A stretch of DNA of 60,858 nt, filler included, from Thelocarpon superellum (Eukaryota): the NCBI GenBank assembly GCA_026025795.1. It is 2 parts of 2 records of this genome, joined end to end, with 100 filler letters (N's around TTAATTAATTAA, not from the genome) between each part and the next. Parts side by side here need not be neighbours in the genome. Positions count along the whole stretch, not along the records: positions 1 to 30,441 come from JAPEUG010000203.1; 1 more part is not named here. One strand, written 5' to 3'. The position numbers and the translations under genes were made by a program. This document shows positions 1 to 60,858 of the stretch, piece after piece. The notes below the pieces were generated by a model. The model was given only the letters and a program-made list of their open reading frames with translations, searched no databases and was not told the DNA's origin. The number at the start of each line of letters is the position of its first letter. The first letter of the stretch is position 1.

Positions 1-103
1 TTCCCCTGCTCCTGATACGGGGATCGACGCGATGCACCCTCCCCTTGCCCCTAATATAGAGATTATAATGAAAGACGTCTTTCACCACGCTCACGTCTTC
101 GTG

Positions 104-163
104 GCCTGCTCCAGGGCCTGCTCCAGGGCCTGCTCCGTGGCCTGCTCCGTGGCCTGCTCCGGG
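104..163. repeat. 12-bp tandem repeat x5 (GCCTGCTCCRKG)
   Basis: Units gcctgctccagg x2, gcctgctccgtg x2, gcctgctccggg; reads EQAT/EQAL repeats on the minus strand. Confidence 0.9.
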
Positions 164-898
164 CCCGGATCCTGCGCGCTGCGCGTGCAGCGATGCACCG
201 CCATGTCTCCCCGCCGACCATGACGCCTGCGCGCGCAGGCTGGTGTTGTTCTGCTTTAGGTCGCCGTCCGTGACGGGTTAGCTCACGACTCCCCGTGTTT
301 ATCTTCCCCAGCCGTCTTCTTTATGATCAACACTTCCCCTCGAGGTGTTGTGAACCATCCATCCTCCTCTTTCACACCCGCTGCTTCCATCTGCTCTTCT
401 GCTCCGTGCATCTCCATCACTCTTCTCCATCGTTCACTTGCTCCATCCCAGCCTTCCCTGTCAACACTCTGCTCTTCGCCAACAGATTCCTCACGGACGT
501 GCTCGTTCACTCGCCGCCACCCAAACTCTTTTCAGACAGAGATCGTGTTTCAGCGGACTACCTCCCTCCAGCCACTCGCGGTGCCTCGAGCCTTAGTTCC
601 CCCCGTTCACTCGCTCCGCCCCGCCCTTCCCTCCATCTGGGAGTGTTGATTCCCAAGCCCGCGCCGTACCTTCACTCGCAACACGTCGCCTGCCTCGCTC
701 GAGACGCGCGTCCAAGCAGCCGTGGCCCACTCGCCGTAGCTTATCCTCTTTCCCACTCGCCGGCTCCCACTCGCTTCTTGCTTCTCTTTCCACGCACACA
801 TCTTCCAAGATTTCCGCACTTCTTCGACTCTGATCAGCCCAGCTTGCAACAGATCTTCCATCATCGGCTCTCTGAACATCCATCATTCCTGCTCCCAC

Positions 899-1020
899 GA
901 GTTCTTCCACCGTCAGCTTCTCAATCTTCTCGAGACTCGCCCGGCAAAGCTGCTCCACCCGAGTTCCTCGACCGCCAGACCCCTCTCCTCTTCGAGTTTC
1001 GCCTGCAAAGCTTCTCCACG
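899..1020. repeat. Degenerate ~61-bp tandem duplication in a CT-rich block
   Basis: 899-960 (gagttcttccaccgtcag...ggcaaagctgctccaccc) aligns with 961-1020 (gagttcctcgaccgccag...tgcaaagcttctccacg) with substitutions and a small indel. Confidence 0.7.
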
Positions 1021-1304
1021 AGCCTCATCCACCCTGAACTGCCATCGATCCGGCTTCCAAGCCGCTTTCGTACCTCCTGGTCATCACAGACTTCATCCGC
1101 TTCAAGATTTCCTGCTCCTCTCCGTCAGCTTCAAGACTTCCTGCCCCTCTCAACGTCTTCAAACTCTCTGCCGTCCTTCACATCTGCAGACTTCGAGTCC
1201 TTGCAGATCCTTCGCTTGACAGCAGCTCTTCTCTCCACGTTCGACGGTTCCTTAACCCTCACGCTCTCCCGCTCCCTTTTCTTCCCGCTCTTCAAGAGAA
1301 AGAC

Positions 1305-2754
1305 ATGTCGTCCTCCCAGAACGCGTCGAGCGGTGGGTCCAACAAGTCTCAGGTGCACGAGGACCTCCCTGTGGAGGCCTCCATCGATCCGAGTCTCCTC
1401 CCCGCCCCCGCCGAGACGACCGCTTCCGCGGACCAAGCCACGCCCGATGATCACGAGCCGGACCACACAGGGTCAGCTGATGCCGGCGCCCGAGGCACCA
1501 AGCGGCTCCATGCCGAGGATTCCCCTAGCCCAGAGGCAAAGAAAGCCCGTCACGAAGAGGGCACGGAAGCCCAGGGTGACGACGAGATGGACGTGGATTT
1601 GGCCCACGATACCACGGAGGATCAGGCCTTTCTCGAACGTGAGGAGGCCGCCCTGGCTCCACGTAGCCCTCCGCCGAATCCCACGTGGACCATGCTGGAG
1701 CACCACGCCCGCAACGACGACGGGACCACGGACGAGGTCAAGTTGGACGAGTTCCTGACCTTCTTGAGCGAGAACCACCACATCTCCGAGGGAGACGTGA
1801 ACGAGGCTTCGGCCAACGAAGAGGCCTGGTCGGCGTCGCGTGAGGGTAAGGGGGACCCTGAGCCCAGTCTGAGTCAGGCGGCCGCTAACGTTGACGCAGG
1901 CTCAGATGGCGCACTGAGCGGGGAGTCAGGACCGGGTGGGTCCCAGGCCCAAGCTGGGGCCCACTCCGGTCCTGATCGGGACACAACCGACTACCCGCAG
2001 CTGTCGGAAGCTGCGGGGCCCCCGCTCCAGATGGCTGGAGCCCCAGGGGCTGACCAACGATGCTGCTGGTGCCGGCATCGCGCAGGATATCGTACGTTGG
2101 TAACGTGCGTTAGTGGATTCTGCTCGACTGTATACTTCCATCTGGACTGTATATCCCTCGACCAAGTCCCTCGTGGTAAGATCTCTCGTTTGGTATACGG
2201 GCGAGCTGGCTAAGTGTCTCTTAGTATGGATCTGCCCGGCGTGCTCTCCGGAGCCAGCTGATGACGCCCCGGGGACTCCGCCGGCGCGGGAAGACCGCGG
2301 GGAGTCCCCGGGCTTGTTCATGTCCCCGTTCGGCTCGCCCACCGGGCCCCCCGCCGCCACCGCCGCACCCTCCACCGCCACCGCCACCGCCACCGCCACC
2401 GCCACCGCCACCGCCACCGCCGCCGCGGCCGGCAGTCGGTGGACCGAAGCAGAGAACCAGGCCGTTATGACCCTGGTCCGGCGGTTGCGTACGGGCACCG
2501 CCCAGGCGAGCGGAGCCCCGGGCGACGACGGCCTTTATGGCAATCCCTTATGGGAAGAGGTCGCCCGTCAGCTGGCACTGCAGCTGATCGGCTATCGGCG
2601 ACCGGACGCAATACGCTCCCAGTATAATCGGACGCTGCGGGAACGGAGCGGGTTTGACGAGCGTGTCCGGCCACCACCTGCGCAGCGGGCCCCGTCCGCC
2701 ACGCAGGGACCGGCAGTTCAAGAGTCGCCCCCTCCTGACGTGGAGTCCGAGTGA
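1305..2754 (+). CDS. PHD-finger plus Myb/SANT-like domain protein (2 exons: 1305-2175, 2225-2754)
   Basis: Intron GTAAGA...GCTAAG...TTAG (2176-2224) joins two ORFs and completes a C4HC3 finger CCWC...VTCVSGFC...YFHLDC...VPRVWICPAC; C-terminal RWTEAENQAV...LWEEVARQL...AIRSQYNRTLRERSGFDER is Myb-like; acidic disordered N-terminus. Confidence 0.8.
2374..2421 (+). repeat. (GCCACC)n coding microsatellite (Thr-Ala tract)
   Basis: Run of accgcc units encoding TATATATATATATA in the linker between PHD and Myb-like parts. Confidence 0.9.
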
Positions 2755-3027
2755 TACTGGGGACGGGGAGGTATTGTCCCGGCGCCGATGGTCGCGGGTT
2801 TTGGTGAAGCTGTGGGTAGAAGAGTGAGGGGCAAGGCAGTGAGCTCCCGAAGCCCCGCGATACCAACAAGCCGGCGGATGAGTGTGGTGGTGACGTATGA
2901 TCGCGGCGTGCCCCCGTGGATCTCCTTGTTCTCCGTTCATCTTCTGACGTGAATTATCTACAGTGCTTTCAGTTGTTTGTGCGGAGCCCCCGCTGTCCGT
3001 GCCGAACGCCCGTGATTCCATGCCCTG

Positions 3028-4421
3028 TCAGATTGTCTCCTCCGGAACACTCACTGTCTGCACGGTGGCAGACGCCTCTTTGCCCGTCTCCGTCAGCTTC
3101 TCCGGCTCCGCATCGGTCTGCACCTTGGCCCGCACCCATGGCCAGCGCCCCGTCGTCTCGTTGTACCTCATGGCGACAAAGCCTACGATGATGACGAGCC
3201 AGTACAGGTTGTACGAGATGACCGAGCCGTACGTGGCGGAATTGGTCCAGCCCAGCATGGCGTTGAAGATCCCCCAGCCTCCACCACCGTTCAGCTCCGG
3301 GTTGCAGCACTGCGAATACAGCGTCAGCGAGGAACGGGCGACGATCGCGACCCAGGCGGACCCCATCTTACGTTGACGTGCCAGACGCTCTGGCGGATGT
3401 CATAGGAGCCCGGACCGTCGCCGGTCTCATCCGCGTCACCTCCGACGATATGGTTCCACTATGCCGACCGTGTCAGCCAGAGCCGTGCAGCAGAGGGAGC
3501 GGCGCCGTGCTCACCGCGTTGCCTTCAAAGTACCCGACCGCCTTCGAGAGCAGACCGGCAGCGATGAGATACAAGAAACAGGTCGAGATGATCAAGAAGA
3601 TCTGGATGGAGGCGCGTTGGCCACCCCTGGCGCTCGCAGGTTAGTCGCTTGCACCGGTACGTCGACCACGCACGCGTCTCATGAGCCGGCGACTCACTTG
3701 TAGATTAGGAAACCAATAAAGCACCCGGCGGCGAGTCCCGAGATGGCGGCCAAGGGGAACGCGGACGCCGGCTGTCCCAGACTGACGCCCCCGATAAAGA
3801 CGACCGCCTCGAGCCCCTCACGCAAGACGGTGATGAAGGGGAGCATGAACATGGCATACTTCTCCGCCCACCGCGCGAAGCGGCCCGTCCCCTTCCACGT
3901 GGATTCCTTGGACTCGAGCGCCCGGGCGAGCTTGACCCGCCACTTGTCTTGCAGCTTGGAGAGGCGGAGGAGCGCGCCGCCCATGAGACTGATGACGATC
4001 GTTGCGATCAAGCCGAAGATGCCCTCCCAGATCTCTTCGGTCCCGGCCCAATGATCGTTCCCGAGGCTGTAGAAGGCGCCGATCAACCCCCCACCGATGA
4101 TCACGCAGATCAAGAAGCCGATGCTCGTGCCCAACCACACCTACCCGCGTCTCCGTCAGCCTTCCGCCTTCTGCCTTCCGCCTGCGCAGCGCCGGCACGA
4201 GGAGCTCTCACCTGCTTGACCAGTCGCTTGTACGTGACGGCATCACGATCCGGCCCCAAGGTCTGCTTCAAGAAGGCCAGCAGCACCGAGACGATGATAC
4301 TGGTCTCGAGCGTCTCGCGGAATACGATGAAGAAGACTGCGCCGACGGGCGATCAGATTGGCCCTGGCCGCGTCTCCGAAAACAAACAGCACTCACGTGG
4401 GACGGCAAAGAGGTTGACCAT
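3028..4421 (-). CDS. FTR1: High-affinity iron permease Ftr1/FtrA (exons 4421-4397, 4336-4212, 4140-3698, 3626-3372, 3309-3028)
   Basis: Two RExxE motifs (FRETLE, LREGLE), multiple TM segments, SVWHVNCCNPE and [23 protein letters not shown] motifs; four GT-AG introns restore the frame. Confidence 0.97.
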
Positions 4422-4527
4422 GACGAATCTCGTGCGCGAGAGGTTGCTGGACGTCGGGCGAGAAGTCGTGAAGGCTCCACCCCTCAGCGAGGCACACACA
4501 GTGGATGGTGTTGGGCGGAGAAGGCGG

Positions 4528-5563
4528 ATCTGATAATGGGTGGACGGGGTGGAACAGCGGATCTGATAAGGTGTGGAAGGGCCGAAGTGCACGAAAAAAG
4601 GGCGAGCGGAGGGACGTGGGAGGGCACGCTACGCGTGATCGGATAACATAATTTCCCTACGCTACGGTCGCGCCTTCCGATCTGCGCCGCTCGTGCCGAT
4701 GCCGGATGCTGCCTTAGACCCTCGGCGCCGTGGGGCCTAGGACGACGCTTAGCCCGATGGACTCACTCTTACTTCACACGGCACCGCGACCGCGAAAAGC
4801 TCCTGCACGGATACCTAAGAGCAACGCATCATCCGACGCCCAGAGCCCGCCCAGAGCCCGCCTGCTTTCGGCGGTCGACGTGGTCAAATTAGTATCGATG
4901 CAAGTGCAGTGCCGAGCTAGCAAAATGGACGGACCGAGTGTGAGCGGGGCGGCGCCGCTCGTGTCAAGTGGGGGCGGCGGGCGGCGGGCGGCGGGCGGCG
5001 TGCGACCAGATGATCTGATATGATAACGTAATTAAGGTTATCGCTCGGTGGGCGAACGCTCCCAAAGGTCGACCAACGGATGGCCCTCATTGGCCCCGAT
5101 GGCGAGGCAGAATTTTTATCAGATGCAACGCCGGCCGATCTGACAAGCGGAAGCGACAGGCTCCGGGGCGCTTAACTGGAGAGGCACGGGCGGCGCCGTG
5201 GACGTTCCATCGTCCATGACACGCTCGTCGCCTTGGAGAAATGCCCATGCCAATGCCGCCTAGCCGTGTGCCGGCAGCCCGCTAATTCCGCACGGGCAGC
5301 CTCTTCTCCCCACCGGCACCTACTATGTGGTTGGCCCCGCCGGCCTCGCTCGGCCGGGCTGTGACTGCGAGAGTTATCTGATCCGCCCCGTGCCTGTCAA
5401 CATGACGCTGAACCCGACCCTCCCATGCAGCTGCGCGCCAGCGACCCAGGAACCACGGCCTTCCCACGCGGTCCTCCGAGCGTAACCGGTGGGTAGGCGC
5501 CTCGGACGGCCCCAGCGTGCCCCGGATCCCATCCACCACCAGAAGGTCGGATTCTTATCAGAT
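4528..5563. promoter_or_regulatory. Bidirectional FTR1/FET3 promoter with clustered SreA/Sre1-type GATA sites (ATCWGATAA)
   Basis: Exact matches at 4528-4536, 4561-4569 (+) and 5116-5124, 5374-5382, 5555-5563 (-); one-mismatch copies at 4638-4646, 5013-5021, 5138-5146. Confidence 0.88.
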
Positions 5564-5787
5564 CGAGCCCACCCCTCCCACCGCCACGGATCCACCCACG
5601 GCTCCTACCCGACGCCTTGCTCCAGACGCCATCGCCTAGGAAACATCAGCGGTCGCGGTCGCAGTATCGCCAGCCCCTTACCTCCCCGTGTGGCCCGGCG
5701 CGTCCGGAGTGGATGGTAAGCAGTCCACTTCCCCTCTCCATCCAGTCCAGTGCGTCCGAACCACGCTCGTGGTTCCTGTTCCCATCC

Positions 5788-7931
5788 ATGGCTGCTCGCG
5801 CCTCCTTTCTCTCGCTTGTCGCGCTGCTCTTGGTCTGCTACGGAGGTGTGAGCTGGGCGGCGATGGTGACCTATGACTTTAACATCACCTGGGTCACGGC
5901 AAGTCCAGATGGCTTCGAGCGGCCAACGATTGGCATCAATGGGCAATGGCCGCTTCCTCCGATCACCGCAGATAAGGGGGATCGGATCATCGTCAACCTG
6001 GTGAACCAGCTGGGCAATCAGTCAACCAGTCTTCATTTTCATGGCATCTTCCAGACCGGCAGCACGGACATGGACGGTCCGGCCTTTGTGTCGCAGTGCC
6101 CGGTGCCCCCCGGGGCCTCGTTCCAATACAACTTCACCGTACGTGCCCTCGACGTCGGATGGTGCTCCGACATCGTTGACTAATAGTCCGCAGGTCAACC
6201 AACCCGGAACCTACTGGTACCACTCGCACACGCGTTCCCAGTATCCCGATGGGCTGCGCGGTCCTCTGATCATCCATGACCCGGACTCGCCTCTGCTGGG
6301 CCAGTACGACGAGGAGCTCGTACTCACCGTATCCGACTGGTACCACGACCAGATGACGCCGCTCATGGAGCATTTCATCAGTGTCGCCAACCCGACCGGG
6401 GCTGAGCCGATCCCCGACGCGGCGCTGTGGAACGACACACAGAACCTCGACGTCCCCGTGCAGCCGGGCAAGACGTACCTGATTCGCATGGTCAACGTCG
6501 GCGCCTTCGCGGGTCAGTATGTGTGGTTTGAAGGGCACACGATGCGCATCGTCGAGGTAGATGGAGTCTACACCGAGCCCGCCGAGGCGGCCATGATCTA
6601 TATCACCGCGGCGCAACGATACAGCGTCTTGCTTACGACGAAGAATGACACCAGCGCCAATTATGCCTTTGTCGCGAGCATGGACGAGGCCATGTTCGAC
6701 ACCGTGCCAGACGGCCTCAATCCGAACGTGACGGGCTGGCTCGTGTACAACACGGGCCACCCCCTCCCTGACCCGGTCGGAGTGGATGACTTTGAGCCTT
6801 TCGATGACTTCACCCTGATACCCGCCGATCACCAGGCCTTGTTGGACAAAGTCGATTACTCGTTGAAGCTAGCATTTGAGATGAATGACCTCGGCGACGG
6901 AGCCAACTAGTGAGTTCACCGTCCGCGGCGTCGCGTCCGCGTCCGCAGCCACTGATCAGACCATCAGCGCCTTCTTCAACGGCGTCACCTACGTCTCGCC
7001 CCAGGTGCCAACCCTGTTCACCGCGCTCTCGACCGGTGCCAACGCGACCAACCCGGTCATCTACGGCGCCAACACCAATGCCTTTGTGCTCAACAAGGAC
7101 GACGTGGTGGAGATCGTGGTCAACAGCAACGATCCAGGCAAGCATCCGTTTCATCTTCACGGGCATAACTTCCAGGCCGTGGTCCGGGCAGACGACAACG
7201 AGGGAGCCTACAACGGCACCGGCTCCGTGCCCTTGCCCGCGATCCCGATGCGGCGGGACACTTTCATGGTCAAGCCGAACGCGAACGTCGTGCTGCGCTT
7301 CCAGGCCGACAACCCAGATACGTTCTCCCCTTCCGACACTTTCTCGAATGAAGCTGACGTGTCTCCACGCATCTGGCTGTTCCATTGCCACATCGAATGG
7401 CACATAGCTTCAGGCCTCGTGGCGACGATGATCGAAGCTCCCACAGAGCTGCAGAAGACGCTGCAGTTGACCCCGGACCATCTGAGCACCTGCAGAGACC
7501 AAGGCATCCCTACGGCCGGCAACGCCGCCGGGAACACGGCTGATCTTCTGGACCTGAGCGGCAACAACTACCCACCGGCCCCACTTCCAGACGGGTACGT
7601 GCTGCTGTGCTCCTCGACTCTCCCCTGAGCCACCAGGGCATCATGACCATACTCATCGCGATGCAGTTTCACGGCCCGCGGCATCGTCGCTCTGGTCTTC
7701 AGCGTCCTGAGCGCATTCATCGGCATGGCCGTCATCACATGGTGAGTGGAGCCACGTCCACCATCTCAATTACCCTCCGCTGCCCTAGTGGTGGCCCAAT
7801 CTCTCGAGGAAGTGACTGAGCACTTCTTCCGTTCGCGTAGGTACGGGTCCAGCGAGTTCCGCATGCTGCCTCCGCCCGAGCTTGCGCTTCACTCGGGCCT
7901 TCGAGACGACACGGAGAATTCGTCGCAGTAG
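5788..7931 (+). CDS. FET3: Multicopper ferroxidase Fet3/FetC (exons 5788-6138, 6194-6909, 6968-7317, 7369-7594, 7667-7741, 7841-7931)
   Basis: Signal peptide; copper motifs [24 protein letters not shown]; Fet3-type acidic residues in GAEPIP, DEAMFD, MRRDT; C-terminal TM helix [28 protein letters not shown]; divergent from FTR1. An in-frame ATG at 5713 is an alternative start. Confidence 0.97.
7318..7368 (+). other. Putative AT-AC spliceosomal intron (51 nt) in FET3
   Basis: CCAG|ATACGT...GCTGAC(7353-7358)...TCCAC|GCATCTGG; removal restores the conserved [16 protein letters not shown]. Confidence 0.85.
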
Positions 7932-8351
7932 ATCAAAAGTCGGCGACTGGAGTGAGCTTGACTTGTACCTACCCGCTCCAGAGACGTGATTATCGGACGG
8001 GCGGGCCAAGGGTAGTTAAACCAAACAAATCGAATGAGCGGACGGACGGACGGAGAAGCGAGGTGGAGGAGATTCGTCACTGCCGTGTCTTCTTGTCTCA
8101 TGTCAAATATCACTCTCTTCCTTTCGCTCTTCCTCTCTCTAGTCATGATTGAAATACCCATTCATCCTTGCTTGTCAGTATGCAAGCCGTGAAGTCATGT
8201 CTATACGAAACGAAACAGTCACCCCATCCCGATCTCATTAATACTATGTACGTAGAGAATTGTAATCCGATTTCTTCTTCCCTTTCCCCCGTTCGTGTTC
8301 GTTCCCGCACAAAGTCGTCGGCCAACTGGTTGAGAAGAAAAGATCCGACCC

Positions 8352-8972
8352 TCAAAGCCCCTGGTCATTGTTGGTGCTGGGCTCCTGCAGGAGACGGATC
8401 GTGCCGGCGATGAAGTCGGATGATTTGGGATTGGGGACGACGATGTCGGCGATGAACCTGCCCAGCTCCGTGCCGTCGCGGAGGAGCCCCTGCAGGACGT
8501 CGAAGATGTCCGACACGTCGCCCCACGTCAACAGCTTATCCGTCAGCAGGTTCTCCTTGCCCTTTGGAATCTTCTTGGTGAGCAGCATGAACGACCACCC
8601 TTCCCACGGCATGAAGATGTGGCGGCGTCGGCCTCGGATGACGAGGTCCTTCCGTCGGCTGTACACCGCCACCAGCGCGTTCTTCAGCGCTTCCTGCAGC
8701 GTGGCGGCCGCGAGGGGCGCCAGGTTCGTCGTGAGCTTCAGCAGAAGGTTATGCCCGCTTCTGGTCTGGATGGTAATGGGGGTCTCGCGTCGCGCGAGCC
8801 GGCGGCGCGCCTGCGAGAATGTGTCGGTCGGAGGGTATGGATACCGTGCAGGCGAGGATGGCCTTCCCGTGAAGGAATCTAGCTCACTGCCGACGATGAG
8901 CTCCATCGGTCGAGCCACCACCAAGCACGAGAGCAGGGTGGTGGCACCGACGAGAAAGCCAGCGACACGCAT
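8352..8972 (-). CDS. Putative secreted protein of unknown function (~206 aa)
   Basis: ATG at 8972 gives signal-like MRVAGFLVGATTLLSCLVVA, a Pro-rich pro-region ending in RRRLARR, then a globular-looking domain with LTWGDV; TATA-like element near 9115-9121. Confidence 0.7.
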   Translation of the reverse strand: MRVAGFLVGATTLLSCLVVARPMELIVGSELDSFTGRPSSPARYPYPPTDTFSQARRRLARRETPITIQTRSGHNLLLKLTTNLAPLAAATLQEALKNALVAVYSRRKDLVIRGRRRHIFMPWEGWSFMLLTKKIPKGKENLLTDKLLTWGDVSDIFDVLQGLLRDGTELGRFIADIVVPNPKSSDFIAGTIRLLQEPSTNNDQGL

Positions 8973-10631
8973 GGTCGAGACACGTGGGATGGAGGAGCGG
9001 TCCTTTGGGCCTGTTCGAGCCGCTGGACCCGGGGGAAGGAATGGGCGGCGAAGAATCCCTTGGCCAGATTTGCAGCAGAGAAGGTCTCGGGTCGATCGCA
9101 CGGGGCGGGGAGGGTATATATCACGGCTGTCATCAACAGTGGCGCGAGGCCACATGGACGTCACTTCTTATCAGGAGAGCATTCGTTCATTGTGGCCAGA
9201 GCGGTGCAGAGCATAAGGCTCGTGCACGTCGTCCGAGGATGCAGCGGCATGTGCCTTCACCTTCATGGCTATCGGAGCTCTGCCACCACCGCTGCCGCCA
9301 CCAACCAATAGCTGGTCAAGGCAAGGGCAAGGGACTAGTCATCACTGATAGCTGTTGGATCAATACCGGAAGGATCAGCACGCGCATAGGAGGGGAGCGG
9401 GCGGTGGAAAGTTGATCTGAATGTCCATCAGATGTTGGTGAGAAGCAGGAGTCAGACAGTCGCCAAGACGCCCTCCCGCATATGATCGTTGCCAGAATGA
9501 GCAGGAGCGTAGGCCCGTGTGAGCGTGGGATGCCGTCGCAAACGGTGCCTGAGTAACCTAGTTTGACCTGCAGACTTTCTTCATTGGAAAGTTGCAGGTC
9601 TTGCGACAAACCCTATCCTGGGCCAGACGGTAGCTATGCTCACCGCCCCTCAGGGATAGGTAGTGAAGTGGCGCTTGATTTCACGCGAGAGAGATATTGT
9701 GGCGGTTGTAGGATCGCCTCATTCCGAGTCACTACGCCCACGTCGTTCGTTGACGATGCTAGCTTTGTCCCCCACGTCTATGTCTCCCTTGTTCTCCCGG
9801 GCAAAGTGTTTGTAAGAGTGGACGGTGGTCCATGGAGGCGCCGGGCAACAGGCTCAAAGTCATGGGCGCGGGTGGTCTGATAGGATCACACCACTTAAGT
9901 CTGTAACAGTACGTGAACATGGATGGCGTGCAAAGTTCTTTGTAGAGAACTACCAGTAAGTGCTTCGTACGAGGAGTGGTTCGATGGAAGATAGTGGTAG
10001 TACTCGTACGGTCACATTCAGCGGGCTTGCATTCGTCCCTTATGCTTCTAGAAGACCCAGCGTGCGCGGCCGGTCCCGCTGCTATTTGAGAGATCATGGG
10101 GTCATCGATGCGAATCAAGTACGAATACCTTGTTACAAACTTGCTGTTCCCCATTTAACGTATGTTGGTAGGCGTTGCACCTCGCACCAATCAGAGGGCG
10201 TATGTACGCGTACTTTGGACGAGGACACCCTAGAATCCGTGGCGAAGCCGGTGTGGCGGCGAAATGAGCCTCGCGCGGCCGACGTCTCCCCACCGCCAAC
10301 AATCCCTCCCTTCTTGCCTGTTCCAGCACACGGCGGCCTGCTTAGCAGCAACGATATGTTGGCAACGAGTCATCTCAACGAGCTGTCTTACACTTCACAT
10401 GCCCTCCATTATAGCTGCGCATCAATATCAGTCATCGCCTGATGCGTGTAAACGTGTGAATTGGTGTTTCGCCTGAAGTATATCTAATCAGCGATTCTTC
10501 TCGTCCAACACCCCCCCGAAGCTGCTCTCATCGGCACGTTGAAAGGCTAAGAGCATCAGGCCCAGCGGGCACGCAGCAAGGAAGATCGTGGACGTCGTGA
10601 TGCGGCGACACATGTATGGCACTGGCTCCCC

Positions 10632-11749
10632 TCACCCCACTCGCTCCTCGTAGGCCAGCCACGCTTCTCGGCGATATCGTTCCGCCTCCGCCGCCCGGTC
10701 CCTGGCGGTGATGATGCCCCGGCCGACGATGATCACATCGCTGCCCTTCTGCAGCACCACATGTCGTGGGCTGTTGTACTGTTGACCGAGCCCATCGCCC
10801 GTCGGAACCGGCCCGTCGCCTCCCGCAGCGGGCAGCGAGACGCCCGGGGTGAGCGTGAGGAAATGGTCGTCGTCGTCGGAGTTAAGCGATCGCTGGGCCA
10901 CGAAGCCGACGACGAAGCCGCGGTGCTCGCGCGCCATCGACACGCACTGGGCCGTGTACTCCTCCGTCAGCAGGTTGCCCTTGGAGCTCATCTCGGCCAG
11001 GAGTAAGAGTCCCCGCTCCATCGGCGGCTCGCCGAGCTCCACCAGCGCATCGCCCATGCTTCCCGCCGCCAACAGCTTCGCCCTCGGAGTCGTGGGTTCG
11101 AAACGCATCTCGATGGTCGTGGTCGACACGATGCTCCCCACGCGATGCGTCCGCTCGCCCGTCTCCTCTCCGTGCTCGTCCAGCGTATCTTCCGCCGAGA
11201 TCTCGGTCGTGACGCTGTGGTTGGAGGATTTGTGGAAGCTGTCGGCCGACGCTTGGAGCGCCGACACGATGGCTGGCCCCGGGAAGACGTGGGCATTCGT
11301 CAAGGACGCCCACTCCACAATCCGTAACGGCCCCGCCGCATATTGTCGCTGCACCGTACCTGTCCACATCCCCCGATCAGCGGCGCACGAGGCATGGCGC
11401 GTCGAGGGTCGGTCTGTAGATCATACGTACTCCCGATATCGCCAAACTTTCGATCCTCAAAGAGAAGGAACTTCTTGCGCGTCGCGATCTCTTGAAGCCG
11501 CTCAATTGTGGTGCTGCCCCAGTCGTCCACCATGTCCGCATGGGTCTTGAGCATGCAGATGCTGTCGCCCACCTCTTCCGCCAGGCGGATCAGCTGCGCG
11601 GTCGAGGTCACGTCGGCGCTGACGCACAGGTTCGTCTCTTTGACCGTCATTAGCTGGAGCAGATAGCGTGCTAGCGGGTGCGTGCCGGGCAAGAGAGCCC
11701 GGGTGCTGAAGGGCTGTGCCACGATGGCATTCCCGTTCAGCCTCGCCAT
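10632..11749 (-). CDS. URA3: Orotidine-5'-phosphate decarboxylase (exons 11749-11431, 11359-10632)
   Basis: NLCVSADV, LKTHAD, FEDRKFGDIGSTV, LLAEMSSKG, GDGLGQQY, IIVGRGI motifs; GTACGT...CAG intron. Confidence 0.98.
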
Positions 11750-12728
11750 CGTGCCGCCACGCCTCTGCGGCTTGCGGCCGTGTTTGTCCGGAGCTGTCAC
11801 GACCTATTCGGCTACTGATCGAAGCTCAAGCTGATCTCGAATGGCGACTTAGCATGGCATGTCGTCCTACGCAGGCCTTTGGATATGCTTGGATGTGTTT
11901 GGGCATCGTGTTCTGGACCATCCGATGGCAATCAAGGCCGTGCCACGGACACCCTATCCGAATGATGCCGCTGCACTACTCCGCGCAGTGCCCCAGGCAG
12001 GCATACGAAGCGAGCATTTCAGGCGTCCGCGCATTGTGGGGGTCAGGTGACTGATACCTCCACCACTTGACCTCGGATTTTAGACCGCCTTTCCACCTAC
12101 GGGCTAGCATGCACGTAGATACGAAGTACTTCGTACGTACCGCTTTAGAAAGGGATGGCCTAGGCCACCTCCTTGCAACACCAGGAGCCCCGCAGGCCGT
12201 TGTGCCTGCGCACTGGGAACGAGGGCGGTCGGTCCGGGCCGTAGTAGCATGGGCGGAACCGCTAATCTTAGTGTCGGTCGTGGGCCCATATTCCACATCC
12301 TCAGTCCCAGGATGACTGTACATGCCGCATCAAAGGCTTGGGCCATGATCGACCCGAGAGCCATCAGTGCCGCCGTATCCGGTACCTCGTACCATGTGCA
12401 TGGGCAGCGCCCTCTTTCGTGCGGAGCATCGCTGTGGTGGACTAGCCGCCCCAATGTTCCTGGCTCCCAAGCCCGCGGTTGGCGGCTGCGAACCAGTCCG
12501 CCGGGTGGTCTCCCTGCACCCGACATCCTTAGCGAAGCGCTAGCTGGGTCGTGACGATGGCTCACGGGGCTTCGTCGGAGTGCTGGAGCTGGTGCCCATG
12601 AATCCACGTCGAGACCTGCTTAGAGATCTTTCCCCGGCGTCTTGCCACCCCCTTCCCTCCCATCGCATCCGTCTCCATGTCTCTTCAGGCTCTTCCACGC
12701 TCAGCCGCGCGTAGACAAGCCCCTGGGG

Positions 12729-14132
12729 ATGGGCCCCACTGACATGGCCGTTCCAGAGGGCACTGGAGCCGAGGACGAAGCAAATCACGCCGCAGCCTCT
12801 CCGACTGAGAGTGCTGAGATCGTCGCCAACGGCGATCTACGTGTGGAGCTGGAGGGTGGGGGAAAGAATGGGGCTCCTCTGCTCGTGCGGGTCGACCGCG
12901 CACACCTTCGTAAAGCAAGCCGGTACTTCCACGTTTTGCTGGACTCACACAAGTTCGCGGAGGGCAGCGCGCTGCAGGACCGTCACGACCACCTGCGCAG
13001 CCAGGGCGTTCGTCCGGCGGATGGGCCGAACGGGCTGCTACCGCGGATCCGCATCGGCGACACGGGACGGATGGGCCCATGTCCTGAGGGCATCGGCGCT
13101 GTCACGCTCGACTTCTTCCGCGTCCTGCACGGATTGCCGATGCAGAGGCCTCGCCATAGCGTCGCCTTCCTTGCCAACGCCGTGATCCTGGCCGACCGCT
13201 TCGATTCGCTCCCCGTCCTCTCCGCGTACATCAAGGCGCACCGTCTGTTTCCCAGTAAGGACCCCATCCCGGGCGAGGTCCTGACCGCTCTTGCGCAAGA
13301 GCAACGAGACCGTCAGAGGTTGCTGATCTGTACCCTCCTGGACCATCCATCGTGGTTTGGGCCGGCGACAGGCCGTCTGGTCGCCTATGATTACGACATG
13401 CGGCATGCCACGTCGACTGCAAAGTCCGTCGCGCGGTCCGCGGTGGCTCAGGGATTGTGGTGGTCGCTCCCCGATGAGCTCGAAGGTATGCAGGGGCCCT
13501 CCCGGTTGAAGAGGTGGCTGACGGCGGGTCTAGCGGAACTGCTGCATCGACGAGAGTGTATCCTGGAGACGCTCCATTCGCTTCAGGTGGGGGTGATGGA
13601 AAGCTACATGTCACGCATCCGCCAATGTACCTTGGGCTACGACTCATCGGTACAGTGCGACGACTTCCAACTAGGACAGGCCGTTCGTTTCTTCAACCGC
13701 ATCGGCACCCTCCGGATGTCGAGCAATCTGTACGACAGCGGCTTCTCCGACCCATTCATGGGCAATGTCAAACGGCTCATCGCCAACCTACGACAGTTTC
13801 CGCCTTACCAGATCGACGGCAATCATGCGCACTGCGGCCCGCGGACGAAGCTGATTCCGGCGCTTGATTTCCTCCAAACCGTCCTGGCCCGAGAAACGGA
13901 CATGTGCTGGACGTGTTGGCGGCAGGATCGTGCAAACTATCGCTGGTCGGACGTGGAGCCGGCCAGGCATTGGCGATTAGAGAGCGACATGGCAGCGTGG
14001 AAAGGTCAGAGATGCCGCGAGTCGCACCGGCAGGCGAAAGCCATGTTCACTGCCCTACATCGAGTCTGGAATGAGGCGCAGGAGAGCCCCGTGAGGCCCA
14101 TGGGTTGCAGTTCCATCACGGGGAGTAGATAG
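12729..14132 (+). CDS. Conserved fungal protein with BTB/POZ-like N-terminal region (in-frame intron 13486-13533)
   Basis: IVANGDLRVEL...VRVDRAHLRKASRYFHVLL resembles a BTB start; C-terminal RQCTLGYDSSVQCDDFQLGQ and YQIDGNHAHCG blocks; GTATGC...GCTGAC...TAG intron. Start codon uncertain (12729 or next Met). Confidence 0.8.
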   Translation: MGPTDMAVPEGTGAEDEANHAAASPTESAEIVANGDLRVELEGGGKNGAPLLVRVDRAHLRKASRYFHVLLDSHKFAEGSALQDRHDHLRSQGVRPADGPNGLLPRIRIGDTGRMGPCPEGIGAVTLDFFRVLHGLPMQRPRHSVAFLANAVILADRFDSLPVLSAYIKAHRLFPSKDPIPGEVLTALAQEQRDRQRLLICTLLDHPSWFGPATGRLVAYDYDMRHATSTAKSVARSAVAQGLWWSLPDELEGMQGPSRLKRWLTAGLAELLHRRECILETLHSLQVGVMESYMSRIRQCTLGYDSSVQCDDFQLGQAVRFFNRIGTLRMSSNLYDSGFSDPFMGNVKRLIANLRQFPPYQIDGNHAHCGPRTKLIPALDFLQTVLARETDMCWTCWRQDRANYRWSDVEPARHWRLESDMAAWKGQRCRESHRQAKAMFTALHRVWNEAQESPVRPMGCSSITGSR

Positions 14133-15251
14133 CGTTGCTCAAGCTTTTGGGAGTCCCTCCAAGTGGCCCCTATTGTAAGGCCACGAGGAGAAGCACAATC
14201 AAGGCAAGCGAGGCTCACTCTGCGCGGGCTATCAGATGCACTCCTTTACCAGTTCCAAAGGATGAGACTTTGCAAGGCTCCCACCGCTCGTGATCGGGCC
14301 CTTTCGCTCGTGAGCGCGCGCCGGATGAGTGGAGCCGCATTCTCGACGATCAGGCGGTCCACGGTGCACCCGGATCGGGCTTCGTAGGCGTCGGGCGAGA
14401 TGTGCGAGGCATTGGGCCTGGGAGCCGTACTCGAATGTGCCTCTAGTAGCCGAGAGACACGAGTATCGTGGCGCATCGCCCATTAGCCATCACCCACCTA
14501 ACATACTTGTAACACAGCTTTCGGCAAATCCGCCGTACGGGGCCGCAACCTGCACAGCCTTCCCACGCTCGCGCAGCGCGCGCCACCTGTGACACCGTCC
14601 GACAAAGTGCACTGCCTCCAGCACAAAGCGTCGGGAATCTCCGGAGCCCCTCATGTTACGGGTCTCGGTACTCGTACCCTTTCACGGTATGGCATAACAC
14701 TTGCAGGATATCTCCCCTACCTCTTCCGGGGTCGGGGTCAGTCTGCAAGGGCTCATAGCCCTAGTAATGTCGCGCATGCCGTCGCCCACGTCTGCGCCGC
14801 ACTGTTACCGCGTGCTCCCACGAGCCGTCCGAATCGTTTGCCGCTGGCCGCGTGCGCCTATGCCACGGACGATGGATTCATCGCCATCATCGCAATCGTC
14901 CCAAGGCTTTACTGAGGCGCACTGGCATGGCCCGACCCACTTCACGCGTCGGACGCCCCGTGATGCTTCACGGAAGAGAGGAGCTGCTCCCGGCAAGCAG
15001 GCAGTGTATATATCCACGTCGAGAGTCCGATGGAATGTTCCTTGATCTCCATCTTACAAAGACTTCCCAGTCTGATCTCAGGTGTTCTCCATTCACCCTC
15101 TACTATCGCTCCTAGTAGAAGGAAATTGTACTCAACTTTCTACCTTGTTCACGTCCGCTCGTGACGCGCCATGTCGTCTTTCGCCACCGACGGGCAATGG
15201 CCTTGTGCCTCTCCACACTCAGCAACTTCGGTCTCGCCTATGCACGGCAGA

Positions 15252-16271
15252 ATGGGTTTCCTCGACTCCATGAGAAAGCTGTCGCGCAAAGACTCGACCT
15301 CGTCTCGGGCACCGCGGAGTCCAGCGGGCATGGTCCCGGCGCCATTATTTTCCCGACGCCGGAGCGACGGCAGAAGTCCCAGCTCCAGCAGCCCTTCCAG
15401 TGATCGCGCCAATCCATACTCGTCCATTTCCGCGCCCACGCGTCGTCCCGGTCGGTGTCTAGGATGCTCCTCCAATCGCACGGATGCATCAAGGCTGACT
15501 TCATCTCCAGCGCCGGTCAACAATGGCCCGCCCCCAGCATATAGCCCACCGGAGCCCAATAGCAATGTCGTGGCCAGCGCCATCACGACCACGGCGGACG
15601 ACCCCTACGCCTTCCTCTCGACCTTTGACACGATCTTCCTGATTGACGACTCGGGTTCCATGGCCGGCCGGTCGTGGCGGGAGACGGCCGCGGCGCTGCG
15701 AACCATCGCACCCATCTGCACGAGCCACGACGCGGACGGCATCGACCTCTACTTCCTCAACCATGCCGACAGCGCCGAATACAAGGGCGTGCAGGCCGTG
15801 CAAGACATCGAGCGCATCTTCTCGCACGTGCGACCGGGTGGCGGCACACCCACCGGCATCCGGCTCAACCACCTCCTGAAGCCCTATCTGGCGCGGTACG
15901 AGAGCGCGCCCGACACGACCAAGCCGCTCAACATCATCGTCATCACCGACGGCGTGCCGAGCGATGACGTGGAGAGCGTCCTCATCGCCGCGGCCAAGAA
16001 GCTGGACCGTGTCGACGCACCAGCGTGGCAGATCGGGATCCAGTTCTTCCAGGTCGGCAACGAGCAGGGCGCACGGGCGGCCCTCGAGGATCTCGACGAC
16101 GGCCTGGCGGAGTTGGGCGGCGGCGTTCGCGACATCGTTGATACCGTGCCCTGGAGGGGAGACTGCTCGCAGGGTCTCAGCGGAGAGAGTATTCTGAAGG
16201 TCGTCCTTGGCGCCGTCACGCGCAGACTCGATCGCCGTCGGAACAGTACCGACGTGGCTGAGCTGAGTTGA
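15252..16271 (+). CDS. von Willebrand factor type A domain protein (probable in-frame intron 15451-15510)
   Basis: MIDAS motif FLIDDSGSM, GGTPTG, IIVITDG, IQFFQVG; PPPAY in the N-terminal disordered region; start uncertain (15171/15240/15252). Confidence 0.9.
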   Translation: MGFLDSMRKLSRKDSTSSRAPRSPAGMVPAPLFSRRRSDGRSPSSSSPSSDRANPYSSISAPTRRPGRCLGCSSNRTDASRLTSSPAPVNNGPPPAYSPPEPNSNVVASAITTTADDPYAFLSTFDTIFLIDDSGSMAGRSWRETAAALRTIAPICTSHDADGIDLYFLNHADSAEYKGVQAVQDIERIFSHVRPGGGTPTGIRLNHLLKPYLARYESAPDTTKPLNIIVITDGVPSDDVESVLIAAAKKLDRVDAPAWQIGIQFFQVGNEQGARAALEDLDDGLAELGGGVRDIVDTVPWRGDCSQGLSGESILKVVLGAVTRRLDRRRNSTDVAELS

Positions 16272-16868
16272 GCTGAGCCGAGCTGATTTGCCAGACCGAT
16301 CGAAACACCCCTGGCCTCTTGTACACATCTCTTTTCTTGTTCCCTTGGAGCCTCTGTCGCGGCGTTGGCAGAGTGTGCTCTGCTGTACCGGGAAGGGTGT
16401 TGACTGCTCTCTTCATCCACGGCGATCCTCATAGCTTTCATCGAGCCAATGCACATAGTGTCCAGGCTTCATCGAATCATATGACGCTCTCCCTACTTTT
16501 CTGGTCGTGAATCTCCAACACATGTGGATCGATCTGCTTCCTCCCAGGGGCGTGCCATATCGCTCCTCTGTTCCATCGTGCCTTGAGCGAGAGCAGCAAC
16601 CAACGCATATTCGGCCCCAAAGAATGACGGCAGCTAGCATGAATAACACATGACGCCCAGCACAGCAGCAGAGCAGAGCAGACACGCAGATAGTTCGCAG
16701 CAACATAGCAACACAGCAACCACGAACAATGCCACGGCAATTGGCCATCGAGGATCCAGTCCCTTATATACCGTGGCCTCTTCACCAAAGGATGGCTCCA
16801 GATCGAGCATCACACGATCACTCACCTGCAGCACCAAAGAGAAAGGAGAAGAGGGAGAGCCGCCAAAC

Positions 16869-18884
16869 ATGCCCGGCCTCGTCTTCATCAAGGGTGCAAT
16901 CCCCTTTGAGCTACACGATCTCACTCGATCCGACCTGAACGCACTCACCCGCATCCTATCCATCCCTTTGTCGCCGCCCCTGACCGAGCCACGCACGTCT
17001 ACCGGCGCCGAATGCAGCACCGTGGCGTCCAAGAAAGCAACACGGACGAGATTGGAGCAACGAAGCAAGAACGTAACGCAGATGATCAAATTCCTCCCGC
17101 GACGGCTGAAAGCCCCCATCCCCTTCCAAGGCGCTGTGGTATCGCTCCTCTCGGAACTCGCGCCCATCCCGCCCGCCGCACCGCTGTGCAGCGTGCACTC
17201 GCCGCTGAACTCGCAGCTGATCCACACCATCTTCACAGCCATCGTGGCCGAAGTCACCGTCAACCTGTCGCTGTTCCAGGACCGCTTCCCGGCGCTGGAC
17301 GCGCGCCTGCAGGACGTGATGCACGACCTGCGCGCGCTGCAGGCGCTCTGGCTCCCGCGCGACCGGTACCGCGCCAATGCCCTTGATCGCTGGACGCTAC
17401 AGCCCGACGGGTGCCAGGCGTGCATCCTGGCGCGCATGGGCGCCGACGAGCCCACGCTGGGCCGGCTACGCGTCGCGCTGCTCTCGCGCTGGCCTGAGCA
17501 CCGCGCCAAACCGCGCCTCTTGCGCTGGGTCGAGGCCTGCATGGGCTGGACTGGCCGGCGAGAGGAGATTGAGCAGGCGAGTGACTTGTTGGCGCTCATG
17601 CTCAAGGAGGTGCGCAAGGAGGTCAAGGCCGCTCGAAAGGCCGGTCGGGCGGGCGATATGGCGCTGAAGTCTCCCGTCTCGGGTGGCGTCCTGTTGGCGG
17701 TGCATCCCTCGCGGAAGCAACGGTGCAGTGGCTTGCGAGAGGGCCTACGTGGTGCGTCGCAAAAGGGAGAGGGGGGGTGGCAAGACAAAGCCGCGGACGG
17801 TGATGGGATCGGGAACAAGGAGGCTGAGCACCGCGACGACGAAGACGAAGACGAGCAGAACTTCGAAGACAAGATCATCGACTACTACGCCGCGCTCTCG
17901 TCGGCCAGCAAGCTCGTCTCAAGCGCCGAGCCATTCCCCGGCATGAGCCGGACCCAGATCCCGCCCCTTCCGTCCATTCCCTCCGCACAGCGACGTCACG
18001 TTCCCGCGCCCTCCCGCGTCTCTACGCATCATTCCGGGCGCGGTTCGGGGAGCTCTCCCCCCAGCTCCAACGAGACGCTCGGGACTTCCAGCGTCGACAT
18101 GCGCGGGAGCGAGCGTGGGTGGCGCGCCTCGACGGTACTGCCCTATTCGTCCGCCACCTCCGTCTCCATGGCGCGTTCTACATCCGCTTCCTCCTCCTCC
18201 TCCTCCTCCTCCTCGCAGCTCCACCACGTCGAGGAGAAAGGTGCACCGCACCGCGCCGACGCCAAGTCCAGCTCGGCTCTCCGCGATATCCATCCCCTGC
18301 ACCGCCCGCCCAGCCCCTCCATCTACGGCTTCAGCCATCACCACATGGCTTCGGAAGCGCTGCTGCTCGTACCCGTCAAGTACCACCAACATGCCTCTAC
18401 TCGTGGTCGTACTCGCGGTGGGTCGGAGCGACGAGGTGGCGTCGAAGCGAGCGTGGATGAGACCGACGCTCATCGTCGATCGCGCCGGCGCGAGAGAGGT
18501 AAGATCGAGGGCGATCGAGACTCCTCGGACATGGCACGTAGCTACCAGGCTGTCCTTCCTTCGCGGTCGTCGGTCTCCGCTGGTACTTTGGCTTCGCGTC
18601 CTGCTTTGCCTACTTCCTCCTCCGCTGCTCGATCGACTCCCCGTTCGCTCGTTTTAGATGCTCGCTCGGCCGCTCACCCCTCGTCAACGTCGCAGACCCC
18701 GGCACGTGCTTCGCCCGCGTCTCGCTCGACACCGCGCCCGTCCTCGTCTTCGTCTCGCTCCAACGCTCGCGCAGGCGAAGCACAGTCAACTGTGACGGTG
18801 CACGCCCTCTCGCCGTATGGCTCGTCGCGCGTAAATCACTCCAAAGCTTCGCAGCTGACGACCTGGAGTCGTTTCCTAACTTAG
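16869..18884 (+). CDS. Hypothetical protein: helical N-terminal domain with CxxC, long Ser/Arg-rich disordered tail
   Basis: Long ORF (open from 16650) with GC3-biased codons; GCQACILARMG motif; start at MPGLVFIKG is a guess. Confidence 0.7.
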   Translation: MPGLVFIKGAIPFELHDLTRSDLNALTRILSIPLSPPLTEPRTSTGAECSTVASKKATRTRLEQRSKNVTQMIKFLPRRLKAPIPFQGAVVSLLSELAPIPPAAPLCSVHSPLNSQLIHTIFTAIVAEVTVNLSLFQDRFPALDARLQDVMHDLRALQALWLPRDRYRANALDRWTLQPDGCQACILARMGADEPTLGRLRVALLSRWPEHRAKPRLLRWVEACMGWTGRREEIEQASDLLALMLKEVRKEVKAARKAGRAGDMALKSPVSGGVLLAVHPSRKQRCSGLREGLRGASQKGEGGWQDKAADGDGIGNKEAEHRDDEDEDEQNFEDKIIDYYAALSSASKLVSSAEPFPGMSRTQIPPLPSIPSAQRRHVPAPSRVSTHHSGRGSGSSPPSSNETLGTSSVDMRGSERGWRASTVLPYSSATSVSMARSTSASSSSSSSSSQLHHVEEKGAPHRADAKSSSALRDIHPLHRPPSPSIYGFSHHHMASEALLLVPVKYHQHASTRGRTRGGSERRGGVEASVDETDAHRRSRRRERGKIEGDRDSSDMARSYQAVLPSRSSVSAGTLASRPALPTSSSAARSTPRSLVLDARSAAHPSSTSQTPARASPASRSTPRPSSSSSRSNARAGEAQSTVTVHALSPYGSSRVNHSKASQLTTWSRFLT

Positions 18885-19326
18885 CTGCGACGCGGTGGCT
18901 GTGGTTGACGGTCGTCTTTTTGACTGCTTCGCGTTCCCTTTGTCTGCTTGTTGCTTGTAGTACATCCATCCACCCATCCATCCGTCCAGTAGTAGTGGTA
19001 TATCAACACATGCCGCTCTGTCGCCGTGATTATCTCTTCTGCCTTTTGCCACCCCTAGCCCTGCCCATTCCCGTCCATCGTACATCCATCGGAAGAAAGA
19101 GAAGGAGAATAGGACCGAGAGAATGCAACGGTCTCCCGTATATCGTACAAAGAGCACCTTGCTCGGCTCCACTCAACTTCCCCGTCTCGCTTCCCCTACC
19201 TCTTCACTGAATGAAATCGCTCAACGACCATGTCAGAATTCGAAAGTTGTTCGACAAAAGGGCAGAAGAGGAACAAAGGTCATGCAACGCCGTCTTTCCT
19301 CCCCAGCACCCACCCCCCATTACACA

Positions 19327-20754
19327 TTATCGGCCACTGTCCATGCCAAGCACGCCTCCGCTTCGACCGTGCATACTCCCACTTACTCTCCCCCTAAGAT
19401 TCTTCAAACTTTCCACGTTCGGTGATGAACTTGTCGACTTTCTTGCCGAGTGGCGCTGGAGGTGTTTCTTCGTGTCCACTTCTTCCTCCCCTTCCTCCTC
19501 TTGTGGCGTCTGCGTGCTCGCCTCCGGCCTATCGTCGACCTTCGATGCGGTCGACTTTGCTTGCTCGTTATCCAGCGTGACCTGGCGATTGGCAGCAACT
19601 CGCGATCGCTCATACCGAGCCGAGACGTCGCCGCCGGTCCAAATCGTACCCAGGGCACGATCCCAGAAGGTGAAGAAGGGTTGCGAGAAGTTCGCCTATC
19701 CGTTTCGTCAGGCAGAACCCGCATGACCTTATTCAGCAGCACCTACCTTGATTCCCCAGCTCTGGTGGTGAACATCATGATATCCCGCATTGTTGCCCGT
19801 GAGTTGTTGCAACGGGTCCCACGGAAGGGCGTATCCACAGTGATCGTCGACCGTCTTGATGGTGGAGCCCGTGAAGAACCACATGCCTTGACGTGTGGTC
19901 AGGCCGGCGACCTTGAACGCAATGGCTGCGCCCAGGGTATCGAGAAGAAAGCCCTCGAAGGGATGATTGTAGAGGGCGCCAAAAGCGTATGGTACATACA
20001 GCCGGTGGTGTCGCGAGTGGAAGGTCCCTATGAGTGTCAGTCGAGGTGAGGAGAAAACTGGCCAAGTCCTCTTACGATAGAGCCATTGATTCATGTGCAT
20101 GGCGCGATGGAGAAAGTATTGCCATGTGTCAACAATGAAGATGGCCAGACCGAACTGGAGAGCGGGCACGATGAGCCAATAGATGGCTTGCGCCAGCACA
20201 ATTTCCCAGCTCGCAAACGAGCGTGTCACGCCATCAACTGTGAGGGGCGTGTGCGGTAGGAGTGCTGGAGAGCGGCCTCCAGCCACAGCCACTCCGAGGG
20301 CTGGATACGACACCGCGAGACTCTTCGCCAGCGAGATCGCGTCGACGCCGATGCTGGTCAAGATGACCGGCACCGCCCGCTGGGCAATACGGACCCTCTG
20401 AGCCCAGACCGCGACATCGTACCCTTCACGTCCAACGACATCATCCGGCTCCGTAAGGCCCAAGATGTGGCCGATGAGCGTCTGGATGGCCTGCTGAATG
20501 ATGACGTCGCGTACGACGTCGCGCATCGACACACGATTCCGTTTCGCCACTTCAGCCGGCGTATGCAATCGGTATTGAGGGAGAAGGTCGTAGGTGTCGA
20601 GAATGTGAAAGAACAACGACACGATCCAGTATGCGACAATCGGTAGGAGCAAAGTCAAGAACTTGTCGGGGATTGGCGAAAGGAGTGGCGGAAGCGGCGA
20701 GAGGGTGTAGGAAGGGAGCGGAGGAAGATCGGCGGCGGCCGTCATGTTGGCCAT
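19327..20754 (-). CDS. SUR2: Sphinganine C4-hydroxylase (exons 20754-20076, 20027-19747, 19695-19327)
   Basis: His boxes QYFLHRAMH, FHSRHH, YHDVHH; YVPYAFGALYNHP, KTVDDHCGY, NFSQPFFTFWD motifs. Confidence 0.96.
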
Positions 20755-21276
20755 GATACACGACCGCAATGGGTCGACGAGTCTCTCGCGAACAGCAACG
20801 GTCGCGGACTTTCAAAGGACTCGTCGACGGAGTCCGCTCAATGTCCCGGGCGGTTGGGTAGTTTTGAGACTTGATGAATGCTGGTGGCGTGACCCGTTGC
20901 AGGTACTGGGATGGCCTCGGCGACTCGCCACCCAGATCGTACCCGGAAGAAGGCGAACGCGGGGTGTAGAGCGACTGCAAGGGCGTAGAGTTGATCAAGG
21001 AGAGTGGCAACGAAGTAAGGTAAGAGGAGCTTCGGAGTGGCGCGGTTCAACAAAAGCAAGAGGAAAAGCGGTAGAGGGTTGGGAGATGACGCCGTGAACG
21101 ACACTTCAGCTCGGGGAGACGCAGCTACGGGTACGTGGACTTGGTCCGAACGCGCCGGACACGCCCCGTTCTCAGCCCAACTCGTGCACCTACGACGTAC
21201 CCGAGCCAGATCCTCAGGTCGGTCAAAAGTGTTGCAAATTGTAACCGGCTTTACGAGCACCCGGACGATTACCGCC

Positions 21277-21317
21277 GAATCACACTCTGGAATCACACTC
21301 TGGAATCACGCTCTGGA
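21277..21317. repeat. 13-bp tandem repeat x3 (GAATCACRCTCTG) in the SUR2/TCTP divergent intergenic region
   Basis: gaatcacactctg gaatcacactctg gaatcacgctctg read directly. Confidence 0.85.
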
Positions 21318-21815
21318 CATCTTGACTTGCTCGGAGAGAATATCTGACTTTGCTGTCGCAAGCGCTCGCGTCTCTTGATACAGCTCATCTTCTCAGATTA
21401 ACAAGAAGTGCTCCAGTTACGACCTCAATTGACTTGCTGTGCCGCCTACCAGTACGCTGTGCTAGAGCACGAGTAACGACAATTTGCAAGACTTATGGTC
21501 TGTCCAGGGGCAGTGGCGTTTTGCCTCGTATTCGCACACTGCCTTCGGCTACGGCCGACTTGTCCCTTGTCTCGCGGGTCGCTGACTATCATTCGGAGTA
21601 CAACCCAGTCGGCAGCCAGCCAATCACACCTAGTGTGACCGGCCGACGGACGCACCAACCAAAATCAAGTCTTGGATACTGTCTGAAACCACTCGATCTC
21701 TCCAACGCTTCAAGTTCTGTCGCTGTCTGCTTGGTGCCTGATTGCCATCGGGCGGCCCTGAGTTGATCAATTCCTTTGGCATCTGCATCCCGGCGAGCAT
21801 CTCGCGGTCGGCATC

Positions 21816-22644
21816 ATGATCATCTACAAGGTCAGTCGCTTTCGGTCCTGGCCGGCTACCCCGCGCCCGACCCCACCTCTCGCATCTTCGCTGGGGACAT
21901 GCCCCCACTTCCTGAGATCCGCTCGGCTGACCCTCCCTTCCGGACTAGGATATCATCACGGGGGATGAGATCATCTCGGATGGATACAAGATCGTGGATG
22001 TTGATGACACGGTCTACGAGATTGACTCGAAGATGGTGAAGCCCAAAGCCGAAAATTTTGGTGCGCATCTTTTCCCCCAAGTCCACCTACCGAGCCCACG
22101 GCTCACGCTCCTCCCGCAGAGTTGGCAGGCGCGAACCCGTCCGCGGAGGAGGCGGATGACTTGGAAGGTGGAGGTGGTGAAGACCTGGGCGAGCCCGTCC
22201 CCGAACTCGCCATAGCCTTCGAGCTCAACAAGATGGATGGGTTTCAAAAGCAGGATTACAAAGTCCATATCAAATGTACGCACGCGAGGTCGCTGTGCTT
22301 GTGGACGATGCTAATGTAAGCCTGACCCGTGCAGCCTATATGAAGAAGGTCAAGGCGGCGCTTCAGTCCAAGGGCGCGGACGAGGCCAAAGTCAAGGCAT
22401 TCGAGACCGGAGCGGCCACTTATTTGAAGAAGATCTTGTCCAACTTCGATGATTACGATTTCTATACGGGTAAATCCATGGATCCCGATGGCATGTATGT
22501 GCTACATCTTTCCATTCCGGAGCATCTTTCCGCATGTGCTAATCTTCCGTCCGACGCAGGCACGTTATGATCAACTTCCGGGAGGACGGAATGACACCGT
22601 ACATGACTGTGTGGAAACATGCCCTGACGGAGATGAAGGTCTAG
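21816..22644 (+). CDS. TMA19: Translationally controlled tumour protein (TCTP) (exons 21816-21830, 21949-22060, 22120-22275, 22335-22494, 22560-22644)
   Basis: [59 protein letters not shown]; four GT-AG introns. Confidence 0.97.
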
Positions 22645-25600
22645 AGAGTTGGCCAGGCTAGGAACTATGACTCTAGTGCGTCTCCGACGTGGAAATCATG
22701 GTCCGGCATTTCCAATGTTTGTAGTCGGTGTCTAGAACACTCCCATTCTATACCGCTCTCTTTGCACATCGAGGCCGTCCCTTCTAGGCTCTATGGGCCA
22801 AGTGCATGATCTGGTGTCTGGCTACGCGGCCTTGGCATCGTCCTTGTCGTCATGTGTCGTCCTGGCGTCGACCTCGTCATCGCCATCCAAAACTCGCATC
22901 AGATGTCCAAGGGCAATATTCGGATGGGCAAGTTACACCATCTCGGATTGGTGGTGATCAGCAGACGTCTCCGAACGCTTCGAATCCAGTCTATTGGCCG
23001 TGGCTGTGAGAGAGACTACGAGCAGGGCTTTCATTTTGCAAAATTAGGAATGCTCGTTGGGCGCTCTGATTTGTCGCTTAGGATACAACGTAGATCAGTT
23101 CCGGCGATTTCTCACAGCAGATAGACATCTCGACCAGTCGGTCCAGAGCGTAGCGAAGGCTACGACATTCGAGAGCTGAGAAAGGGTCCGTTGATGAGCT
23201 GGCTAGGAGGCAGACTGTCTTTCGTTGTAGCGAACATCTCACATGTCCTCGCCGACATTCCTTTGCATTAGGTCGCCCGCATGTCGCACCGCCAGGCCTA
23301 CCGATGGTTCACAGGCGAAGTCGGTTTTTACAGACGCGACAAGCAGTCATTATTGGCAACCTCGCTTGCTTCAGATCCAGCCTCAATCCTGCGCTCATGG
23401 TGTTGTGAGGCATAAGAAACGGCCCGCGATAAGACGGAGCTCGACCGCTGGAACGTTGCCAGTCCACGTCAGATCCGTTTTGGACCGTATGGGACTCTTA
23501 TGGTCGATAAAAGAGAGTACAGCGCACTGCGAGATGACCTCGAGTACACCATCTGGCGTATTGGATACATATGAAGGTATGGCCATCATGCACAAAGGCC
23601 CATGCAGCCATGCCGTGCATCTAAGACAGCCGATCTGGGACGGCGACGTCAATGCCGCTCGCGTCTCACGTGTTTTTTCCCGGGAACGACAGCGGCTTCC
23701 AGCGAAGTCCACGGAAGAGCGCGCGTCCGTTCGTTTCAATTAAATGGCGGCGTTGAGGACGCGCATGACGCCGATCGGACGCGACCGCAGATGAAGAAGT
23801 AACTGCGCAAGCACAATGACGCATGATCATAGCGGTTTGAAAAGGACTTATAGAGATCGCCGGATGTGCTCGCCAACCATGGCAGCTACGCCTTTCGTCG
23901 ATCATAAGCTAAGTGGACGAGCTGGACTTGAAACAGGACCCTACGCATAGACGACGTCACCTCTGAAACAAGGCCCTCGTCTTCTTAGGATCATGGTCAC
24001 GGTCAGCTCACTCAACCTGTTATTCCTCCGTAACTGTCAGTGATCGGCATGGAGGTTGCAGTCGAGAACAGGGAAAGCAACGGTGGCCACAGCTCTGGTC
24101 GATGTCGATTCCCTCTCCGCGCCCCGGAGGGACGTGGTGGATGGGATGGTGACGCGTACCGCCGGCAAGCCCCGGCCTTCCTACCCGCTTACGACCAGAA
24201 CCATTCGGTTCGGCGGGAATAGAAGACCGATTGCGATGAGAGATTTTTCGGAGATAGGGTAACTTCGCCTGTTTAGATCCCAGCAGCGCCCTTGGACGGC
24301 GGAAGCACGACGAGGAAGGTAATCGATCACCTCATCAAGTGGTCCCGAATCCTAAGTTCATGCGTCGCGGCGTCCAGACCACCGTGTGTCAAGGACTTGG
24401 CTGGGTGGCGTGGCCTGGAATGGCCGGTTCTGGCATAGGCAGGGGGCTCGCTTCGAAGTACCGGAGATCATAGCGAGCTGCACGGTCGCTCGAAGCGAGG
24501 CGTGATTGGCCGGGAGCCGTCCGGCAGGTCCGGGTGCTGCGCTGGCTAGCACAGGCTGCTGAGTGCTGCCACAGCATCGAAGCGTGGCTACCCTGTCGAG
24601 CCGCTGCCGAACGCCGCTGCTCCGGCGCACCGGAACCACTAAGGACGGCAAGGTGACATGAGAGGCGGCATGAGAAGGCCCCGTCTCGGCGAACCGCTTT
24701 CGGAGATGAACCGGCATCCCCATCGGCCGGTTGCATCCAGTCATCACGTCGACCACGCTCCGAGACGCCACAGCGAATCATGGAGATGAGGTGGATGGCG
24801 GCTGAGCCCAACCAGCCCAGGGTGGCCCTCGTGTGCCCTGGTGGCGTACACCCACGAACCAAGTGTGAGCTGGCAGCACAAGGCTGTGCTCCAGGAGAAC
24901 CCCCGCCCCCCACCGGTTTCGGCGAAGCCTCCACCGTGGCAGTAGCGGGGCATTATTGGCTGGCTGCAGATCTGTGATCGGCCCAAGAATCATGGAATTA
25001 TTACGCACGCTTCCGGGTCTGCGACGGCCTTCCGATCGCATGATTGGATCGTCACCCATCCCCCTCCAAATCCCTCGTGGTGTGCAGCCAAGAAGCCAGT
25101 GCCCCAGGGACAAAGTGGCCGGCGCCTGCGCACTGTGCACCGCGTTTGCTCCGCAATGGTCGCGACTTAACGCAATCTACACGCTGCCCGACACCACCAA
25201 CCCCAGCAGCCTCCAATGTCGCTGCCTCGTCCTAGCGCTCCTGCGCCCCGGCCAGCTGGGTCCATATGCCTCCACTTGGGTCACCGCCCATCCCACAACG
25301 CAAGACCCTTAAAGTGACGAGACCTGCCCGCATCGACGATTTTTCGTGAGCCTTCATCGGCCTGCTACGGCTCCAACTCTCCTCTTCCAGTTGGGTCCAG
25401 AGACGTCGGCCTACTGATCTCATCCCTTGATCTGGGCTAGACCCTCCGTCCGACCTGCCCCCCTCCATCTCAACGCTGACGCCGTTGCCTGGCTCGTCAC
25501 CGCTCCACCCATAAAACACCCTGTCGACTCGGTGGACCGTGACCCAACTGACTCATGCTTGTGTGCCGGGACTGCCTTACCGCTTGATTTGCATCGCCAC

Positions 25601-25984
25601 GCAAGACGGGCATATTCTGAAACAGCTTCTGGCAGTCCGCCTCTCGTCACCAGCAGTCCATCAAAATCACACCACCACGAGATATTTTTTGCACCCCGCA
25701 ACCAGTCTGAAACGAGATCAGCGTCCATCCGCGAACGTCCCATCCGTGTCCACGTACACCAAGGTCAGTGACATCAGCGCTGTCGCGATTAGCTCAATGA
25801 CGTCGACGTTGATTGAGAAGTCCAAGCTGATAAATCTTAGGCAGCTCGAGCTCGATGGGAGGTCTTTAAGCCATCTTTGCCGCCGCAGGCATCCTCGGAA
25901 CACCGGTCCGGCCCTTGAAATACTCCGCATTCGTCCGGAACCATTGTAACCTGCCTAATCTAATTTCCTCCGACCCACCTCACA

Positions 25985-27955
25985 ATGGAGTGCTTCACCC
26001 TCACAACGTTCATGATGTGAGTGGCATCTTCTCGTGTGGCCCTGGCTGGCTAATGCTGACGGGACATCAGTCAAACCTCCTCCCAGACGAGATCCGTCCA
26101 CCTTCGAGGATCCTGGGACAACTTTCGGAAGTTGTATCCCATGGACAAGGACACTCGCAAGGGTGCCGGTCATTGGCGAGGATGTCATAAGTTCGAGAAC
26201 ATCGTCTGCGATGGAGATCCATGTGCCCTGGCCAAGACCCGAGACGGAGGTCTCAGGATGGGAGGGAAATACTGGTATTACGTGAGTACTGTGTCCATCT
26301 CATCAGGGACAAGCCCTGACCGCTTCGCTCAGTATGAGCTGGATGGCGACGTGGAATGCCACAATCCGCACGAGCCATCGACGAGCGCTTGCCCGGTCCT
26401 TCCTGGGCAGATCGTGAACGTACTCGAGATCCCCTTTGAGATCGGCTCAGAAAGCCCGAGGGACCGCAGCGGTTCGGTCAACTTCCTGGCCTCGATTGAA
26501 CCAGTGGAGCGGACCATGGATCCCGCGGACAAATACATCAGCCCCCGGCCTGCACCGACGCCACGACCCCCGCGTCTGGCTACATCGCCCACTGCGCTCC
26601 GCCATTCTCGGAGTCAGTCTCTGTCCCCCACCACCTGCTCTTCCATCGGCTCGGGCCGCAGCTCGCCCGGTGGGAGTGGCTCCAGCGGTCTCGGCCGCTT
26701 CCTCCCGTTTGCGCGGAAGCCATCCCAAGGAGAGACGACGATCGGTGCAAGCGTGGGCCCCTCCAACGTGGTGTCCTCACTACGTGATGCGCTGTCACAC
26801 CTTACTCGACCTGGCTCTACCCATACCCATGTGGATGAAGTGCGAGGTCGCAGGCGAAGTGACAACAGCGAGAGGGCTCTCGACATCAGCTCTCCATCCC
26901 TGATTAGCCGGACTGATGTAGGTCGGCGATGCATTCCTCTAGCGGCCATGCAGTCGACCCCGATGCCATCGAGTGTGTCGCCGGTCACCTCTCGGGCATC
27001 GTCGGCTCGTCATCACATTGTGGAGCCAGATGAGTTGATCTTTGGGCAAGACGACATACCGCGTCGTGAGCTCGATGCTGCTGCCGAACCCTGGCTCTCG
27101 CCGGAGAACGACGAGCTCGTGCTGCACACACGTCACATTCTCACAGCGCCCTTACGAGATCCTTCTCTCCAAAGGGTGCAGCCACTTGCTGCCTCGGCGT
27201 TCGATTTTGACGGACCTGAGGAAGACGATGAGGACGACGAATTCCAGCCTCGTCTAGATGAATTCACGCTGGACGAAAACGCTCCCGTGCAGGGACTTTC
27301 TCCTCCACCATCGCGACACTCGCAGACAATGGGCTCGACACCATCACCGGAAAGAGAAGCGATGGTGGTAGTTACCCGCTCCACCGACGAAGAGCCCGAA
27401 CATCTCACTCAAAGCCGCTTTTCCATGTACAGCACCACCACAGCTTCGCTCTCTCCCCGGTCAGATGTATTCCGTTCCTATCCAGCCTCGCCATCCATGA
27501 GCTCCACCACGGACAGCACGTGGACCACGCGATCTCCTCATCTCCTGTCCGCCGACGCTGGGCTGTCGTTGGACGCCGCCAACATCGAGACTCTGGCCAC
27601 GAGCAATCACGCCGTGTCAAAAGATGAGCTTGATTGCCACACCCGAACCGTCTCGGACGGCGGCACTACTCCCTTCCCATCCTTCGACTTTATGACCGGC
27701 GACTCCGACATTCTGGGGTCTGCCCTCCATCCCTCAGGCTTCCAGGGGTACAGTCTGCCCGAAGAAGAAACCGCTTCAGCCCCTACTGTGCGTAAGGAGG
27801 TCACAACCCGCTTCGTGCAAACCGGACCAGGGGCGACGTACGCGGGGGATCAGAGTGGCGTCAGCTTGACGTCTCCCATGGCTTCGCGGTTGAGCATGCT
27901 GCCTGACTTCTTCGACGACCTGAGTTATCTGGGCGACCTAATCACCCAGAAGTGA
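25985..27955 (+). CDS. Conserved fungal protein with N-terminal AMPK-beta/CBM48-like beta-sandwich and long disordered tail (introns 26017-26070, 26282-26332)
   Basis: Spliced N-terminus MECFTLTTFMIQTSSQTRSVHLRGSWDNF...GGLRMGGKYWYYYELDG...CPVLPGQIVNVLEIP; C-terminal DDLSYLGDLI. Confidence 0.8.
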
Positions 27956-28901
27956 CCGTTCCATCTACTCGACATTTTCCCAAGCGGCATCATATATGTG
28001 GCGTTGGTTTGACTTTGATACCCCGCAACGAATATACGGAGATGCCATGATAGCTTAGCTCTGTCCACGCACTTTCCTGCGGACTTGGCCACACGATCAA
28101 ATTAATCTACTTTCAGAGTGCCTTCTTTGCGAAGTAGTCAATAGTGCCACATGCAGCACCGTAAAGGCCTCTGAGACGGCCCGGAAGGCCTCGGCATCTA
28201 GTGCAATAAGAGTCCAATACTACGATATGATGGGGCGGGCGAGGGGGATGGGCGAATGAGCGGATGGGCGGATTGTCCTTCGTTGTTGACGAGTTGCCAA
28301 TTTCTCGAATTCCCATAGGTTCAAGTTGGGCGACTTCAGCTCAATCTGCTAAGCTGCGCTCGTGACTCGCTAGATTTCCACGGTGAGAGGGCCCCCCACG
28401 CATCCAATGCCTGGTCGAGCTGATTAAGCACGTCATGGCCAAGTCATGTTCCATTTCGAGTCATCCGGCCGTGGCAACGGTGAATCATATGCGCAGGCAA
28501 CGCTGTTGTGACGGTTGCTTCTAGATTCCAATCTTTTGAAAGTTCTCTTCGACTCTGGGCAAGTCTTCAACAGACATGCGATGTTTTCATAGAGTACTCC
28601 CATATCTTTGACGGCGTCCTTCGGAGGTTCCTTCGGAGGACAACCCCCTCCATCTATGTCAAAGAGGAGGATGAACGTGTCGACGTTGCGCAAGATCTCC
28701 TTACTTTGACACATTCTCTTCCTTGTTGTCCGTCCTGATTGCCTTGTCGTTCTGCGCCATTATACTTTCTTCTCCTCGACCTTGTGCTCTCATCCCGTTC
28801 CCGTCTTTTGCCACCCACTATCCGTTTCGAGACCGTCTTTGCAAGCCGACGGCCACAAGAGCAACGTGAGCAACGAGATCACCAAGGGTGAAAAGAGCGG
28901 T

Positions 28902-29912
28902 ATGGAGGACTCGGACATCCCAACCATCCACTCTCCAGACACCTTAACAACTCCCACCAGGGGGAGGCCGACGTTCATGAGCCTACCAACGGAGCTTCAC
29001 CTCCAAATATCATCGTATCTCCCCTACCCCGACCTTCTACAACTGCAACGCACATCGCACTATTTCCAGGCGACGACGCGGTCAGGGCCGGTACCTTTTG
29101 CGCGGCCGGAAGACACGGACGCGAAAGACACAGGCGCACACGGTCTCGCGCTCTTTCACCAACTCGCCCTGAGCGATGGCGAAGGCGGGCGATGCAGATA
29201 CGAAGACCACTGCCGCAACTGCGAGGTGGAATTCAGCTGGGCCGAGCGAGTTGCGGCGATAGTGGGGGACGATGGGAGGTATGAGAGAAATGCAGCGCAC
29301 GCGACGAAAGCCGGCATGTTTGGCGTTCCGAGGGACAGAGGATGCAACTTCGTCCCTTTGAGCAGCGACCTCGTCCAAGAGCCCGCACGCGGCGGTGGAG
29401 AAGACGAGAGGAGCGGAGGGACCAGGAGCCAGCCGGACGGACGAGCCCAGCAACAGCGCAGGAAGCACACTACCGGCCCGCACGGACCGCGAACGAACCG
29501 GCGGAAGCCGAGACAGGACCAGGCCGTCCCGGGCGACGTGAAGCGTCGAATCGAAAATGCGGGCCCCTTGGGCGCTAGAAACCAAGGATACACGACCCCC
29601 CTAAAGCCACCTCGTCGCTCTCTGACTAAAAGCGTCCAAGGCGGAAAGGGCGTCGACGAGAGCCGCCGGAGTCAGCGCCCCGTGGATGAGCCGCAGGCCC
29701 AGGCCCAGCCCCACAGTGCCCATCCTGGCACACGACGACATTCAGGAGACCAGCGCAAAGCACAAGGCGCCAACGCAGCACAGGGATCCGGCACCGGCGA
29801 GAACCCTCCACATCCACATCCACATCCACATCCACATCCGCATCCGCATGCTCGACCTCGGAGACCGCGCAAGCAAGGAAGAGGCGTGAAACCCATCTTC
29901 AGCGGAGATTAA
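28902..29912 (+). CDS. F-box domain protein
   Basis: FMSLPTELHLQISSYLPYPDLLQLQRTSHYF matches the F-box consensus; Cys cluster, then basic low-complexity tail with (PH)n. Confidence 0.8.
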   Translation: MEDSDIPTIHSPDTLTTPTRGRPTFMSLPTELHLQISSYLPYPDLLQLQRTSHYFQATTRSGPVPFARPEDTDAKDTGAHGLALFHQLALSDGEGGRCRYEDHCRNCEVEFSWAERVAAIVGDDGRYERNAAHATKAGMFGVPRDRGCNFVPLSSDLVQEPARGGGEDERSGGTRSQPDGRAQQQRRKHTTGPHGPRTNRRKPRQDQAVPGDVKRRIENAGPLGARNQGYTTPLKPPRRSLTKSVQGGKGVDESRRSQRPVDEPQAQAQPHSAHPGTRRHSGDQRKAQGANAAQGSGTGENPPHPHPHPHPHPHPHARPRRPRKQGRGVKPIFSGD

Positions 29913-30073
29913 ATGGTCATAAAAATCCCTTCTGACGCTTCTTCGGGTAGACGTATACGGGCTTCAAAACGTCTTTGTACCCGTGCCTGGATTGCATATT
30001 CCAAATATCCGATCCGATTTTATAACACTCTGTACATACATGCATGTGGAGAAAGAAAGTGCGGAGAGTCAAA

Positions 30074-30441
30074 TCACAAATTAGCCTGGACCACACCAGG
30101 CGTAGTGGCACTCTGACTTGACTTGTCGCGTCTCAAGTCGCGCGCAATCCCACGACTGTTCCAGTCGCTGATGGCCATGTTGGTGATCATCGGGTTGACA
30201 CCCGAGGCGCTAGGAAAGACCGAGGCATCGGCGACGTAGAGGTTCTGCGTCCCCCAGACCTGCCCGCGCGGATTGACGACCGAGTCGCGCGCCGACGTGC
30301 CCATACGACACGTACCCATCTGGTGGGCGGTTGCAAACGAGGCCTCGGGAACCGCGAGCCCCGTGGCGCGGACCTTGTCCAGCCAGGCCTGGAAGGCCGG
30401 GTCGTTGATGCCTGCGTCTTCGGCATGAAGGTCATCCAACG
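30074..30441 (-). CDS. Long-chain fatty alcohol oxidase (GMC oxidoreductase), 3' fragment truncated by the contig end
   Basis: TAHQMGTCRMG, VVNPRGQVWGTQNLYVADASVFPSASGVNPMIT are GMC C-terminal motifs of the FAO subfamily. Confidence 0.92.
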
Positions 30442-30541
30442 NNNNNNNNNNNNNNNNNNNNNNNNNNNNNNNNNNNNNNNNNNNNTTAATTAATTAANNN
30501 NNNNNNNNNNNNNNNNNNNNNNNNNNNNNNNNNNNNNNNNN
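30442..30541. other. Artificial contig-joining spacer (N44-TTAATTAATTAA-N44)
   Basis: Exactly 100 nt, symmetric; central 12-mer (30486-30497) puts stop codons in all six frames. Confidence 0.97.
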
Positions 30542-30569
30542 GAAGAAGTGAAGAAGTGACGTGAGAGAC

Positions 30570-32393
30570 TCAGTACTTCCCCGGCTCGCCTGACACGCCG
30601 CTCGTCGCCGTCGAGCCCTTTCCTGCCGACGCAACCGCAAGCTGTGCCGCCACCTGCGCCGGATCGCCTCCTGTTTCTCTCTCCTTTTCCTTCTCCTCGC
30701 TTGGCGCCCCTGCCGCCGGTGTTGCCGTTGCCGACGTGGGCATGGGTGCGTTCTTCTCGACGGGCGTAAAGTGCACCTTCTCGGCGGGCGTTGCGTAAGC
30801 CTTCTCCCCCGTAGTCGGACTCGCCGTCGTCGGTTCTCCCGTGATCCCCTGGGTTTGCACCGACGGCTTGGTCGGTGGAGGCGAGGCGTCCGTGCCGCTG
30901 GTATTCTGGCGCTGGACGACAGGACTGGAGGCGCTAGAGCCAGAGCCGGAGCCAGAGCCGGACCCGGTGGTCTTGGTGCTCCCCGTCGTCGATCCACCCG
31001 ACACGGATCGAATCACCTGCCACCATCGCTCGGCGTCCTGCGGCGAGGACGCCTTGAATGACAATTCGTGCGTCGTGGACATCTTGATGCCGATTTTCCC
31101 CTTGGACGCGTCTTTGCCCTTCACCGTGAAGATGGATCCGTCCAAAGATCCCACCGTGCAGTCTGGCAGGTGTAGCGATAACTCGGGCGTTGGGTCTTTC
31201 TTGAAGTTGTCCGTGTCCTTGTACTCGTGTAGATATCTGGCCTTGGTCACGACGTAGTACCCGCTGCTGTAGCTCTTCATCAGCATCCGGCTCTTGCGCT
31301 CCAACGTGCCCTCGATCAGCGGCTGCGTGGCCGCGTGGTTCTGGTGCGCGAAGCTGACGTTGCCCACGTCGCGCGGTGGCATGTTCGGATCCATCAGGCT
31401 ACTGCCGCTGCGACTGACGAAGCGCGTCCACTCGAAGTCGAGCGGCACGTGCTGCGTCGTGCTGAGCATGTCACCGTACATGCTCTTGGTCCGGTCGGCT
31501 TGGCCGCCGGCGAATTGCACAAAGGTCGTCATGGCCTGCTGCATCACCTGCACCACGTGCGCCTCGAACTCCCGGAAGCTGTCCTGCGCTGCCAGCATCT
31601 CCTGCCGGTTGCTATTCTCCTCGATGATCTGCTTGTTCAGGCGGTAGTAGATGCCGCGGTGGATGACATAGGGATCCGTCATCGGGTCGACTTTGTCCGA
31701 CCCACTGCCAGCGCTCGGGTCGACCTTCTCTTTGAGGAGATCGAGATAGGTCTGCGTGTTGACGCGTGCCTTGGTCACGGCCTTGAAGCCTTTGGCCGCC
31801 CCGCTGTTCAGCTCCTTGTCTCTAGATTTGAGCTCATCCTGCAGCCGATGGACGATGGGGAGCACCGAGACTCGAATGTTCTTCTCCGTTTCCGTGTGCG
31901 TGTTGGCGATGCCCTATCGGTTTCATCCAAACACGTCAACCCTTGAAGCTTGCCGACAGCGAGAGAGAAGAGGTGTGAAGAGCGGCGATGTAGAGACACA
32001 CACCTGCGTGTTGAGCTTGATATTCTCAAACATCCCACCGATGCCGCCCAAGCTCTGGTCGAAATGATGGCCCTCACGCAACGGCTCTTGGATGGTCTTG
32101 GCTACTTTTTCGTACTCCTTGGCCTGGCCCTTGTGCATCTTTTCCGTGGCGGCCATGTAGGTCTCGAGAAAGCTGACGGCATGGCGCCATGCTCGCACTC
32201 GCTCCGTGAGTACACTGGAGGTCTGATGGGAGACGCATTAGCTTGTCAGGTTCCCGGGAGCTGTATGGCTTGTTATGTGGTTATGATGCGGGGGTCTATC
32301 TGGCCCACTTACGTCACTGGGATCATCCTCCGTCCCGCTCCCGCCCTCCGTGTTCGAGCGAGGAGGGGGTCCTCGGTGTGGTATGTGCGACAT
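30570..32393 (-). CDS. BAR-like plus PH domain protein, Slm1-like (exons 32393-32313, 32222-32004, 31913-30570)
   Basis: Helical N-terminal part (ERVRAWRHAV, DPYVIHRG); PH domain LIEGTLERKS...YYVVTKARYLHEYK...PELSLHLPDC...AERWWQVI. Confidence 0.88.
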
Positions 32394-33031
32394 GATGGAA
32401 GAAGTTGTGGGCGATACTAGTCACTTGTAGGGAATGAGGCGGAGAAGGATGGTAACGGTGGATTTCGTAGGATGCAGCAGGTCGAGCAGGTTGAGGATGT
32501 AAACAGTGGGGTTATGGAGGGACTAACGCTGGCTATCGTGAGGGGACGAATCGTGAGGAACTGGCTCGCTTGTCCGTGTACCTTTGGACCCTTGCCGCGC
32601 TTATCACTGCCAGGTCCAGCTGCGAGTCTCGCACTAGCGCCGTGGCGGTTATCACCTGTGGTCCCTGCCCTACGTCATAGCCCCGCGGGTCACGGGTCCA
32701 GATGTTGACACGATAAGTTGATCCATGCAAAGCTGAACGTGAGTTGTGCTTCATACCATCATCAACCCCGTCAAGGGAGACGACAGTTGTGGTCCCAGGC
32801 AGTCTATCTAATCTATGGAGTCGGTCCGATGTCAAAGCGCGAATGACATGCGCTTGACAACCCAAAAAGTATACCGCTGCACACAATAACCCACCAATGA
32901 ATGTCCGATGGGCTCCATCAACACCATGCCAACCGACCGATAGCGCCACCAAACAAGCGCTCATTCTTCAAAGTAGACCAGAGGATACTCTCGTCCAGGT
33001 CGAGCAAGCGTAGAACGCCCCCCCGAGTGTT

Positions 33032-35010
33032 CTACACCGATCGCCGAGGCCCAATCTGCATCGCCGTCTCGTAGTCTGGAGGATCGGGGTCGCTCGGCGA
33101 CGCTCCTAGCGGCGTGACCGAGGGCGTAACGGGTGGCGTAACTGACGGTCCAGCTGGCGGCTCGGCGGACGGCCCGGCCGGAGCTCCGACCACGGTGTTG
33201 TAGCTGGGTAGTTTGAACAGATATGCAGCCGAGTGATGCGAGTGATTGGACTCTGGCGAGTCGGCGTGTCCTGCCCGGCTACGCGCGAAATCCGTAGGAT
33301 GCGGATGACTGACCAGCTGGTCCAGGGGCAACACATGCTCGTCCGATGGGGTTGCCGGGCCACTCGCTGCCGGAGTAGCCACGCCACTCGCCGACGACGA
33401 GCCCTCGGCCGCATCGTCCATGGGTGTCATTGCCAGGCCACTCGGGTCCCGCGGCCGCGCAAGCGCCACATTGGCGAGACGTTCCTGAAGCGTTTGCGGC
33501 GAGATCCGTCGGTCGCCGCGCTGGCCCGGGCTCGGCGGCCCGAGATTCTCGGCCGACGCCCTGCGACTCAACGCCCTTGGCGTCGTCGACCGACTGAAGG
33601 GGCCTGCTGGGGTGTTGTATCCGGCAAGGTCTATCTCGCTCCAGAGCCGATCCTCTCGATGCTGGCCATAGCTGGGCGGGACCCCAACCAGCTCCTCCGC
33701 CGTCACATCGTGCGACATCACCGGCACATGATTGGTGATTTGATTCTCCTCGTTGAAGATCAGGTGAGGGGGAATGACTATCACAAACGGCAGCCGAGCG
33801 CGAATCTGAGACGGCAGGTCAGTCGTGCAGCTGGCGGGCCGGAAGGGAACACGTACGACCGACGCGGTGCCATCAGCATTGATGATGGGGACGATGATGA
33901 ACAGGTCGTGCTTGATCTCGATGCCCATGATGTCGACGTCTTGCATGCAATCCACCAGTGACGCTGGAAGCGGAATGCATCGCGTGATGCGCCATCCTTC
34001 CTCGCCGCGCTCCGTCTGGCTCTCCAGCTCTTCCTCTAGGTTGAACTCAAGCCGCCCAATTTCACGCTCCGTCACCCGCGCCTTGGCCGTTAGCGATAAC
34101 GTACGCTTTTCCACTACCCACGTTTTCATGAGACCGAAGGCGATGTCTTTGGCTTGCGGCATCAGAAGGATCGAGAACTGTACCGGACCCCCGAGCGGTA
34201 CCGTCCGGCTCGCCAGGCTGATGTTGTAATTCATCGTGTTTGGCCAGTCACGCTCGACGAACTGGATCCGTCAGTCTGCCATCGGTCGCCAGGGGTGGAG
34301 CGCGCCTACCGATGTCTGCGTCGCATCCACGTCTCCGGCCTCAAACGTGCGCACGACCCGCACATGCTTCCGGGCCACGATTTTGCTTGCCAGACGACTG
34401 CGCTCCACCGTCGCCTTGAATCGGTATACGATCCACGCGTCGTCCCAGCCCTCCACTGACTCAGCCGTGGCACCCGGGAAGATATGCTCAAAGGGATAGA
34501 CGTAGGTCCCCGCCGGCAGCGTCTCGGTATTCCCCTGCGATGGCTCGGCAAAATTCCAGGTGCGCCCATAACAGCGCCGCTCAGCTTTGATTCGTCGTGT
34601 CCATCCCATCTTATCCGGGCCCACTCCCACGGGCCATCTGCGATCGTGGTTAGCCATAATCGACGTCGCCGTCATTTCCATCCAGACGACCTACGAGATC
34701 TTGCACGTCCCGATCAGGGTCAGCACGATGCGTTTGAGGGTCAAGGGCGCGCTGAGATGGAGCTGGACGTGGCCCTTCAAGGCCACGCTCGCAGCCTCGC
34801 TCGGACGTCCGCGTAGGATGACCATATCCCGGTCGAGGCTACCCCTCGCCACGGCCCATTAGCGGCGTCACTCCACGTAAGATAGAGCGATGATGTAGAA
34901 GTGGGAAGCACCACGCGTGGTAGCACTGCGCCGACAAGGCCATACCTGATAGATAGATTAGCCGCCATGTTGGAACCGCTTCCCAGCCGCGGCAAAGTGA
35001 TGCCCTCCAT
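33032..35010 (-). CDS. creD: Alpha-arrestin, CreD/Rod1-like Rsp5 adaptor (5 exons)
   Basis: Arrestin N/C blocks (LPAGTYVYPFE, ESVEG, IVYRFKATVER, VERDWPN, CMQDVDIMGIEIKHDL); PY motifs PPSY, LPSY, PPDY; start 35010 or 34968. Confidence 0.82.
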
Positions 35011-35490
35011 CTCCGGGTCCAAGCCTCTGCGAGATTCGATTGATTATGCTGGGCCGTGGAGAGCGGAGCGTGGAGGCCGCTGTGCCCAGCCTGGGCGGGA
35101 GCGCCGGTGGCGAGGTGAGAGTGGTGCTGGCTCTTGCTGAGCGTGAAGGTGACGCAGAGGGAAAAAAAAGAGCGAAAGGCAATAGCAAAGCATTGACCGC
35201 GTAGAGGTCTGATGATTGCGACGTTGTTGCAGGCGAGAAAGTCAACATCCGACCGGCCACAATCATGACTACCCTATCCGGGCCGACCGTGGGGCACGGC
35301 GCGCTGTCGAGGCAGGCACGACTGAGGAAGTTCCACCGTGAGATCCACCGTGATATCGTCACCCGTTTCTGCTTCGTCGCCGCTATGGCCGACGTGAGGT
35401 GTGCGAGATGCCATGAGGTGTGGTACCTCACCCGTTACTGGTGGCTTTCTGTCTGATGAGTCCTCCATGGGTGCGGCTGCCGTGGCCGCG

Positions 35491-35696
35491 GTACGGGTAC
35501 TCGTACTCGTACTCGTACACGTCCTCATGCAAATCCCCTCTTGCACCTTCGGGGCAGAGGAGCCGGGTACTCGAGCCCACCAGGTGAGTGCCACTTGCGC
35601 CAGCGGGGGAATAATGCCCGGCAGTTGAAGATGGTAGTTGAGATTGGACTCCGCATGCGATCGAGGGTTCAGCGAGGGTTCAGCAAGGGTTCTGCA
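35491..35696. repeat. Short tandem repeats upstream of the arrestin: (GTACTC)n at 35491-35520 and 11-mer AGGGTTCWGCR x3 at 35664-35696
   Basis: Read directly from the sequence. Confidence 0.75.
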
Positions 35697-36044
35697 GAGT
35701 CCGGCCGACAAGTGTCCGCACATGCGTTAGGGCACTCGGCGCCTCTGCACGCAGCCACACACAGCTGTTAACCACTCGCCTAGCGGCGCGTAGTAGTTTG
35801 TACGGGATACTTTGCACGCGTACCAGATTCACCGTCTTTCGCACACTCATCCCAGCTAAATCAATCGCACGGACCGATAAGTCTTTCAAAGCCGCGTCGC
35901 AGCGGCACGGTGGATGGCGGCCCACGCGGCCAGGGACGAGATTTTGAACCCTTCTTACCGAGCACCATCTACATGCACACGTCGACCAGCGAGCCACTGA
36001 CATGCGGCACCACCCAGTTACTTCCCAGACATGCTTCCCGTCCA

Positions 36045-38277
36045 TCATCGGGCCTGGCTCGTGTCACTGGGCTCCGTCGGTCGATCCCACGTCCGAATGT
36101 GCCCATCGTGGTCAGAGGCAATGATGGAGTCTTCTTGAAAGTCTAGCCAGCACAGTGGTGCCGGGCTCACCTGCTTCGGCTTATCCCCCTCGCCGTCAAC
36201 CGGACTTCCTCGCAGGGTCAGCCACGGGAGGAGCCTTACCAGGACTGGCTGCAGCTTGGCCGTCCGCGCACGGGGCTCGGCTGCATGGGCGATGCCATCC
36301 TCTCCCTCGTTGGCGCCCGACGTCACGTTGGAGCTGGATCGGAAGCGTGTGGTATGTTGGCTGCCGGCCCGCGGCCGACCGGTCGGGGCGGCGACAAAGT
36401 GCGAGGCCACGCTCCCACGCTGCCGTACCGAGGCCTACCAAGACCCGACACATCAGTCTCCAGCCCACCAAGCACGCCACCATCGTTCCCTGACTCGATG
36501 GCTAGAGAACCTACCGTTTTAGGTCGATGCAACATGGTCTCACTGAAGTCCCAGAGCAGCAAGCGACAATCCTCACCCACGCTGCCGAACCGGTAACCAC
36601 GCTCGTCGCAACGCCACGCGTCAAATGCCACGGACGTCACCCAGGAGTGGTGACCATGGCAGCGCGCGATGATGCGGCGCTCGTTAAGGGACCAGATGGA
36701 CACGAGGTCATCCTGCCCGCCCGTCAAGATGTACTTGCCATCTGGCGACCAACATACGCACAGAAGCGCGCCGTAGTAGCTGCAGTAGAGGTCGAGTAAT
36801 CTGGACATGGTCAGCGTCTCGTGGGCAGCGATGAGGTGGCAACCGACTGCTCTCGTAGATAGTCCATCACGTGCAGCATGCCATCTTCGCAGACCACGGC
36901 CAAATGGGTGCAATCAGGCGAGAAAGCGAAGGCATTGATCTGCTGATTCGACAGCTTCCAAAAGGCCACGGGATTGGCCTTTTGATTCCTGGAATTGACC
37001 GACTTCAGCACTCGAAGCGTCGGCCCGACGCTCGCCGGCTGAGACGTGTGCGGCGAGGTCTCCGGACTAGGCTCCGGCGTAAAGGTGGCGTCTTCCTTCT
37101 CCCTGTCGTACACGACCAAGGAGCCATCCACGTGGGCGGCGAGAAACAAATTCTCCGATCCCGGGATCCAGCGAATGTCCAAGATCGGAAAGGCGTTTAT
37201 GATGCCCTGGACGGGAGTGTCAGGGAGACAACAGGGGACGGGCGTCTTCGACGTTGAGTTGCACTCACGTTTTTATTCAAGCGGGCATACTTTTGCGAAA
37301 AGGGCTCGTACCGCATGATGTCGGCCGAGGAGAAGCCGATGACGACATCGAGGTGGGTGGTACTCTTCGTCAACTGATTGACATCGTGGCAGAGGGGATG
37401 CGCTTTGGTAAAGAGAATCTTGGTCAATTGCTCGGCCTACTCGCGCTGAGGGTGAGTGACGGCCGGCGGATGGGAGAAGGAACGGACCTTGTGGGGCGAG
37501 GAGAGATCGAGCCATTCAAAGGCACGGTTGATGTTTGCAAAAGCAAAGAGCCCCTCGGGACTCCGGTCCAACAGGCGTCGCGACAGAGTATCGTGGGGGA
37601 CCACACGTGAGATGAAGGAGGAATTGCTCTTGATGATGTTATTCTTGGGCTTCCGCCGCTTGAGGGGATCCTTGGGTGGAGTGCCGGTCAACGAGGCATT
37701 GCTCTGCCCGAAGGCCGGGGTATGGCCATTGTCGACCATGGCGGTGGGGGTGCCATGGAAGGTGGGGTGGGGGCTATCGGTGCTCTCGCGAGGCGGCGCT
37801 TCCCAGTCCCCGCTTGACTGGTTCTCCCGCGCATCTTCCTTGAGACTCTGACTGCGCAAACCTCCTAGGTGGGAGCTCGACCGGCTGCGGGGTCGGAGCA
37901 GGCGGGGGGAGGGCGAGGTCTTGCGCGGCGCAATGCTGACCAGCGACAACCTAGTCCCGGCGGTGGGCGGGGAGACATTGGTGGCGAGGGGATTGGTGTT
38001 GACTATCGGCGCTTCCGATGGATGCGGGAGCGGGGTGGCCAGATGGAGGTCATCGCGAAGCTCGTAGGTGCCTGAACGCGTCAGTTCGCGGGGCCCTCTC
38101 CCGATGCCTTTGGCGCGGAAACTTGCCTTCGCCCACGAGCAGGGCATAGTCGGGCCCGAATGGGTGGTAGAGGACGTTGTTGGTCTCGATGGCGGGGACG
38201 GGGCCGCCATTCGGGCTGGCTCCAGGATAAGGGGCACCGCTGGGGTGCCGCGCTTGGGGGAGGACGCTGGCTTCCAT
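36045..38277 (-). CDS. creC: WD40 catabolite repression protein CreC (6 exons; first intron GC-AG)
   Basis: [96 protein letters not shown]. Confidence 0.95.
38072..38126 (-). other. GC-AG intron (55 nt) in creC
   Basis: GAAG|GCAAGT...ACTGAC...TCAG|GCACC joins VGEG to TYELRDD across a frame change. Confidence 0.88.
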
Positions 38278-39230
38278 TAGGGTCACGTCTGGACAGTGGA
38301 GCAGATAACGCCCACGGAACTGACAACATCGCACGGTCAATCGAGTCTCCCGTAGAGCTTGCGATGAGCGTGGATGGTCTGATTACTCCCGAATGGCCGG
38401 ATGGTCATGCTAGCGGGGCTGATATTCGACATTAACGGGTCGGCTCAATCCACGGAGGTTTGAGGGAGCCAGGGTTCGGGCAGCGACGAAGGATGAGTGC
38501 CAGATGGATGCGAAGCTTCAGTCTACGCTCTCTCCGATCATGGTCAGGCGGATCTACGAGGTGTTGAAGAATACGAAGTCGGTCAGGGACGTCGCACAAC
38601 TGCCGGCTTAAATCCGTGCTTGGCTTAGATGCAAGCGTTGCATGTACCGTGGGTGCGGCTGCACCAACGCTCTCACACCGTGGGCCGTCAGCGCCGAGTG
38701 CCTGACGGGAGCGCGGGCCTTAGTTCCCCGCGGCGCAGGCTGGTCAACAGCGAGGATACGAAGGAAGACATGGCATTCCTCCTCGTCTGCGCTTTCATCG
38801 AGCCCTGTGTAGATTGATGTGGGGGGCAAGCTCGTGGAGAACTGTCTCGAGAAACGAATAACGTTCATCTTGTAGACACGCCTGTGTGGCGCTGCACGCT
38901 GTCTCTCCTCCGTACGAAGTATGTCAGGTGCAAGACTGTGGGCGCTCGTGGTGCTGACACTCGTGCTGGCACCTTGAACCCACCCGGACCGGACCTCGCC
39001 TGCCTAGTCCCGAGTCAATGGCCGTCGGCCACCGTAGAGCTCGTGACTGACGTAAACGAGACAAGACGATCTCGCTCCAGCGGCGCCTTGCATGTTTACT
39101 GGCTGCCATAAGCTGCACGATTCTTCTACCATCTTTGCGCCATCTCCGCTCTCTCCACGCACACGATCCGTGGGGTGCTCCAGCTTCGACCGGCATATCT
39201 ACAAGATCGCACAGAAGACGTCATGGTGCG

Positions 39231-41435
39231 ATGGCGACAGGTTGGGTCGTCTTGCACCGGACTTTGTCTCGTTCCGACTGACAATGAGTAGTCCGTATCT
39301 GCGTTTGCGGCGACGAGGGCACGGGCAAGTCCAGCATCATCACATCCTTGGTCAAAGATGTCTTTGTCACGGCCAAGATCCAATCGGTGCTACCCCAGAT
39401 CAGCATCCCGCCGGATCTAGGCACGCCGGAGAATGTCACCACCACCGTCGTCGATACCTCGGCCCTCCCGCAAGAGCGCAACACCTTACGGAAAGAGCTC
39501 CGCAAGTCCAATGTCATCCTCCTGGTCTACTCCGACCATTACAGCTATGAGCGCGTCGCCCTTTTCTGGATGCCGTACTTTCGCTCGCTCGGCGTCAACG
39601 TCCCCGTCGTGCTCTGCGCCAGCAAGTCCGACCTGACGCCGCATGGCAACACGGCGCAGGTGGTGGAGGACGAGATGCTGCCGGTCATGGCGGAATTCAA
39701 AGAGATTGATTCGTGCATCCGCGTCAGCGCCAAGGAGCACCACAACATCAACGAGGTCTTCTTCCTCTGTCAAAAGGCCGTCACCCACCCCATCGCGCCC
39801 TTGTTCGACGCCAAGGAGTCCAACCTCAAGCCGGCGGCTGTGTCGGCGTTGCAACGCATCTTCTACCTCTGCGACAAGGATCAGGACGGATATCTAAACG
39901 ACGGGGAAATACACGATTTTCAACAGAAATGCTTCGGCAAGCCACTGGCCGACGATGACCTCCACAACATCAAGCTCTCCATCTCTCGCCTCGCCCCTGA
40001 ATCGGCTTCAGACAAAGGCATCGATCTCCGCGGCTTTCTCCTGCTCAACAAGATGTTTGCCGAAAAGGGCCGACACGAGACAGTTTGGATCATCTTGCGG
40101 GCCTTCCACTATACGGATAGCCTGAGCTTGAAGGATAGCTTTCTACATCCCAAGTAGGTGGAGCGAAGTAGGACTGCGGGGACCAAGTTGACGGGTTTAG
40201 ATTCGACGTGCCGCAATACGCATCAGCTGAATTGAGTCCAGCCGGATACCGGTTCTTTGTGGATCGATTCATCCTGTTCGACAAGGACAACGACGGCGGA
40301 CTGAGCAATGACGAACTGGAGGCACTCTTTGCACCGACGCCAGGATTACCCCCGTCATGGGTGGACAGCGCCTTTCCATCATCGACGGTGCGCAACGAGG
40401 CGGGATATATCACGCTGCAGGGTTGGCTGGCGCAATGGAGCATGACGACGTTTGTGGAGCCAAAGACGACGCTGGAATACCTCGCCCATCTCGGGTTCGA
40501 AGAAAAGGGCAACACCACCACGGCCTTGACCCTAACCAAAGCTCGAAAGCGACGACGGCGGCCTGGTCGGGTAGAGCGGAATGTGGTGCTCTGTTATGTG
40601 CTCGGGTCCAGTCAGAGTGGGAAGGTGGGTGGGAGCGGTGACGGACATGGACGGTTGAAGATTGGTCTAACATCAGCAGAGTTCTCTTCTCGATTCATTT
40701 CTCAATCGATCCTTTAGTCCCACCTATCACCCGACGATCAAACCCCGAACGGCGGTCAACAGCGTGGAGTTGTCGGGCGGGAAGCAGTGCTACCTCATTG
40801 TACGCCACAGCTCACGGATCACGTACATCTGCTAACGATCGGTGCAGCTTGAAGAACTAGGAGAGCTAGAGCCGGCGATTCTGGAGAACACGGCCAAACT
40901 AGACGCCTGCGATTTATTGTGTTATACATACGACTCATCGGATCCGGACAGCTTCTCACATCTTCTCGATCTGCGGGTAAGTGCTCCCCCTTGTAACCTT
41001 TCCGTGTCAGGAAGAAGACGGTCAAGTGACTCACTCGCTCGACAGAAGAAGCACCCTCACCTCGACGAGCTACCGGCGCTCTACGTCGCCTTGAAAGCCG
41101 ACCTGGACAAAACGACGCAACGAAGCGACGTGCAGCCGGACACGTACACAACGGAGCAGCACATGGCCGCGCCGCTGCACGTGAGCGTGACGTGGCATTC
41201 CATCTCGGAGCTATTCGTGCACATTGCCGAGGCAGCCACGCGGCCTTCCACGGCCATGCCGAAGGACGAGGGTGGTGGGAGGGGTGGGTGGGGTGGCGGT
41301 GCGGATGGTGCAGAGGGCGCAGGTCCGCTGGGCGAGCGCCTCAATCTCCTCTTGGCCATTGGAGCCACCGTCGCCGCGGCCGCGGCGTTTGTGATTATCT
41401 GGCGCAGGACCGTCGCTGCGGGAGCGTCCGACTGA
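39231..41435 (+). CDS. GEM1: Mitochondrial Rho GTPase Miro/Gem1 (exons 39231-39240, 39292-40153, 40201-40624, 40680-40799, 40848-40976, 41046-41435)
   Basis: [20 protein letters not shown] hands [10 protein letters not shown] and DKDNDGGLS, second GTPase domain, C-terminal TM anchor. Confidence 0.97.
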
Positions 41436-41808
41436 CTGAGCGAGTGAGTGGGTGACGGGGTCAATGTTGCTCGATCGAGCTGCAATCGTGATTCCGTCTT
41501 TCTCCCCTCTCCACTCCCCTCCCCTGTTTCTTCTTTTCCTTCGTGGTCATGGCGAATGGATGGAGCGAGAGATGAGGCTGCGGGATGGAGGAAAGGGAGT
41601 TGGATAGGATCAGAGAGTGTATGTATTTCTTGGCTCCAACACACCTACCTACCTATAAATCTAGTCTCCACTTCCGATCTCTCTCTTTCCCATTCCTGAC
41701 GTAACGATGATTTCGATACAACTGTGGGTGTGGGTGTGTCAGGAAGAGAGAGGCAGGTACGCTGGCAAAAACAGACACGGACGCATGCGGAACAAGAGTA
41801 AAGTTCCG

Positions 41809-42677
41809 CTACGACCCTTTCAGAGCCCTCAAAAGAGGCTGGAAGGTGACACACCCAGCCGGGACACCATGGGTCTGATCCTCGCTGGTGGCTTGTAAGT
41901 TCACTAGCACTTGATATGTCGTTCTGCCGGCAGCCTGTTGTGCCTGTCGCGATGAGATACCTGCGCCGGTAGCTTTACCGCCTCCACTCGCGGCTCCAAC
42001 GGGAAGAGCAGGTGGAGCAGCAGGTGGAGTAGAAGGGGGAGAAGAGACGGGGCAAGCCATGAGGGGATAAAGAGCCCCATTCAGGTTGAAATACAGTCTA
42101 TTCATGGGCACACTGAATTTTCCATTTGATCCGTTTGCGCCACTGGTGAAGCCCGTCTGTGCTAGAGAAGGGTCGTTGATTGAGGCGTTGGCTAGTGCTA
42201 TGACGCCGCTGGTGCTCGTCGTATTGACTGTGAGGCTTGTCCCTGTCCCTGCTCCTGATGGTGTCTAGATGTCGATTGCCATCGTCAGCGCCGCTTCGAT
42301 TAAAAGCAAGGAGGGGAAGAGAGCGGAAGAAATGGGGAACGAAGAGGAGGAGCAAGCATGGGGCCACCCACATATTGAAGCATTTTAGACCACGTCGCAT
42401 CGCCGCCACCGGTCGGCACTAATGCGAAAGTACCCAAACCCTGCGGCGCCGCAGCGCTACTGAAAATCTGAGACGAGATCTGCAGCTCGCCGTTGACGAC
42501 CGTGAGGCACTTTCCATCGATGTTGGTCTGACTATCGTCTCTCAGATGCTGCACCGAGATCGCATAGGGTGAAGAGACTGGCGATGTAGGAGCAGCACGT
42601 GAGATGGGAAGAAGGGCGGAGAGAAGAGCCGGCACGAGCGTGATCACGCCGATGCTTCTCTGGGTTGGTTGACGCAT
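41809..42677 (-). CDS. Putative secreted/cell-wall protein, ~253 aa (exons 42677-42372, 42264-41809)
   Basis: Signal-like N-terminus; GTGGGT...GCTGAC...TAG intron joins two ORFs in frame; LMACP...YQVLV...PAGCVTF pattern; TATAA near 42800. Confidence 0.72.
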
Positions 42678-43779
42678 GGTGGGGCCGGTCTTTTGGGGAC
42701 CTTCCTTGATGACAGTAATCGAGAAGACGATTCAAACCTTGTGAGAGTGGCGGTAATTATGAGATCGGGATGAGACGAGGAAGGAGAGAAGCAGGGCTCT
42801 TATAAGTCTTGGCAGTCTCCTGTCTCCCTGACTGGCTGGCTGGCTAGCGCCTAGTGGCGTAAGAGGACATGAAGGGCAGAGACGGAAACGACACGGTGGG
42901 GAGAGGCGACATAGCTACGCAAGGACTGAGAATGCGTAGATGTTTGGGGTGAGTGGGTGGGTGAAACGAAGAAAAGTAGGCGGCGCACGCAGATGCTGTG
43001 CTAGAGAGAGCATTGAGCAGGGAACCATTGAAGGCGTATGATGCGCGTGCGTGCGCGTGTAGGTATAGACGCATGGATGGATTGAAACAGGCATCGTCTT
43101 GAATACACCCGGATCGGTTCGGTTTGAACGTCACGTTTGATTCAGGCGGTAGCAATGCTTACAAGGCCCTGTTGTTCGCCGGTGACTTCGTCATGCTCAC
43201 ACGGTACGAGTGCAACCAAGCAGGGTTGACGGGCGTGTCGAGCATGTCATGCATCTACGCAAGATGGCACTTCGACTCCTACCTCAATCGTACCTCAAGC
43301 GCGATGGCCACTCTTCCCTGTCATTCTCTCCCGTTCCCTTTCTCTCCTTCAAAGGTAGAGAGAGCGTATGTCGAGGACCCCTTGTCGATCGTAGAATCTT
43401 GCTTCAGAAGCCGAGGGCAGCGACGTCGGATGATAACCTATTTCTAGCTCGGATCAATTGTCAGTGGGTGGTCTTACGTAATATCCTTATGTCTCCACTC
43501 CATCTCCATGTTGCGGTACCTTCGTTCATCACCACACCAAACGACGCACCAATTCACTCGACCGGTCGATCCATTCCCACTCATATTTAGAACCACCTCA
43601 CATCGTACTTGTGCAAATCAGACCACCGAATCACCAATATCTAACATCACTGCACCGCCCATCATCAAACGAGAGAGGAAGTAAAGAAGAAAGGTAGGTC
43701 TTATGTTACAATACGCTCTCCCCTACGGCACGGGTGCGGGCACAATAACTTATGTCAAATCAAGTCAAACCAAATCCAT

Positions 43780-46700
43780 TCACCACATTTGCTGGTCCTC
43801 ACGCCCCGGGCTTCCCCCGATTTCTCCCCCCTGGTCATAGGATGATCCTTGCTGCTGCTGAAATTGATAGTCATGAGTGGATTGCGGATGTGAGTTCGTG
43901 CGGCCATGTGGTGCATGTTGAAGGTAGGTTGAGTCATGAGATGGACCCGCCGAATGCTGCGACGTTCGTGATTGGGGTCGTGGTTGGGCTGGTGGTTGTG
44001 GTGGCGATGGATCCGCTCCCTGCGGATCACTGCCGTAGTCGTACATCTGCGGATCATCCGTGTATGATGCCTGATCGGACGAGTTTTCCTAACGTCCACG
44101 TCAGTTTCGTCCCCACTCCACCGCGGTGCCACCCACCTCAGGATAATCATAATATGGCAGATCCGGAATGGGGGCATCTTGGTCCGAGTCGCGTGAGGCC
44201 TGCGGCTGCTGCTGTTGCCGTTGCTTCTGTGCCGCGGACTGTGGAATCTGCATCTGCGGATGCATCTGCTGCACCTTGGCCAGGTAGGAGTACATGAAGT
44301 TGCTCAGCAACACCTGCGAGTAGAGTGCTCGCCGAGGATTGGCCAGCTTCATGTGGGCCATCCGGTAGATGGCCCGCTCCTCGAGGATCGAGAATCGCGT
44401 CCAGTTGTAGTCGACGTCCGGCTTCAGGACGCGCTGAGGCGGGTCTGGAGACAGGCCCCGCGACGATCGATCCTTCTTGCCGCTCGATTCGCGATCGCTC
44501 TTCCGCTTACCGCCGCCAAAGAAGGACGAGAAGATGCCCGATTCCTTCTCCCGCTTCTCCCCGCCCGATGACTTCCGGCTGCTCTCCTTCCGTCGCTCCT
44601 CGTCCAACTTGACGCTCTCGCGATCCAGCACCAGACTCTCCCGGCCCCGACCCCCGTCGATGGACGTCTGCAGCAGATCAAGCCGCGTGTTGTCGTTGAC
44701 CTTGCCCCCCTTGGACTTTCCTTTCTTGGTACCCTCCTTTTCCTTCTCCTTCTCCTCGTTCCCCAACAGCCAGCCCCAGCTGGACTTCTTTGGGCCGTCG
44801 TGACCATCCTTGTCCTTCTTGTCCTTGGATTTCTTGTCGCTCTTCTTCTCGTCGCTGAAGGTGGGGATAAAAGAGAGGCTGTCGGTACGCGTACTGTTCC
44901 CGGGCAGTGGTGACGGCTGCCCCACGATATCATTCAGCGTCGTGCGTGGGTTGGCATTCTGCGCTTGCCGTATCAAGCCCCCCTTACTCATCGGGCGAAT
45001 GCCTTTGGGAGGTCCGGACGGGAGGGGTGCTTGTGGCGCCATTGTTGGCGGTGGTTCGTGCGAGGAGACTCGTTCAGGGATGTGGACGGGTGGCGCATAC
45101 GGTGATGCTGGCTGGGCACCATCGTCCTCCACCAGCGGCGGGGTCTCGACGATGGTGGGAATCGGGGGCTCTTGCATGGTGGCCGGAATCGCGCCGGGGC
45201 GAGAGTTGGCCGACAAGGCTCGCTCCGCCGCGGCCCGCTGCGCAAACGTGGCCGCGCTAGGCCCTTGGCCGGCACCCGGCTGTTCCGATGACGCCCGACC
45301 CATCGAGCCATCATCCGACTGAGCGCTTGAGACTGACCCGGACCCGGACCCTCCGGCCGTCGTGCGTCGCCCTAGTCGCGAGGGCCGGGAGAAATTTTCG
45401 GGCTGCTCATCCCCGCCTGGCAACTGCTCCGACGACGTTCTCGCCAACGGTAGTGACGTGAAGCCACTGTCATTCACCGGCGAGGTCACGGGCGATTGAC
45501 CTTCCTCGGAATCCGGGTCGGTGGGGCGGACGGCGCGCTTCGAGGGCAGCACACGCTCGCCCTTGCGAAGGCTGCCGCGGCGGTAGGTGGTCCGGGTCGA
45601 GCGTCGTAGGGAGTTTCCTGGCGGGGCGGCCGGCAGAATGGGCATGTCCTCGCCCTCCGGTCCCTCGCCATTCTCCAGCATGGGCGAGCCCATCTCCAAG
45701 CTCAAGCGGGTCACCAACTCCGACGTGTCCTGGGCCGTGTCGAGATTTTGCAGATCCGCCACGGTCAACTCATTGTGAGGATGGGTGAGCGAGCGCTTCT
45801 TTTCCAGCCGCTCCGCTCCATCTCGGTAGCCCTCCGCTCCGGCGCCGGCGGAGTTGTCGATCTGGCGAGAAAGCATCGACTTCTTCCGCCGCAGCGAGCT
45901 GAGTGAGTTGTTCCGTCGTGGACCATCTCCCAACAGCATGTCTTCGTCGCCCGAGCGACGCTTGATCTGATCAACGCGGGTCTCGAGGAAGCTCTTGAAC
46001 TCCTTGGGCGCGAGCTCGGGATGGATGCGGGCCGGCACCCAGAAGAGGCGGGAGGCGTCTTCTTCGTCGTCGGCCCCGGTGGGAGCGACGGTGGGCATGA
46101 TCGACGTCTTGTACGAGGGGAGGTCAGGGTCGGCGGCGGCGTTGTCGACCATGGACATGCGACGCAGCGCCTGGAGATTGACCATCTCCTGGGCCACCGC
46201 GGCCGGACTCGACTCGTAGTCGACATCGTTCAGCGGAAAGTGCGCGTTGGCGGTCTCGATGGGGGACGATTCCCGGTAGCCCGGCATCTGCCCTCCCGCG
46301 CCATTCTCCTGACCGGGCGGGGCCGACATCTTCGCGAGGCCATTCCGGGGCGGAGGGTACCGCTCGTTGGAGGAGGTATGCGCCAGGGCGGTGGGAGAGG
46401 TGGGCGAGGCGGAGAGGGCGTTGAGCGTGTCATTGTGCGGCGAGGCAACGTAGCTCAGCGGCCTCGAGTCATGGTGTCCGTAGTGGGTGTCGCCATACAT
46501 GTCGCCGATGGCCTCGGTGACGTGATGGTTGTCGTCACTTATCGATAGCTTCGGTCCATGCCCGCGCTTACTGTCCAGGCCGCCGGGATAGTTGTGTACC
46601 CAGGTCGAGGTCTGCATCCAATCCACCGTCAGCGCGTCCGATGGTGGGATCGATGGCTCGATCGATCAGTCACACGTGTGGGTGGGGAGAGTCGGGTGCA

Positions 46701-46893
46701 CACGCCCCGACAGGAGCGATGAGGGGGATGGCGCGCAGGGATTGGCGAGGCTTGACGGTCGTGGGGGACAAGTCGATGGGATGCCCCCTCGTTCCCCCCG
46801 ATCCGATCGACGCGTACCGATGGGGCCGAGCAGAGCACGAGCGAAATTGAGGGAGGAGGCAAGGGGCGAGGGCTCGTCGAAACGTACCTGCAT
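43780..46893 (-). CDS. ZDS1: Zds1-family PP2A regulator (exons 46893-46888, 46611-44137, 44088-43780)
   Basis: Zds C-terminal domain TRFSILEERAIYRMAHMKLANPRRALYSQVLLSNFMYSYL and LFWVPARIHPELAP motif. Confidence 0.93.
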
Positions 46894-48141
46894 AGAGAGC
46901 GTGGAGCGAGGCAGATGCCCAGTCGGACAGTCGGGCACGAATCACAAACAATGGGCAAGCCGGCCCGTGAACGCACACCGCAGCCCACTGTTGCACGCGG
47001 ACTCGTACTGACACACGAAGCGGCAGCAGGTACGGTGAAGGATTCAGATGGCGCGCACCGGCGATGCGGTCTCATCGGGGTAGGGGTGTAGCACCCAGCA
47101 CATCTGCTCGGAGGACGCGGGTGCGTGGTGAAATGGATGGTCTGGGGGGGCGCGAGGTGGGCTGTGATGATGGCACGACGGCACGATGAGGCCGTGGTGA
47201 CGGTGGGGGGCGAGGCCGCAAGGACGCACGGTGACTGGAACGTGGTGATGGTGAAGGGAGATGGATCATGAACGGGATCCACGCATGATCGGATGTTCAC
47301 GATGACGATGGGCGATCGACTTGCACCGGGTCCGCCGGTCTGCGGGTCTGCGGGTCTGCGAGTCTGCAGGTGTGGTCCAAGACTTTCAGAGAGCGCCCGA
47401 CATCGATCGGCTATCTGCCTTCACCCCCGTCTCTTGTTCGGCGTGGACCAGTTGAGCGTGCACTACAGCCTGCCACTACCGTCTACCGTTCCTCGTCTAC
47501 TTCTACCGTCGTGCGCGCTGCGCGCCGGCGCGCACCTTACGGAGAGCTGGGCCTGTCCTAGTTGGGCTAGTGACTAGTCACGCTGGGGTATAGCGCCGTC
47601 TGTACTCTGGCCTTTGCTCCTCCCGCGAGGCAGCGCGCCCGGAGCGATCTGGAGGATAAGCGCGTAAAAAAAGGGGATCAGGCCGATAGACGGCGATTGA
47701 TTTGTCGAGTGCAGGTCCAACGAGGGGAAACCCCCAGAACTCGTGCAAAGTCAATCCCCCGCTTCCGAGGCACGAGCGGGGACTGCTCGTGTGTACAAGT
47801 ATTCTTTACCACCACAGGAGTGCCAGTGCACGCGGCCAAGCGCCCCACGCAGCACCGCCCTCTCTCAGGAGGATGCACCACGGAAGGGTGGCCCTGGGTG
47901 CGGCTCGGGTAGCTGCATTCAGATATGCTCGCCTATGTGATTGTCGTGGGGCACGTGTCCAGGCCGGCCTTACTCAACTGGCGGATGATCAGTCTTGGCT
48001 AGGGCTATGCACACTGCTATCTCACCGTCACCGACATCGATATCGATAGACCAAGCATCTGTATCATGAGCCGTCCACAACTCCTCTCCAGCTCTCTAGT
48101 GCTACGATACGACGTAGTGATCAATGCCCCGTAGATCCTCG

Positions 48142-50130
48142 CTATTCCCACACGTTCGAAAAGAGATCGTCATTTGACGTGAAGCCCACTCCCCCGCCTG
48201 GTGGGGCTTTGGGAGCGGACGTGTTGGCGGTGTTGAGGGCGTTGGTCGTGGGCACCGCAGGAGCCGCCGAGCTGCTCCATCCACCAAAGTCCTCGTCCGC
48301 ACTGACCTCTGGCGCGCTGCTCCTGACGTCCGGCTTGATCTCCCCATTGCCCCCCCACAAACCATTACCGCCACCGATGCTCGGTGGGATTGACGTGGTG
48401 GAGGTCGACAGACCCGTCGCGGGCTTGCTAGCCCATGAATCGGGCGCGGTCCATGCATCATTTGATCCCCAGGCATCGTCCTTGGGCCACCCCGCTCCGG
48501 CGCCGGGAGTCGCTGCGCTCGTCGAGGGCTTGGTCGCGGGGCCTTCGGCCGAGGCCGCGGTGGCAGATGACAAGTTAAAGACTGATGCAAGTTTCGGCGC
48601 CGCGGCTGGCGCGGCTGCTGGCGCGGCCGAGACGCCAAAGTCGAAGATATCGTCCAGTCCCGAGTTGGAGGAGAGCGGCGCAGCGGTGGCCTTGGACGGC
48701 GCCGGGGGTGCCGATTCCAGGTCGCCAAATCCGCCGAGCAGGCCACCAGCACCCTCGGTTGCGGCCGCAGCCAGAGGCGGGGCGCTCTTCTGCGCAGACA
48801 TCTGCGGCGGATCGAAGAAGCTTCCGCCCGTGGATGACACGGTCGGCGCTGCCTTCTGACTGAAGGATCCCAAGTTAGGAAAAGCCGGCGCTTTGGCGGG
48901 CTTTGGCGCTGGCGGTGCCGCGGCCGGCGTGCCGAAGCTCAGCCCACTGAATGCATCATTCAGTCCGCCGAAGGAGGAGGCCGGAGCGGAAGGCGACGCG
49001 GTAGGCTGTGACGGGGCGGATTGCATGGCGGAGAAGGAACCTTGTTGCGACGCGGCGGGACGAGCGTCCGGCTGGCGGGGAGCCGATGCGTAGAGCGAGA
49101 GGATCGATTGCTTTAGGTCGGGGCGCGAGGGCGCCGCGGGCGCTTGGAAGCCGCTCATCGAAGCGGCGGCAGGAGCAGCCGGCGATGTCGTCTGACTGCC
49201 TGATGGACCGAAGAAGTCCAGCCCCAGTAATGACTCGCCCGGCTTGGTTGCTTTGGGTGGGACCGACGTCGCCTTGGGCGGGACAGCCCGCGTAATGGCT
49301 GGCTCAGTGGTGCTAGGTCGGATGACGGGCGCGGCGTCGTCGCCGAAGAGATCGACCGTTCGCAGTGCGTTCCCTGGGTGAGCTGGTCCACTGGGGGTGA
49401 ACGAGGCTCGGGCCGAATTAGATCGGTCCAGCTTCTGTTTCTCTTGTACAACGCTCAGCGGCTGCGTCCATCCAGATTAGTTCAGGGCGGCGGAGTGCAC
49501 AAGCCGTTGCAACGTACAACATCCTCGTCACCGTCATCATCCAGCGCAGCAGGATCAGGCATCGGACCGTCCATGACCCAGCGTTTCGAATCGTACTTGG
49601 TCCGAATGAAGTTCTCAATCTTGCTACCTCAACGTCAGCTCCACCTTCGGCGTGTATTTCAGAGGTCGGTGCAACGTACGCTTCGGAGGGTACATGACCG
49701 GGCGCCAGCTTCGCCTCCCAGTATCTGTCCCAATCAGCTTTCGGGCCACGCATGGGATGTGGTCTGGGCGGATGGTACTCACTTGTTGGCCCGGGCATTG
49801 CCCCACTGCAGGACTCTCTGCAGTTGCTCATCCGTCCAGGCATCCAGATCTACCGACTTGACCCGACTGACATGAGTGCCCATGCCACGGTGAATTCCGG
49901 AGCATCTGCCACGTCCAGGTGTCAACACCAGCCCACCGTGAGTGCGTGAGCTTGGCCGAGTCTCACCGGATGCAGATGAAAACGCCGAGATTCCAGCTCG
50001 CCCATCTTGGATGCTTGTTCCGTTTGCAGTCGGCACAGCTCTTGTTGCCCTCGAGTTTCAGCAGCGTCTTAATGGTCTGCTGGTTTTGACTGGCACGATC
50101 TGCCGCGGGGTTTGGGGCCCGACGTGACAT
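48142..50130 (-). CDS. ArfGAP protein, SMAP/Age2-like (5 exons)
   Basis: [45 protein letters not shown] zinc finger; FIRTKY; low-complexity tail ending DDLFSNVWE. Confidence 0.94.
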
Positions 50131-50727
50131 GTTGCCGCGGTGGGATGGCCCGATCTCGGGTGACGTGTCGACCTCGTAGGACGGGCCGGTCACGAGGGAA
50201 CGACGACCGCGACGAGCGAGATTGTCTTGTCGCCGGTGAGTCGTTGCGAGACGCGATGTGGCAGCCTATGCGAGGGTGGAATCTGGTGCCTGACACTGAT
50301 AAATTGTCCAGACTCCTCTACAGCTGGGCGGACAGGTACTCGTCCCGGTAGGCTTCGGGTGCGAGTCTTCGCTCGACGCCCACTACGCGTGCTCGTTCTC
50401 CGGCTACGTCCAACCGTGGCTAACTTCGACTTTCCAGATTTCGCTTACGCATGATTGTGGCGCCAGATCTGTCGGCGTGGGGCCAAGGTGCCGGGCGCCA
50501 CTTACCAATACCCGGCCATGAGGCCCCACAAACATGGACTGCAAGACATCCACCGAAGGTGGATACTGGTCATTCACGTTACTAATGGTTGTATCCAATC
50601 CGACTAGATTAGTTCTGATCTTTATCGCTCATCAAGCACTTCATCGCATTCATCTCTCAACTGCCAAAAGTCATCCTGCAACTCCACAAGTGTTCTTCAT
50701 CACTCTACCCTGTCCTGTCCTCCCCTC

Positions 50728-51433
50728 CTACGCCTTGGACTCGGTCTTCCCTTTCACCGCGTCATCCTTAGAGAAATTCAAGCTGACACTGTTCACGCAA
50801 TGTCGCTCATCCGTCGGCGTCGGGTAGCCTTCGCCCTTGAAGACGTGGCCCAGATGGCCGCCGCATTTGGAACAGACAATCTCGGTGCGCTGCATGCCGA
50901 ACATGTTATCCGTATGCCGCGTCACGGCGCCCGGCACGGCATCGAAGAAAGCTGGCCATCCACAACCCGACTTAAACTTATGGTTGGCCTTGTAAAGCGG
51001 CGCATCGCATGCCGCGCAGGTATAGACGCCCTCTGAGGGCATGTGCTTGTCGTACGTGCCGGTGTAGGGCGCCTCGGTGCCCTTTCCACGAATCACGCGG
51101 AATTGTTCTGTAGGAGAAGTCTCAGCACACGAGCGATGAAGAATGGAAGACGTGTGTGCGTGAGCGAAGGGGGAAAGACTGACCTGGACTGAGTACCGCC
51201 TGCCACTCATCGTCGCTTTTCTGGACGGGATAAGACATCTTGGACGAGGCGGACGAGCTACCAAAGAGAGAGCCTAGGAAGGGAAGTGTGGGCATAGACC
51301 TGAAGACGGGATGCTGTCCCAAGGGTTGTTGAAGGGCTCGATGAAGAGGACGGGCACGAGTGATGGAACTTGAGGTGGCGTTGGCAAGAGTGTACAGGCT
51401 GCGGACGATGGTTGGGAAAGACGGGACACGCAT
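50728..51433 (-). CDS. MXR2: Methionine-R-sulfoxide reductase MsrB (intron 51183-51108)
   Basis: KGTEAP, CAAC, KFKSGCGWPAF, RTEIVCSKCGGHLGHVF, RHCVNS; Arg/Ser-rich presequence-like N-terminus. Confidence 0.96.
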
Positions 51434-51977
51434 GTGGTATTTAACTTCCGTGGGACGCTGGACGGTGGAGCAGGGCGGAGCGGACGTGAATAGCGACGGA
51501 GGAAGAATTTGTATAACAGTGGTGGCTCGTGGCAGGCGACGGGCGAAAAAGGATGTGGAGGGGCTGCGCAGCTCGGTATTTGCGTTTTGCCCGCCTGTCA
51601 CATACAACTTACAAGCAGTGGCATCAAGTACATGACGCCATTAACGAAGGCGCTGGCGGCGGCGGAAGCGGCGTTGATTTGGAAGGCGAGGGGGCCGAGG
51701 ATTATGTTACTACATTGCTCGCCGATTGGCGGACAAGCGAAGCAAGCCGCGCATGATTTGGAATCGTCGTGGACAGACACTAAGTATATTACAGGTTAGC
51801 CAGGTGCCCCACGCTGTCCAGGCATGCTCCGGATATGTATGCTCCCCTCAGCCCATGTCCATCTCTTCATCATCGTGCGCCCGTGTAGGTCCTCGAACTT
51901 GCCAGGCAGCACGGGTGAGTATCCTAGGTCTAAGATCCAATGCCACCAACATGCATCCGCCCAGAATCAGGCCCGGT

Positions 51978-53600
51978 CTACCATGGCTTGGCTACACCTG
52001 TCACGACCAGTGCCCCCTCGCCGACCTCGACCTTCCACCCTTCGCGCATCAGCATTCGTCCGACAGCAGGTCCGATTTTGGCCTTGCCCCCCTCGCTATG
52101 GCGACCCACGCCCGTGACGATGCGATAGGCCTGGCCGGCGCCCGCTCGTCCGCCAATTCGTGACTCGCCTAGCCCAACCCACCAGGTCGTGACGCGCTCG
52201 CGCGCAATACGAAGTGCGTCCTTTACCCGCACTCCGTGTAGGTCGAGCTCGGCGCGGCTGGATTGCGCGTCCACCATGGCGTCTGCCGCTGCAGCACTGT
52301 ATTGCCGCGCGTGGCTGTCATATTCTCGGCCCAGGCTACTGTAGTACCCCGCCGCTGCGCCCATCAGGTGGTCCGATTTGCCTTTGCGATATGCCTCCGA
52401 GGCCTGCGCGAACGCCCTCTGCCGTGCGGTGCCGTAGGCGCTGGCGAGTGCAGTTGCCTCGGCGTGAGATTGCGGCACGTGGGATCGTGCCCGAGGCTGT
52501 ACCGCAGTGTCTGATGAAGCGAGCGAGATGGGCGGGAGCCTGGTAATAATCTCAAGGCCCTGTGCGGCGCTTGGGCGAGGTATGTTCGTGAGGGCCATCG
52601 CAAGCTCATGAGCGGCCGTGAGCGATGGTCGCGTTAGGCGAATCAAATGAAGCATATCGGAGGTGGGAATGGTGGGAAACTCATCGCGAAGCTCCTTCAG
52701 TTGCACCTCGACGACGGGGTCCAGCTCGTCTGCATCCTCTCCTTCCGCGTTTGGGAGCTTCATGATTGCTTGCAATGCCGCTGGAATTGTCGCCCCATTC
52801 TGGTGGTAGATGGAGACCACGGTGGACCGGCGCAATTGGGTCCGTGACGCAAGAAAGTCGATCTCTTCTTTCATGAGATCCCACTTGCTCCCCTGGCCTT
52901 GATTTGTCACATCCATCAAGCCCGAGGTCACGACTTCTGTACGCTTCGTCTGGGGTGGGCGGAGATGATGTCTTCTCTTCTTGCTCTTCAGAGTCCCGTC
53001 ACGGGCCACATTGTCTGCTGCGAAGCCATCAACGCCCTTTTTCAGGAGCACCTCCCCATCCTCATCGCCCTTCTCCAAGAAGACTTGGGTCAAGAGCTGT
53101 TCAACCGCAGCATTGAACTTGTCTCCCGTCTTTTTCAAAGTGTGAGCAACGGTGAACTCTCCGACACCCGGGAACATCTCCTGGAGCAATGCGACTTTTC
53201 CATCGCGGTCCAAGTTCTCCAAGCTTAGCGCATACGCATCTCCGTCTGCATCTAGACAGGAACTGGTGCGGTCCGACGACGTGGTCTCAAGGTAACCCGA
53301 GCCATCTTCGTGCCGTAAATCCCAGTCGAGCTCTTGAAGGTCTTCTGACCCAAGGTGGACATCAGCGACACTCTCGCCCGACGCGGCATCACGTAGAGGA
53401 TCTAGTGTGTCGCGTAGCAACTGAAGGCTCTGCTCATCGTCGAGGTCGAACTCGGACGAGATGGCCAAGAGCAGGGCTTCATCCAGCGGGGGACAGTATT
53501 CGCTCTAGGCAGTCCGGTCGCCCGATCAGTACGGACCTCGCGAGACGCGCGAAATCTCAGCTTCCGTGCGTACCTGCAGCTTCTCCATTGCTGTACTCAT
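51978..53600 (-). CDS. CUE plus Smr domain protein (exons 53600-53574, 53504-51978)
   Basis: EYCPPLDEAL N-terminus, CUE-like LQEMFP, AAGYY helix, Smr domain LDLHGVRV...IVTGVGRHS. Confidence 0.9.
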
Positions 53601-54323
53601 ACTAGTCAGCCCTCCGTGGCCACAGCACATTCCGAGCAAGAGCGAGATTGGACCGATGACGCAACGACATGCTCGGCGACGTAGGATTGACGGGACGATC
53701 CGTAGAGACGTAGGGACCCGACGGGCGGTGCCATGATACGCCTGCTCCAAGATACACAGCTCAGAGGAGCAATGGCAAAAGCATGATTCTGAAGGGAAAG
53801 TCTGGATTGAGGAAGAATGGATTATCCCAGCGTCGGCGATTTACCGTGTCCTCGAGTTTCCGGTGCGTCAGTCGACGAGTACCTTAACTGCTACGTGGGT
53901 CTGTATGGGCGTCCGAAGTGGGGCAAGCCTCGTACATCTCCTCGCATCTCTTAGCGTCTCCCATTGAGACTGTCGCGTACCCAAAAGTGTAGTAGTGCTC
54001 CTTCTCTCCTCACAGGAGCCCGAGAGCCGTCATTATTCGAACCCAACTGTAGTCTGGTGACGAAAGCGAGGGATCAAGTCCACGCAAGACCTTGCAGTCG
54101 TCCCCGACCATTTGCTTCGGATAGATGTACAGTCTGTGGCCAGGTTCTCTCAGAGATTGGTATAGTAGTTTCCTAATATCCACATCCTTGGGGCAATCTG
54201 CGTACGGAGCCATTTGTTCTTCGTGGAGGACGTCCGACATTACAGACTGCCCGCCAAAGGGCTGGTGTTCACTTAACTCTGGTCCCTCTGTAGTCGCCGA
54301 GAGGTTCCGCAGTTCACTCGCCA

Positions 54324-56590
54324 TCAATGCTCACAAAGCGAAAAGGTCCTCGCCATCACCTGTCCCTCAAATGTTTCAACGCTATCGTCTCGTTGTCAGC
54401 TAAACACTCCTCGCTCCTGGCGGGGACGACTCACAACGCCGTTCGTTCCTCCATCAGCTCAAGCCGCAAGGATTTGGCGTCTTCCATAGAAATGGGGAAA
54501 TCAGTCACAGACTGTACGCGCGACGGTCAGCAAGGGTCGAAGACGGCTCGCGTAACGACTTGCCTCGATCACCTGCTCCCGAACTTCCGGGGGAATGGCA
54601 CCAAGCGGGCCTTCGTTGTCGAACTCCATGGCCCACCAGTCGCGCTGTTGCGGAGGCACATTCGCCGTAGAGATGATGCGATGGGTGGGATCGACCAGGA
54701 ACAGGGCCAGAATCTTCCGATGACCCGGCCGAGTGCCGTCGGCCAGGCGAAAGGGTGCCACCCGGTGTTGATATATCTGTCAAGAAAGCTTCAGTGTGAT
54801 CTTCCACCCGGCTGGGTCGAACTGACGTTGGGAAAAGTGATAAGTCGGCCTTCCTGTGAAGGTCAGCGTTCACGCTGTGAGCTCCAGCCAGCGCCGCGAC
54901 GCCCTTACTTTTGCCACCACATCTCCAATGTCCTGCACGGCTGCACCATCCTGTTCACATCCAAAGATGACGTTGAGGAATTCGTGGTCATCCTGCTCGT
55001 AATCCACTTCGACTTCGTTGTCGGTCGTTTGCCGGAACAGAAGGAGACTCTCCGTGATATTATCGGAATCGTAGTAATAGATGGCCGTCGCACATATGTG
55101 CTCGTTCTTCGATCATGTCAGCTCATGGCCGATTGGACTTCGACATCATTCCATCGCTTACGTTCTGCCCTTCCACGTGCCAGCTACCCCCTTCATACTG
55201 AGAATTCTCCGGAGTCAGCTCGATATTGGCGAGCTTCACGATCACTTGCAGTCCTTTCTCGTGGTACTCTTCCCGGAGGTTCTCGGCGTTGACCGGCTTC
55301 ACGGAAGAGCCCTCGTTTCGCTCTTGTCTGACCTCTTCCGGAGTACGAAAGACGGGAGGCTCGGGCTGGATGATGATCCGATCAATTCTCTCCCACGCAA
55401 TCTGTCGCATCTTGAAATCATCCTCGTCTTCATCGTCTCGCTGAACGGGCTCAGGGCCTTTATCTTCAGTTGTGCTGAGCATGATGTGATATTGTATTCG
55501 CGGCACCTCCGGCCATTCCTGCTCGTCCCGGGCCGCCGTCAAGGTCAGATCCCAAAGGGGAATGGCCTTGGTGATGACTTGCTCGATGGTGGTGTACAGC
55601 TCGGCGTGGTGCTGTGGGTGGAGGTTGTTGATGTAACTGACGACCCTACATTACCGCTCAACCAACTGATCTCGATGTGGATCTCGGCACCCACCTTGCG
55701 TCGCCGTCCACCCCGAAGCGCAGCTCACAGGGTAGCCATTGAAACTTGGTTGACCAGGACCGGGGAAAGTCGGCCAGACTTTGCAACGATCTCGGCGGCA
55801 CTTCAGGCTCCTCTGGGATGGGAATGGTCTCGCCCTCCCCGGCTCTGGTGGTACAGTCTACCAACGACAAGGTCTCGTCAGGGAGAATTTTCGATCGCCC
55901 GTAGACAAGCGGGAAGAGCGATGGGTGCACGAGATCAAGCACCTTTCCATCAGAGCCCGGATGCCAGTCTTTTTGGCGAGCTGGTACGTCTTCCAGGACC
56001 GCGCACCCTTTCTTAAGAGCTTCTTTGATTGCCGGTGAGATGGCCGTGTCCGATTTATAGATACCTCGGTCAACGGCGCACACAGCACCAGTCTGCTGAT
56101 ATTCCACTGCTTTGCATTTGAGCTCCTCCAAGCACTGCGTGAAGAACAGTCTCAGATAGGCACACTCGGGAGGGGATAGAACAGAAGAGACGATCACTCA
56201 CCCAGTCGGCCATCTCCTGCGACATGTTCAAGTTTGGCGTGGCCATGGCCTCCGCCTTCCATTTGGCAGCAATGACGGGATCGTGCACCTTCCGATCCCA
56301 GTCTTGCTTGTCTGTCATCTCCTCCATGAATCTCATCATCGTGATTTCACGTAGCGTGAACAATGGCTGTCTGCGCAGATGTCAGGCCATCTGTGCCAAG
56401 GTCGGTTGGAGCACTTTGCGTTCCAAAACCAGATCAAGCACCGGTATGCTCTGATCTGGCCTTGGGTGCGAATGGGTACGCACATGGCGCCATGGCTACC
56501 GGCGAGGGCTGTCGGATAGCTCTTGTGATGTTCTGCCGCCGCGCTCTTGAGTGGGCCGCGGAAGCCTGGGAGAACGATTGGAGTTTTCAT
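54324..56590 (-). CDS. DUF4246-family protein (about 9 exons)
   Basis: TLREITMM, KDWHPGSDGKVLDLVHPSLFPLVYGRS, FQWLP, SYINNLHP, LQVIVKLANIELTP, GSWHVEG, FPN-IYQHRV, GHRKILALFLVDP, C-terminal FSLCEH. Confidence 0.9.
54512..54563 (-). other. GC-AG intron (52 nt) in the DUF4246 gene
   Basis: GAG|GCAAGT...GCTGAC...ACAG|TCT joins EQVIE to SVTDFPISMEDAK; unspliced frame stops at 54501. Confidence 0.85.
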
Positions 56591-57373
56591 GATTTGGCAA
56601 TAATCGTTCTCGTGACTAGTTGCATCTAAGAGGAAAGATGTTTACGACAATCGAAAGGTCGGGTCAACGGGGCTGCTCGTGGTCGCAATGATTCTCAAGA
56701 AATGCGCTGGTGGATGTCCAGGTGGTACGTTAGTGCTGACGGTCCTGCGTTCAGTGACGACATGGCCCAGGTTGGGTGGCGGCATGTCCAGCTTTACGCA
56801 TCTGCCCGCTGTATGTACGAAGTACAGCTACTTGTAGGTCGTTTTGACCCCCAAGAGCACCTTGTCATGCACCGTTCGATCCAATCACGTCAATCCAGTT
56901 GCGCAAGCGGCCATCACCGTGCGGACATTGAAACTGTGCAGAGCACGGGCAAGCGGCCCATCGCTTCGATGTCGCTGGAGCTCTTTGAAATAAGTTCTGA
57001 CACATGACACAAAGTCGAGTGCTTGAAGCCCGGCACCACGCACCCCCAAGTCCTCAAAGATCTGTGTACAAGCGAGATGGCGATTTTGCGGAGGATCGGT
57101 CACTTTGTACCAAAGATGGCTAGAGTAATGGTCCAAGTTTCACCGGGTCGACCGCAAGGGTTTGGGACAAGGAGGCTTGGTTTATCAACGGGCAGGGTGA
57201 CAACACAAGGTACGATCCATCTCGAGACATCCTTTTCCAGTTTATGGCCCTAGTAGGGCAGCAACGATGTGGCGTTGGAGGAGTACAGCATGACGTCAAC
57301 CGACCCGCAAGGGCGTAATCCCAACCTACAGGTTACAGGCAGCCGACTGTCGCTCTTCTCATCGCCCGAGCCC

Positions 57374-60300
57374 TTAATTGGCCCGACGCTTGTACTTTCG
57401 TGGGTCTACCAGGAGAGTGATCAGTCTTGCCAGATCTCCGACCGTCAAAGACGAGGGTGTTGGAGCGGGGTGCGGTTGGCGGACAAAGGAGTGGTGTTCA
57501 CCTTTACGAGACATGCGAGTCTTGTCACGTGTGCCTAGCGCCACTCCCGGTCAGTCTCGCTAAGGACAGGAGCGCGGCAGATGCAGGTCCCGGCGGGCAG
57601 TCCGGGCGGGCAGCAGTCGTTGCGCGTTGCGTCATAAGTGCCGACAGAACGCGGGGGATGGATGCGGGGGACGGGAGACGAGCAGGTGGCAGGGGGCAAG
57701 GGACCGACGTCGAGACCAACTGACCTTTGCCGCCCTCCCAAAAGCCGGATCCCTTTCGACCGACCAGGCCGGAATGGCAGAGGGCGCAATTCTCGGGACG
57801 GTAGATTTGTTCACGGGAACCTGCACACGCGACGCAGTCCATCGCTCGTCAGCCGTTTACCGTGTGGGTCGAGGTCCGAGCGTTCACATGTCAACGCCGA
57901 ACCGAGCGAGCAACAGGCCCGACGAGCCACCTACAGAAACCGCTGCCTCGACGATCAGCTGGTCCACCACCAAGACTACCAAGATTACCAAGACTAGAGA
58001 ACGCAGAGTCCGCTCGGCGGAAAGGGAAGGAAGGGCCGGGAGGGAAGCGGAGAATCTCACCAGATCATGCGCGTCGCAAATTCGTTGGGGTGATCCGTGC
58101 TCGCATCGTGGCATCTGGGAAGGTGGCCGAGGTCAGGAGTCTTGCGGGTAGAGTCGGGATGGGAGGAGACAAGAAGACGCACTTGTCGCACGCGTACACC
58201 TTCGCGCAACAGCTAAATCTAGAAGACGCCTTAGCCTCCGACACAACGTGACGATGCGACGCGGGCAAGGTACCGGAACCAACGGTAGCTCTTGCTGTAG
58301 TGTGAACATCGACCACGGCGAGGTAGTTCCGTCCCGGCGACCAAGCCTAGAGACTCCTTGGGCTGGAACAAGCCCTCACCGGACCCTTGATTAGCGACCG
58401 TTCGCGCTCGATGGAAGCCGGCCTTCGCGCCATCACATGCACATCACCTCTTCCGTACCTGCTTCCGCCGGGGCCGCTGATCGGGTCGCGCTGTGGTCCA
58501 ACACGGGTCAGAACGGGTCAGTCAGGAGGGGGACACCGGCGCCATTGTCGAAGATCATGGGTGCCTTCGCCGAGGCCCGTTGATCTCGATGTTCACGTAC
58601 CCGTTGACACACTGATGGCGAGGAATTTGACCTCCGGGATCATAAAGGCTGAGAGCAGACAAGTCACGTTAGGGCGCATGACGACGGGGAAGGGGGCGCT
58701 GGCGTGGGACGAGGCCATGTCCGGGCTGAGACTGACTCATTTGGTGGTGACACTCGCGGCAAAAGGCCGTGGCTCTACCGCCTTGCACCGACACTACGCC
58801 TGGGAGAGGAAATTGAGCGGAACATGCGGCACAGGTCGGGAGAAAGTGACTGGCAGGGTCGTCAGAACCTATGGGCATGACCCCAGACGGTAGGGACCCT
58901 GCCTGGGAAGCATGTCGGCCACGATGCAGCCATCTAAGTCCAGAAAGCCTGCTCGCACCGCGTTGGCGTGCATCAACTCCTTACGGTAGCCTAGACATGG
59001 TCAATCACGGCTGGCCCGGCTGATAGATCCAGATGATCAGCTGTACCTATGCTGAGTGGATTGGCACACTTGGAGCACTGCGAAGTCCATGTCGCCTCAC
59101 CTTCAGCCCTTTGTGGTTTAAGATTTTTGGCCTCCGTTATCTGCTTGCAGCGATCGCATTTGATCGTGAGATTCAGACTGACCAACTCCAAGAGCTCGAG
59201 GCCCCGGAGTGATAATGACGGAAAGGAGAGCGATGTCCCTCGCTCAGTCTGATGGGTGAGGTCCACGGCTTCGTCGTGCTCCGGATGCTCGACGGACTGC
59301 TCTGTCTCGTCCCCTGAGCCATTGGAGAACTCACTTGGTGACAGCTCATCGTCCGCATGCCCGGCATCCCACTCTGGCGGCCGCGAAACAAATTGAAGAT
59401 GAGGCCGGTCATTGACGCTCTCCTTGCCCTTCTCCGGGGCTGGTAGAGGCTTCGATGAGCTCTCATGAAAGTGCAGCTCGTCGGCTCCTAGTGGCAGACG
59501 GAGCGAAGGGCCCAGGATCTCAATAGTCGCCATGATGTGCATATTCTGCGCCAAAAAGTTGACATGTGCCAGAACACTTTGTTCCGGATGATCTCGGACC
59601 CTCCGCTCAAAGCTGACTTCCACCGCGCGAGAGACGGAGGGATCAACATCGGAGATTTTGACTCTGCATGGCTGCAAATCGTAGAGCAGGGGTATGAACA
59701 GCATGGTACTTTTCACGGCCTGCAGAGGCACAGGTAAATTCCCTCGCCGCCTGGGCTCGAGCGGGACGCGGTAGGCGATGCCATCGGTAGATTTGGAAAA
59801 CAATGGATCGCGTCCTAATCGAGCCTCCAATTGACGAGTCTCGGCTTCTCGCCGGACGCGGGCTCGGGCCACGTCTTCTGCGTCATGAGGCAAAGGAGAC
59901 TTGATGATCGACGCAACGTTTGCCGGCAGGTGCCCTTGTGCGTCCGCGTCCGCCCGACGGAGGGTGCTTGGGACCACGAGTTTGATGGTTTCCTTTCTCT
60001 CCTCGGCAAGGAAAGTTTCGAGATGTCTGTCAAGAGCATGAATCGAGCCGAGGAGCGTGGCGCCGGAGATGTGTTCTAAGAGCCGGTCATAGCCCCTTTC
60101 GACGTTGACCTGATGACCGCGAGGGACCTCTGGGTTCGTGACCTGGAGCCTCGGCTTACCCGTCTCAGGGTAGGTGGATGGCACGTGCAGGACGCAGTGT
60201 AGACCGCCATTGAGCTCGAAGGGAAAATCAGGGTCCGAGGGAAACAAACGAAAGGTGAAACAAGTCTCGTTGCTCGCTTCGCTTTCGTGCGGGGAAAAGC

Positions 60301-60858
60301 GACGGCGGACTTGCTGGATCTGGAAGTCACGGGGGTGACTTCGCTGCGCAGGAGGGATGGGTTTGGAGACGGTGAGTGATGGGTCCACTGGTCCCATGTG
60401 GTATCGACGCTGCTCCACTGCTGTGACGGAAGCACCTTCTGCCTGATCAGGCTGAACTAGCGGTGGACCACCCACTGGATGCTCCGGTGGCGCGGGTGCG
60501 GTTGGCGGTGACCGCACCCTTGCTGCCTCTCTCTCTTTCGCCGGCGACTTGGCCAATAACCGGGCGGGGTCGTGGATGAAGGTACAGCGGTCCCCCGCCC
60601 GGCAGCCTATACATCGTGCCGGTCAGCGTCGCGGGGGAGATGAGCCCGTGAGATCAAATGCGTCGAATGGCTCGTGGGGGCGCCATGAGAATTGATTCTA
60701 GACCGCCGAGGGAGCAGTGAGCGCCACTCACCTGTCAAACTACCGTAGTAACGGCAGTGATGCTTCTTTTTGGGTGGTGGCGTTGATGCCAACGCATCAC
60801 CTCCTGAAGATCCGCGTCAGCGTGAGCAGATGACCTGACGTGCAGCGCAGATCCGCCA
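57374..60858 (-). CDS. CCCH zinc finger / RWD-like / CHY zinc finger protein, 5' end outside the window (about 13 introns)
   Basis: Spliced CRYYGSLTGCRAGDRCTFIH (C-x8-C-x5-C-x3-H); PSDPDFPFEL...VPSTYP; several CxxC pairs; CHY motif GRCSHYSKSYRWFRFSCCAKVYACDKCHD...MICGFCSREQ; ends GFWEGGKGTRDKTRMSRKDPRKYKRRAN. Confidence 0.9.
57935..57942 (-). other. 8-nt microexon (CGGTTTCT) of the CHY gene
   Basis: Flanked by CTGAT...GCAG and GTAGGT; supplies the missing bases for MIC-GF-CSREQ. Confidence 0.88.
58850..58902 (-). other. Probable GC-AG intron (53 nt) with weak GCAGGG donor in the CHY gene
   Basis: CCCAG|GCAGGG...CTGAC...CCAG|TCAC gives DMLPSHFLPTC; nearby GT donors are in the wrong phase or give a 32-nt intron. 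Confidence 0.7.

Follow-up and report, generated by a model that had tools for sequence, protein, structure and literature searches.

The window analysed here, a stretch of 60,858 nucleotides from the lichen-type fungus Thelocarpon superellum (MAG assembly GCA_026025795.1; two parts joined by 100 filler letters), carries on its + strand a gene for a FET3-type multicopper ferroxidase. The exons, the four sibling introns and the elements of the 51-nt segment in the position of intron 3 are located as follows, from the sequence and the gene model.

5788-6138, + strand: FET3 exon 1, with the ATG at 5788 (the model with 7318-7368 retained equals P0002)
6139-6193, + strand: sibling intron 1, 55 nt, GTACGT...CTAAT...CAG (sequence, gene model)
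6194-6909, + strand: FET3 exon 2 (gene model)
6910-6967, + strand: sibling intron 2, 58 nt, GTGAGT...CTGAT...CAG (sequence, gene model)
6968-7317, + strand: FET3 exon 3, 3' end ...GCC GAC AAC CCA G (sequence, gene model)
7318-7368, + strand: putative AT-AC intron (intron 3 position), 51 nt, phase 1, splitting the Gly codon of DNPGxW (sequence; excision restores DNPGIWLFHCH)
7318-7323, + strand: putative 5' splice site ATACGT after the exon end CAG (7315-7317), differing only in base 1 from the GTACGT donors elsewhere in the gene
7353-7358, + strand: branch-site motif GCTGAC, putative branch A at 7357 (sequence; CTRAY shared with relatives)
7366-7368, + strand: putative 3' splice site, CAC where YAG is usual (CAC in 10/11 distinct sequences, TAC in one)
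7369-7594, + strand: FET3 exon 4, beginning GC ATC TGG CTG TTC CAT TGC CAC and encoding the HCH copper ligands (sequence, 1ZPU alignment)
7595-7666, + strand: sibling intron 4, 72 nt, GTACGT...CTCAT...CAG (sequence, gene model)
7667-7741, + strand: FET3 exon 5, candidate C-terminal hydrophobic anchor (gene model)
7742-7840, + strand: sibling intron 5, 99 nt, GTGAGT...CTGAG...TAG (sequence, gene model)
7841-7931, + strand: FET3 exon 6, stop TAG at 7929-7931 (sequence, gene model)

With the segment at 7318-7368 retained, the gene model reproduces letter for letter the deposited protein P0002 (MAG Thelocarpon superellum), which has 619 aa; the spliced coding sequence is 1809 nt long and encodes 602 aa with a single terminal stop. 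The protein comprises three Cu-oxidase domains (PF07732, PF00394, and PF07731, all with E values of 1e-37 to 1e-40), includes the copper motifs HPFHLHGH and HCHIEWH, and is nearer to Fet3p than to the laccases, with an E value of 7e-157 (527 bits) against yeast Fet3p (1ZPU) versus 1e-67 for the best laccase. The acidic Fe(II)-site residues of yeast Fet3p are E185, D283, and D409, and opposite these positions, if a 21-residue numbering offset is allowed for, the 1ZPU alignment places the E of NPTGAEP, the D of MFD, and the D of NSNDPG, an assignment that depends on this numbering. A hydrophobic C-terminal stretch of 21 residues, conserved across homologues, is a candidate membrane anchor. An FTR1 permease gene beside FET3 is common but not defining, and no FTR1 domain was found in the 12 long ORFs (at least 110 aa) within ~6 kb of the gene. 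Two small cluster members, P0327 and P0328, were considered as transcripts and set aside, both being exon-1 ORFs that run into intron 1.

The segment at 7318-7368 (window, + strand) reads ATACGTTCTCCCCTTCCGACACTTTCTCGAATGAAGCTGACGTGTCTCCAC and, at 51 nt, is slightly shorter than the four sibling introns (55-99 nt), with a GC content of 0.51 compared with 0.61 in the FET3 exons. Its termini are AT (7318-7319) and AC (7367-7368), flanked by the G at 7317 that closes CCA G and by a further G at 7369. The sequence matches the description given in an earlier note on this DNA, with the donor ATACGT (in fuller form ATACGTTC), GCTGAC, and a final CAC, and two other introns of the gene (6139-6193 and 7595-7666) do start with GTACGT. 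Between the GCTGAC motif and the 3' end lie 10 nt, the putative branch A being 11 nt from the last base of the segment, and the corresponding motifs of the siblings (CTAAT, CTGAT, CTCAT, and CTGAG) lie ~10-21 nt from their 3' ends. As had been proposed, excision from AT to AC gives CCA GGC ATC TGG and restores PGIW, with the whole motif, DNPGIWLFHCH, as in yeast Fet3p. The 1ZPU alignment (E 7e-157) agrees, with a 17-residue gap located precisely at the insertion. The length of the segment in T. superellum is a multiple of three (3n) and its frame is stop-free, such that read-through produces a 17-residue insertion.

On its own, the composite splice signal ATRHGT..CTRAY..YAC is not rare in the window, where nine occurrences were counted on both strands against 8.9 ± 3.4 in 50 shuffles. 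The borders of the insertion are set independently by homology, from the gap against 1ZPU and from the G at this site in 208/241 homologues (homologue alignment), and the base-for-base match of the signal with these borders is, on this comparison, far beyond what chance would be expected to give. A canonical alternative excision, using a GCTTCC donor 21 nt upstream and an AG 15 nt upstream of the AC, was also considered and rejected, its donor being poor and RFQADNP being lost.

A pattern scan of metagenome DNA revealed AT...AC at the same phase-1 site in 16 loci, representing 10 distinct sequences. The pattern fixed only GATAHG, a gap, ACG, and the WLFHCH codons, and as it demanded AT...AC the loci are uninformative on the relative frequency of conserved and altered termini. 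The upstream context RF.A[DN]NP, unconstrained by the pattern, was present in 16/16 loci. The 10 distinct introns are 50-67 nt in length, and retention would break the frame before the copper-binding HCH in every one of them: seven are not 3n and three contain an in-frame stop. Exact AT/AC excision is therefore required to reach HCH in 10/10. An in-frame GT/GC-AG alternative is absent from 8/10 distinct introns, and those in the other two are poor and delete ADNPG. The T. superellum copy is 3n and stop-free; consequently, its reading frame does not compel excision as the broken frames of the relatives do.

The 5' sites of the relatives are U2-like (ATAAGT in six, ATATGT in two, and ATATGC in two), and each of the 11 distinct sequences, the T. 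superellum copy included, has a CTRAY branch motif at 10-13 nt from the AC (the distance in locus L007 was recounted by eye). Immediately upstream of the intron, Pro is encoded by CCA, giving the exon end CAG/, in 11/11 distinct sequences versus 33/105 nearby Pro codons. Homologous introns of relatives differ from one another by indels that alter length modulo 3 (e.g. 50 versus 51 nt), and across species the segments at the site, from 50 to ~90 nt long, have only their ends and the branch motif in common. Downstream of the intron, the post-excision frame is stop-free over 80 codons and changes mainly at third positions, with 2, 4, and 13 differences at codon positions 1, 2, and 3 between the downstream exons of L013 and L015, and 11, 5, and 34 between those of L002 and L006. 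The inter-exon stretches of L013, L002, and L007 were inspected by eye for sibling introns. Over 172 aa, locus L013 is 97% identical to a protein of Tuber borchii. Separately, a database search with the divergent loci L001/L016 and L003 returned matches described only as 'Ascomycota multicopper oxidase'.

The intron has also left its mark on deposited proteins, 39 of which, from 22 named species, read into it at the same site as D...R insertions or as truncations. P0002 is among the models that read through, and the expectation that gene predictors would miss the intron was well founded. In these proteins the intron-encoded part begins with D (G/AT) directly after DNP and, in the in-frame ones, finishes in R (C/GN); in all 15 D...R proteins of the homologue set the residue preceding R (P, S, I, L, V, or A) is one that an NNA codon can specify. 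Most of the named species are known from protein models only, where the codon behind D may be GAC and the one behind R may be AGR, such that AT and AC are the presumed termini. Among the footprint taxa are Tuberaceae, Geoglossomycetes, Candelariales, Chaenotheca, Watsoniomyces, and several Lecanoromycetes. The models of four Tuber species and of Choiromyces terminate inside the intron, 7/7 Tuberaceae models examined are affected at the site, and independent assemblies of Thelocarpon impressellum, a congener, and of 20 other named species share the D-start footprint. Insertion-free near-twins of the D...R proteins were also sought, but only two pairs reached at least 75% identity (76% and 79%), neither of them informative and one joining two D...R proteins.

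From these footprints and loci we infer the AT-AC state in truffles (Pezizomycetes), earth-tongues, Candelariales, Coniocybales, Lichinales, Thelocarpon, Vezdaea, and several Lecanoromycetes. Elsewhere the same site holds a GT-AG (or GC-AG) intron, in Sordariomycetes, Alternaria, and Teloschistaceae, or, in many fungi, no intron. The comparison of orthologues that the earlier note had called for yielded an intron at this phase-1 site in both forms, AT-AC in the 16 metagenome loci and GT-AG/GC-AG in other lineages.

On a gene tree of 108 rows, the 62 rows with a known intron state need four AT-AC/GT-AG changes compared with a mean of 12.0 in 1000 shuffles, none of which (0/1000) had four or fewer; as the tree is based on ~190 residues and labels are shared among related sequences, the figure of four is indicative only. 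An earlier FastTree count of AT-AC versus everything else gave 14 changes on 254 rows, and the recount was limited to rows with a known intron state because 'no insertion' mixes true absence with correctly spliced models. The AT-AC intron is probably a vertically inherited, ancient intron of the U2 type, and for the FET3 genes we infer a single old origin. It had previously been treated as peculiar to this genome; that view does not hold, the intron appearing instead as an old and widely inherited feature of FET3-type genes. A more specific history can be drawn, although we consider it improbable: one conversion, first-base G to A with last-base G to C, would have occurred before the Pezizomycetes split from the other filamentous ascomycetes and been kept in FET3, where a slow second step would act as a throttle on ferroxidase output, and the lineages with GT-AG or GC-AG (Sordariomycetes, Alternaria, Teloschistaceae) would have escaped. 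If the early single conversion is true, no U2-type AT-AC intron known in fungi would be older or more widely inherited; if the throttle is true, persistence would be due to a benefit of control besides the need for two simultaneous reverting changes.

Collectively, these data suggest that 7318-7368 is very probably a genuine spliceosomal AT-AC intron of a FET3-type ferroxidase gene, excised by the major, U2-dependent spliceosome and one copy of an inherited intron. The earlier note had proposed a natural AT-AC intron with major-spliceosome signals, a proposal to which the comparative evidence lends strong support; the dependence on U2 is suggested by the resemblance of the signals and by the literature on Ascomycota cited below. 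In the proposed mechanism, the 5' site CAG/ATACGT would be recognised in the same way as the GTACGT donors of the gene, and the branch A of GCTGAC would attack this site. At the second step, the usual G-G contact would give way to one between the first-base A and the last-base C of the intron, a known mutually compensating pair. The product would be an mRNA for DNPGIWLFHCH and the 602-aa enzyme; gene predictors read through the intron or stop in it. According to PMC1557818, a first-base G-to-A change is rescued by a last-base G-to-C change in yeast and human U2-type introns, and the same source documents U2-type AT-AC introns and their conservation among orthologues.

The earlier note went further and proposed that splicing is inefficient, the in-frame mRNA evading NMD and encoding an altered ferroxidase by which iron uptake is tuned. 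The 3n, stop-free segment permits this, the insertion would fall directly before the HCH ligands, and an A1/C-last pair is reported to splice less efficiently than G/G (PMC1557818). Against such control, 0/10 distinct homologous AT-AC introns seen as DNA are both 3n and stop-free, all 10 relatives giving a frameshift or a stop, intron lengths drift by indels among close relatives, and chance alone makes ~9-11% of fungal introns both 3n and stop-free (PMC7072748, Table 2). Control of iron uptake by in-frame retention is thus unlikely, and the 3n, stop-free state in T. superellum looks incidental. The open frame, and a deposited annotation that translates it, would suit 51 nt of coding sequence, the resulting Fet3 having a loop of 17 additional residues, with Arg/Asp where Gly is conserved. 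Such a protein would, however, lack the Gly kept in 208/241 homologues; full intron signals stand at the exact homology-defined borders, the segments at the site share only ends and branch motif and are untranslatable in 10/10 DNA cases, and the GC content falls from 0.61 in the exons to 0.51 in the segment, making a translated insertion very unlikely.

That the record is a MAG could suggest a sequencing or assembly error in a real GT-AG intron. This would need two specific mistakes at exactly both terminal bases, and is opposed by the D-start footprints in T. impressellum and 20 other named species, from independent assemblies, and by the 16 independent metagenome loci that carry AT...AC as DNA; error, already doubted in the earlier note, is highly improbable. 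The minor spliceosome hardly offers a credible route either, even though AT-AC termini are typical of one U12 class and the branch site is near the 3' end. The donor is ATACGT rather than ATATCCTT, and neither that donor, with its ATATCC, nor the branch motif TCCTTRAY (10-26 nt from the 3' end) is present in any of the 11/11 sequences, which bears out the earlier observation that U12 signals are missing from this intron. Furthermore, PMC10639083 and PMC2846911 report Ascomycota to be without a minor spliceosome, minor introns, and most or all minor snRNAs. Matches to snRNA families (Rfam) numbered zero in the 60-kb window, which is weak evidence as it concerns the window only. Finally, many deposited models are truncated at the site, as might be seen if FET3 were a decaying pseudogene in these lineages and the segment were never removed; but downstream exons are open in the post-excision frame with mainly third-position change, and the 602-aa frame of T. 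superellum is intact with its three Cu-oxidase domains, leaving decay with a negligible probability.

An AT-AC intron removed by the major spliceosome, as preferred here, bears on annotation, splicing biology, and phylogeny. Since predictors accept no introns but GT/GC-AG, at least 22 named species have FET3 models that are wrong here, with a false insertion, a C terminus lost before the type-1 copper Cys, or the motif deleted. Comparisons of iron uptake in lichens and truffles would count such FET3 genes as defective. A natural and obligatory AT-AC intron in culturable fungi (Tuber), with the minor spliceosome reported absent, would provide a clean system for the handling of the A-C terminal pair and could show how this pair survives or reverts to G-G. 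In addition, as a rare genomic change, the state of the intron (AT-AC, GT-AG, GC-AG, or absent) could be mapped on the class-level tree of the Pezizomycotina, described as disputed in PMC12238968.

A literature search found no description of an AT-AC intron in FET3, which is weak evidence of novelty as most subscription journals lie outside its coverage. On its sequence features, the intron adds to a known, very rare kind, the U2-type AT-AC introns. In animals these ('type II') are found in the SCN4A/SCN5A sodium-channel genes and TAF2 (Sheth et al. 2006, PMC1557818), and the same source counts 15 in human, six in mouse, three in fly, and none in worm or Arabidopsis, a share of 0.003-0.008% of introns in three animals. 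Like the FET3 intron, they combine AT-AC ends with an otherwise U2-type 5' site and are held at one position in distant orthologues; the animal consensus /ATAAGT (PMC5029451) is the exact donor of 6/10 metagenome FET3 introns. The putative FET3 intron differs in its fungal host, its short length (50-90 nt), and its strong CTRAY 10-13 nt from the end, and in lying in a ferroxidase gene of a phylum reported to be without the minor spliceosome. U12-type AT-AC introns have the same terminal dinucleotides, whereas the FET3 intron is without the ATATCCTT donor or TCCTTRAY.

Within the fungi, AT-AC II introns have been hypothesised in xylanase genes of filamentous species (PMC1557818); these resemble the FET3 intron as proposed U2-type AT-AC introns of Pezizomycotina, in a different gene family. 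An endogenous AT-AC intron nested in RPL30 of S. cerevisiae (Gould et al. 2016, PMC5029451) likewise occurs naturally in an ascomycete that lacks U12 machinery. As described in that paper, the RPL30 event is a 1-2% side product with a 5' site unlike that of U2-type AT-AC introns and is dispensable for the protein, whereas the FET3 intron has consensus-like signals and its removal is needed for the enzyme in the relatives. The same A1/C-last pair, handled by the major spliceosome, is found in double mutants engineered with first-base G>A and last-base G>C in U2 introns from yeast and human (Parker and Siliciano 1993 and others, cited through PMC1557818 and PMC5029451). Those are laboratory constructs, reported there to splice less efficiently, whereas the FET3 intron is natural and has apparently been kept across fungal classes.

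Six exons within window positions 5788-7931 (+) encode a multicopper ferroxidase of the Fet3 type, with three Cu-oxidase domains (Pfam); its best solved relative is yeast Fet3p (1ZPU, E 7e-157; best laccase, 1e-67). Removal of four GT-AG introns, with 7318-7368 retained, gives a translation identical letter for letter to P0002, a deposited 619-aa protein named in its record as a metagenome-assembled Thelocarpon superellum protein. The public annotation therefore reads through 7318-7368, as the earlier note had anticipated of gene predictors, because the segment is a multiple of three (3n) and stop-free. The GT-AG introns of the FET3 gene model are:

6139-6193, + strand, GT-AG intron
6910-6967, + strand, GT-AG intron
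7595-7666, + strand, GT-AG intron
7742-7840, + strand, GT-AG intron

The upstream exon terminates in GAC AAC CCA G at 7317 and the downstream exon opens with GC ATC TGG. The intervening 51 nt start with ATACGT, compared with GTACGT in two sibling introns, carry GCTGAC at 7353-7358 with the branch A 11 nt from the segment end, and finish in CAC, matching the earlier description in every detail; except for its two terminal bases the segment resembles an ordinary short fungal intron. Excision, which had been claimed to restore PGIW, yields DNPGIWLFHCH within a 1809-nt coding sequence of 602 aa with a terminal stop only. In the alignment with 1ZPU the insertion faces a gap of exactly its own 17 residues, and Gly is found at the site in 208 of 241 homologues collected with an exon 3-4 query. 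The feature is real and was correctly spotted.

The signal by itself is no evidence of an intron, with nine ATRHGT..CTRAY..YAC pairs in the window versus 8.9 ± 3.4 in shuffles; in FET3 it counts as evidence because it coincides with boundaries set independently by homology. Other matches in the window, from the same pattern scan, are probably due to chance, the total of nine pairs, that in FET3 included, being equal to the shuffle expectation:

2878-2961, + strand, pattern match
10442-10511, + strand, pattern match
41724-41786, - strand, pattern match
52618-52684, - strand, pattern match
56710-56801, - strand, pattern match

The window contains 88 N bases and yields no Rfam RNA family at gathering threshold; its GC-rich sequence produces many long spurious ORFs around FET3. 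An open frame at 10635-11420 (-), ∼3 kb downstream, has an orotidine 5'-phosphate decarboxylase domain (PF00215, E 2e-29) and represents a pyrG/URA3-type gene. Fungal ferroxidase and permease genes are frequently adjacent; here the 12 long ORFs tested on either side of FET3 (window 1-5700 and 8000-14100) contained no iron permease domain of the FTR1 type.

A degenerate scan of metagenome DNA, fixing only G-ATAHG, a 42-72-nt gap, AC-G and the codons for (I/V)W(L/F)FHCH, revealed 16 loci, all with the unconstrained upstream context RF.A(D/N)NP in frame. Having been chosen for AT...AC, these loci show that such introns exist and need splicing, not the frequency with which their ends are conserved. 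The 10 distinct introns measure 50, 50, 50, 51, 52, 52, 54, 54, 58, and 67 nt. Three of them are 3n but contain an in-frame stop, and the other seven are not 3n, so that exact AT...AC removal is required to reach HCH, the copper-binding motif, in every one. Eight offer no in-frame GT/GC-AG alternative and the other two only poor donors, which would delete ADNPG. Their 5' sites are ATAAGT (six), ATATGT (two), and ATATGC (two), a CTRAY motif puts the branch A 10-13 nt before the intron end in every case, and they end in CAC (nine) or TAC (one). The U12 signals ATATCC and TCCTTRAY, said to be lacking in the window segment, were likewise not found in any of the 10.

In each of the 11 distinct sequences, the window included, the Pro codon preceding the intron is CCA, so that the exon ends in CAG, whereas CCA accounts for 33 of 105 nearby Pro codons, suggesting that this synonymous site is held by the splice signal. 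No stop occurs over 80 codons of downstream exon in the post-excision frame, where differences between related loci fall mostly at third positions (2, 4, and 13 by codon position for L013 and L015; 11, 5, and 34 for L002 and L006); the introns differ by indels, e.g. 50 versus 51 nt. A five-locus group is Tuber, an exon of L013 being 97% identical to a T. borchii and 94% to a T. brumale protein. Six loci (L001, L011, L016, and L003-L005) form two divergent ascomycete multicopper oxidase lineages with an AT-AC intron at the same site (HCHVEFH and HCHVEWHVEAGL; 45-52% identity to Terfezia Fet3; placed to phylum level). If these are old paralogues, the intron is older than the duplication.

Read-through leaves a footprint in proteins, where D...R corresponds to translated G|AT...AC|GN and G...G to G|GT...AG|GN. 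A first alignment showed an insertion at exactly this site in 9 of 25 database proteins (seven D...R, one starting and ending with G, one A-start), and the 241 homologues include 16 D...R (query and P0002 among them), 10 G...G, and one A...G. Every one of the 15 D...R database proteins has P, S, I, L, V, or A immediately before R, and all six residues have an NNA codon, the form demanded by an AC end. Apart from their ends, the insertions, 17 to ∼30 residues long, share nothing but an L-T, A-D, or A-N pair situated a few residues upstream of R, which corresponds to translated CTRAC. Further searches added gene models entering D-K/M-S, followed by a stop or frame loss. Altogether, D directly follows DNP in 39 proteins from 22 named species, most represented by protein models alone: Thelocarpon (2), Agyrium, Ptychographa, Schaereria, Peltigera, Alectoria (2), Watsoniomyces, Vezdaea, Chaenotheca, Candelina, Candelaria, Geoglossum (2), Glutinoglossum, Trichoglossum, Tuber (4), and Choiromyces. 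Taxonomy places eight genera in Pezizomycetes, Geoglossomycetes, Candelariomycetes, Coniocybomycetes, Lichinomycetes, Lecanoromycetes, and two unplaced orders.

The AT-AC intron is a repeated source of broken FET3 gene models. All seven Tuberaceae models seen (P0242, P0243, P0326, P0329, P0330, P0331, and P0332) are defective near the site and lack the HCH copper ligands; five end within the intron after ADNPDMSP, that of T. aestivum has RFRADNPGIWLFHCHLE deleted, and that of T. borchii goes wrong before the site. The models P0301 (Xylona heveae) and P0288 (Alternaria ethzedia) lack RPNG...ADNPG and GVWLFHCHI, respectively, as if the predictor had skipped an intron that it could not splice. 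Two other database models read through a separate intron located a few codons farther downstream: in P0277 (Plenodomus lingam) it falls inside the Cys codon of HCH (WLFH-WYVF...SHS-HIEWH), and in P0169 immediately upstream of HCH (WLF-VSLY...YPQ-HCH).

The earlier note had proposed that in-frame retention could tune iron uptake. None of the 10 homologous DNA introns is both 3n and stop-free, a state that Table 2 of PMC7072748 gives for ∼9-11% of fungal introns by chance. The abundance of in-frame D...R proteins is an ascertainment effect, since only in-frame copies show up as open frames. There is no sign of a retained isoform that has been conserved, and the regulatory reading is not supported.

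Alignment of orthologues, also proposed there, gave AT-AC footprints in many and GT-AG-like ends or no intron in others. G-start insertions occur in Sordariomycetes (e.g. Metarhizium), Alternaria, and Teloschistaceae (Seirophora). P0047 (Teloschistes flavicans; APH...KKG) is consistent with a phase-0 GC-AG intron displaced upstream by one base, and P0297 (Seirophora lacunosa; GTS...QG) fits GT-AG; from these proteins the terminal dinucleotides appear to have switched within Lecanoromycetes. AT-AC runs throughout the Tuberaceae clade and clades of lichen-forming and allied fungi, and P0122, the closest relative of the window protein (71% identity), has no intron at the site. In a 108-sequence tree built from ∼190 residues around the site, only four changes are required by the 62 rows of known intron state (49 AT-AC, 13 GT-AG-like) versus a mean of 12.0 in 1000 label shuffles, none with four or fewer, a count indicative only, as relatives share labels. 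The simplest reading is an old AT-AC intron, vertically inherited and frequently lost, with a few switches to GT-AG; independent gains of AT-AC may also account for the pattern. The intron seems unexpectedly old and widespread in one gene. A literature search, incomplete in coverage, found no paper on this intron.

Ascomycota are reported to have no minor introns and few or none of the minor snRNAs (PMC10639083, PMC2846911). Sheth et al. (PMC1557818) describe U2-type AT-AC introns as conserved in orthologues (e.g. TAF2 of human and fly, sodium-channel genes of human and pufferfish), and report that a last-base G-to-C change rescues first-base G-to-A, less efficiently, in yeast and human introns. 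From the ordinary signals, the reported lack of a minor system in Ascomycota, the A-C rescue, and the ATAAGT match, we infer that the major spliceosome would remove 7318-7368, an A-C terminal pair replacing G-G in the second step. The donor consensus given for known U2-type AT-AC introns, /ATAAGT (Gould et al., PMC5029451), is identical to the 5' site of six of the 10 metagenome introns, and the FET3 segment, as judged from sequence, is a predicted addition to this rare class.
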